NCBI RefSeq assembly: GCF_006345805.1
Contig: NC_043001.1
Span: forward strand, 35,216,001 to 35,280,000
Direction: 5' to 3'
Origin: Octopus sinensis
Lineage: Eukaryota
DNA: 64,000 nt
Part shown: positions 1 to 64,000 of the stretch, piece by piece
Layout of the letters: every line of letters begins with the position of its first letter
How positions within the stretch are numbered: position 1 is the stretch's first letter
Translations under genes and position numbers: made by a program
Notes under the pieces: generated by a model
What the model saw: only the letters and a program-made list of their open reading frames with translations
The model's database searches: none
Told to the model about the DNA's origin: nothing

Positions 1-599
1 ATTGATTCAATATAGAAATAACGAACTTTTAAAAAAATTTCGATTCCAGTTCTTCGTGTTTTTCTGTAGCAAGTAAATAATATGTGGAAATTGACGATTT
101 AAAAGTCTGTTATCAGCATATTGGCATAGAAATAATTTTCTTTAGCCCTTATTTATAAGTTGTTTATAATTTTAACCTTAAAGGTATTTTAATATGCTGC
201 CACATTTTTTGATGGAATTTTTTTCTGTAAAAAACTTCATCCTATATTAGTAGTAGACATTACTATTCGCTATAGGACTGGTAACCACTATAAGGTGTAG
301 TGGAGAACAGTTCCCACGTGTGTCGGCTTTTTTCCATGGGCGCATGTAAGAATCTTGTTTATATCCTTTCGTATTTTCTACTGAAGAGGCAAAAAATCTA
401 TTATGAGATTAATTCCGAAATTAATTCAATATAGAAATAACGAACTTTTTAAAAAAATTCTATTGGCTGGCTTTCCTCGATTTCAGCTCTTCGTGTTTTC
501 TGTAGCGAGTAAATAATATGTGGAAATTAACGATTTAAAAGTCTGTTATCAGCATATTCGCATAGAAATAATTTTCTTTATCCCTTATTTATAAGTTGT
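1..599 (+). mobile_element. Penelope-like element terminus with tandem direct repeat (pseudo-LTR), ending in (TA)n
   Basis: 1-163 is repeated at about 420-599 with few differences. An HHR motif overlaps the start of the second copy, and (TA)n follows at 601. Confidence 0.6.
375..437 (+). ncRNA. Type I hammerhead ribozyme motif
   Basis: TTTCTA, CTGAAGA (381-387), GG..AATCT/AGATT..CC, GAAA (417-420), short stem III, AUA triplet, then TAGAAA pairing with TTTCTA. The other repeat copy has a fully paired stem III (ATTG/CAAT). Confidence 0.7.
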
Positions 600-623
600 A
601 CATATATATATATATATATCTTA

Positions 624-948
624 GCACTCCGTCGATTACGACAACGAGGGTCCCAGCTAATATAAGATCAATGGAACAGTTTGCTCGTGAAATTAACGTG
701 TAAGTGGCTGAGTAATCCACAGACACGTGTACCCCGGACGTAGTACACAGGAAGATTCAGCGTGACACAGGGTGTGACAAGGTTGGCCCGTTTGAAATAC
801 AGGTACAACTCATTTTTGCCAGCTGAGTGGACTGGAGCGACGTGAAATAAGGTGTCTTGCTCAAGAACACAACTCGTTCCCCGAATTTGAACTCATCACC
901 TTACAATTGTGAGACCAATGCCCTATCCACTGAGCCACGCGCCTTCAC
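624..948 (-). mobile_element. tRNA-derived SINE, family C
   Basis: The minus strand starts with an A-box-like GGCGCGTGGCTCAGTGG and a B-box-like GAGTTCAAATTC, followed by GTGTTCTTGAGCAAGACAC. The body matches 56044-56230. Confidence 0.8.
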
Positions 949-2332
949 AACACACGCACACACACGCACGCACACATACCCCCCCCCCCCCCCATATATA
1001 TGAAAGCATACGTCATTCCTTTGGTTAATGATGAGTGGGGCTTTTTGTATTGCATTAAATTTATGACTTTAATGCGTTGCATTTAGATTTTAAGTGCTGA
1101 AGAAAAATTCTCCGTCGTGTCCATCCAATTATATGAAAGCGAAATAATTAAGAAGTTACTTAATATCAGGTTTTGATTAGATATATTAAGAAAAGTAAAT
1201 TTTTAATTCATTTTAATTACAAGGTATATTCTTAACTGATGTCTAAATCTGAAATTATTAAAATCTAATGTGATATTTTAATTTCTATATGATTAAAATC
1301 ATTAGAGACGGAGTGTATGATTAAATTAAGTTTGATACATATATTGACACTACAGTACATCTATGCATATATGTACGTACGTATGTATGTATGTATGTAT
1401 GTATGTATGTATATATCTATATATGTATGTATTATGTGTATGTGTTGTGTTCGCATTCATGTTTGTTTTGTGTGTGCTCAACTAACTAAAATCTATTTTA
1501 AAACATACAAGCTGGCTGGTTAGATGAAAAGCTTCATGGAAGCAATTATGATGATGTTGAATGGAGGTTTATACAGAGATCACACAGAGTCGCATACACA
1601 CACACACACACACGCACGCACAGACACACACTCACACACACACAAACGCTCGCACGCATACTCCCACACACATATATCTACATATATGAATTAAATTTAT
1701 CGCAATAGTGACAATCCCAAGATAGCACTTCGTATCCCACGACAGAATTAATTACAGTATGTTTACAGATAAGCATCTAAAAATATGGGGGAACATCATA
1801 ACCTATACGTATAGCTATTGAAATAAATATCGGTATGGGAGTCCAGACTTTGAGATATCATAATTTCATAAAGTACACAGAGAAAAATCAGGGCAATGAA
1901 AGAATTATTAATCATATTAGGATGATGCGATGTTTTACAGAAGCAAAAACAAAGAAAAACGCAACGAAACAGGGTGTATGAGTAAAAAAACAAGAATGAC
2001 GAATTCATACTCATAACAGCTATCGAAGAATAAAGGTTACCATATTAACGTAACTATATCCTCTGTTTCAAGAATGTGCTAAATATTTAATTAAATAATT
2101 GAAATGTGCAAGCGTCTATTGCTTATGATTTTTATTGTTCCATAGATTTAATATCTTCTGGTTGAGCTAATGAAAATATGTGTGTAGTTAGACATATGAA
2201 TGTATTGAGAACGACTTAATCTGATATACTGGCGCTAATACAAATATCCCTATGAGATTCCAACGTTTGTGATCTTCATCTTTCACGTGTTAGTGTATAC
2301 TTAATTATCCGTACAGTGACGGGGTCTTGTTA

Positions 2333-2370
<38 letters not shown>

Positions 2371-2704
2371 TGTTGTAGTACTGCATTCATCGATTTTCGC
2401 AAAACTAACAAATCACAAGAAAGCAAACTAAACGCTGAACAATATGGGCAATATATTCATAGACACAAGTTCTTTCACATAATAGATAAAAAATGAAACA
2501 AGACTCTAAAATGTTTTAGAAGCAGGAACTGCATAGGAATGAATAGATTAGGTTAATACAATCATTGTTATACGCATGGGAGAAGTGTAAAGTTCAAATA
2601 TATGCTTATTTCTAGAGTCAACAGGAATAACATCGCGGGACTATTTCTTAAATTCAGTTGTTTGATCAAATGTTTAAATTTGATTATTAGTATATACATA
2701 TATA

Positions 2705-3085
2705 GGCGTAGGGGTGGCTGTGTGGTAAGTAGATTGCTTACGAACTACATGATTCCCGGTTCAGTCTCACTGCGTAGCACCTTGGGCAAGTGTCTTCTAA
2801 TATAGCCTCGGGCCAACTAAAAAGCCTTGTGAGTGGATTTGGCAGACGGAAACTGAAGGAAACCCGTCGTATGTATGTATATATATATATATATGTGGTG
2901 TGTGTGTGTGTGTGTGTGTGTATGTATATGTTTGTGTGTGTCAGTGTTTGTCACCCCAACATTGCTTGACAACCGATGCTGGTGTGTTTACGCCCCGGAA
3001 CTTAGCGGTTCGGCAAATGAGACCGATAGAATAAAGACTAGGCTTACAAAGAATAAGTCCTGGGGTCGATGTAAAAGGGTAAAGA
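2705..3085 (+). mobile_element. tRNA-derived SINE, family A, with internal (TA)/(TG) microsatellite
   Basis: Head GGCGTAGG.GTGGCTGTGTGGTAAG, CORE-like ACCTTGGGCAAGTG. More than 10 related copies in the window. Tail partly deleted. Confidence 0.9.
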
Positions 3086-3316
3086 GATATACTTTTGCAT
3101 ATATATATATATACATGTGTGTGTGTGTGTTTGTGCGTGCGTTCGTGTGTACGTGTGTGTATGAGTGTTTGTGTGTGTATGTATATTCATATATACTTAT
3201 ATTCATGCATATATATATATGTATGAAAAATATATATAAAAAATATAAAATGGGACAAGAACGCAAAACACTCAAATAGACGACACAAAGACGGACGGGT
3301 CATTCGAAGCCTCTAA

Positions 3317-3389
3317 TCTTCAGTCAAGAACCGGATCATCCTTGCAATTTCGGCTGATTAATCTTGAGATCGCTCCGATCCGGCCAGCC
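3317..3389 (-). ncRNA. Candidate permuted (jumbled) hammerhead ribozyme, family 1 copy 1
   Basis: Minus strand reads GCGAU-C-UCAAGA ... CAGCC-GAAA-UUGC ... UCUUGA-CUGAAGA. Stems I and III pair fully. Confidence 0.6.
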
Positions 3390-4101
3390 CCAAGGAAAAT
3401 CTAAGCTACGAGCATTAGATTCTTGGAAAAAGGGATCAATGTATACGAACAAGGACAGAAAAAAAACGGACGATGCCACACGAATATAAATACAAACACA
3501 ATAATAGTAATGACAGGACAAAAACAGCGGGTGTCTTACGACTTTAGACAGTTGAACTTAGCTTAGCTGGCGTATTTAGAAAAAAACGATGTGGTCGCGG
3601 CGGTGCTCAGAAGCCGAAAGGCTAGTTGACCGGCGGTCACGTGAGAGGAGAAGAGAGAGAAAAAAGGGGCAAAGGAATCAAAGAGAGAGAGAGAAAAAGA
3701 GGGACAAAGGCACCAAAGGGGGGGGGGAGAAGAGGGAGAAAGAAGGAATTAAAGAGGGGAGAAGAAAGAGAGCGTGCCAAGGATTGGCTTGACGATAGAA
3801 AGGCAGGGTCAGTGAGGTGCAAAGTGAGAAAGACAGAGAAATGTGAGAGAGTGGGGGAAGAGAGGACCAAAGAATCAGAGGCGAGAAAAGAGAAAGACAG
3901 AGACTAGTGAAGTATAGAGAAAGTGTGTGTAGAAGTCGTACAAATAGTGGGATGCTTACATACATAAGATAACAAGGAGTACGTTACGCCGCAATAATAT
4001 ATGTATAAAAAAATATATATTAAAAAAATATAAAATGGGACAAGAACGCAAAACACGCAAATAGACGACACAAAAACGGACGGGTCATTCGAAGCCTCTA
4101 A

Positions 4102-4174
4102 TCTTCAGTCAAGAACCGGATCATCCTTGCAATTTCGGCTGATTAATCTTGAGATCGCTCCGATCCGGCCAGCC
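4102..4174 (-). ncRNA. Candidate permuted hammerhead ribozyme, family 1 copy 2
   Basis: Same sequence as 3317-3389, in the second direct repeat. Confidence 0.6.
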
Positions 4175-4576
4175 CCAAGGAAAAACTAAGCTACGAGCAT
4201 TAGATTTCTTGGAAAAAGAATCGAATGTATACGAAACAAGGACAGAAAAACGGACGATGCCACACGCGTCACACATACAAACAAAACAATCACAAAAACG
4301 TACATATGCGCACACACAAATGTAGCACGTGCACACGCGCACACATGAGACGTGAAACAAACCAGTGTCCTGTTTGAAAAAGAGATCACACGCTTTCAAT
4401 TTTACATGCTAAAAATCTTGCAAACAAGAATCAATCACTGAAACACTGAATATTCGTGATTCAGAAAAAACACGTATTTCATTGCATTTTATATCGAGAA
4501 CATCATTCGACGTGTCTACTAAAAATATAAATTAAGAACTTAAAATCTCATATGGTAAAAGACTGACTTATATTCA

Positions 4577-4773
4577 TTTACTTGTTTCAGTCATTTGACT
4601 GCGGCCATGCTGGAGCATCGCATTTAGTCGAGCAAATCGACCCCAGGACTTATTCTTTGGAAGCCTAGTATTTATTTTATCGTTCTCTTTTGCCGAACCG
4701 CTAAGTCAACGGGACATAAACACACTAGCATCAGTTGTGAAGCGATGTTGGGGAGACAAACACAGATACACCA

Positions 4774-4817
<44 letters not shown>

Positions 4818-4828
4818 GTATATATATA

Positions 4829-4871
<43 letters not shown>

Positions 4872-5043
4872 TACATATATACGACGGGCTTCTTTCAGTT
4901 TCCGTCTACCAATCCACTCACAAGGCTTTGGTCGGCCCGAGGCTATAGTAGAGAGGCACTTGTCCAAGGTTCCACGCAGTGGGATGTGACCCGGAACCAT
5001 TGGTGGTGGTAAGCAGCTACTTACCACACAGCACTCCTACGCC
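4577..5043 (-). mobile_element. SINE family A, full length
   Basis: Head, CORE-like motif, internal microsatellite and 3' tail CCAGCATGGCCGCAGTCAAATGACTGAAACAAGTAAA. Confidence 0.9.
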
Positions 5044-5357
5044 TCTATACGTTAAATTTATCAAGAAATATTACCCTATTACGGCAAATATTTCATTATC
5101 AAAGCAAATATTAATATTAATGTTAATACGAACTTATTACTCTACTAATGAAGTGGTCGATTTTATCTACTAGATTCAATTTGTTATGATTTTGATTGTA
5201 TTTTTTTTGCTATATTTTACAAAATAGTATGTTGTTCATAAGAAATTATTAGAAAATTAGACCTTATATGTATATATATTAACACGGGAAAGGAAATGTA
5301 AATTTGATAAAAGTAAAATGGACGCTGTCAGTTTGTTGATATCTTAGTTAAAAACTA

Positions 5358-5530
5358 GGCGGCGAGCTGGCAGAATCGTTAGTGGCCTGGCAAAATGCTT
5401 AGCCGCATTTCGTCCGTCCTTACAAAATGCCGAAGTCGACTTTGCCTTTCATCCTTGCGTGCTCGATGAAATAAGTACCATTTGAGCACTTGGTGGAAAC
5501 TTCTGGCCTCATGCCAAAATTTGAAATCAA
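5358..5530 (+). mobile_element. SINE family D, diverged
   Basis: GGCGGCGAGCTGGCAGAA head and GTCGACTTTGCCTTTCATCC domain, shared with 18352-19173. Confidence 0.75.
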
Positions 5531-7021
5531 TATCTTAGTAAGAATCACGAAAATTTTTTATTGATCTCGTTCATATTCTTTGAAAAATGCTAAAATTGCT
5601 AAAATTGCTAAAATGTAAAATAACCTCTTATTTAGAATGAAACATCGTTATTAGTTATCTGCTTTGCATGAAAATATCTAAACGATATTTACTAATAGTC
5701 AACGGACGAGTTTCTGGGATGGGGAAGTATATGAACTAGGTCTGCCAGAATTAAAAGAAATTCTTCATATCTTTTAGGAATGCAGCCCTTTCTATATTTT
5801 CTTTCGTGAGAATCCGAATATAACATAAACCTAATATTATGGTCTGACTTACGAGAAAAATACGTATTGTAATAATTGAAATAGACTGATTTCAAAGAGT
5901 ATCATGATAATAGATATTACTCTCCAAATGTCCAATATAACTTCTATCCAATATAAACTCTAGTTTTCCGTTTGAGCCTATCACTAGAAAGATCGTATCA
6001 TCCGAATCAAATAATCGTTGGAATTTCATGCAAAATCTTATGTTACAAGTACTGAATCGGAGATCTGAATACAACCAGAGAATTTCTCCGACATGTTGAC
6101 ACATGTACTCAGAAATAAGAAGTTTTCATGTAAGATATGTGAACCATAAACATACAAAGCAAATATATGCTATCTACGACATTATCTATCCATTTAGCTT
6201 GTATACATAAGTCAAGTATATCATCTATATTTATCTAATATAGATCTACATACTGTATTTATCAAATTGACGCATATCTCTTTAGCAAAATATCTATCTA
6301 CATCCTAACATGATTACAAGTTAGGGAGATGGTTTCTAAGTAGCTTGCTAGATATAGCAGTCAAACCTCATGAAAATAGGTGGAATAATTTTGTCTGAAT
6401 ACTTTATAATATAAAATTGCGATCGCAGTTAAAGAAATTAGATCCCATATTTACTCAATCATGGCAAACAAGGTGTAAAAAAATATATGCGTGTGTGTGC
6501 GTGTATGTATGTGTGTATGGGTGTGTGCGTGTGTGGAAAGGGTGTGTGTGTGAATTCATACACACATACTAATAAGAGATATATAATTACTAAAGTAAAT
6601 TACCCTTCTGTATGAAGAATACATATTTAAGTAGTAATACACACCCGCATGCACTTATGCATACTCATACACACAAGCACAAACAAGGAGTAATGTATGC
6701 TTTTTTGTAATGTGATGCATTTAAATCTGACATTAAACTGAAGAATCTAAATACTTTTTAGTAGGAAATACATTTATTAATTTTAGAAGGAAAATTTCAC
6801 AGGGGCTTCGAAGATTCGGTTTACTTGCTAACATGAGACAACCTGATGATCTGAAGTCGAATCTCTCTCTCTCTCACATACACACACACACATACACTCG
6901 TAAACACCTACTTCGATATATACGTACATACATACATACACATATATGTATGTATATATGTTGTATATATATGAGTGTGTGTATATATGTATGTATATAT
7001 ATATATATACATATATATATG

Positions 7022-7422
7022 TTTTCTTTTTTTCTTTTATTTGTTTCGAGCAAATCTACCCCAGAGCTTATTCTTTGTAGTACTTATTCTATCGGTCTTA
7101 CTCTACTGCTAGGTTACGGGGACGTAAATACACCACCATCGGTTGTCATGTGATATTGGGGGGACATAAAAAGACAAACAAACATATACACGCACATACA
7201 TACGTACATACATACATACATACATACATACACATATACATACATATATATATATATATACGACGGGCTTCTTCCAGCTTTCGTCTACCAAATCCACTCA
7301 CAAGGCTTTGGTCGGCCTGAGGCTATTGTAGAAGACACTTGACTAAGGCGCCACGCAGTGGGACTGAACCCGGAACCATGTGGTCCGTAAGCAAGCTACC
7401 TACCACACAATCACTGCTGCGT
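7022..7422 (-). mobile_element. SINE family A
   Basis: Homologous to 4577-5043. Confidence 0.85.
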
Positions 7423-8255
7423 CTACATATATATATATACTAAAGGGGAGTCCCACGTGGCGCTAATTATAGGCTGAGGGTTTCTCGGATGAATGCTCTG
7501 CTCTGTTGTACCTCTCTTATCATTTACACTATTCACTGTCCAATGACAACAGACACGAGGTAAGCTGTTGCCGTGTATCATATTTCTTTTCGACTGGGCG
7601 TATAAATTAGTAATATCCCACCACAGAAATATGATATGATAACTGTACAAATAGGACAGCAACTGTCTCATGCGTTATTCAGTTCAGATTCTCATAAATG
7701 AAAATGAGCCACATTGACTTTATTAAAACAAATCACTTACTAATATGTAATTAGGAATAAGCATTCAAAGCATGCAACTCTAATTATCAACCTTGTGTGG
7801 CATATATAAATTGTGAGGCATATAAATAAGATTGATCGAATTTAAATCGACGAAATAATATGCAGAATAAAACAAACCTAGATTTATTTGTAATTAAATT
7901 AATATAAAACAAAAAACCATCGGCACATAAATTAATTGTAATCGGCAAAAATTACAATATTGTCATGTTTTTAATAATTCAATAAAAAATATATTTATTG
8001 ATTTGCGTGTGGCTTTGTACATGAGTTTTATTTTTTTAACATCCGTGCTACTAAACTTACAACCGCGTGATATTATTATTCATAATTACAGGCTACCTGG
8101 CGTATATGTGACTTGAACACAGATAGAAATTAATAAAAGTGACAAGAGCGATGGTGTGTATAATCCCCAAGACCAACAACAAAATTATAAAGGAATAAAC
8201 AATAATAACAACCTCTTCAGTTTTATAAATATAAACATCACTAGAAGAATATTAA

Positions 8256-8463
8256 CCCATTAGCGCCCATGATATTTTTTTCAGGACCAGAAGGATAATC
8301 CATCAAATTTCTGTATTTTCTGAGATATCTTTAGATAATCGTCAAGACTAGAGTGTCTTTCAAATATTGTAATAAACAGTTTTTGATATACTTAATATCA
8401 GATTAAGTTGAATAACAAAAGATTTTGATAATAAATCAAATATAATATTTGTGCACTAGTGGG
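8256..8463. mobile_element. piggyBac-type MITE
   Basis: TTAA on both sides (8252-8255, 8464-8467), CCC...GGG termini, imperfect TIR (CCCATTAGCGCCCA versus reverse complement CCCACTAGTGCACA). Confidence 0.65.
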
Positions 8464-8875
8464 TTAATAATTGTTTGTGATTTAGGCACAAGGCTAGCAA
8501 TTATGAAGGTTCCTCATCAGTTTACACAGACATGTCAAAAGCGAACCCGTTACCTCATACTTTCCATGCCATTCTAATCCCCCTTTCAACAATTTCATGT
8601 GAGGCATAACATTTTGGTCATCCTTCACTTTCTTTTGCAGATGTAAATTGAAAAAGTCGATATGAGATTGACCAAAGAGGAAGGTGTCTCTCTCTTCAGC
8701 ACTTTCAACCTTTTCCACTATACAACCTCTGTCACATTAGCCACCAATCATCACACTGGACTCAAGCGGGAGCAACAAATCTTGGCGGTGATAATATTTC
8801 TTTGGCTTTTATCGTTGGTGTTGTTTCCTTGTGGTGTTGCTATAGCGGTGGTAATGCGTGATTTTCTGCTGGGTC

Positions 8876-9094
8876 TTGGGAATAGTATCAGAAGGAATCA
8901 AGAGGAATATAAAGGAAACTGGAATACAGTGCCCAGTAGAATTGCTACAAAAGGTTTGCCTCCTTGGCATGGCAGAATAATCAGAAAAGTATTAGATAGC
9001 TGAAAAACGAACAACACGGTACCGTAGGCTGGAGATAGTAAGCCCGCTACGTATGCAAGACTCTAGGAGCTCTAACAAAACCTGTGATAAAGAG

Positions 9095-9148
<54 letters not shown>
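8876..9148 (+). mobile_element. 3' fragment of a Dong/R4-clade non-LTR retrotransposon with (TAA)n tail
   Basis: Frameshifted translation ELLQKVCLLGMA/RIIRKVLDS* resembles the R4/Dong C-terminus. Short 3' UTR, then (AAT)n. Confidence 0.7.
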
Positions 9149-9149
<1 letters not shown>

Positions 9150-9374
9150 ATGGAACAAATATGGGCTGCAATAAGTGTGGAGCATTTGCAGAAAACAGCA
9201 CTGCTTGGAACCGCTCGAATACTCCGAAAGTTGCTCGAAAAATAAGAGGTGTTAACTTAGTTCACTGGTAGTGAACGGCTGACACTGCAGTACATCTCCA
9301 GAGTTAGAAGCTGTGCAAAGGCAATAAATAATAATGATAATAATAATAATAATAACAATAACAATAATAATAAT
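9149..9374 (+). mobile_element. Second Dong/R4-clade 3' fragment (different subfamily) with (TAA)n tail
   Basis: ISVEHLQKTALLGTARILRKLLEK* with stop at 9243-9245, inserted in and followed by (AAT)n. Confidence 0.75.
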
Positions 9375-9924
9375 TTGCCATCAAGATATCGAGTGATAAG
9401 AAAAATAGGCTAACGACAAGATGATGACATGTTTTTAAGAAGCGTAGAATATAAACTTAACAAAAGAAATTCATTTTCTTATAACGTAGATCTATTAACT
9501 GTATGCAAAGGTCTAATTATATAAGTGAAATGATAAAAAAATCTGTTCACATCCCTACTTAATTTCGATTTCCATAAACTAATTTGTATTTTTTTCCATA
9601 AACTGATTGTTATAATTTAATAGGTTATTTAAATACATTCTGTTAATGAAATCTAATTACAATTCTAACGGAAGAAGAACATCACCATGAGAATTATTAT
9701 AGATCCTCATTAGAATTCAACGAATTTTAGCCGTAGTTGTCTTGATTCTTCATGAATATATTCAGCGTGTTTTTTTAGTTTTTATTTCATTATTATGAAC
9801 TGTTTACTTATTCATATGAAATTCTTACTGAAGACGTTCCGTCCACGCTCAACTTTCTAGAAGTAAATGCTAAATCTTCCTTATTTTACACCATCCCGTC
9901 TTAAAAAGAATGTCGGATAATGCA

Positions 9925-10231
9925 TGTACGTTTGTTCGTTCTCGAGCCATGCCTTGCTCATAGGGCCGGTTTCCCGGTTTCCTTGACGTACAGGTTCCCC
10001 ACCTGGACGACACGCCGGTCCGTCTTAGGTTAGCTGCAAAATGCAGGAGGAAAGAGTAAGAAAAAGTTGTGGTGAAAGAGTCAGCAGAAGTTCGCCATTA
10101 ACCCTCTGCCGGAGCCGCGTGGAGCTTAGGTGCTTCGCTCATAAACGCACACATCACCTGGTCTGAGATTCGAACCCGCGATCCCTCGACCGCAAGTCCG
10201 TTGTTCTAACCACTAGGCCATGTGCCTCCAC
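9925..10231 (-). mobile_element. tRNA-derived SINE: family-B-like head with a different tail
   Basis: Minus-strand head GGAGGCACATGGCCTAGTGGTTAG...GGTTCGAATC and CCTAAGCTCCACGCGGCTCCGGCAG as in family B. The 3' half is unrelated to family B. Confidence 0.75.
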
Positions 10232-10826
10232 ATAATGTATGTATTTATGTATGTATGTATGCATGTATGTATGTATGTATGTATGTATGTATGTATGTAT
10301 GTATGTATGTATGTATGTTCTTTTATTCTTAAATATTTGACATTTTTTCTATAAAGAAGGAAACTTTTTCCGTACAAAGATACAAAGCCTCCTTATTGCA
10401 ATCTAGATAACTAAATATTTCACAGTTTAAACCTCACAGTCTATGAGGTTCTAGAAGCCTGCTAAATTTATAACAATTTAAATTCTAACCTAAGTAACGC
10501 AAAATTATTCACATTCACCAGGCCCAGGAATAATAGAAAGGTAATCTGTAATAATGTGAGCATGTTATAATCTCCCCTCCAATTCGCATTCAGTTCCTTA
10601 CCATCGAACAACTACCACACTAAAGCTGAACTTAACAGACCTGCATCGCATTTTAATCAAATCTCGATATATTGTTCACTGTTCATATTTTGAAGCAATT
10701 TCAAATATTTTCACCTACCTGTTGCCGCTCAGATTTCTCATTTTTGCCGATTACGAGTTGCTGAAAAGAAACGAAGTTTCAATTCAAAAAGCAGTAAGTT
10801 CGACAGTTAAGATTAAATAACATATC

Positions 10827-10864
<38 letters not shown>

Positions 10865-10891
10865 ATATATATATATATATATACATATAGG

Positions 10892-10930
<39 letters not shown>

Positions 10931-10983
10931 GTAGATAAATAGCTAGATATAATATATAATATATATATTATATATATATAGTA

Positions 10984-11065
<82 letters not shown>

Positions 11066-11094
11066 TCATCATGTTGAAGCGTTAATTTCCACAC

Positions 11095-11278
11095 ATTTTT
11101 CTCTCTTTTTTGTCTCCATTTTTTCATTCCCTCTCCGTTTTCCTCTTAAACCTTTCTGTCGAAGAGCGTAGGCTCGAAAATTAAAAGACTCTTCTATTCT
11201 TCCCGAGCGTTAAACTTATATTCCTGTTTGTTGTTCCTACAACTGTCTTCGTCATTTGCTTTCTGTAAATTTGAACTC
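11095..11278 (+). mobile_element. Penelope-like terminal fragment (family E) with variant minimal HHR
   Basis: CTTT-CTGTCGA-A-GAGC-GTAG-GCTC-GAAA-AT-TA-AAAG at 11152-11187, followed by the conserved CCCGAGCG..AAACT..CTGTCTTCGTC tail. Confidence 0.6.
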
Positions 11279-11288
11279 TCTCTCTGTC

Positions 11289-11329
<41 letters not shown>

Positions 11330-11331
<2 letters not shown>

Positions 11332-11451
11332 GATAAATCTCAGAGCGAGTTATAAACAGTAGCGGTAACACATCGTGACGCATATTTGCCATTTGAATAT
11401 GGCTAACCCTTAAGGGTGGATGCTACTGTAGTTTGTAGCCCCAGGAAGGGG

Positions 11452-11456
<5 letters not shown>
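11330..11456. mobile_element. Short (TA)n-embedded insert with terminal hairpin
   Basis: About 125 bp of unique sequence between two (TA)n tracts, ending in TAGCCCC-AGGAA-GGGGCTA. Confidence 0.4.
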
Positions 11457-11498
<42 letters not shown>

Positions 11499-11499
11499 G

Positions 11500-11797
11500 G
11501 ACTTTCCCGTCATTAGATGACGTATGATGGTTCTACAATTACTTACCGAATAACCACACAGATGATATGTTTATAGTGATCAAATGCTTGTGTACACATG
11601 AGCTCACTCCCGCCATCAAAACGACCGTATCTATACAGGTGCAATGAGAGCCACATGCCAAATGACTAAATGTTTGTAGAGCAACGTGAAATGAAAGGTT
11701 TTGCTCAAGAATTCAATAGAAGGCCCGGTCTGGGAATCGAACCAACGATCTCGCAATCGTGAGAGCAACACCTTAACCACTGAGACATGTGCCTCTA
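11500..11797 (-). mobile_element. Diverged tRNA-derived SINE
   Basis: Minus-strand head GAGGCACATGTCTCAGTGGTTAAG...GGTTCGATTCCCAGACCGGG and a TTCTTGAGCAA core. Confidence 0.6.
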
Positions 11798-13229
11798 CAT
11801 GTATGTATGTGTGTGCTTGTGTGTATGCATTGATTTTTTTACGTGCGTGTCTTCTGAGTGCCTGGTTAGTTAAACGTCAATAAATGTAATTTGAACCACT
11901 TCTAGAAAAAAAATAATAAAACAGGTGATACAGAATTCTCAGGTCGAAAAGGAATATTTTCAACAGCGTAGTAGACTCATTCTAAACTATGACCGATGCA
12001 ACAACCAGGTTACCTCCATGCAAACCAAACACATGATAACTTATGTAATTCTTCAGATCTTTGTTGTACTTTTCAGATTTAATGCAGATATTAATATAAA
12101 AGCCCCGGCTTTGTATAAAGGAATAAATGAATGAATCTATAAATTATATATATATATAATCTGAATCTAAACCTAGAAATGTTGAAATTGTTTTCGGTCT
12201 GGTATCTGCGTCTTTGATATAACTATCTGAAATAGATGCAGGGATGACTTAATTTAGTGAACATGTGTTAAATTTTTAAAAAATCACTATGTTTCGACTC
12301 TCGATCGATAGAAGCATAAGTTTACCGAATTTATTTTTCGTGAATTTTTTCTGTGAGAATCAATGAAGTATGACTACGATATTTCTGTAATGCCAAGATC
12401 TGTAACAAGTTATTTTCCACCTGAGCCATACTTATTATAAACATCTATTGACAAATACGAGATTATGTATATGCTGTCTGTTGGAGATAAAACTAACTTC
12501 CTAACATAAAATTGACATCAAAAGAAAATTTTATACTAAAAGGCGCGAAGAAAAAAATTAGTAAAAAAAAACGTAATTTATTCGTCTTCGGGGAATTCCT
12601 TTCGAATGTGTGATGTTGAAAACTTCAATCATAAGATTCGAGTAAATTTTTTTTCCATATTCTGCTTTTAGCACTTTTTTCTTTTGAAATTAAAAAAAAA
12701 AAAAACAATAAAAAAGAACGATTTCTAGGTATTTTCACATGTTCGAAAATAACATTAAAGTTACAAGTTCAATTTTCATTGAAAAAAAAAAAAACAGAAA
12801 GAAGAAAAAGTTACTTGCGGTTTGGAGATCAAAGAGAAAAAAAAATTATTTATACATTCATTGATTCCAAAGTAATAGTATGATTGGTAAACAGCAGCAA
12901 ATGTTTTTCGCAAGAAAATGGCAACTCATTCAATTCCATATTCAATTCCAGACGCATGTGATTAGGATGGATAATTCATTTCAAAATATTTCCTGCGAAT
13001 AAAAAGATTCAAAAATTCAACAACATGTAAAATTAAACTCAAAACACTAAATTTAATTTTGGAAGTTTCATTTGAACTTTTCACCTAGATTTCAATTTCC
13101 ATCACTAAATTGAGTAGCAATAACATCATTCTTACATGTCTGGTTATCATTCTTGATCGAACAGAGCTAGGATAAAAAAAAACTATGCCATCCGTTACAA
13201 TCTTCTATATTTATTTATCAATCTGTCTG

Positions 13230-13267
<38 letters not shown>

Positions 13268-13302
13268 ATATACATACATGTATACATGTATATATATATA
13301 TA

Positions 13303-13466
13303 TACTGTACTCTTTCGCTGCAACTTTCTCTCACTCTTTCTTCTGTTCACCAGCTCGCTTAGCCAGCGGGGTGGCGTCATTTGAAGGCTAAAACAATGCG
13401 AAGCGCATTGTGACCAGCGATGTGTAGCAACATCTGATAGTCTGGTCGGACACGGTGACACGGTGG
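13303..13466 (+). mobile_element. SINE family B, 3' half
   Basis: Matches the 3' part of 35805-36094 and 49216-49505. Confidence 0.85.
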
Positions 13467-13592
13467 TATATATATATATATATATATATACGTAGACATA
13501 TATCAGTGTTCATATATTTAAATATATATGTATGTGTGTATATATATATATATATACGTAGACAAATATGAGTGTGTTCATATATTTAAATA

Positions 13593-13632
<40 letters not shown>

Positions 13633-15129
13633 GAGTATATGTCATGTATGCATGTGTATGCATACATAGCTGTGTTCATTTATTCGTCCACTCATACACA
13701 CGTACACACGTGTATGTACATGTATGCGGATGTGTATTTAGGCATATTCATTGAAGTCTATTTTGCAATGTCTCCTGCCAGATTTAAGACGGAATAAGGA
13801 GATTTGAAAGAGATGTACCAGACATATTTGTTACGTAAAAGACTCATTATCACTTTTAATACGTACCGAAAGTCAGGTATCGAGTTTGTTAATCGCTCAC
13901 CATCACGCTCCTTGCTTCTATATTGTTGCTGCTGTTACACTTATTTCGGAGCGACCATTCAGCAATAATTGCAGCCGTGGTGAATTCTGGTGCAACTTTT
14001 TTCTATTCTGGTCGTTGAAAGAGCCTCGACATTATTTCTATTTACGGCGGTCACCTTATCCAGGGCAGACACTGCTTCTGAAATTTACATGCATCCAGTG
14101 GAGTTGTGCTGCTTCAGTCATCCTTCATTACCATCGAAGTAGCAGACTCACTTCCAATGGATTCCCGACCTACCACGGTGATGTGGAGAAGACAAGAAAC
14201 AATCTATAGCCTTTATAGAAAAGAGTCTGAGAAGTCATTTTCAACAGTCCACAATAGCATTGATTACTGTAGATGTGTTGCATAGCTCCTCTAAAGCAAC
14301 ATGTTGGAAGCTGAAGTACTCTACCTAGATAGCCGTATTGGATATCTGCATTGAAATTAAAAATACAAACATTCTTTGTAAGACTGGTCACTCATGGTGT
14401 TAATGCGGCTTCTTTTCCTCGCTGCAATCATATTTGCCATTTCTATTGTTACGGCAGCAGGGACAATGATTAACTTTTTAAGTTAGACTATCGGACAAAA
14501 TGCGTAACGGTACTACTTTCGGCTCTCAACCTTCTGAGTTCAAATCCCGTTGATATCAATTGTACATTTCATCCTCCAGTAGGAGACTGAATAAAATACA
14601 GCCAATTAGTAGGTCACTAGACCTCCTAAATTAGTAAGAATTATTACCAGAAACTCACGTTACTTTATGTGGGGTTTTTTTAATTACTCCGAAAATCAAC
14701 TCCTTTCTATTCGTAATTCTGCTGCCGATAAAATAAAGTATCAATCTAGTATGTTTGGAGAGGGCTCTTTTAATCAAATATAGCTCACTGGGGAAGACTA
14801 TTTTAATCAAATATAAACTCCACAAACATGAGTCGAACACCGAACCTATGTCGTAAATCACTATTACCAGATGCATGAGCCTAACGCCTACCTATTGCAC
14901 TGAAATCCAACCTACATCAACTTTGCCTTAAAACTCTAAGTTTGATAATATAAATAGCGTTGGTCTGTGTTGGTCACTTGACAATACTCTTTCCTATATT
15001 CTGTTATCTTGTACCTTACCACAATGTCATTAATTGAAAATTAAAATCCAGGCACATTTTTCCTTTGAAGGAAATATTTCGTGTGTTTGTGTTCAACCTT
15101 GTCACTGTGGGAATTCAATATCATCCCTG

Positions 15130-15563
15130 GGATCTTTTCGGTTTGAACGGCAGTTTTTTAAAATAATTTCCATGTAACTAAACACTTTTAAACTTCGTAT
15201 ACTGGTAGAATGTGTTTATAAAACATCTTTTACTCTTGGCTTTATTGAGAAAATTCTATAGTTTGTAAGATATTTGTTGTTTTTTTTTCTTCAATTTCTG
15301 CAATTTCAACCAATCAATGACGTCTATTGAGGTGAAAACATTCTGTGCCGTATGAATATGTCCCTCGTTTAAGAAACAGATTGGGTTTATTTACATTTCT
15401 GAAGAAAAAAGAGATACCTTTCCCCCACCCCTAACCCTAACCCTAACTAACCCTAACCCTAAAACAGATTGAAATGCAATAGATCGATACTAGGGTCATA
15501 ATTATGGGTGACAATTTCATATGACACCGCTAGAAAAAATGCCGGTCAAACCGAAAAAAAACC
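15130..15563. mobile_element. Non-autonomous TIR element with internal (CCCTAA)n
   Basis: Imperfect TIR of about 28 bp (GGATCTTTTCGGTTTGAACGGCAGTTTT / AAAAATGCCGGTCAAACCGAAAA). Telomere-like repeats at 15429-15462. Confidence 0.7.
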
Positions 15564-15989
15564 ATCACTGAACTACTATATGTATGGATGTACAGCTTAA
15601 AGTCTTTTATAGATAAATAAATAGAAATGCTTTGACTCTTTCAACAGCTTCGATAGCATTGCCTTGACATTCTGAAAGGCTGATCATATTTCTGGATGGA
15701 AAGAAGCAAGAACGTCTATTGCATTAATTGAGATACTAAATATAAACAACTAATTTAACGACGTGGTGTTGTTGACATCAGGCATTATCGATAATACATA
15801 CGCGCAAGTAAACATATAAGTATTTATGAGTGTGTTGACTGTGTGTGTGTGCATGTGCGTATTTATAATGTTTATATGTACGCATATACACACGTGCACT
15901 TTCATATATTTGGCACCTGAGTCTCTAATGCATTATAATTCTAAATGTATACACGCGCACACACATATACGTGTCTCTCACTTTCCCCC

Positions 15990-16085
<96 letters not shown>

Positions 16086-16167
16086 TATCGCTTAGAGACC
16101 CTAAATTATAATCTGTATATATATATATATATATATACAGATTATAATTTAGGGTATCTAAGCGATA
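16086..16167. repeat. Palindrome: 30-bp arms around a (TA)n centre, embedded in (TA)n
   Basis: TATCGCTTAGAGACCCTAAATTATAATCTG / CAGATTATAATTTAGGGTATCTAAGCGATA, one mismatch. Confidence 0.9.
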
Positions 16168-16209
<42 letters not shown>

Positions 16210-16436
16210 CAAACCGACAGTAGATAGATAGACAAACTGATAGATAAATAACTTCTTTATAAACTAAAAAGGAAGATTTATTATAAGACACTTAAGTACG
16301 TAGCTGCTTGCCACGTGCATTGGAAAATTTAAAATAGTTTCTCACTGATTTATTTTACACAAAGACAAGAGAAGCGCCAAATGCGGGGTGCTCGGTATGG
16401 TTGGTCTAGCTGCCAAAGTTCTTTTCGGGCATCATA

Positions 16437-16475
<39 letters not shown>

Positions 16476-17685
16476 TATAATAATGATAATAATAAATTGA
16501 TTATGTAATCTTAAATACGTTGTTTACAATTAATATTGGCTGGTTATGAACGGACCGCTTTTATAAAGAGTATACTAGTTTAGATCTGACCCGAGTTTAA
16601 GCGATCACGATAATATACATAAACGAAATATATCATAATACGAGAGAGTAATTCTTATTTGAAAGTTGCCAGGTTTCAACAGAATCTGAATTGCCTTTAC
16701 ATATTTGATAAGTCAATAATGCAAGCTGTTAATAATGAGGAAATTATCGAATAAATGACCCCGTTTTATGGTATTACTTAAAGGATAATTACAGAGTATA
16801 TTATATCGATCATAGACTCGAGTTAAAAGCTAATTGCAGTGTAATCGCATATAGAACCATAAAATCATAAAATGACGTGGAACCTATATTATCAGTCGTG
16901 ACTTCAATGCCATTATAGCTATTACTCATTGCATATAAATAATTCTAATCACGATCGATTTATCAAATATGTTACAACGTTAAATATTTACATTGTAACA
17001 GATAGCTGAAGTTCTTTTATTATATTATCTGCTACAACAAGTTACGACATTTTAAAGCGTATTTACAACATTCCGTAATAATACACAATTTCATGTATCA
17101 ATTGGTGTGACATTCATTCAGCTTCGCAATGGTATTAGTCACGTAAGTAAAGTACATTTGCTTTCAATCTGCAGCCGAGTCCCCTTCACGTTTTATACTC
17201 GCTCCGGGCTTCTTGCGCAAACGTTCGCTTCCACAAAATTAAACAATTACTAAGCCTTCATATTAACCAATGATGACGTGTCAGCGTATACAATACAGAA
17301 CAATACTGAAACATGACGCTGCTGGCGGCTATTGTCTGACACAAACACGTGGACGTTTACTGTACTACGATGCTGCGAGTCAGAATGAACCACCGAACCA
17401 GTTTTCCGCTACTATTTTATCTTCGATTAAATAGTAATCAATTCAATCAATAGAAAAGATGAAGCATAGTTTTATTGTGGAATCTTTTCAGGATTTCCTT
17501 TTCAATAACTCTCCAATCAGGGAACAGGTGATGTTTGCTTTGTTTTGCATTGATTTCAAAAGGTGTTTACAGGTGTGGGGATGACTAGTTTGATTGCTGG
17601 AAGGCTGGTCAGTCAGTTAGATTGATGGTCTGGCGGGTGGCTGGTTCACCTGTTGCATTCTTGAGTGAGTGGTCGGCCTATTCCA

Positions 17686-17959
<274 letters not shown>

Positions 17960-18057
17960 ATAGATGATGTGATTTTGAAAGGCCGGTTGCTTTGTTGGAA
18001 ACCAAGTATGAAGTAGGTGCGGTTAATACGCAGGTGGTTGGTTTCCAGGACAAGAAT

Positions 18058-18310
18058 GTGTGTGTGTATGTGTGTGTGTGTGTGTGTGTGCGTGCGTGCG
18101 CGAGTGTGAGAATGTTCCCCACCACCGCTTGATAACCGTGTTACGTCCCCGAAACCTGGTGGTTCGGCACTAGAGACGATCGAATAAGTACCAGGTTTAA
18201 AAAAACAAGAAATAAGTAATTGGGTCGATTCGTTCCACCAAAAATTCTTCAAAGTTGTACCACAGCATAGCCGCAGTGTAATGACTGCAACAAGTAAAAG
18301 GTAAAAGATA
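18058..18310 (+). mobile_element. SINE family A-related 3' half
   Basis: CGCTTGA.AACCG..., GGGTCGAT and the CAGCATAGCCGCAGT..AATGACTG..ACAAGTAAAAG tail. Confidence 0.75.
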
Positions 18311-18351
18311 CGATGTGCCACAGATAATGTGTTAGTAAACTGTCTCAATAA

Positions 18352-18626
18352 GGCGGGAAGCTGGCAGAAACGTTAGCACTCCGGGCGAATGCTTAGCGGT
18401 ATTTCGACTGTCTTTACGTTCTCAGTTCATATTCCGCCGAGGTCGACTTTGCCTTTCATCCTTTCGGGGTTGATTGAATAAGTACCAGTTACTATCTGGG
18501 GTCGATATAATCGACTTAATCCGTTTGTCTGTCCAGGGTTGTCCTCTCTGTGTCTAACCCCTTGTGGGTAGTATCAAAGGCTGCGAGCTGCCAGAAACGT
18601 TAGCACGCCGGGCGAAATGGTTAGCA
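18352..18626 (+). mobile_element. SINE family D, one full copy plus a second head
   Basis: GAGCTGGCAGAAACGTTAGCAC.CCGGGCGAA head present twice, with the body between. Confidence 0.85.
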
Positions 18627-19173
18627 GATCGACCCAGTACGCAACTTGTAGTTAATTTATCGACCCCGAAAGGATGAAAGGCAAAGTCGACCTCGGCGGA
18701 ATTTGAACTCAGAACGTAACGGCAAACCAAATACCTATTTCTTTACTACCTACAAGGGGCTAAACACAGGACAAACAAGGACAGACAAACAGATTAAGTC
18801 GATTATATCGACCCCAGAGCGTAGCTGGTACTTATTTAATCGACCTTGAAAGGATGAAAGGCAAAGTCGACCTCGACAGAATTTGAACTCCGTACGTAGC
18901 GGCAGACGAAATACCGCTACGCATTTCACCCGCGTGCTAACGTTTCTTATTTCTTAATGCCCACAAGGGACTACACACACAGGGGACAAACAAAGACAAA
19001 CAGATTAAGTCGATTATATCGAACCCAGCGCGTAACTGGTACTTAATTTATCGACCTCGAAAGGATGAAAGGCAAAGTCGACCTCGGCGGAATTTGAACT
19101 CAGAACGTAGCGGCAGACGAAATACCGCTCAGCATTTCGCCCGGTTTTGCTAACGTTTCTGCCAGCACGCCGT
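18627..19173 (-). mobile_element. Three tandem family D SINE units in reverse orientation
   Basis: GAAAGGATGAAAGGCAAAGTCGACCTCG occurs at about 18668, 18848 and 19059. Confidence 0.85.
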
Positions 19174-20319
19174 CTTACGTTGACATATATTGAAGCAGAA
19201 GATTATTCTGATAGAGTACGTGTGTAATTTATAAAGACATTTAGCTTATGTCAGTCAGTTCATTATACTGAACAGAACACCACATCTGATAGAGTGTTAA
19301 AGTATGTTATATCATTTTCCTTAATGGCATTTACAAGATATGCACGATACAGTTATCTTTCAAGATTAACTTGAATTGTATATAATCTATTCTATCGTAA
19401 ATGCAAATCAGAAAACGTCAACAACACTGATGAAAATTCTGTATGATTTAACCGATAAATAGCGATGGTTATGCAGTGTTTAGTATTACATTGCAAGTAT
19501 AGTTGTTATTTTTTTTATATTATCCAAAGGAAAATTGATATATATAAGCTGCAACGCTCTTTGCCTATTGCCTGGGTAGTGTTAATGTATAAAGTAAGAT
19601 TAAGACAGCGGGAGCAAATCAATTGCTTATATTATCTTTCCCTTTGATAAAATATATAAATAAAATGCAAATAAATCGATGACTAAATAAATAGAAGCGA
19701 AAATATTTCGATGAAGCTATTAAACAGAAAAATAGAAAACTAAGTTTATTTTTAAAGTAGAAAGATAATTACTAAAGAGTTTAGACTGAAATATTGCGTT
19801 TAGCTACCTTTACGACGTATTGTAATTAGATACCTGTTCCCTCATAGCTATCTGCAGCGAAACTGAGGCACTTGTCACTTTCAATACATTGAATTTCAAG
19901 TGGCAATTAAGTGGAATGTTAACATCGTTTCCGTAGTAATTTCACGGGAAAGTGACTTGGTGGTTAGACTAGCTTGTTGCAATTATACGCGCACACACGC
20001 AAATACACACACACACACACGCGCATACATATGCACACATATATGAAATCATGCACACACGCACACACAGATAATGAGAGAGAAAAGAGAGAGATACGGA
20101 GAGAGTGAAAAAGAGAAGGAGAGAGAGATTGATTGACACAATATTATATATATATATATACATGTATATATACATGTATATATACATATATATATGTATG
20201 TATATACACACATTATATATATATGTATATATATATATGCATACAAAGAGACACACACATGTGCATTTATAATTATAGGGAAACAGGCAAACTATTTCAA
20301 TATGTCTATATTAGGTTAA

Positions 20320-20353
<34 letters not shown>

Positions 20354-22043
20354 TATTAGAAAATAAATTCGGTAGCTCTGTATGAATACTGCGTTATCGC
20401 ACGAAAGTATCTTTTGGAAAAGGAAGAAGTAAAAAAAGATACAAATACACTATGGCTATGTAGTTCGCTGGTATACATATGATCTTTTCCACTGCACGAC
20501 ACATATGAAAAGTATTGCTTAACATAACCTCATGGATAAACAGTGATTGTGAGTTGTGAGTGAAATTTGGTTGGTGGAAACTATGAGAATCTGTCTTACA
20601 AGCTTGCACTCATGCATGGGCATACACAGCAAACATACATACACACAGACATATATAATACATATATATATACATACACATTGACGCGTATAAATGTATG
20701 TTATATATACATATATAGAGAACGAGAACGAGACAGAGAGAGAGATGACCTATGCCTGCCCGCATGAATGCATGCATGCATACATATATACATACATACA
20801 TATATACTACTTTCTTCATGGCTGTCTAATCCTGACTGAGGAAGACCATCAATGACCATTGTTCAGGAAAAATGACAGCGATTCCTGTGCATGAAGGTTA
20901 CTGCACCAGCAGTCTGTTTCACCAGGTTTCGTGTCTGCGGTTTCCCTGCTCGCAGCGGTGCCCTCTAATTCGAGTGAGCATCGGATAGTTACCTCGCAGT
21001 CGATTGCACATCCGAACATTTTAGGTCAAATAAGACGTGTACTGCATCTTACAGACCCTCTCCATCCCACTGACATGATGTAGAAACAATCCAGGGCAAG
21101 ACATCCAATGTGAATATGGGCCGAATGCTCAGGAACGTGAGAGCACCATGATGTAATGCGCAAGCAAACGATCACCAAACTGTGCAATGTCATTCCTTAC
21201 AGATCTGGTTTTATATCAAAGTGATCTAGAGACATACTTTAACAAAAGCCAAGGGGTACCTCTCTCTCCCCCTATCTCTCCCTCTCCCTCTCCCCCCTAC
21301 CCCTCTCTCTCTCAGTGGTCTTCCAACACTCCGGAATTTCTGTTATTGCTAGATACTCGTCGAACGTTCACTAGGTTTATCCGTCTTTTTTGACAGGTCT
21401 CGTTCTTGTCTTGCTTGATTGCTACCAATCCACATCACCAGACAAGGCTATGTGCGGTGCCAATTTAGTCGCTGACGGTCCAAACATGCAACGGATTGCA
21501 CTGGATTCCATGTTACAATTAGCACTAATGAGAAGCCTCACCTGTGACCTGACATAATGTATACATACTTTCATACATATACACATATATGCACACACGT
21601 GTGTGTGTGTGTGTTTGTGTGTTCATGTATATATGTTTATGTCAACAAAGCGTGAGGACCAGTTCCTGCGGTGTTCAATAACTCCGTGGACAGAAACAGT
21701 ACCTGTGTCCAACTAGGGTATATTCCCTTATTTCAATGTGAACTCTTAGCATTTTTCAACCTGCGAGAATAAAAGAATAGCAATATACAAAATACTGTGA
21801 CACTATATGACCCACAACAGCTCGCGAAGGTATTAACACGGTATAATCCAGAAAAATGTAAGGAAACTGGGGTAAAGACCCCAACTATTTCGTTAAGTTT
21901 TCCCGACTTCTAATATGATATTTCATCACTGCTTTATAGCATTTTATGGACAAGAGAATGAAGAAGTCTTGAATCAAATGGATTATGCAATGTGGATGAA
22001 GGAGGAATCACTAGTGTATATTAACTTACCAAATATAGGAATG

Positions 22044-22380
22044 TGAAGCCGCATCGCTCAGTGTTTAGAGCTTCGGGTTCGCAATCGTGAGGTAGTGAGT
22101 TCGATTCCCGGATCGGGCTGTATGTTGTGTTCTTGAGCAAGACACTTTATTTCATGTTGATGCAGTTCACACAGCTGTAGAACTGAGTTGCGACATTACC
22201 GGTTCCAAACTATGTAAGCCTTTGCCTTTTCCTTAGACAATATCGGTAGAGAGGAGAGGGTAGAATGCATGGGTGACTGCTGATCGTCCATAAATAACCT
22301 TGCCCAGACTTGTGTCTTGGAAGGTAACTTTCTAGCTGCGGTCCCATGGTCATTCATAACCGAAGGAGGACTTTACCTTT
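22044..22380 (+). mobile_element. tRNA-derived SINE with family-C-type head and a different tail
   Basis: GCTCAGTG..TAGAGC, GAGTTCGATTCCCGG, GTTGTGTTCTTGAGCAAGACACTTTATTTCA. Confidence 0.7.
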
Positions 22381-22555
22381 TATCTATATAAGGATGTGGC
22401 GAGACTGAATCGCTAGGCAGGGAAATAAATGATTAATATAAACACCTGGGTAGCATTTCAATCTGCATGAGCTCGTGGCATGCTTAATAGCGCATCATAG
22501 ATAAAACGGTCGGATGTTCAACCGACTAGAAATAGAAACTAAATCTCTTAATTCT

Positions 22556-22738
22556 TTTCTTCTCGAGGCACATGGCCCGAAATTTTGGGGGAGGGGGCCA
22601 GTCGATTAGATTGACCCTAGTACGCAACTGGTACTGAATTTATCGACCTCGAAAGGATGAAGGCAAAGTTGACTTCGGTGGAGTTTGAACTCAGAACGTA
22701 AAGCCAGATGTGCTAACATTTCTGCCAGCTCGCCGCCT
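22556..22738 (-). mobile_element. SINE family D variant
   Basis: Minus strand has GGCGGCGAGCTGGCAGAAA and the TTTGCCTTCATCCTTTCGAGGTCGATAAA domain. Confidence 0.75.
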
Positions 22739-24103
22739 TCTAAATTTCTTAATTCATAAACGTATCATCATTACAAGGAATTTTTATTAGATAGCGTATT
22801 TATATGTATAACATGAGTAGCAAAAATGACTAGAGGGTTATGGAGGGAATGTTTGTGACAGCAATTCTACTGAAATATTGCTGTCCTGGGGTTAAAAAAG
22901 AAGATCGAAAATAGATGAAAGTATTAGAAGAAACAAAATATAATTTATTGAAATTACATATAACGATGCGGATTTCAGTTTTTAAAATCACTTGATGAAC
23001 TAATAAATGGTTTTACAAAAATATTTACAAATGTTTGCTGATTTATATGTACAGATTTATGTGCTCAGTGTTAGCGAGACATTGCGATGATAGATATTGG
23101 TATAGTTAGGAGCTAATCATGTACAAGATACTAAGAAATTGCAAAATAGTAAATCCCATGTTGATTACATATCCGAGTGGCTTCAAAAGTTAAATAATTT
23201 TTTTTGTCATTATGGCACTTCCACATTTCCCCAAAGCCTAACTAATTAGTGTTTTCTGAACACGAAGTATTATCTTAAGGACGCAATTAATTTTTCTGCT
23301 CAATTAGTGAATTTGAAATGGCTAATTTGGAGAAGACTGCAGAGCAGCATCCGTTGAGCATATGCTTCCAAACACATTGCTTCACAATTCATATTATATA
23401 TCTACATAAAAAAAAATCTCCATAATTATTATTGCAAATGCTTACCATACATAGTTCCTAAAATGTAAACGGGAAAACGAAATTATAGTTTTCAGATAAA
23501 CAAAGTGAAAAATCCTCATGGACTTTTAAAATTCACTTTCTGTTAGCGGAATATAAACGGCTGCCAGACATTTTTTATTTAACACATATTTGTTATGCTA
23601 TTATTATAAAAATTGTAGCAACGAAGAAAAGCATATACCTAAAGAGGATTGCGTGTAGTGCTTTATATCGACGCGTATTTCGTCACTGCGAGAGGATTTT
23701 TCTATTTAATTAGAATTACATCGCTGCTTCATATTCATCCTTGGATTGTAACTTTGCTTTAAGCCAGAATGTTTGTTAAACATAGCGTGCATAGAGGGAA
23801 TAATTCTACTGCTGTTCCAAACTTCCAATAGCTTCTAATAGTTTATCATATTTAACAATATTGTCGCATTGAAAAAGCATACTTCGTTTGATAGAAATGC
23901 ACTGCACTATAGCAAAATAATAGTTAATACGAGTGCATAAAAAAACTTCATATAATATATGGAAAAAGTTAATATTGATTGCAGGAATGTAGAAAGAAAA
24001 AAAGAAAGAAAATGGTTGAAAAAATTTAATGGTTGAAAAGAAAATGGTTGAAAAGATTTAAGCTTCACCTAAATTGTAAAAGGTATGAAGAGAGATACTG
24101 TAA

Positions 24104-24497
24104 CGGAGTGGCTGTGTGGTAAGTAGCTTGTTTACCAACCACATGGTTCCGGGTTCAGTCCCACTGCGTGGCACCTTGGGCAAGTGTCTTCTACTATAGC
24201 CTCGGGCCGACCAAAACCTTGTGAGTGGATTTGGTAGACGGAAACTGAAAGAAGCCTGTCGTATATATGTATATATATATATGCGTTTGTGTGTCTGTGT
24301 TTGTCTCCCTAGCATTGCTTGACAACCAATGCTGGGGTGTTTATGTCCCCGTTACTTAGCGGTTCGGCAAAAGACACCGATAGAATAAGTGCTGGGCTTA
24401 CAAAAGAATAAGTCCCGGAATCGAGTTGCTCGATTAAAGGCGGCGCTCTAGCATGGCCGCAGTCAAATGACTGAAACAAGTAAAAGAGTAAAAGAGA
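24104..24497 (+). mobile_element. SINE family A, full length
   Basis: Complete head, core and tail ending in GTAAAAGA repeats. Confidence 0.9.
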
Positions 24498-24581
24498 AAA
24501 AGAGTATATATTTTGTGTTAAAAATAGTGTATAAATACTTCAACAAATGATGAAGTGAGTAAATTTGTATGTAAGTATTTG

Positions 24582-24802
24582 CGAAGGGGCTGTTGAAAGG
24601 TTCCCCCTTTGAGACTATGGCGATTGACTTGTTTGGACGCCCAACTTTCTGAGTTTCTTTGTAGGTATTAGAAACTCTGAAGGACCGCTGCAATAAGTGT
24701 GCAAATTTGAAAAGGGGGCAATGTGATGAATAACATCAATATTAATCGATCCCCTTGTATTTTCTTCTAACTTAAGCCGTGAAACTTTTCAGCAACACCT
24801 CG
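24582..24802. mobile_element. Mariner-type MITE or internally deleted mariner
   Basis: Imperfect TIRs CGAAGGGGCTGTTGAAAGGTTCC / GAAACTTTTCAGCAACACCTCG followed by TA. Confidence 0.55.
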
Positions 24803-25105
24803 TAATTATACATACATACACACACACGCACATACTATGTCTTAGAGAAATTTCGACGCAAACCGTGTTGCCATGCTAGGGAACCGCCAGCGTAATCACC
24901 ATTTTAGGGGCAATTCTTATCTCTTGGTTTAGCAGTGAATTCGACACAGCTGCCTCCTTTGAAGTTTCTTACCGTAATATAGATCCATCTAGGAAATTGG
25001 TCAGCAGGAGATCTAGTGGTTTCTTGAAAATATCAGCGTCTACTCCCTGAAGGTCCCTCAAAATTATTGACGTTTACATTGTGTGTGTATATATATCTAT
25101 ATCTA

Positions 25106-25136
<31 letters not shown>

Positions 25137-25503
25137 GTCTCTATCTATCTGTCTGTCTATCTCTCTCTCTTTCTCTCTCTCTCTCTCTATATATATATAT
25201 ACACACAGTCATATATTTGTATGTATATATTTATATATGCATATATATATATGTGTGTGAACATATATATGTATGTTTAAAGAGAGAGTATATATATATA
25301 GTGAGAGAGAGAGAGAGTGATTTTTACTTGAATATTCGTGTATATACATGAAGTCGAGATAGTTTTGATAAATGGTGCATACTTATTGTATGCATTTACT
25401 ATACCTGTATATCCGTATATCTTTCAAATTCATGCTACAAGCTAAAATGTGTTATTTATCCTAAATCATAAATAACCGCCCATAAGAACCAAATCCATAC
25501 ACA

Positions 25504-25541
<38 letters not shown>

Positions 25542-26017
25542 GCACAAATATATATATACATATACATATCTATATATATTTATACATATACATATATATA
25601 TATATATACACATACGTACATATATTTGAACACATACATACATACATAATACTTACATGCATTCATACGTACGCACGTACATATATACCTTCATACAGGG
25701 TTTTATTAATATTTACGCACATACATAAATATTTAACTACGTCGTTTACTACAAAATTTCAAACCTGCTGATAATTATATTTTTCTAGTCTAAATATCAA
25801 ACTGTATGACTAATTGTCAGCTCAGGGATTTACAAGTTGCATATTTTCAGGCTTTTGTTATATTGTTTACAATATCTGACTCAACCTGTTCGAGCAAATC
25901 TTTGCAATGTGTACAGCTGCAACGGTAATATAAAGCAAAGTAAAAATCGATACGGAATGAATCCATTCCGACATTATAAATATATGTATATATGTTTGTC
26001 TGTGCATGGCTGGATAC

Positions 26018-26128
<111 letters not shown>

Positions 26129-27152
26129 TATATTATGCATGCATACACACACACACACAAAAATACATATACACATGTGTATATATATATATAAATATAT
26201 ATATATATGTGTATGTATGTTTATATAAATACAGATATTACATAAAGACATATATGCATATGTATGTGTAACGTTTTATGTGTACACGTAAATACACCAC
26301 ATCCAGACATATATATTTATGAATATTCTTAAACTTACATATTGTGCTTGTGGTCATATGCATGTATTCGTGTATGACTGTATTAATTTTTATGTGTGAT
26401 TTCTATATACGTATATGTTTAGCATGCAATTAGTTTTAGCGTATGTATATGTGTGTATTCATATTTCCAGTAAAATAACGATATCCAATAATCTATTGAT
26501 ATCATTAGTTTACAAAACGACCAACAATACCTTCTCAATCCGATTTAGCTCGAGCCGTATGCTCGTTAAGTTGAGAAACCTATTGAATAGAATGCGTCCA
26601 TCAGTGCTGAACGGTCGAACGCAAATGAAGCTACAACAGTCGCAGCACTAAAATGTACATTAGAGAAATATTAACTGGTGTTATTCAGCAACTCTTTCAA
26701 AGTATCAATATTTTTTTCATAGATTGGGGGGGAGAGATCGTCTTCCAGATAAAAGAAGATGCTGCGGAGCAATATTAATGGGAGGAAGATGTGTCGAGTG
26801 GGTAGTAAGTAAAATGCAATAATCCACTTATACGTTGGAAATTTTAATGTAGAAAAGAGGAAGTAAAACGACGAAACTACAAGCAAACAAAAAGTATGAA
26901 AAACTCAAAACACCATATTACTTTGCCTATCATAGTATAATAATGACGGCTCAGAATGGCGTTAAATAAGTTCTTGTTGCTGTAGATAAATTTGATAATG
27001 ATGATGCTGATGATGCTGATGATGCTGATGCTGCTGCTGCTGATGATGATGATGAATACGATGATATGTTTCGTGGTCTTCTACTTTGAAATCATCCTAC
27101 ACGCAGTGAACATATAGTCAATGCTTGATGCAGCCATCCCTCGTAATATATA

Positions 27153-27252
27153 TTTCTGTCGAAGAGCGTAGGCTCGAAACATCAAGCAACGTAAAACTAT
27201 TACACCAGCTTGTTGTTCCTTTACCTGCCTTCATCTTTTGTTTTCTATAAAT
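27153..27252 (+). mobile_element. Family E fragment with variant HHR motif
   Basis: TTT-CTGTCGA-A-GAGC-GTAG-GCTC-GAAAC at 27153-27180, then a family E tail and (TA)n. Confidence 0.55.
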
Positions 27253-27282
27253 TAAGTATATATATATATATATATGTGTATG

Positions 27283-27315
<33 letters not shown>

Positions 27316-27339
27316 TGACAGAGAGAGTGACTAAGAGAG

Positions 27340-28028
27340 ACACACACTGACAGACGAATAGTCATCCATACACATATGCACACACACACACACACTGACA
27401 CATACACAACCACAACCATCCATCCACTCAGCCACACACACCCATTCTCACACTCTCTTCAGACTGACGCTGTCTCTGACTCACTACTGACCCTTCTGAA
27501 GCACACATTCAACCACACACACACACAAACACACACTGCCTCACTCACCCATTCATATACCTGTCACTGCAGCTGCTGACCGCTCAGGGCGATTTTAACA
27601 CAAACGCACACACTTCCTAACACACACACAGACTACACAGACACACACAGTTACCACCACACACACACTCACACGCAGTTACAGCCACACAAATACGCTA
27701 CATACGCACGCTGCCACACACACACGCGCTACTACACACACGCTACTACACACACACATACTAAACATTTTCACACTCTCCTCTCACAGAAAGCACTTTC
27801 TCTTCATTCCTTCTATTTCCGCTTAAAAAATGTAACCACACGTGATTGTTGGCGATGGTTTTCTACCTTCGTCTTGGACCATCCTGTTTTTCTTGTTTCC
27901 GTAGAAGAGCTATGCTGAAACGTAAAACTACTACTCTCTTCTCTCTCTGAGCGTCTTATTAATACGTTGCTTATACTACACGTTCGATTGTTTTTATTTT
28001 CTTTTTCTCTGTGCTTTTTTGAATTGAC
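27340..28028 (+). mobile_element. CA-rich body ending in a family-E-like terminus with a decayed HHR
   Basis: GTTT-CCGTAGA-A-GAGC-TAT-GCT-GAAA-CG-TA-AAAC at about 27895-27928. The tail resembles 42972-43181. Confidence 0.5.
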
Positions 28029-28049
28029 TATATATATATATATATATAT

Positions 28050-28321
28050 AACTAAAAATAGGGGTGTCTGAGAGACACCACCATGCCGAAATAGCAGTCA
28101 AAACCCTGACTCTAAGAACCACGTTAAATGTTCATATCGCACCATGAGATAAGACAGAGGGACAAAATAGACTAGCAAAAAATATTACTTTTTTGCTAGT
28201 CTATTTTGTCCCTCTGTCTTATCTCATGGTGCGATATGAACATTTAACGTGGTTCTTAGAGTCAGGGTTTTGACTGCTATTTCGGCATGGTGGTGTCTCT
28301 CAGACACCCTTATTTTTAGTT
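28050..28321. repeat. Near-perfect fold-back palindrome (arms of about 133 bp, 6-nt loop)
   Basis: 28050-28182 is the reverse complement of 28189-28321 with one mismatch seen. Flanked by (TA)n. Confidence 0.95.
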
Positions 28322-28402
28322 GTAAAAAAATTATTACCTTTGTATGGTATTTTTCCCATGCTGGCCGCTTGATAATATCGATATCATCCTTATTTATAAA
28401 TT

Positions 28403-28561
<159 letters not shown>

Positions 28562-28584
28562 ATTTTAAGCAGCAGAAAATTCAA

Positions 28585-28634
28585 CAAAATCTGTTACTCT
28601 GAGTTTCTCGTTGCCGTTCATCAGACAGTTTTTG
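28585..28634 (-). ncRNA. Minimal type I hammerhead ribozyme motif
   Basis: Minus strand reads CAAAAACUGU-CUGAUGA-ACGGCAACGA-GAAA-CUCAGAG-UA-ACAGAUUUUG. Stem I pairs, stem III is quasi-palindromic, and the cleavage triplet is GUA. Confidence 0.75.
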
Positions 28635-28655
28635 CTAGAATATATATATATTGTC

Positions 28656-28770
28656 TTACTTCTTTCAGTCATTTGACAGCGGTCATGCTGGAGCATCGCC
28701 ATTAATCGAAGAAATCGACCGCAGGACTTATTCTTTGTAAGTCTAGTACCTATTCTATCGCTTTCTTTTG
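28656..28770 (-). mobile_element. SINE family A 3' tail fragment
   Basis: TTTCAGTCATTTGAC.GCGG.CATGCTGGAGCA motif. Confidence 0.75.
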
Positions 28771-28799
28771 TATCGCACCGTCTTAAAGTAATGCTATTA

Positions 28800-29146
28800 T
28801 TGCTGATGATGATTATGATGTTGGTAGAATGGCGGTAATGTGGTTGTTCTTTGTTTTGTTGTTTGTTGTATTGTTAGTAGTGATGCAAATAATAATGATG
28901 ACGGTGATGTTTTTCTTGATACTGTTCATAGTGATTGTAGTGGTGGTGGTGATGTTGGTGATGGTCGTGATGGTCGTGATAGTAATAATTAAAGTGAGGA
29001 TGCTGAAGATGGTATGGTAATGATGGTGATAATTGAGAATATTTTGTTGATGATCATCATGGTGATACAGTTAGGGGTAATCTTGCCGCGGTGATATTGT
29101 TGTTTTTGCTGAGCTAATATGACGTGGTTGTGAGGATGATGATGGT

Positions 29147-29178
<32 letters not shown>

Positions 29179-29380
29179 GTAGCAACGATGGAAGGGGGAT
29201 GTCGGTGGTGACGACGGAGATGGAGTCTGTGGTGACGATGACGAAGACAAGGTCGTTGGCGTCCACGATGGCAACGAAGAGGAGGTTGATGATGATTAAT
29301 ATGATGATGATGATAATGATGATAATGATATATGGTGATGATGACGATGACAACGACGATGACGGCGACGATGGTGGGAA
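28800..29380. repeat. Degenerate (GAT/GGT/GAC)n low-complexity tract
   Basis: Trinucleotide-derived sequence. The ORFs over it are poly-D/M/V artefacts. Confidence 0.85.
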
Positions 29381-29705
29381 ACGCGAGAATGATTGTAAAT
29401 GCTTTCGTAAATTAATGAATATAATATTATAATTGATTGGTGAAACAAAGTGGAAATTTGGCAGATTTCTGGCTTATAGCCTTTACATTTTGGCTTCGGT
29501 TTCCTAACAATCATTTTTAAAATGAGATTAAAAAACATGCTACATCGAAGTTTTCTAAACATCTGATTAAATATACACAACAATGTGTTTACATAGAGGT
29601 ACGCCTACAAAGACATACACACACACACACACACACACATATTTATATAAACATATATGTGCACATGTACGTATGTATGCTTGCAATATAATCATATATG
29701 CATTT

Positions 29706-29839
29706 AGGCGCAGGCTTGACTGTATGGTGAGAACCTTGCTTTCCAACTCGCAGTTCCGGGTTCAGTCTCACTGTGTGCCACCTTGGACAGGCGTCTTTTA
29801 TTATAGCCTTGGGACGACTAGAGCATTGTGAGTGGATTT

Positions 29840-29895
<56 letters not shown>

Positions 29896-30020
29896 GTTTC
29901 TTCTATGTATGTATGTATGTATGTATGTATGTATGTATGTATATATCTGCGTGTGTGTGTCTGTGTTTGACCCCCTATCGCCGCTTGACAATCGGTGTTG
30001 GTGTGTTTACATTCCCGTAA
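29706..30020 (+). mobile_element. SINE family A, 5' part
   Basis: Head and core present. Truncated where a family E element begins. Confidence 0.8.
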
Positions 30021-30021
30021 C

Positions 30022-30155
30022 ATACTTGAAATTTACAGAAAAACAAATGACGAAGACAGGTGTATAAACAAGCAGTTGTATTAGTTTGACACTCGGAAAA
30101 TCTTTTACGTTTCGAGCCTACGCTCTTCAGCAGAAAGAAACACGATGAAATAAAC

Positions 30156-30228
<73 letters not shown>

Positions 30229-30545
30229 TCTTTTGAAGCTAGCGGTCAATCATGGTAGCTGGCTGGATCGAGGTTGTTAGACAGGAGAGCTAGGAAGAAG
30301 GGGAAACAAAGTACTGATAATCCCAAAATGAAGGAGCGCGTGCGTATGCATGTAAGAGTGTGTGTGTGCGTGTGGATAGGGGCTGGTTACTTTGACGTGT
30401 GGATGTGTTCGTGTGTGTGTGTGTGCGTCTGTAATGTGTGGGTGTGGTTATGTTGGGGAGTGGGTATATGGATGTGTGAGGGTTTGGAGTGAGGATATGG
30501 CGGTAGGGGTGGGGTACGTGGGAGGGCAATGTATGGGGGTGGGTC
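30022..30545 (-). mobile_element. Family E element with variant HHR and GT/GA-rich body
   Basis: Minus strand 30101-30138 reads UCUUU-CUGCUGA-A-GAGC-GUAG-GCUC-GAAA-CG-UA-AAAGA, with stem I fully paired. Confidence 0.6.
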
Positions 30546-30627
30546 ATATATATATGTATATATAATATATATTATATATATATATAATATATATTTATAT
30601 ATATATATATGTATATATATATGTATA

Positions 30628-30710
<83 letters not shown>

Positions 30711-31189
30711 GCAGGCAACATGCATGTATAGTTAAAGTGTATACTTCTGAATGACGACTTCCCGGGTTTTATCCTTATGTATAACATCTTCAACAAATTA
30801 CTTATACCCTTGCATCCTTGCAAGGGTTCGGTGGCGCAATGCATATAAAAACATTGTGTAGATAAAAACTAGCTGATCCTGCCAAGGTTTTACTTTAGCA
30901 ACACGTGTATCACTGGTATACAAAGCAAAATTTTGGCCACATCAACATGGACAGATACACACACTTTGGTTGGTCGAAGCCGAGAAACATTCAATCAAAA
31001 ATTCTATGAGGAATAAAGGCATGTAACCGCGTAGGTGATATCTTTCTGAATGCCTACTACAAGAGGCGTCCGTTGCTAATACATGTGTGTAGGTGTCCAG
31101 CAGGAGGGAAAAGCCACATTTGCATTCGTTATGCTTTCAAAAACAAAGAAGTGATGGCATAGCTCGAAACAGAGTTGCAGCCATCATAC

Positions 31190-31900
31190 GTACATACATG
31201 TGCACGCCCAAACATACATGCGCATACAGAAATACATACATATAAATATCCGCACACCAAAATACACACACGAACACGTATACAAAGCTAAATCAATAGG
31301 TATTCATATAAAGATGTTTCATATTTTGTTTACATTTTCTAGTATGAGTTCGCTCGTGAACATACATGAACAGAGAGACACGAATACACACCAATGCACG
31401 CATACGCACACGAACGCACGTATACGCAGGCGAACGCACACATACACATGTGAACACTCGCATACACACACTAGCACACATATACACACACGAACATACG
31501 CATAAATACACGAACGCACACATACACACAGGAACACACGAATGCACAAAAACACATATACACACACGAACATACGCCTGCACACACGAACACACGTACA
31601 CACACAAACACACGCAAACACACACGAGCGCACACATAGACACATGAACACTCGCATACACATACTAGTACGCATATACACACAGGAACACACGCATAAA
31701 TACACAAACACATATGCACACACGAACATACGCATGCAAACACGAACACACGTACACACATGAACACACGCATAAACACACGAGCGCATGCATACACACA
31801 GGAACACACGCTTACACACACGAACACAAACTAACGCACCCTTACACACACGTGCACACATGTAGATTGCGGCGCTCAGACGCACGCAAGCATACACTCA
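31190..31900. repeat. CA-rich degenerate minisatellite (ACACACGAACAYACGCAT-like units) with a higher-order duplication of about 195 bp
   Basis: GAACACTCGCATACACA.ACTAG occurs at about 31452 and 31646. Confidence 0.8.
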
Positions 31901-32286
31901 TAATCACGGAGAAGGATAGATAAATAGATAAATAGATAGGTAGAGAGAGGTGGGCAGACAGACACAAATTCAGAAAGAGAAAGGGAGAAATAGAAGCATG
32001 AGTGTAAGGCAATGAAGGTTAGCATATAAAGAAACCCAGATCTTACACATATGCTAAAAACTATATGAACGACACAAGTTCAGAAATGTAGGAAATTATT
32101 ACGAAGATAGCCTTGAATCGAAAGTACAAAAGACAGCCTCTAACACATTCTTGCCCTAAAAAAACAACAAAAAAAGCATTATTACAATAGAACAAAGAAA
32201 TTGTTTTGAAAAAAATTGGGAAATTAGAAATATTATCATCTCATTGCGATGCACGTGTTGTCGATCGAATATGATCGTTGTGTGTG

Positions 32287-32326
<40 letters not shown>

Positions 32327-32643
32327 GTGTGTGTGTGTGTGTGTGTGTGTGTGTCTGAGTACATGTAAAATAGCAGCTGCCAATAAAGAAGATAACACAG
32401 AAACATTGGTTTATTGGCTTATTATGATTTAATCACATCCTTTATATTGACAGCATTCTCCATGTTTGAACTGCAGTTTACTTGACCTGGATTATTTTCT
32501 GCTTAAGATAGATGCTCACGCGCAAACACACTTGTGCTCCTTCGTCTAACATAACATACATTATCGTATTTATCCCTGTACAAGTATGAATTTTGTATAC
32601 ATACATGCATGCATATATACATACATATACACACACACATACA

Positions 32644-32679
<36 letters not shown>

Positions 32680-32803
32680 TATATATACATATATATATAT
32701 GTGTGTGGGTGTATATGTATATATATATATATAGGAATATATACACGTATGTATATGTTTTGTTGATCTCACCTTCAAGGAATATTATACTATAAATACA
32801 TAC

Positions 32804-32860
<57 letters not shown>

Positions 32861-32914
32861 TATATTATATTATATTATATTATATTATATTATATTATAT
32901 ACGCACCAACACAC

Positions 32915-32989
<75 letters not shown>

Positions 32990-32993
32990 TAAC

Positions 32994-33213
32994 ACAATTG
33001 CAGCTTAGAAGGTGTTTGTAAGCCATTTAAGAAACACACAAAAGCCGTTCGATTCACTTCAACATTTAAGTTTAATTTGTCAAATATTTCAACAGGTCGC
33101 GGTCTTACAGCGACGAAAATATTTTGACAAATTAAACTTAAATGTTGAAGTGAATCGAACGGCTTTTTTGTGTTTCTTAAATGGCTTACAAACACCTTCC
33201 ATGCTGCAATTGT
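32994..33213. repeat. Fold-back palindrome (arms of about 97 bp) next to (TA)n
   Basis: ACAATTGCAGC...GTCAAATATTT / AAATATTTTGAC...GCTGCAATTGT. The loop contains a GTCGC/GCGAC stem followed by GAAA. Confidence 0.9.
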
Positions 33214-33283
33214 TTTCGTTTCAGCACACGATCTCAGATCAAATCACTTGCTATGCAAGTACATCTCCATACATATATGCATA

Positions 33284-33482
33284 TATAACCAAGAAAAAAG
33301 CAACAAGAATGGATGAGTAGTTTAGTACAATTGTTTCATACTAAGAACACTTTTATTTAAAGCTGCAAATATTGCAGCAAATACAAATGTCCAATATTTG
33401 CAGCTTTAACTAAAATTGTTCTTAGTATGAAACAATTGTACTAAACTACTAATCCATTCTTGTTGCTTTTTTCTTGGTTATA
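33284..33482. repeat. Fold-back palindrome (arms of about 90 bp)
   Basis: TAACCAAGAAAAAAGCAACAAGAATGGAT... / ...ATCCATTCTTGTTGCTTTTTTCTTGGTTA. Contains the half-hammerhead GAAACAATTGTA. Confidence 0.9.
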
Positions 33483-33600
33483 ATCACCCCACATTATTTT
33501 ATGGTTAATACCATAAAGAATTCTGGTGCATCTAAGTTAAGTACCATATTGATTTGAATTCATTGGAATTCACTTGAATTGTTTTTGCTGAATTTATATG

Positions 33601-33648
<48 letters not shown>

Positions 33649-33652
33649 GTGT

Positions 33653-33692
<40 letters not shown>

Positions 33693-33711
33693 GGTATGTA
33701 TGTATATATAT

Positions 33712-33935
33712 AAAGTTAATCCGAACATGAAAATACGAGAGAGAAAACACAACAACGCGAGGACGTGGAACAAGTATAGTATTATTGGACGCTCAGGAAA
33801 GGAAAAAGAAACAAGGAGGATGTAACGTTTCGAGCGGAGCTTGTCGTCAGAAACATAGGAAAAGGAAAGATCCAAGGAAGGGAAGACGGAGGAAAAAAAA
33901 ATCGCCAGCGATACACACGCGGTCACATTTTGAAC
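33712..33935 (-). mobile_element. Family E-related element with HHR-like motif
   Basis: Minus strand CUGACGA-C-AAGC-UCC-GCUC-GAAACGU. Homologous to 42972-43181 and flanked by TA repeats. Confidence 0.65.
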
Positions 33936-33941
33936 ATATAT

Positions 33942-33985
<44 letters not shown>

Positions 33986-34329
33986 CAGAGAGAGAGAGAG
34001 AGAGAAATAGATAGATATAGATATATGCATGCATGCACGTACCCTTACGTACACGCAAACCCACACACCCACACATACATATAGTAAATTTACCAAGTAA
34101 ATAACACTTTTATTAAGAAACATCACTTTGCACGTGTTCTTGTTGTTGAAAAAAAAAACATCATATACACGCATGTTAGTGGTTGTGAAAGTGTGCATAC
34201 GTGCGTTTGTTTTTGAGCGTCAATTTCAGGAATTATTCGTATTGTTGCTACTATATTCCTAGTATTTCTCTGTCTCACCCTTTCCTTCTCTCATTCTGTC
34301 CCACTAACTCTCTTTTTTATTACAGTTCG

Positions 34330-34389
<60 letters not shown>

Positions 34390-34809
34390 CATCATCATCA
34401 TCATCATCATCATTATCTTTACATATTTTATTGTTATTTATATTATTATTATTATATTTTTGCATATTCGCCTCATTACTCTATTGTGAGAACCTTGGCC
34501 GATCGATAAATTCTATTCAAATAGCACGTACTTTATGTAGAGTTCGGTGGTTGAATTACTTCTAACCCTTGAGTAGAGGAACAAAGGTGTTTGCAGCAAT
34601 TTTGAAGTGGAAACTCATCGCTTGAGTAGCACTCGATATTTTACGCAGAACTTATAAGGATTTGATACAAGGTTTCCTTCGCATGTCTATATATACACAC
34701 ATATATAGTATAATTATACATCTATCTATTTATCTATCAGTTTATACATACATATACATACACAGAACCATGTGTGTGTATCTGTCTATCTATCTATGTG
34801 TGCATATAC

Positions 34810-34840
<31 letters not shown>

Positions 34841-34907
34841 AATACATATACACACACGCACATATATATTTCTAAACACACACATATGTCTATATATATA
34901 TATGAAA

Positions 34908-34948
<41 letters not shown>

Positions 34949-35770
34949 AGGAAAGAAAGAAAGAGAGAGGCAGAAAGAAAGACAGTGTGATGGTGAATAC
35001 TCACACATAAATATATTTATACGTTTTCAACGACACGCACACTTATATAGTTTTATATGTAATTTACATAGATGAGCATGCATATATGTGTATATGCATA
35101 TGTGGATATATGTCTACGTGTGTGAAAGGAAAAGAAATATTTGAAGCAAACGAGAAAGCAATACAAAACTGTGAATTTCTTTAGCTGGAAGACATATTAA
35201 TGTAAGGATGAACGAACGACCAAAACAAAGGAACATAGATGTAACCACGGTGCTTTACTGTATCCATGACGTATTTTCGAAACATTCAAGTTCATAATAG
35301 CTCTTATCTAGAATCTATCGAGAACTCAGCTGTAAAATCTTGCATATAAAAATATGATTTTTATGTTGTGACGACCAGCAACACTAAGTTTTCAACACCG
35401 CATGGTTGGATACAAGTTTCTTGTAATCGAATTCATTGGTCCGATACCATAGGTTTCTTGCTATCAAATTCGGAGTCATTCGATGGGAGTTGATTTATTG
35501 ATGATGTCTCCGCTGAGGTAAAACTACGGCAAAAGATTTCAGCGATACACTTGCATATGTACACAGACACACTCTCACACACATGCACACACACTCACAT
35601 GCACACACACACGTATATATGTACGTATATTATATACATATTTATATATATATATATATATACATATGTATATATATATATATACATATATATGTATACA
35701 TTATATATAAATATAATAAATTTTCGCCGTATACCTTGAGTGTAGAAAACAGTCAATATATTCGGAGAAA

Positions 35771-35804
<34 letters not shown>

Positions 35805-35805
<1 letters not shown>

Positions 35806-36094
35806 GAGGCGCAATGGCCCAGTGGTTGGGGCAGCGGACTCTCGGTCGTGGGATCGCGGTTTCGATTCCCAGACCGGGCGTTGTGTGTGTTTATTGAGCG
35901 AAAACACCTAAAAGCTCCACGATGCTCCGGCAGGGGGTGGTGATCCCTGCTGTACTCTTTCACCACTTTTCTCTCACTCTTTTGTCTGTTGACCTGCTCG
36001 CTTAGCCAGCGGGGGGGGGGCGTCATTCGAAGGCTAAAACAATGCGAACGCATTGTGACCAGCGATGTGTAACAACATCTGATGGTCTGGTCTG
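35805..36094 (+). mobile_element. tRNA-derived SINE family B, full length
   Basis: A box GGAGGCGCAATGGCCCAGTGG, B box GGTTTCGATTCCC. Copies at 49216 and 62764. Confidence 0.9.
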
Positions 36095-36838
36095 GTTAGA
36101 TCTTATCTAAAGATAGCTAGAATTGTTAGATTGTTAGATTGCTTAAAGAACAAATAATCTTCTGTATACTAGAGGACTCTAGGTAAAGCAGGGTAAATGC
36201 AGTATAATTTACAATGCAAGCTAGCACTTTCCACTAATGTGGAAACGAATATCAAGTTTTTCCCAAGAAACAATAATAAACCTTAATATCATCTACTGTT
36301 ATCCGCTTCAAAGAATATCACTTTCCCGACCATATAGAACAACTAGAATCACACCTGCCTAACCTCTTCAAATACTAAGTCACAGCTATCGAAAATCCAT
36401 CTATTTTACTCACTCAGATGGTTCTATTTTTCTAAAAGTGATGCTTATGAAGCCTCCATATTGCACCTGGATGCATTTAAATGAATTAAACAATTTCAGT
36501 CGTAGTCTCTCTCAACATTTTCACTCATTTAACTTAAGCAACACAACAATCCTATTTCTAAGTTTCGGAGGATCTTTATCAATGGAAAAAAAAATTCACA
36601 TATTCACATATTCACATATTTATTTTATGCACTTGTATATATCTATGTTCAGCTTACACTTGTATTCTTTATGTTACTTTCATTAGGCTTTTTGACAAAC
36701 ACAGACCGATAACATAAGAAGCACACTGAAATATATATTGCAGGGAATATGATCGACAAAATGTGTAAAAGTCTTTTGCCCAGCTGAGCCCCAGTCAACT
36801 GAATAAAGCCAGTAAAAGAACAATATACATACGTGCAA

Positions 36839-36923
36839 GGCGGTGAGCATCAGAAACGTTAGCACGTCGGGCGAAATGCTTTGCAGTATTTCGTCTGTCT
36901 GTCCGTTCTGAGTTCAAATTCCG
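36839..36923 (+). mobile_element. SINE family D head fragment
   Basis: CAGAAACGTTAGCACG.CGGGCGAAATGC...GTTCTGAGTTCAAATTCCG. Confidence 0.7.
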
Positions 36924-37157
36924 TATGTGTTTAATACTCTTTTTGCGCATGTGTTTCTATGACCCACAACAACATTAGCAATCAGGAAATGATAGTATTG
37001 GTCACTACCTCTCTCAAAGCCAAGAGTGAATAACGAAGTCCTAAAGGTTTCTCAAAACAGATGTGGAAACTAATCTTTTGGTTGAATTGATCTCGCAACC
37101 TACCAACTAGGATTTATGATTCTTTCAACAGAAAACTTTGAGGATAAGATATATATC

Positions 37158-37548
37158 CTTTTACTTTCGCAGGTCTTTGACTGCAGCCATGCTGGAGCAC
37201 TACCTTTAGTTGAAGAAATCGACCCCAGGACTTAATCTTTGTAAGTCTAGTACTTATTCAATCGGTCTTTTTTGCCGAACCACTAAGGTGCAGGGACGTA
37301 AACACACCGGTATCAGTTGTCAAACGATGGTGGGGGGACAAACACAAACACAAATACACATACACATACATACACACACATATACGACGAGCTTTTTTCA
37401 GTTTCCGTCTACGACATTCATTCACAAGGCTTTGGTTGGCCGGAGGCTATAGTAGAAGACACTTGCCCAAGGTACCACGCAGTGGGACTGAACCCGTAAC
37501 CATGTTGTTGGGAAACAAGCTTCTTACAACACAGCCACTCCTGCGCCT
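37158..37548 (-). mobile_element. SINE family A
   Basis: Homologous along its full length to the other family A copies. Confidence 0.88.
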
Positions 37549-38699
37549 ATATATAATTCATTTTACTTAATACGCTTGCTGTTGCTCCTGATAACACACA
37601 CCGACACACACACACACACACACACACTGATATATTTATATACATGTATATAGATACACAGATGCATACATATAATACTAACCCGCGTATGTGTGTCTGT
37701 GTGTGTGAGTGTGTGTGTCTGTGTGTGCGTGCGCTTGTCTTTGCGTATATACCTGTTAGCTTTAGTCTATCTAATGATACATGCGTATGTGTGTATATAT
37801 GTAGCTGCCACTTTAATGCACAATTTGAAAAAATATATATAAATACATATGTTAGCTGAAACTTTGCATAATTTCAGTTATTTTGTTTTAAAGCAAGGAG
37901 ATAAGAGAAAAGGGAGAAAGAGAGAAAGGAAGACAGGGAAAAATTTTTGGAAAAAGCGACAGAAGGAAGCGAAAGGTTTTTGGTAAGACATAAAACAAAA
38001 GTCAAGAAATAACTGAGCTGCGAAAACAAACTATTCAACGTTGCTTTATTGATTCAATCTGTTTTCTGTGAACTTCAAAAAATTATAGACAGACAGTATG
38101 ACGTATTGAACTCACCGACTCATATGTCATTTATGCTAATCATCTCCAAGCATTTCATTGTGCTGTAAGGCAGTGAATTTCATTGTTCTTGACCTCCATA
38201 AATACCAGATGATCATGGAGAGTTATCTTCAGTAGACTAATGTCATTTTCAGAGGAGGTTTGTTTGTCATCTGATTAGCAATTTAAAATTGAGATGTAGA
38301 CTTACGAATTGCTTCGCAAATAGACGTTGCTGTTTCTCTCTCTTTCTTCTTTTCTCTCTCTAACACTGTCTGCCTGTCTTTGTCTTTGTATCTCTCTCTC
38401 TCTCTCTCTTCCTCTCTTTGTCTGTATACATACGTACAAATATATATACATTATTTGATGATGAGGATGGTGATGACAACGACGAGTACGACAGCGATGA
38501 CGATGACAACGAGGATGACGACGACGACGACGATGATGTTGATAATGCACCGATACGTATATATGTGCCCAACCCTGAGTTAAAGCTCAAATCAGTCACA
38601 TTATATCCAAACACAGTCGAAACTCAAATTGTCCGGGACTGTTTCAAGGAATTTGTCCAAAGACTTATATATATCATATATATATATATATATATAATT

Positions 38700-39331
38700 T
38701 AATAAATAAAATATATGCATACATACATATATGTACGTACCTACATCTATATGTATATATACATACATATATATATATGAGTACAGGACACCACAAATAA
38801 AAGTAGAACACAACGAGAAACGAAAACATAAAAACAAACTAGAAAACGGACTTTTTTTAACAACGCCAAAACAGAGTACAAGACAAACAATACAAGGAAT
38901 ATTCCCCTTCATCAGCTGTCCCTGGTTCGACGCAATGCGTGTTTCGAAGGTAAGGACAGAACACGATCCGGCTTTTTTTTCTTTCCTTGTTTTACTCCTC
39001 TGCAAAAGAATTTTATTTAATTCTTTTGCAGGAAGGACTGCTTCGACCGGATCGTGTTCTGTCCTTACCTTCGAAACACGCATTGCGTCGAACCAGGGAC
39101 AGCTGATGAATGGGAATATTCCTTGTATTGTTTGTCTTGTACTCTGTTTTGTCGTTGTTAAAAAAAGTCCGTTTCCTAGTTTGTTTTTATGTTTTCGTTT
39201 ATCGTTGTGTTCTACTTTTTTTGTGGTGTCCTGTACTCATATATATATATATATATATATGCATGTATATATACATATAGATGTAGGTACGTACATATAT
39301 GTATGTATGTATGCATATATTTTATTTATTA
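38700..39331. repeat. Large fold-back inverted repeat (arms of about 270-285 bp) with nested inner hairpin
   Basis: 38700-38971 versus 39047-39331. Inner stem CTGCAAAAGAATT/AATTCTTTTGCAG at 39000-39031. Confidence 0.95.
39032..39113 (+). ncRNA. Candidate permuted (jumbled) hammerhead ribozyme, family 2
   Basis: CGUGU-U-CUGUCC ... CCUUC-GAAA-CACG ... GGACAG-CUGAUGA. A partial mirror copy lies on the minus strand at about 38904-38971. Confidence 0.62.
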
Positions 39332-39420
39332 GATTATTATATGACTGAGCGCCCTCGCGTCGTTTCGTTTCATTTCTCCAAGTAAGTTTATATATATATA
39401 TATATAATAGTAATATTAAC

Positions 39421-39463
<43 letters not shown>

Positions 39464-39544
39464 TTAGGGAATATTATTTCAAACTTACAGGGAAAAATTC
39501 AATTTAGAAATACTAAATCAAATTTCGCAAAATATAACATATTA

Positions 39545-39949
39545 CTCTTTTACTCTTCTACTTGTTTCAGTTATTTTGACTGCGGCCATGCTGGAGCACC
39601 GCCTTTAGTCGAGCAAATCGACCCCAGGACTTATTCTTTGTAAGCCCACTACTTATTCTATCGGTCTTTTTTGCCGAACCGCTAAGTGACAGGGACGTAA
39701 ACACACCAGCATCGGTTGTCAAGCAATGCTAGGGGGACAAACACAGACACACAAATACACACACACACACATATATATATATACATATATACGACAGGAT
39801 TCTTTCAGTTTCCGTCTACCAAATCCACTCACAAGGCTTTGGTCGGCCCGGGGCTATAGCAGAAGACACTTGCCTAAGATGTAACGCAGTGGGACTGAAC
39901 CCGGAACCATGTGGTTGGTTAGCAAGCTACTTACCACACAGCCACACCT
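39545..39949 (-). mobile_element. SINE family A, full length
   Basis: Complete and close to the other full-length copies. Confidence 0.9.
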
Positions 39950-41757
39950 ATATATATATATAGGATGTAATTTTTTTCTATATGTTATAATTTAATTTTT
40001 TCTTTGTTGAATTGACAAAAGATGTTTTTTTTTTCTAATTTATATATATATATATAATATGCATATACATACACGTATGATGCACGTACGCAACACACAC
40101 ATGTATAATGTGGATTTCGTTAGGTGTAATAGCCGTATAAAAGCCTATTTTAATGCAAGAGGACAAAACCTGTTTCATGTCTAAACCATTGCTGTTTCTG
40201 TAATTGTTGTTGTTATGGTTGTTGCTTTGTTGGTAGTGAATGTGTTCTTCCTTTTCACATTACTTGCCTGTAAATGCTACAACAACAGGTTTGGTGTGAT
40301 TTTAAGATAGCCCTAACCACAATCATGTTCTTGAACATGTTTATTTATCTAAGATGTGATGTTACAATATTATTGTACATTGGTACAGCGTTTAATAACA
40401 GAACGATACATTGTATATTGTGTTACCAGACTGAAATAAATATCATTATCCCAAACGTGCATGTATTATCATGTGCAAATGGCTTGTCAGCGAAACAAGA
40501 TCAATTTTGAAGAATAACAGCCTGTAAACTCCCGAGGCAGCAAAGAGAAAAATGTAAAATTATTGTATTACCAGTCATTGCATTGCTATTGATTATACTT
40601 CTCAAATGCAAGTGAGATCTGTGTAGATCACGATGCTGTCCGAATTGGAAGCTACTGTTCAATCGTCAATGATTGATACGTGCTTGTTAGTACTACCTTA
40701 ATTGATATAAAAGATGAGTTTAAACCCGGAGAAAAATACTTGAAACGAGAACGTTATGCAAACATTATGGGCATGTATTCTCATCTGCAACAAACACATT
40801 TACGGTCCCATGTCCTCTAGTAGGGTTCGTATCTCCGTCCCACACAAAGTTTGTTTCAATTAATTTAGGATACGCATATTAATCTAGTTATGCTCATCAG
40901 TTTTTATTCTTTGAACTGTGATCTTTAATTACATATGTGATGATTACATGACGCATTTGGGAATCGAAAATGCATAGGTTTTTTTGGCCTGTTAAAATGA
41001 TGCTGTTTCTCCACATATCTTGCAAACGTTGGCTGAAATAGTCAGCTCACTTCTAACTATGAAGTAAATGATACTAAACACAATAGTTTATGTCATCCAG
41101 CAAGATATCTACACACCAACAGACACTCCAAGAAACAGTTCAAGTGCTTTGACCACTTCCGAGCAGGAGCTTTTGAAATACTGCTGCATTTATGCTTCTG
41201 AAATATAACTTCTGCGCATGAAACGACCAATAGCAGATAATATATCGTTGGCTCTCGAGATATGTTTTAATGTAGTGTCTCAAGTAAAAACCAATCGAAT
41301 AATGCTCTTGTTTTATACGACTTTTTATTTAAATACTTCTGGAAATAGTTTAGAGACTGGAAGTAAGAGTGTAAACGGGATTGCACATTCAATTTGTTGT
41401 CGTCTTCTAAACTTTTGAGTACACTGAATAACACTTGGGATTTTTACGCTATCGTACCGCGCTTCCAAAACTCTGAAGTATCTAACAATCGATAAATCTA
41501 GCTGTATGTGCATGAAATTTTGTATAGAGTAATTTTCTCCATTTAAATTATGTTCTCCAAGCGATTTCAGGTACCAGAATTAAAAGACAAAATAACATGA
41601 AGTAGAGTTGGCGAGGTATTTTGTTGGTGAAAGCAGTTGGCAAATTGCAGAATTTAGCGAAGTTTTGGACGCAGTTAATGTAGTTTATATAAGAAAATAA
41701 TAAACTTGTACGGCACTGAAACACAGCAATAACGTGAACACAAGAAGAAGAAAATTT

Positions 41758-41885
41758 GTAGGAGTGGCTGTATGGTAAGTAGCTTGCTTGCCAACCACAT
41801 GGTTCCGAGTTCAGTCCCACTGCGGGGCACCGACCAAAGCCTTGTGAGTGGAATTTGTAGACGGAAACTGAAAAAAGCCCGTCGT
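41758..41885 (+). mobile_element. SINE family A, 5' fragment with internal deletion
   Basis: Head plus GACGGAAACTGAAA..AGCCCGTCG, then (TA)n. Confidence 0.8.
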
Positions 41886-42640
41886 ATATATGTATGTATA
41901 TATATATATATGAATTATGAGACGTATGAAAACGTCGATTATATTTTATATTTGTTTAAATGCAATATTAGTCTATTACTGTCTAACTATTGTAGGAATG
42001 AATATTTCATATCATCTTTAGAGTAGAATGTTTTTCACTGAAGTTGTATATCTTGATAATAATCTAGTTCCAAATATGGTGAAATCAATAGCAAAACGTT
42101 ATCCCCCAGCTAGACAAGTGCACATGAGAGTGCTCCATCTTTAGTTAGAATCGTTTTACTCCACACACACAATGATGCTGATAGTAAAGCATGAACCTTA
42201 AGGTATTATATTCCACTATCCTTCCTGAAACAGGGCCTTTCGCCAATCCAAAATAAACTCTTATTGTAACTTCTATACAAACTATATGACAGCTGACAAG
42301 GTTTGACAAGGTTAATCAATTTTAGTTTATTCATGTTGAGAATGTTTTGGTTTTCAATGCTAATAATATTACACATGTCAATCATATATATTGATGCAAA
42401 TGTTTGTATTCATAATCTTACAATTGTCAATCTAGTTGATGTATTTTCTATTGATGGGTTTTGTCTTAATAACTTGTTGCCGAATAATGTTAGGAAAAGG
42501 AAAGTATTCAGACAAACCGTTTCTATGAATAGAATGAATATGTATACAGCCTGAAAAACATTTCATTTCAGTGATAGTGAATGCTTTTCATAATTCTAAG
42601 CACTTCATTTCTCTTTCCTTGCTAATGGGAGGCACTGGAA

Positions 42641-42678
<38 letters not shown>

Positions 42679-42886
42679 ATGTATGTATATGTGCATAAAT
42701 ACGTCTGTATGTATCTATGTATGTGTATATATGCGTGTTTGTATGTATGCATATGTATATATTATCATGAGCCCTAGAACGCATAAGGCTGATTATCCAT
42801 TTTCATATAAGTTATTTCTTATATATTTTGCTTTGTATATTGTCGAAGTGTAGTGTGTATGTATGTATATATATGTATATGTATAC

Positions 42887-42962
<76 letters not shown>

Positions 42963-42971
42963 CCATACACA

Positions 42972-43181
42972 ATATGTGACCGCGCGTGTATCGTTGGCGA
43001 TTTTTTCCTCCGTCTTCCCTTCCTTGGATATTTCTTTTTCCTACGTTCCTAACGAAGAGCTCCGCTCGAAACGTTAATTCCTCCTTCTTTTTTTCCTTTC
43101 CTGAGCGTCCAATAACGCTATACTTGTTCCGCGTCCTCGCGTTGTTCTTTTTTCTCTTTGTGTCTTCATGTTTGGATTAAC
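42972..43181 (+). mobile_element. Family E-related element, inverted relative to 33712-33935
   Basis: CTAACGA-A-GAGC-TCC-GCTC-GAAACGT at 43049-43074. High similarity to 33712-33935. Confidence 0.65.
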
Positions 43182-43332
43182 TATATACATACATATATAT
43201 ATATATATGTATGTATGAATGTATGCATGTATGTATGAATCTTCAACTACATTGTGATCTGTGATCATCACCCACCCACACTGTTTTGACACTTGAAAAC
43301 GAATACTGGATGATAATGGCATTTAAGGTATA

Positions 43333-43704
43333 CTAGCAGTATCGCCCGGCGTTGCTCAGGTTTGTAAGGGAAATAACTATAAAGCATTTTTAGAGAGTTA
43401 TAGCAAAAAAATGGAAAAAAAATGATGGTAAATTTTTTTTAAGAGTTAAAAAGGTGGAGTTGCGTCCCGTAGACGGTCTGTGGTTTGAGTTTCTGATTCT
43501 CGACCCCATGTCGAATTTATCGATTTTTTTCAGAACTGGGGGAACTTTTCAAAATTTTCGCTGCGTTAGTTTTGAATTATGACATTGGGCTATGTGTGTG
43601 TCAAGTTTCATCAGAATCGGTTGAAAGCCGTGGTCAGAGTGAGGGTACGAGAAAACAGACACACAGAAAACGCACAGACAAACTGCCGTTTATATAGAGA
43701 GAGA
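43333..43704 (-). mobile_element. Non-autonomous Helitron
   Basis: Minus strand has a 5' TC, a subterminal GC hairpin and a 3' CTAG, inserted between A and T. Near-identical to 61321-61700. Confidence 0.85.
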
Positions 43705-43859
43705 TATCATTAACATTTACCATTTTTGGATAACAGGAAGATTTTATACAGAAGAATTGCAACTCTTTTTAGAACTGCCAAACTCCAACCAGATGCAAGA
43801 CCCTTAGAAGCCAGATCCGAGAACTCTAAATGGTCTGTTACATATTTTTTCTTCTCAAA

Positions 43860-44215
43860 AACACTATTATTTGATCGGGATATATACATTTAAACTAATT
43901 TTCATCTTATTATAAAAAATTTTTATAATCTGATCTGAATATTTTTATGTAAACTATTTGTTGACTCATTAGAGGATAAACATATTTTATCTCCTTGTTA
44001 AAGACTTGATCGAGATATATTCATGTAAACCACTTTTTCTTCTTATCATTATAAAAATTTTGTTACCTGATCTGAATATTTGCTTGTAAACTATTTTTTG
44101 ACTCATCACAGAGGATACACAAAGCCTCAATCCTTTTCTTATTGTGAAAGACTCTATCACTTGTTTTAAATACATTTTTGTAAACTTATTTTTGACACCA
44201 CAGAGGATGAACTAA
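43860..44215. repeat. Degenerate tandem duplication (period about 137 bp)
   Basis: TGATCTGAATATTT...GTAAACTATTT.TTGACTCAT..AGAGGATA at about 43931 and 44068, with a partial third unit at about 44174. Confidence 0.7.
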
Positions 44216-44329
44216 ACCTCACATTTTACCTAGATTTTTTTAATAAGTGAAACCGGTTAAGTTAAATACTTTAAAAGACTCCTGCATTTTGAGATTCATT
44301 TCCTTATGTACAAACACACACACACACAT

Positions 44330-44960
44330 TCTTTTATTCTCTTATTTGTTTCAGTCACTTGACTGCGGCCATGCTGGAGCACTGCTTTATTTAGTCGAAG
44401 AAACCGACCCTAGGATGTATTCTTTGTAGGCTTGGTACTTATTCTATCGGTCTTTTTTGCCGAACGCAAGGTTACAGGGACGTAAACACACCAACATCGG
44501 TTGTCAAGCGATGGGAGGGGGACAACAAATAAACACACACACACGCACACACACACACACACCTCGAACCCACAAGAGTAAACAAGAGAGACAGAGACAG
44601 CAGAAACAAAGAAAATGCCACTTGTATTTGAACACTATACAAATATTCTTTTAAACTTTTCTTTTAATTTTTCCAAATTTAATTGTTTTCCATACTTACA
44701 GTTGAAAAGGTTTCAATGACTGAAACCGGTACTGAAATGTTTTTTATAAAATTATTTTAGCATTTTCTATCTCGACTTTTTTTCCATATATATATACACG
44801 TCAGTCTTCTTACAGTTTCCGTCTACCAAATCAAGTCACAAGGCTTTGGTCAACTCGCGGCTAGAGTAGAATACACTTGCTCAATGTGCCACGCTGTACA
44901 ACTGAACCCGGAACCATGTGGTTGGGAAGCAAGCTTCTTGCTACAAAGCTACACCTGCAC
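44330..44960 (-). mobile_element. SINE family A split by an insertion in its internal microsatellite
   Basis: Tail half at 44330-44562, head half at about 44800-44960. Confidence 0.8.
44563..44790 (+). mobile_element. Penelope-like terminal fragment with decayed minimal HHR
   Basis: CAG-TTGAAAA-GGT..ACT-GAAA-CCGG-TA-CTG at 44699-44734, with palindromic stem III ACCGGT. Confidence 0.5.
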
Positions 44961-46106
44961 TTAGCCGCCTCTGCACCTAAAATATTTTGCGCCTACCCGC
45001 TCGTTCACCTAGCCATGCCTACTCATATATAATATATATAAATGTACTGTCGCTTTACACTTTTCTCATTGGCTTTATACACTGAAGGTATTGTTTCGTG
45101 ACTTATCCTTTCGGCCTTAAACCAGAGACACATTGAACTCAGTTAGATAAACGGCAAGAGCAAGTAGTGGTGTCAAACCTGACGACGAATCAAGTCTAGG
45201 ACCTAACAACAATCACTCTATTAATTTTGCCTTCCGCTGCCCTCTATTTTATCGACCCGAAAGTTTTCAGATCAAAGTTCACTTCGGGGCAATTTGAACT
45301 ATGACAGCAAGTCCAACTGTCTCAATTTACTCTTCTTAGCATGTAAAGACTCTGTTAATTACCTGCCTAATTAAATACATAATTACTAAACGAACGCATG
45401 TATTTCAGAGATGAGTATGCTCGGGAAGTATTTATTTATCATTGTTAGTCATTGATTAATATTATTCTTTATCTCACAGCATGTTTAATTGATTTTTGGT
45501 CGTTTAATGCTCCATTGATTAAATATGCTGACAAGCGATTAGTAATATTAAGGTACGAATCGCTTGAAAACAATATTATTATTGAATTATTGCTTAATTA
45601 ATCATTCAGAATTATTGAATTTTCAATAATTTTGTTTTCTATGATAACAGATATTCATTTCTGTATATTTAATTACAGATCCGTTCTAACCGCTCCGACA
45701 AATACATTGAGGCTCCGCCGTTGACTCAGCAGAATAAAACATGACTAGAATTATCTTTCGGGCTTACTGGCAAATAAGATTTAAAAAATTTTCCTTCTTA
45801 AAGCGCCATATAGTAAATGTACCGATTCAGCATGCTTTCTATAAAATAATATTTCTATTTAATTATTACTTTTATCTTAAATTCTGCAATTTACTAGAGA
45901 TGCACCTATACTAGTAACTCTTTTCTTACTTGGTTCAGGTGAAAAGAAAATGGTCATAGTAGGCATTTTGGTTCGATTTTCGAGATTGTGAAACTTTTTT
46001 CATGTGCCAAATTCAATTCACAAAGTATTTTTTGAACAATAAATTGTGAAAGAGATTTGGCAGTTGAGGACTATGCTGAAGTTCGTCTTCTATGCACAGA
46101 CTGGCA

Positions 46107-46186
<80 letters not shown>

Positions 46187-46226
46187 ACACAAACGAACAA
46201 ACACACACATATTTATTGCTCATGTT

Positions 46227-46360
46227 CTGAGCTGGCAGAATCTTTAGAATGTCAGAATAAAAGCTTTGCATTATTCCGTTTCTTCATGCCCTGTTTTGAA
46301 ATTGGGCAGAGGTGAGCTTCACCCTTCATCCTTCCAGGATCGATAAAATACGGTGGTAGT
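46227..46360 (+). mobile_element. Old family D SINE fragment
   Basis: GAGCTGGCAGAATC head and CCTTCATCCTTCC.GG.TCGATAAAATA domain. Confidence 0.6.
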
Positions 46361-46499
46361 TAAGTAATTGTACCTGACATTCATTAAGGTTGATTAGTGT
46401 GATGCATGAGAATTTCGGCCCCTAAAGTACATTATAAATTCTGTCCATTAAAAACAAAATAAACTATATAATTTAGTATTAGTTCTATATACCCTGTTC

Positions 46500-47072
46500 G
46501 TTCTTCCAAATGTACCCCTAAAACTGAGGCCATCACTTCCCCTGGTCTTGTTTGGAGAAATCGAAAGAAGAGTTTTCATTTCATTGATTATCACATTTTC
46601 TCTGGCTCAAAGTGATAAATCCTACACTCCTCCTGGATTAGGTAACTTTTAAGGAAACCAGCAGGATCTAACTCGAACAATGTCAGATTTTCCGGTGATA
46701 GGATCAGCCTGATGCATTTTTGTCAGAAAATGTGGCACCCACCGAGCAGAAACCTTCGTTATGCTAAATTCATTGGGCTAAATATTGTCAGCTCTCTCAC
46801 AGTATATGCTAATAACCTTGGCTATTTGTTTTACTGTCAATCGCCTGTCGTCCATCACCATGTGATGATCACGCTCAACGTTTTCCTTGGTGGTAGGAGT
46901 AGCAAGTCCTTCAGATCCTAAGTCGTGTCACCCCACCTCCATTCTAAATTCAGTTTCACACTTTTGCATTGTTAATTAATTAGGGGCGTCATCCACTAAT
47001 GTAGCAACCGTGTCAGCATGAATGTTATTTTGTGCAGAAAACTGATAATACCACTATTCCATATTTTCTCCG
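46500..47072 (-). pseudogene. Degraded mariner transposase, N-terminal half
   Basis: Minus-strand fragments IHADTVATL.DDAP, MVMDDRRLTVKQIA and KVSARWVPHFLT (mariner WVPHEL-type motif), with many stops and frameshifts. Confidence 0.75.
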
Positions 47073-47098
47073 TTTTGAAGAGAACTCGTTTCTAGTTA

Positions 47099-47260
47099 GG
47101 CGTAGGAGTGGCTGTGTTGTAAGTAGCTTGCTTACCGACCACATGGTTCCAGGTTCAGTCCCACTGCGTGGCACTTTGGGCAAGTGTCTTCTACTATAGC
47201 CTCGCGCCGACCAAAGCCTTGTGAGTGGATTTGGTAGACGGAAACTGAAAGAAGCCCGCC

Positions 47261-47302
<42 letters not shown>

Positions 47303-47515
47303 ATATGTTTGTGTGTCTGTGTTCGTCTCCCCAACATCGCTTGACAACCGATGCTGGTGTGTTTACGTCCCCGTAACTTAGCGGTTCGGCAAAAGATACC
47401 GATAGAATAAGTACCAGGCTTACAAAGAATAAGTCCTGGGGTCGATTTGCTCGACTAAAGGCGGTGCTCAAGCATGGCCACAGTCAAATGACTGAACCAA
47501 ATAAAAGAGTATAGA
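47099..47515 (+). mobile_element. SINE family A, full length
   Basis: Complete head, core, microsatellite and tail. Confidence 0.9.
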
Positions 47516-47703
47516 GTAACTTTTACAGTCTTCTTTGAACGGCCAGATACCAGTTTACTTGGAAAGAAACAACGCAGCTATTATAAGAAAACTTGAAATT
47601 TATGCATGACAGATCTCACAGTTCTAACATCACTACTTCATAGTCAGCCGATGAAAGTTTTCAGCCCACTCTCGTACTATCTTGCAGCGACAAATGAAAG
47701 TAA

Positions 47704-48065
47704 TCTCTCTATATATAAAGAGCAAAATGCTTCCGTGTGTGTCCTTTATACAAATCCACAATGTTTCAGTTAGAGGGCTCGCACTTCCTATGGTCATTCA
47801 AAACGTCCAAGGGTGGTCGTTCACATCTTTACATTTCCCCAGTCACCCCGCAAAGCCATTAAAAGAGCAATAGAAGTGACTTTTTGTGAATTTTCTATCC
47901 AAAACCCAATCAAAATGCCCGAAACTTGATACGCCAATTGAAAGCCAGCTAGCTGTATGTGATTGATCGGAGATTTGGACAGTACTCGCATGTATGTACG
48001 CACGCACGCAGCTGTATATGCATGCACTAGCACTATAACCCGGCAACGCCGGGTCATAGTGCTAG
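47704..48065 (+). mobile_element. Non-autonomous Helitron, second family
   Basis: A|TCTCTCTATATATAAA start, CCCGGC-AAC-GCCGGG hairpin, CTAG|T end. Confidence 0.8.
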
Positions 48066-48212
48066 TTTAAATATAATCAGACTGTTGTAAACACTGGAAT
48101 CGATATGAAAGATTAAATCACGTAAAGGCAATGTTCTACAATAACTGAAGTGTGATAGTGAAACTAATAATATATTAATAAAAGTGCTAATTTCAAAAAA
48201 AATTCATATATA

Positions 48213-48773
48213 TTAGGATGTCCGGAAAGTTCGTGCCGATTTTTAAAGGAAAGATCAATAAATAATTGCCATTACATTTTTAATCAACCAAATATGAACC
48301 ATTTTGTTGCACAATGCGTCTCTATCTTTCCTTTAACTTGAAAATACCCTCTTCCCAGAACCGAGGTGGTTTCATAGCAAAGAATTCATCAAGGTATCTT
48401 TTTACCTCATCCAAGGAATTGAAATTTTTACCTTTAAGACTATTCTACAGAGACCTGAATAAGTGGAAATCCGAAGGAGCAATATCTGGTGAATATGGAG
48501 GGTGGGGTAACACATGCCAGCCGAGCTGCAGCAATTTTTGTCTAGTTCCCAAATTATCAAGTGCCGAAAATGAACTTTCATATCTTCCATTTTTAAAGGG
48601 TTACAGAATTAACACAGGTTATATGAACATAAACCTGCTTTCACGAAAAGATAGCTTAAACTGTGCTCTAAATGGAGGTGTATTCAAATCCTATTTTATG
48701 GACTCAACCATGTTCTAAAATAAGTCGGAAGGTAAGCTACTATAAATCGGCACGAACTTTCTGGACAACCCAA
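48213..48773 (-). mobile_element. Internally deleted mariner transposon
   Basis: TA TSD and TIRs of about 30 bp (TTAGGATGTCCGGAAAGTTCGTGCCGATTT). The minus strand has the N-terminus MEDMKVHFRHLIIWE joined to the C-terminus HPPYSPDIAPSDFHLFRSL*...QQNGSYLVD*. Confidence 0.92.
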
Positions 48774-49067
48774 TACTTCCTCGAACACTAACTGCTAATA
48801 TGAAACGAATTTTCTCGAATGTTTCCGATGACAAGTGGTAGTAATTATCTAATTGGAGGATATTTTTGCATGCGTATGCGCTCCGGTAAATATAATGAAT
48901 CGTAAAAAATAACGTTGTCCTTAATGAAGAGCTAATCAACTTTTAACGAATATTAAAGAACAAAAACATAAAACTACGCAGATTTTACACACCCACACAT
49001 AGGCACATTCACATACATATATACGTATGAAAAGAGTGATGGTGAAAGAGAGGTATGCCCGTGTGAG

Positions 49068-49098
<31 letters not shown>

Positions 49099-49136
49099 CG
49101 ACAGGCTTCTTTCAGTTTCCGTCTACCAAATCCACT

Positions 49137-49215
<79 letters not shown>

Positions 49216-49219
<4 letters not shown>

Positions 49220-49505
49220 GTTAGGGCAGCGGACTCGCGGTCGGAGGATCGCGGTTTCGATTCCAGACCAGGCGTTGTGAGTGTTTATTGAGCGAAAACA
49301 CCTAAAGCTCCACGAGGTTCCGGCAGAGGGTGGTGGCGATCCCTGCGGTACTCTTTCGCCACAACTTTCTCTCACTCTTTCTTCTGTTGGCCTGCTCACT
49401 TAGCCAGCGGGGTGGCGTCATTTGATGGTTAAAACAGTGTGAAGCGCATTATGACCAGCGATGTGCAACAACATCTGATAGCCTGGTCGGTCACGCTGAT
49501 CACGT
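49216..49505 (+). mobile_element. SINE family B
   Basis: Homologous to 35805-36094. A family A fragment precedes it at 49097-49140. Confidence 0.88.
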
Positions 49506-50207
49506 TGATATATAAAGAGCGAGTGAGAGGGGGGGGAGGAAATGAAAAAAAAAGGAGAAATCTTCTCGATAAATCACATATAAATTAATGTGAAAGTAGA
49601 AATATATATTCTTGTAGACCGGAATATTTATTTACTAAGCTAGCAAAAACATTTAGGTTAATTTCACGTTGACAAAAAATTCCCTGTGGTGATTGTTGGC
49701 ATGTCAATTTGTTAATGTAACTAATTCTTTGTTTTTCTAATGATTAGGTTTGAGTAGATGACCTTCAAATCGTGTGACAGGCACTTTAGGTATGTATTCA
49801 TATATATTTTTATCTGTTTTATTTTTATGAAGCTGTCAGAAATTGAGTTAGTTCTACGTATTTAGTTATTACTTGGTTGAAAAAAAGGGGAAAAGATAAG
49901 GTTTTTCACTTGTATGTTTCCTGTTCTCAGGAGAAATAAAATTGTGCATTTAAATCTGTCAAAAATTAGTACATGAGAAACATCCATATGGAATCGGCTG
50001 TTGGGAAGCAATGACGGATTAAATGTGATGATAATTTAGATAGTAAAATAATAGAATCCAAGAAAACTAGTGTGCTATTTATCGTCAAAATATAATTCTT
50101 AATAGGTTACAGAAGTGATAAAGACGACAGAGAACATTCGTAACATGAATATATAATATATGTACAAATGAGTATATAAATACCTGTATGTATATACGTA
50201 ATATATA

Positions 50208-50262
<55 letters not shown>

Positions 50263-50348
50263 TATATATATATATATACACACATATATATATATATTTA
50301 TACATATACCTATGTATGTATTTATATATATATATATATATATACATA

Positions 50349-51390
50349 TGATTGATTGATTGATTGATTCTAGTTTCACCTCACGAGCTGAGGCCATGTG
50401 GGGCACCCGCCATTTGGTGTTGCTACATGGTTTTACTTCACGAAACCTTTTTAGCAACTGCCATTTGGTGCATGAGAGAGTTCGATGCAGCTGCCCTCAT
50501 CTGCACCTCCTGCCGTGAAGTTGGTTCATCTGGGATACCTGACAAGAAGAGATCCAGTTTCATTTTAAAGACATCTGCATCCACCCCATGCAGGTCTCTT
50601 AGGTCCTTCGGGAGGATATTGAAGAGCTGTGGGCCTCGGAAGCCCAGGCTATCACAGTATCTTGTCCTACATCTTGATGGCAAATTTGGAGTCCTTGGCA
50701 CCACGCAGTGGCGCCCAGTTCTGGCATTTGTGTAACTCTCGATGCCAAAGTTTGGGACAAGTCCTTCCAGGATCTTCCAGATGTATATTATGGCATATCT
50801 TTTTCGCCTACGCTCCAAGGAATAGAGTTTTATTCTCTTGAGTCTTTCCCAGTAGCTTATATTCTGCACAGAGGCTATCTTCTTCGTGTAGCTACGTTGG
50901 ATCGCCTCAAGTTCTGTGATCAACTTGACACTGGATGGTGACCATAGCTGAGAGCAATAGTCAAAGTGGCTTAGGACAAGTGTCCTCCAGAGGACCATCA
51001 TGGTTTCTTGTTCTCGTGTTCTAAAGGTTCTGAGAATCCATCCGGCCAGTCGTCTACATTTCATTGCCAATTTAGCAACATGTACACGAAAGGTTGCGTC
51101 ATCACTCATGTAAATACCCAGGTCACGCACTGATTGTGCCTCTGGGATTGTAATTCCCCGGGTCCAGTGTATTCATTGGGTATTGCATTTAGTTTTGCAT
51201 GCTGATAGCATAAAGCTTGAAACTTTTCAGCATTGAACTGCATGCTATTCTTTTCAGCCCACTTTATATTTTGTCCAGCTCACATTGCAGGCGTTTAGTG
51301 TCCTCAGGGTTCTGTATTGCCTGTGAAACTTTTGTATCATCTGCATAACTTGTGATCGTGGCTCTCTGCGTGGCTGTGGGCATGTCTGAG
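50349..51390 (-). mobile_element. 5'-truncated CR1/L2-group LINE (RT C-terminal region) with (ATTG)n tail
   Basis: SYADDTKVSQ motif. ORF 50438-51130 reads RDLGIYMS...YCSQLWSP...SLERRR. 3' stem-loop and tetranucleotide tail. Confidence 0.92.
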
Positions 51391-53505
51391 CACAAGGCCA
51401 AAACAAATAGGAGCAAGATTCCAAGAGACAGGAAGATCATCATGAGACGACGGACGGAGGTTGCAATCGTCTCAACCAACATCCCAAAAGTAGCGAAACG
51501 TCCCGCCTAAAAACAACACTGATGGAGATCGAAAAAAGACTGCAACAATCCTATGTGAGGGAGAAAGCAGACAAAGAAGCCTGGGTTAGAAAAAACATTA
51601 AATCAAACCTAAAGGCCTTCTTTCATTACGCGAAAGAAACAGTCTCAGTGCACTACAAGATAGGACCCCTCCTCCAAAAGGATGGCTCCCTCACAGACAG
51701 TCCAACTAAGAACAGTGAGATGCTAAATGACCAGTTCAAAAGGGTCTTTACTACCCCATTGGAACACAGACAAACGAACGAACCAGTGGACTTCTTTGCC
51801 GCTTCACCTATAACCAGCGAGGCGGTTACAATAGAATGTATTGACATTAGCGAAGATGTCCTACTAGCCATAGATGAAGTGGACACAAACTCAACTGCTT
51901 GTCCAGATGGTTTCCCAGCAATCCTCCTCAAAGCGTGTAAGCATGCTCTGGCAAAACCCCTCAAGATTCTCTTCCAGAGCTTTCTTGCGAATGGCAAACT
52001 GCCAAGCAAGCTGAAGGAGGGAATAATATGCTCAATACATAAAGGGGGAAGTAGAGCAGATGCCAAAAACTATAGGCCTAGCTCTCTGACTTCACACATC
52101 AGCAAAGTCATGGAACGGATAGTCAGAAAGAAACTAATCGCATTCCTTGAGGAAAATAACTTGCTGACCATGGTTTTCGACCAGGTAGGAGCTGCCTGAC
52201 CCAGCTCTTACAACATTATGACTGGGTGTTGAGGCAGTTACTCCACAAATCAAATGTGGACGTAATATACCTTGATTTTGCAAAAGCTTTTCACAAGGTG
52301 GATCATGGTATGATATGCCACAAACTGCGTGACCTCGGCATAGCTGGAAAACTTGGAGTGTGGTTACATGACTTCCTGAAAGATAGGAGTCAGGCAGTAG
52401 TGGTTAATGGAACCGCCTCTATGAACACACAAATAGTGAGCGGTGTTCCACAGGGCACTGTCTTGGGACCACTGCTTTTTATAGTGGCCCTCTCAGATAT
52501 GCCCTCAAATGCCCGGATAGCCACTCTGGCAAGCTATGCAGACGATACGAAAGTCTCGCAGAAAATACAGAACCCCAGCGATGTTGCACACCTGCAGCAG
52601 GAGTTGGACTCAATCTACAGATGGGCTGAGGATAATAATATGCAGTTTAATGCTGAAAAATCCCAGGCCCTGCGCCACCAGCATCCAAAACTGAATATTA
52701 AACTTACAGGATACATCGGTCCACAGGGAGCCTAAGTCTGTGAGGGACCTGGGTATCGACATGAGTGATGATACCTCTTTCCAAGTGCATATTACCAGGA
52801 TGGCGACAAATTGCAGACGACTGGTTGGATGGATCCTAAGAACATTCAGAACCAGAGATAAGGAAACCATGATGGTCCTCTGGCGGACATTCGTCCTCAG
52901 CCACCTGGATTACTGCTCACAGCTATGGTCACCCACCAGTGTAAAATTAACAGCGGACCTTGAAGCAATCCAGAGAAGATTCACAAAGAAGATCCTCTCT
53001 AGGGAACAGCTCAGCTACTGGGAAAGGTTGAAACCGCTAAGAGCCTACTCCCTAGAGAGAAGACGGGAGAGGTATGCAGTAATATATGCCTGGAAGATCC
53101 TGGAAGGAATTGTGTCAAATTTTGGCATTGTAAGCTACACCAATGCTAGAACGGGTCGACACTGCATAGTGCCAAAGATCCCAGCGATGCCATCACGCTT
53201 CAGGACCAGCTTCTGCAACAGCCTGGATTTCAAGGGCCCACAGCTTTTTAATATTCTCCCAAAGAGTCTGGGGAACTTGCACAAAGTAGATGTAGCAGTT
53301 TTTAAATCAAAGCTGGACATCTTCCTGTCGAGAGTCCCAGATGAACCTACCTCACGGCAAGAGGTGCAAATGAGAGTAGCTATGTCAAACTCCATTCTTC
53401 ACCAAGTGCCACATATTAGAGGAGCTTCTTCGTAATAACAGTGTAGCACAAAACGGCGGTGCATCAGCATGGCCGCAGCTCTAAGCTGAAACAAGCAAAA
53501 AAAGA
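51391..53505 (+). mobile_element. 5'-truncated, frameshifted CR1/L2-group LINE ORF2 (reverse transcriptase pseudogene)
   Basis: ORFs 51522-52199, 52226-52735 and 52740-53435 carry KNYRP.SLTS, YLDFAKAF.KVDH, GVPQGTVLGPLLF and YADDTK. 3' UTR ends at about 53505. Confidence 0.95.
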
Positions 53506-53627
53506 AAAATATGTATAGACACACACACATGCACAATCACACACACACAAAGATAAATTGATATATACAACTGAGTGGGCAAACAAAAATATGAGACACT
53601 GCATAGTACTTTTTTATATTTTGATAA

Positions 53628-53934
53628 TCCTGGTACTTATTCTATCAGTTTCTTCTTGTGAAGCCAGTAAGTTTGGGGGATGTAAATAAACGAACACCAG
53701 TCGTGAAGCTGTGATGAAGGAGAAACACAAAGACACACACATAGACTTACATATATTCATACATATACATACAATTGATTTCTTTCAGTTTATGTTTACA
53801 AAATCCACTGACAGGGCTTTTGGTGGTCTGAGGCTACAGCAGAAAACACATGCCAAGTTACCACACAGTGGGACTGAACTGAGGACCATGTGTTTTGGAA
53901 CCAAGTTTGTTATCACACAGCCACACCTGCACCT
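53628..53934 (-). mobile_element. Old family A SINE
   Basis: Diverged head (CAGTGGGACTGAAC, CACACAGCCACACCTGC) and core. Confidence 0.7.
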
Positions 53935-54149
53935 ATGTATATATATGTGTGTGTGGGGGGTATATGTATGCATGTATATATATGTACATATTACATGTAC
54001 ATCTATATATACATCTAAACATACATGTTTACATATACACGTATACATATACAGCTATATATATATATATATATACATGTATATATATACAGCTATATAT
54101 ATATATCCATATACATACGATAGAGAGATGCTTTTGTTTCACTTTTAAC

Positions 54150-54490
54150 ACGTAATACTGAAATAGTGGAGATGTGATATTGCTGTGGGCTCGCCCTAGG
54201 CAAGAAGTTAAGCATTTTTTTTGCCCAAAGGCTGTTAATGCTGATTGCAACACTGCTTCTTATATATTTTGACACAACGATCTCCATTTTGTTCGCCCAA
54301 AGGTGTTGTGATCTTCATTGCCAAGATGTTACTCGTCAACTTGTCCTTATATTTGAGCCATGATCGACCAACACTATCAAGCTGGCTGTACATGAAGACT
54401 TTGGGTATTCTTTTGTCATTCACTCTGACAACATGACCAGCCCAGCACTGTTGTAATAGCATGAGGTAGTTCACGATTCCACCAATTATA
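54150..54490 (-). mobile_element. RTE-clade LINE C-terminal fossil
   Basis: WAGHVVRVNDKRIPKVFMYSQL...KYKDKL matches the RTE RWAGHV.RM...R.PK motif. Confidence 0.75.
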
Positions 54491-54549
54491 TACTTGCTAA
54501 CAAGGTCGCTATTATATATATATGTATGATCAGTCGCCATGATTGATCG

Positions 54550-54705
54550 CTCTAATCCACAATTTTTTTTTTATCCTCTCCCTATTTATTTCCTCGTGTT
54601 CTTTTCTGGTGAAAGACTTTCTCAATTTCCCGAGCGTCAAACTAATACACCTGCTTGCTGTTTATACACCTGTCTTCATCTTTTGTTTTTCTGTAAATTT
54701 CAACT
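54550..54705 (+). mobile_element. Family E tail fragment, HHR segment deleted
   Basis: TTCCCGAGCGTCAAACTAATACA...CCTGTCTTC.TCTTTTGTTTTTCTGTAAATTT. Confidence 0.6.
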
Positions 54706-55874
54706 GCAGAATGATAGACATGTATATCGTCCTTTGCATGAAAACATTCAGTGACGGTTTCCCTGGGTATCAGCATTGTTTACTGTAATTTCCAAGCATA
54801 AAAATAGAGGTGAAAATGCTTATAAGTGCTCATCAAATTCAGTTGACTAAAGTCATTTCACTAAAGTCGGTTGATGATCGTGTTTGAGTAATAGCTTTTA
54901 GTGCTTGACCTAGAATTTATACAGAAACATCAAAATCTGAAAATGCTACATGTCGCGGTTTATTACACAAAATTATAATTAGACTTATTCAGTATGTCTA
55001 CAAAATGAGTCTTATGATCTGTAAACTTGAAGCAAATACGTAGACATGTTTATGTCTCTCTCTCTATATATATATGTGTGTGTGCGCGCGCGCGAATGTG
55101 TGTACATATAAACATACGTATATGTCTGTGAGCGTGTGTGTATATGCGTTGAATAATACTTTAATGCTATAAACTTTTATTCGTTCATTTTGATATAGCA
55201 TTATTAAGTTTGATTAAACACACTAAATACGACCACCGCTGAAATTCTAAACTGAATCCAAGTCTCTAAGCCTATGAATTAATGAAATATATCAGCTATA
55301 TTCCAAGATTTAAATTAGCAGCGTAGAAATTCCCGAGGTAATAATTTTAACTTCTGTAAAATTTCTCTAGAGACACCAAACAAATAATTAGCATCAAGTT
55401 CTCATATTAAATATAATTTTATAATTAATTATATAATTTTATATTCCGCAAAATAATTTCATTCGTGCGTTCATTTTGAAAACATAGTTTTAGTGAGATA
55501 AACCTGGTACTGTTAGTTTCGGTATAAATATTAATAAAATTCGATATTGATAATGTTATTTCTTGTTAATTGAATCTTTTCATTATTAACATTACTATAC
55601 TGGAATTAATTATTCAATTATATGTTGACTACATTTGTATAATTGTAAAATAAATTGGTGAGTTACCTATTTATTTAAAAGTTTTTCAAATCGTCTATTT
55701 AGTATAGGGCATTCCTCATAAGGAGGAAAAAACGCTAGAGTTTGGTTAAGCGTGTGTATGTATATTTATCATGTGTATATTTTGTATATATATATATATA
55801 TATATATAATAGCGACGCACGCACGTACACTTTTGCTCTCATTATAATATATATAATGTATTATATATACATCC

Positions 55875-55915
<41 letters not shown>

Positions 55916-55939
55916 ATATATATTTAATAATATATATAG

Positions 55940-56010
<71 letters not shown>

Positions 56011-56043
56011 GTGTGTGTGTGTGTGAGTATCTATATAAATCGT

Positions 56044-56395
56044 GGCACTCCGTCGGTTACGACGACGAGGTTTCAAGCTGATCCGATGAAAGGAATAGCC
56101 TACTCGTGAAATTAACGTGCAAGTGGCTAAGCACTCCACGGACACGTGTACCCTTAACGTAGTTCTTGGGAAGATTCAGCGTGACACAGAGTGTGACAAG
56201 ACTGGCTCTTTGAAATACAGGTACTATAGAAACAGGAATAAAGAGTGAAAGAAAGTTATGCTGAAAGAGTACAGCAGTGCTTACCACCACACTCTGCCGG
56301 AGCATTGTGGAGCTTTAGGTGTTTTCGTTCAATAAACACTCACATTGCCCGGTCTGGGAATGAAAACTGCATTAACACTGGGCCATTGCGCATCC
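56044..56395 (-). mobile_element. Chimeric SINE: family B head with family C tail
   Basis: 56245-56395 resembles family B. 56044-56230 matches 624-810. Confidence 0.75.
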
Positions 56396-56406
56396 ATTAT
56401 GTGTGT

Positions 56407-56437
<31 letters not shown>

Positions 56438-56513
56438 GTAGGTCCCGTTGATTCGGGTTAACCACAGTAAAATAAGGTACTCAATACATAGTAGAGTAAA
56501 ATTAATTTATTAT

Positions 56514-56632
56514 ATAGAAGGAGCTTCTAACAGGACTAGAACTGTTTTCATCAAGAGAAATCTTCAGAAATCTAATGTTCCTGAAGATTTCTCTTGAATG
56601 AAACAGTTCTAGTCCTGTAGAAGCTCCTTCTA
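56514..56632. repeat. Fold-back palindrome (arms of about 53 bp) containing a type I HHR motif
   Basis: Plus strand TTC-CTGAAGA (56581-56587)-TTTC-TCTT-GAAT-GAAA-CAG..CTG-TA-GAA. The left arm is its reverse complement. Confidence 0.85.
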
Positions 56633-56640
56633 TCTATGAA

Positions 56641-56730
<90 letters not shown>

Positions 56731-56804
56731 CGTATATATAAATGAATAAATACATATATATTTATACATATATACTCAACAAACTCAAAAAGCATACTAA
56801 GGAG

Positions 56805-56904
56805 NNNNNNNNNNNNNNNNNNNNNNNNNNNNNNNNNNNNNNNNNNNNNNNNNNNNNNNNNNNNNNNNNNNNNNNNNNNNNNNNNNNNNNNNNNNNNNNN
56901 NNNN
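56805..56904. other. Assembly gap (100 N)
   Basis: Run of 100 n. Confidence 1.
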
Positions 56905-57009
56905 CGCTTGTAAAAAATTGCTAGTCGTGCCTTCGCATGCGTGCGACTTTTCGATCTAGGCGATGGGCAATACCAGAAGACAAGTTTATACATACATACA
57001 TACGCACGC

Positions 57010-57935
<926 letters not shown>

Positions 57936-57958
57936 TATATATACATACATACATACAT

Positions 57959-57989
<31 letters not shown>

Positions 57990-60282
57990 CACATATACAC
58001 ATACGCACATATATTTGTTGCGTATCTATACTCACAAATGCGTGTGTCCGTGTGCGAGTGTTTGCGCGTGTCTTAGCTTGTATCTATATGTGTGTGAGTA
58101 TGTGTGTGTACGTAATTACTAGAACGTTGGGGATATATATTGATTCAGTATCAATTGTCGACCTATATTAATATGCTTCCCTTCCATTTCATAATTATAT
58201 CTTATACCAGATGACTTTACACATAATTAAATCAGAAAATGTATTACATAGAAATGGAGCATAAAAATATAGCATATTATTGATATATTTGCATAGAAAT
58301 AAACCTGATGTTTGTATGAGAATGTAGCATGTGGTTGAGATTGCAGAAGTTGCTTTACCATTGTTGTTAATTAGTGGACAAATATTGGTTATAAAATAGT
58401 AATGTTGAACTTTGTAAGGGCTGATCTCAGAATTTTGTGATGGACGACTGATTAATATGGTAGAATTTCTTTAATCACAGCCTTTACATTTGTAGATGGA
58501 GTTGCAAGATACAGCAACCTTATCGTTCTAAGATCATAACCGACCTTCTGTAAATTTAGAAAGAGCACATATCGCGTAGCTTTAGATGCACTGTGTTGAG
58601 CAATAATATGGGTTGGCGTATGTAGGTCTACTTTCGCTGTGTGGGCTTAATTTGGACTGACTTGGAGTTAAACACCGACGACGACAGACACGACATCGAC
58701 AACACTAACAGTAACAACAACGATGTGTCTAATATCCAATATTCCGCAGAAATATGATAGAACACTTTCCACTTCACTTACTTCGTTGTATAAATCATTT
58801 GTCTTCGGTTACTGGAATATCGAAAATGAGTAAGGAATATGCTTCACAAGTATACATGATTTAGTATTTTTTTGCGCGATATAAACTTTCAAGTGTCGGA
58901 ATTAACATACTGAAGTCAAAGAAGAACGACATAAGGTAATTTGATCGTACGCAGTACTTGGCTGTCTTTTAAAATTGATGCTAAAAATCAAGACAAAGAA
59001 AACAGGATTTGAAATCCAGTCTCGGAGTGTCTTTGAAACTGCATGGTTTTGAACCGCACAAATCATGCAACCAATTATATTTGTGTGTGGAGGTGTGTTT
59101 ATGTTTCAGAGAGAACATTTGTCTGAAGAAGTGAAAAGTGGTTAACCAAGTTAATAATTGAATCCGTTTTTATCAACCTTCTAAAGTTAAGATATACCTA
59201 AAGTTGAGATATGTCTGTGGGCGCACGCACGTTTGTGTGTTTATATGCGTTATATATGGTTATCTATTTAAGAGGATTGTTTCCAAATTGGATGTTTTCA
59301 GATTAGGTTTTACCTCGCTGAATCCTACAGTTAGGCAAATGGTCATTATACTATAGTTTTAAGTTAACCAAAACCTTTTGAACGAAATCTTATGACAGAA
59401 ATTTTGTAGAATCCCGTCAAAAGAAAAAGATCGTTCAAGTGCTTGGTGAACAGACTTAATATTTTCCCTGAATTAGCTTTACCATCTGACACTCAGGTGA
59501 TTTTAGACGAGTTTATTTGATTATGGGCACCAAGCAAAGTCGAAGGATATCGTCCTTCATTTTTCTCACAAGCCCAAAATGATCTCAAAGTATCATGAAT
59601 GCTGCCGCACCATTTCTGACTAAACAAAAATATTAGATATTACCACTCCTGCTGAGCTGGTAGAGACATTCTACTATAACGGAAAGGTCAACAATCCTAA
59701 CGTCGATCACAGATCAATAAAATATAGGATGCTGGTATTGGCATTGCATATTCTGCCGAGCCAAATGTATGACTACTATTTGTTTTTAGCATGTAAAGAA
59801 GACAGTCAAAAATCAATCGTGTTAAAATTTGAAGCCACATTATATAGACATCAAGCTAAATCCTCCAGTGTATTTCAACATATAACCTACCAATTCTGCT
59901 GATACATACCTCCCAAAGGATTATAATAAAAGAACTGAACCGAGCAAAAACGACCTAATAAATATCTATAATCTATATTTTGATTACTTACACTGTTTTG
60001 CAAATGTCTGTCTGTTGAATGAATAATCCTTGAGAATAACAACATATTCTAAATAATATTTTGCTGTGCGAGTGACAGCGTACAGGTTCAATTACGTTCT
60101 CTTTAAACTGAGGGTACCATCTTTCCCTAAACTATCCGTATCACACGAACATTATCGAAATTCCACGATGCAATAGTCTGCAGGTAAAGTATACTTAATC
60201 GGTCATCTTCACAGAATTTACGGTTCTCTGCATCATCCCCAGAGCTGTATAGTTTGTTTTTACATAGTAGGTTAAGGTACTT

Positions 60283-60550
60283 TCTTCTTTTCTAGTCTCA
60301 GACCGAGAGCTGCGGCCACGCTGGGGCAACGCCATTCTGCTACACTTTCACTAAACTCTCTCTGATATGTGACATTTGGTGAATGAATGAGTTTGATGTT
60401 GCTGCCCTCATCTGCGTTTCTTGCCGCGAAGTAGGTTCATCCGGAACTCTTGACAGGAGAAGGTCCAGTACTTTTTTGAAGACATCTACATCCACCCCAT
60501 GTGGGAGGATATTGAAGAGATGTGGGCCCGTGAAGCTCAAGCTGCTTCAG
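60283..60550 (-). mobile_element. 3' fragment of the same CR1/L2-group LINE
   Basis: FTGPHLFNILP...VPDEPTSRQETQMRAATSNS plus the 3' stem-loop tail. Confidence 0.9.
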
Positions 60551-60681
60551 TTCTGTATCCCGATGGCAGTGTTATTTCTGTTGTTATTTTTTGTACTCTG
60601 CTACACAAAAAAATCACTAACTGACACACTTGAATTGCAATCACAGCACAACAAAAAGAAGAGTGAAGATTTGAAGAGTGA

Positions 60682-60761
<80 letters not shown>

Positions 60762-61320
60762 ACATCAAGGTCTGTTAAACCGGAAGAGTAAACCGAAATA
60801 TACGATTCTGAACTTGATAGCAATTGTTTTATTATATTTGTAATCATCCTTGATAACCTATTATTATGGCTTGTTATTATCGCCGCTAAATCAACACTCG
60901 TGAATAGACAAGGGCTATCAAATATCCAATTGAATATTATAATTATTTTTAACAACCAGTATCAACATGATTCGATGTCATGTAATTATACGCCATTACA
61001 ATCGATTATTATAAATGACTGGTGTCAGCAAAGGTCAAATATAAAGAATTAAATATTACTTCCATATTGATTGTAAATGATAAATAACCGACCAAATCTC
61101 AGACCATGTTGATTGGAACGATCTCTATATCTCGCTGTTGATAGCATTGTAAATCAGTTGGGTTCCAACGTAGATCACGCATAATGAACTATAATTTATC
61201 CCCATATGGTATAGGTTTAACCAAGCGAACTCGGTACAGGTTGATAACAAAGAAATATGTTTTGCTTTAATCTAAATTGAGACTGCGAAACATGAAATGT
61301 GGGCCTAATTGAATCAATTA

Positions 61321-61700
61321 TCTCTCTCTATATAAACGGCAGTTTGTCTGTGCGTGTTTCTGTGTGTCTGTTTTCTCGTACCCTCACTCTGACCACGGCT
61401 TTCAACCGATTCTGATGAAACTTGACCAACACATACCCAATGTCATAATTCAAAACTAACGGAGCGAAAATTTTGAAAAGTTCCCCCAGTTCTGAAAAAA
61501 TCGATAAATTCGACATGGGGTCGAGAATCAAAAAAAGTAAACCACAGACTGTCTAGGGGACGCAACTCAACTTTTTTTACTCTCAAAAAAAATTTACCAT
61601 CATTTTTTTTCCATTTTTTTGCTATTTTTGGCTATAACTCTCTAAAATGCTTTATAGTTATTTCCCTTACAACCTGAGCAACGCCGGGCGATACTGCTAG
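61321..61700 (+). mobile_element. Non-autonomous Helitron
   Basis: A|TC start, CCTGAGC-AAC-GCCGGG hairpin, CTAG|T end. Inverted twin of 43333-43704. Confidence 0.85.
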
Positions 61701-62517
61701 TAGATTAATAAATGTGTATTTATGAATCTAATCACTTTCTGTGTGTAGTGACTATAGAGATAAGTAATGACCAGCACAGATTATTTCACAATAAAAAATC
61801 AAACAGAAAGCGAAGAGCGTGTGGAGTTTAATAGAAATGTAGACGACGACTATATAATCCAGTGGACACAAAAATGTGAACTAAAGAAAGAACTTAACAG
61901 TGCGGAAATAATATCATTGGTGTGGACATATTTATAGCTGACACAGCCATAAAGCCTACAACAGGATTTCATATACATCCATGCATGCGTACATTTAGTC
62001 ACACGCATTTACATGGTTTTATATTCACATGTGTTCACATAGGGACTATAAAACGACACATTAATATATACGAGTTGAAAGCTATAACGATATACTCTCA
62101 GATGCATAAAAATAAATGTATATACTTATACTCATGTTTATGTGTATATATCGACGATATTCTGCGCTTAATATATGTATATATGCATGAGTGGAGATAC
62201 GCTTAGATGCTAAGTCTAAAGATAAAAATATTGAATGATTTTAACTACAAAGAACATATTTATATTTCGAATACATCTTTACTACCACGAAATAATATTA
62301 ATTCAGAATATAAGTTTCCTATCATTTATTTATTTGTAATAGAATAAAAAAAACTGTACGCAAATATTCATAATTAGGATGGAACGCGCAACAAAGCTAG
62401 TTACTTCTTTATTTCTTAGTTTCAAAAACAGCTTAGAACACACAAAACACACAAGCTTATATTATGAAGGTGGTAAGCGATAGGTTTTCAGGTGCAGAAA
62501 TATATATATTTCTCAAG

Positions 62518-62547
<30 letters not shown>

Positions 62548-62551
<4 letters not shown>

Positions 62552-62702
62552 TCAGTAAAATTTAGATTCAGATGAATATGGCACTTAATTTGAAGGCACC
62601 AGAATTTAGTATGATATTATCCATATAATTTAAAATAAGGTGATTATAATAAAAAATATGCAACAAGGATATCCTCTGGGTATCCTTGTTGCTTATTTTT
62701 CA
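62548..62702. mobile_element. (TA)n-embedded insert with terminal hairpin (arms of about 22 bp)
   Basis: AAAAATATGCAACAAGGATA / TATCCTTGTTGCTTATTTTT at 62652-62700. Confidence 0.55.
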
Positions 62703-62763
62703 TGCATATATATATATATATCTATATATATATGTATTTATATATATGTATATGTATGTATAT

Positions 62764-63066
62764 GTGATCAGGTGACCGACCAGACCATCAGATGTTGCTA
62801 CACATCGCTGGTCACAATGCGTTCGCATTGTTTTAGCCATCGAATGACGCCACTCCGCTGGCTAAGCGAGCAGGCCAACAGAAGAAGGAGTGAGAGAAAG
62901 AGTGGTGAAAGAGTACAGCAGGGATCACCACCCCCTGCCGGAGCCTCGTGGAGCTCTTAAGGTGTTTTCGCTCAATAAACACACACAACGCCCGGTCTGG
63001 GAATCGAAACCGCGATCCTACGACCGCGAGTCCGCTGCCCTAACCATTAGGCCATTGCACCTCCAC
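62764..63066 (-). mobile_element. SINE family B, full length
   Basis: Reverse complement of 35805-36094. Confidence 0.9.
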
Positions 63067-63186
63067 ATATGTATATGTGTGTATATGTATATGTATATAT
63101 ATGTATATGTACATATATGTATATGTACATATATGTATATGTACATATATGTATGTACATATATGTATATGTATTATATGTATATG

Positions 63187-63296
<110 letters not shown>

Positions 63297-63297
63297 T

Positions 63298-63520
63298 GGC
63301 AAAACGTTAGCACGCCGGGCGAAATGCGTAGCCGTATTTCGTCTGCGTTACGTCCTGAGTTCAAATTCCGCCGAGGTCCGACTATGCCGTTCACCGTTTC
63401 GGTGTCGATTAAATAAGTACCAGTTACCCACTGGGGTGGATGTAATCGACTTAATCCGTTTGTCTGTCCTTGTTTGTCCCCTCTGTGTTTAGCCCCTTTT
63501 GGGTAGTAAAAAATAATAAA
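63298..63520 (+). mobile_element. SINE family D
   Basis: Matches 18352-18575. Confidence 0.85.
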
Positions 63521-63534
63521 TATATATATATATA

Positions 63535-63572
<38 letters not shown>

Positions 63573-64000
63573 CCTTAGAAACAGATGAGTCTATAAAAAT
63601 TAAAATTAGTGGCAATCCGTTTACGAAATATTTTCAGCAACAACTTAACCAAATTCAACCCAGCATACTTAATATTCATGGGTATAATACAGTGTAGAGG
63701 AAATATTTGGAACTCTTCTTGTTCGGCTCAAGACGCTTCCAGGTAATCCCAAGATACTCATTTTGTTGAAGATATTTGAGTTAAAAGGTTTTGTTAATTG
63801 AGTCTAACTCTATGGCAGTCTCTCACATTTAGAAGCAAATTTGCTCTGTTTACTAAATTTTCAAATTGAAAAAATATATTCTATTACATTTTTGCACCAA
63901 CACAGTTATTTGCATATAGTATATACAGAGACAGATATTAGAAATTTTATACATGCTTTATATTTCTTAAGGACATAATACTTTTCGTTACTATAATTAC

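Follow-up and report, generated by a model that had tools for sequence, protein, structure and literature searches.

A predicted hammerhead ribozyme with an opened core in tandem repeats of the Octopus sinensis genome

Results

The window analysed here is a 64,000-nt stretch of Octopus sinensis DNA (GCF_006345805.1, contig NC_043001.1, positions 35,216,001 to 35,280,000 of the forward strand), and all positions below are counted from its first letter. On its minus strand, homology delimits an insertion at 3215..4290 that consists of one 785-nt monomer, approximately 290 nt from the unit before it (1.37 units together) and a TA-rich tail. An abundant short interspersed repeat flanks the insertion on both sides (2691-3070, 4636-5000 and 7233-7437). 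The monomer contains a pyrimidine-rich non-coding spacer (3506..3996, minus strand), and no ORF of at least 120 aa was found in the 785-nt unit. A 212-nt repeat with 94% identity occurs twice in the insertion, 785 nt apart, and its upstream copy A (4086..4227) and downstream copy B (3301..3441), both on the minus strand, hold the parts of a hammerhead ribozyme with identical cores.

An earlier note on this DNA had reported hammerhead strands in a reversed, non-circularly permuted order, and we find that order in both copies at the same minus-strand positions: cleavage site, then GAAA, then CUGANGA. In copy A the stem III 3' strand (4158-4154) is followed by C17 (4153), the stem I 3' strand (4152-4147), CAGCC (4141-4137), GAAA (4136-4133), the stem I 5' strand (4114-4109) and CUGAAGA (4108-4102); the counterparts in copy B are 3373-3369, 3368, 3367-3362, 3356-3352, 3351-3348, 3329-3324 and 3323-3317. 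Stems I and III measure 6 and 5 bp in both copies, as the note had described, and we agree with its predicted cuts after 3368 and 4153. It had placed the motif at 3317..4174; the motif is there, but the fold extends beyond these limits, to 3301-3441 and 4086-4227. Likewise, it had seen stem I, a candidate stem II, stem III and helix b but missed two further helices, y and z, and the link to Naiad elements described below.

The complete fold of copy A has six helices, for which pairing, covariation, recurrence across families and folding all provide evidence. From its 5' end on the minus strand, it begins with the 5' strand of helix y (4214..4227), which pairs with 4099-4086 at 12 of 14 positions, and continues with hairpin z (4175..4212), which abuts G10.1 on the 5' side. 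The stem II 5' strand (4169..4174, with G10.1 at 4174 and its partner at 4142-4137) and the helix b 5' strand (4162..4168, partner 4122-4116, with double-sided changes in 3/7 pairs) come next. Block S, comprising the stem III 3' strand, C17 and the stem I 3' strand, occupies 4147..4158, and block G, comprising the stem II 3' strand, GAAA and the stem III 5' strand, occupies 4129..4142. The stem I 5' strand and CUGAAGA (4102..4114) end at A9 (4102), and the 3' strand of helix y (4086..4099) begins two nt past it. Copy B has the same fold, with G10.1 at 3389 and A9 at 3317.

A descriptor scan of the window returned four matches with the order cleavage site, GAAA, CUGANGA, namely copies A and B and an inverted pair at 38886-39132, and none of the four has a stem II after the core. 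The inverted pair belongs to a second family, unrelated in sequence but built on this architecture: its full copy lies at 38990..39125 (plus strand) and the 5'-truncated partner at approximately 38886-38970; a first look gave 2852 candidates of this family genome-wide. The Rfam search of the window yielded no match at gathering score.

The note had left the stem II partner ambiguous between a strand upstream of the core and sequence after CUGAAGA, and comparison of copies settles it in favour of the former: of 70 cells, 66 are paired when the upstream strand is used, against three for the strand that follows the core and 50 for a shifted downstream GGCUU. The last figure bears on the possibility that this is an ordinary type SGC hammerhead with block C intact, given that GGCU, five nt past A9, is able to pair with AGCC in the window copies and could form a stem II beyond a bulge. 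We consider this very unlikely, because the downstream pairs trail the upstream ones and are lost in three copies that keep the upstream strand, because GGCU falls within a 15-bp helix y in the subfamilies represented by L283 and L264, and because a contiguous partner is absent in every other family. With the stem II 5' strand located upstream of the core, the backbone has to exit the core between A9 and G10.1. Comparison of families gives the architecture 5'-y'-[hairpin z]-II(5')-b-III'-H-I'-II(3')-GAAA-III-b'-I-CUGANGA-y-3', which, as judged from sequence, amounts to the SGC connectivity with an opening at the A9/G10.1 step.

The hammerhead core nucleotides of CUGANGA, GAAA and NUH are all present with N7 free, stems I and III flank the cut with an A15.1-U16.1 pair and show double-sided changes, and stem II starts with G10.1-C11.1 by way of the upstream strand. 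No stem II lies 0-2 nt after A9, where a hammerhead would have it, the canonical stem II being 0 bp in both window copies. The order of blocks is S, G, C rather than the circular C, G, S without core pseudoknots of types I, II and III.

The two window copies belong to a family (family 1) with approximately ten thousand copies in the genome. Its core pattern has 10,324 exact matches in the 2.72-Gb genome, whereas the reversed pattern has eight. Freeing G5 raises the number to 10,534 (control 51), meaning that non-G5 adds 210, and a pattern with non-G at position 8, which fixes one extra base, has 238 matches versus 10,324; with the 10,324 copies as the reference, G5 and G8 are approximately 98% fixed. 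A hand count of the first 100 among the matches listed gives A at N7 in 61, U in 20 and G in 19. Hence, subfamilies have altered N7 but not G5 or G8, although fixed core bases can instead reflect descent from few master copies.

We aligned 14 family-1 copies from several subfamilies over 51 pairs, leaving out truncated copies and four more rows; ten of the 14 rows came from searches that required the core or near-identity to it. Of the 712 cells, 90.7% pair. The earlier note had put the fold up for a covariation check on genomic copies, and 11 of the 51 pairs change on both sides (three in helix b, two each in y, III and I, and one each in II and z). None of 500 shuffles matched this result and slid controls paired in 25-50%, but the shuffles ignore relatedness, and the comparison across families described below therefore carries more weight. 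Within family 1, stem II is nearly invariant, with its one double change and a first pair that is broken in 3/14 copies. There are 74 G-U cells versus 29 A-C cells, which favours the minus strand as the folding strand. In a small sample of three unselected copies, the core has 2/33 mismatches compared with 53/426 overall. The common variants at 3371, 3377 and 3381 are all CpG-type transitions and for that reason do not count towards support; only some of the subfamilies compensate the change at 3381, which is left unpaired in 4/14.

All six helices recur in 12 representatives of six sequence-unrelated families of the genome. Families 1 and 2 were taken from the window, a 1-Mb sample spread evenly over the genome supplied families 3 and 5, a filter that demanded an upstream stem II supplied family 4 and a published Naiad motif supplied family 6, and two more variants came from flanks. 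The canonical stem II is 0 bp in 12/12, and the upstream stem II of 5-6 bp, built from four different strand sequences, has a G-C first pair in every representative. Helix b spans 4-9 bp, z 4-13 bp and y 4-15 bp, and the linker from H17 to G12 measures 13-17 nt. Shuffles of the upstream sequence reached the observed score in 0-1 of 150 cases. H17 is C, A or U and never G, a condition that the scan itself demanded. In the evenly spaced 1 Mb, two matches combined an upstream stem II with a helix b of at least 5 bp, compared with none in each of five shuffles; the SGC order alone gave three matches.

With 40 occurrences of CUGANGA in the window, a chance array of short motifs within a repeat might be suspected, but it has negligible probability, being excluded by the recurrence in unrelated families and also by the shuffles, the ratio of forward to reversed core matches and the covariation. 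A different concern is assembly in trans, in which at least two RNA copies would together form a type I hammerhead of the conventional kind, as is reported for the minimal, dimeric ones of Penelope-like elements, for which dimer cleavage has been published. The copies are indeed in tandem and the motif contains short palindromes (GAUUAAUC, CCGG and GAUC). No stem II strand follows A9 in any family, however, and it follows that no assembly of copies can put one there; every helix also closes within one copy through short, conserved linkers such as that from H17 to G12, and the palindromes are not common to the families. We regard assembly in trans as highly improbable, and the six-helix fold within one copy as almost certainly real.

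Unconstrained folding of copy A recovers y, z and II in the minimum-energy structure and y, z, b and III in the centroid. The two window copies do not outperform shuffles in folding (z-scores -0.9 and -0.7), whereas L283, L264, family 2 and family 3 do (z-scores -3.2 to -4.8), and sister subfamilies reach -3.2 to -4.0. In copy A, helix y is interrupted by a 2x2 mismatch, and in copy B small deletions, one of them additional to that mismatch, weaken it; in L283 and L264 it is an uninterrupted 15 bp. Families 3, 4 and 5 have no spare bases at the junction of y, z and II (gaps 0,0,0). Helix y and hairpin z likely close the core gap as a predicted four-way junction. Helix y would stack on z, as would stem II on the A9-G12 pair; the strand that leaves A9 would cross the one that enters G10.1 at a single point, such that A9 and G10.1 would remain adjacent. 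A viroid hammerhead reportedly tolerates an extra base at this step, and an extra A is on record for a viroid hammerhead. Helix b and the short linker from stem I to stem II would take the place of the loop-loop contact. A hairpin enclosing the stem II strand, plausible in three families, was rejected as it is lost in family-2 variants.

The carrier inserts like a Penelope-like element. The spacer served to select 29 loci, of which 27 share a TA-rich 3' end (at or below 3230) and 14 span a head-to-tail junction; their 5' ends are spread over 3692 to 4290, and inverted 5' segments occur at L007, L011, L025, L249 and L253. Thus the 3' end is fixed, the 5' side is truncated or inverted in copies, and partial tandems and TA targets occur as well. 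In a sister subfamily, a trimer is built of 777-nt units that are 98.8% identical, and there is also a dimer (775 nt); no RT was found nearby. Non-coding head-to-tail monomers with one ribozyme each are also what characterizes non-LTR retrozymes, except that the hammerhead here is not of type I. This insertion pattern and the tandem, ORF-less monomer support the Penelope-type, retrozyme-like carrier proposed in the earlier note, but its suggestion of pseudo-LTRs seems not to hold: the repeat looks more like a non-coding monomer than like the LTR-like part of a coding element, and a linked ORF was not found.

The 3' end of the insertion lies approximately 150 nt beyond the predicted cut and not at it, and hence the genomic copies are no direct record of cleavage. 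In the cycle that we propose, a read-through RNA would fold into a ribozyme only after CUGANGA and the y strand, which are transcribed last, have been made, and it would be cut after C4153 and C3368. The two ends of the 785-nt piece so released (predicted cut-to-cut monomer 3368..4152, minus strand) would rebuild the full fold and be ligated into a circle, whose junction would be identical in sequence to that of the tandem. A Penelope-like RT/endonuclease acting in trans would copy the circle from a nicked TA repeat, starting approximately 150 nt past the site, and copying for more than one turn would produce the 1.4-unit and 2.4-unit inserts.

A linked enzyme was sought in several ways. None of the 29 ORFs beside families 1-3 matched RT or GIY-YIG in Pfam, and tblastn around family-1 and sister loci returned only neighbouring, separate elements; an ORF for RT plus GIY-YIG joined to the 3' end, the mark of an autonomous Penelope-like element or Naiad, was not found. 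An abundant Neptune-type family (L187, L188, L196-L210) has open frames of 780-883 aa and is a candidate partner by abundance and shared TA targets only; its 3' regions lack the CUGANGA-plus-GAAA arrangement in 13/13 among those listed. Those regions bear repeated UGAUGACGUC motifs. At one locus (L202) a Neptune-type ORF is followed, 1 kb on, by a family-2-like motif, a linkage that we rejected because five other copies of the ORF family stop where the motif piece starts. Similarly, a Penelope-type ORF behind a family-1 copy (L256/L341) was discarded as it has its own minimal type I-like motif. By eye, a motif like the one ending this ORF in L341 occurs in the window at approximately 30095-30135 and 33815-33855 (minus strand), where CUGANGA is closely followed by GCUCGAAAC, resembling ordinary minimal type I Penelope hammerheads. 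The window also holds two opposed LINE-type reverse transcriptase fragments at 50438-53435 (by eye). Outside the genome, none of the viral contigs among the 120 matches listed fits the descriptor, a Neptune RT search of metagenomes gave no match, and the family-3 pattern gave 59 matches, one of which has the downstream core but no stem I (by eye).

Naiads are described as being without canonical hammerheads by Craig et al. 2021 (PMC8557442), who also flag 'HHR_core' and 'HHR_half_core' cases that they could not fit, two cephalopods included, in the parts of that work available to us. We read by eye, without alignment, the last 330-600 nt of 50 consensus sequences displayed from its supplement, later entries falling outside the count. 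The split-core fold appears in 11 of the 50, with both Octopus entries among them: the ctenophore Bfor (stem I of 2-3 bp only), Chem-3, Amil, Aacu (one mismatch in stem II), Anas, Movir-2, Plae, EuTe (y' and z beyond the displayed text), Obim, Ovul and Esco (weak stem II). Six further entries, all nematode Naiads (Nbra-1, -2 and -3, Hcon, Hpol and Asuum), have a contiguous type CSG hammerhead at the 3' end, and the remaining 33 have neither form in the displayed stretch. Given that these consensus sequences were chosen by protein clade and not by motif, they are the least circular support for the fold, and the split-core and CSG forms may together explain the 'missing' Naiad hammerhead.

A Naiad-type family in the octopus genome also carries the split-core fold. 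In this genome, a motif taken from the Octopus Naiad 3' end in the literature gives 223 exact matches and its control none. No Naiad ORF was found upstream of this family; 2/21 ORFs match RVT_1 but look LINE-type, and the link to a Naiad ORF is therefore not reproduced in this genome. The stems I and II of a family-3 copy (L113:1530-1620) closely resemble those of the acanthocephalan Naiad_Plae ribozyme as displayed (by eye), a likeness that would reflect deep conservation or transfer.

Other motifs occur at Naiad 3' ends. The displayed CGi, Sglo, Olur, Tgra, Pmar, Skow, Pfla-1, Chem-1 and Chem-2 share, by eye, a different conserved motif at the ribozyme position; this bivalve, hemichordate and hydrozoan motif is not a hammerhead and is possibly another self-cleaving RNA. 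In Smim, Ptep, Dst-2 and Dst-4, CUGANGA and GAAA stand at other distances in the displayed text and may represent further permutations. The 3' end of Naiad-1_Movir resembles, by eye, the twister ribozyme consensus.

The position of the insertion 3' end and the Neptune-type 3' regions without the motif also fit an explanation in which a real fold survives as the relic of a hammerhead, slow or inactive, and serves as a 3' recognition signal or scaffold for a Penelope-like RT; no RNA ends appeared in contig-level runs either. Fixed G5 and G8 alongside a free N7, on the other hand, are the pattern expected from catalysis, H17 is never G in the 12 representatives (with the scan condition given above), and other Naiads hold at the same place, in the displayed sequences, the contiguous CSG form that is known to cleave. 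We therefore consider a relic unlikely, and self-cleavage of the family as described, with the core opened between A9 and G10.1 and rejoined by the y/z junction, probable on present sequence evidence; for copy B itself our confidence is somewhat lower.

Discussion

Here, we describe a predicted active hammerhead with a core that opens at the A9/G10.1 step and is likely held together by a four-way junction. We put a probability of roughly 70% on the full reading, that is, a seventh wiring of the hammerhead, present in more than ten thousand copies and ancestral to Naiads from ctenophores to molluscs. If it is correct, the three hammerhead blocks can be interrupted, contrary to what has been assumed, and non-circular permutations move from rare metatranscriptome contigs to high copy number in animal chromosomes. 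Together with the nematode CSG forms, non-circularly permuted hammerheads would then be standard in animal genomes and would be the missing Naiad ribozyme. Searches of animal genomes with type I-III descriptors would have missed such forms, and counts of ribozymes and retrozymes may consequently be far too low. The opened core would also offer a natural entry point for engineered domains.

Among known systems, the non-LTR retrozymes (PMC7229834; bioRxiv 10.64898/2026.07.22.740005) share with the octopus repeat non-coding tandem monomers with one hammerhead each, and circular intermediates and mobilisation by Penelope-like elements have been proposed for them in the text available. RtcB-type ligation has been shown for other retrozymes (Cervera and de la Pena 2020, PMC7229834). 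However, in the species tested there the hammerheads are of type I and the monomers measure 200-400 nt, whereas the octopus repeat is 775-785 nt long, pseudoknotted and core-split. The search of Li et al. 2026 (bioRxiv 10.64898/2026.07.22.740005) is described, in the accessible part, as using type I descriptors only.

Naiads (PMC8557442) share with family 1 the TA-repeat targets, partial tandems and inversions in the sections available, besides the fold in 11/50 3' ends. Family 1 differs in being ORF-less, and the likeness comes from reading by eye with no alignment. Cephalopod Naiads are old remnants according to Craig, whereas family-1 copies are often 98-100% alike.

The closest relatives in structure are the non-circular permutations of Eckert 2023 (PMC10085705), which bear out the earlier note's statement that such forms had been reported. 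In the available text the hammerhead is treated as blocks C, G and S, assumed to be uninterruptible, which gives six orders; cleavage rates of 0.004-0.19 per minute are given for the types SGC (583 sequences) and CSG (2 sequences). The SGC set was found starting from metatranscriptome contigs bearing hairpin ribozymes, and in the text and supplement available 'Octopus' is absent and 'Penelope' is confined to the references. Type SGC (HRIMA-1 and variants) shares with the octopus form the S, G, C order, the conserved core, the short link from stem I to stem II and a helix joining the far ends of these stems, which corresponds to helix b. It differs in that block C, uninterrupted in SGC, is split in the octopus form, with the stem II 5' strand and helix b at the 5' end and y and z added. 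Type CSG shares the circular connectivity and, by eye, the 3' position in the six nematode Naiads, but there CUGANGA stays attached to stem II and the exit lies between stem III and helix b, whereas in the octopus form it lies inside the core.

Known insertions between CUGANGA and its stems never exceed 1-2 nt according to the available text of Eckert (PMC10085705), so the opened core is without tested precedent in the literature searched. Perreault 2011 (PMC3088659) likewise gives, in the part available, core insertions of 1-2 nt only and at other positions, and the accessible part of PMC2777235 adds nothing further on core insertions. In the literature searched, full text outside subscription papers, neither a hammerhead with its core opened at A9/G10.1 nor a non-circular hammerhead in a Penelope-like element is described. 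The S-G-C order is already known (Eckert 2023); the missing stem II after CUGANGA is not covered there in the text available. Because the six published permutations assume stem II directly behind CUGANGA, the split-core form lies outside them. The octopus element is thus predicted to work like a hammerhead, yet stands outside types I-III and SGC as these are defined.
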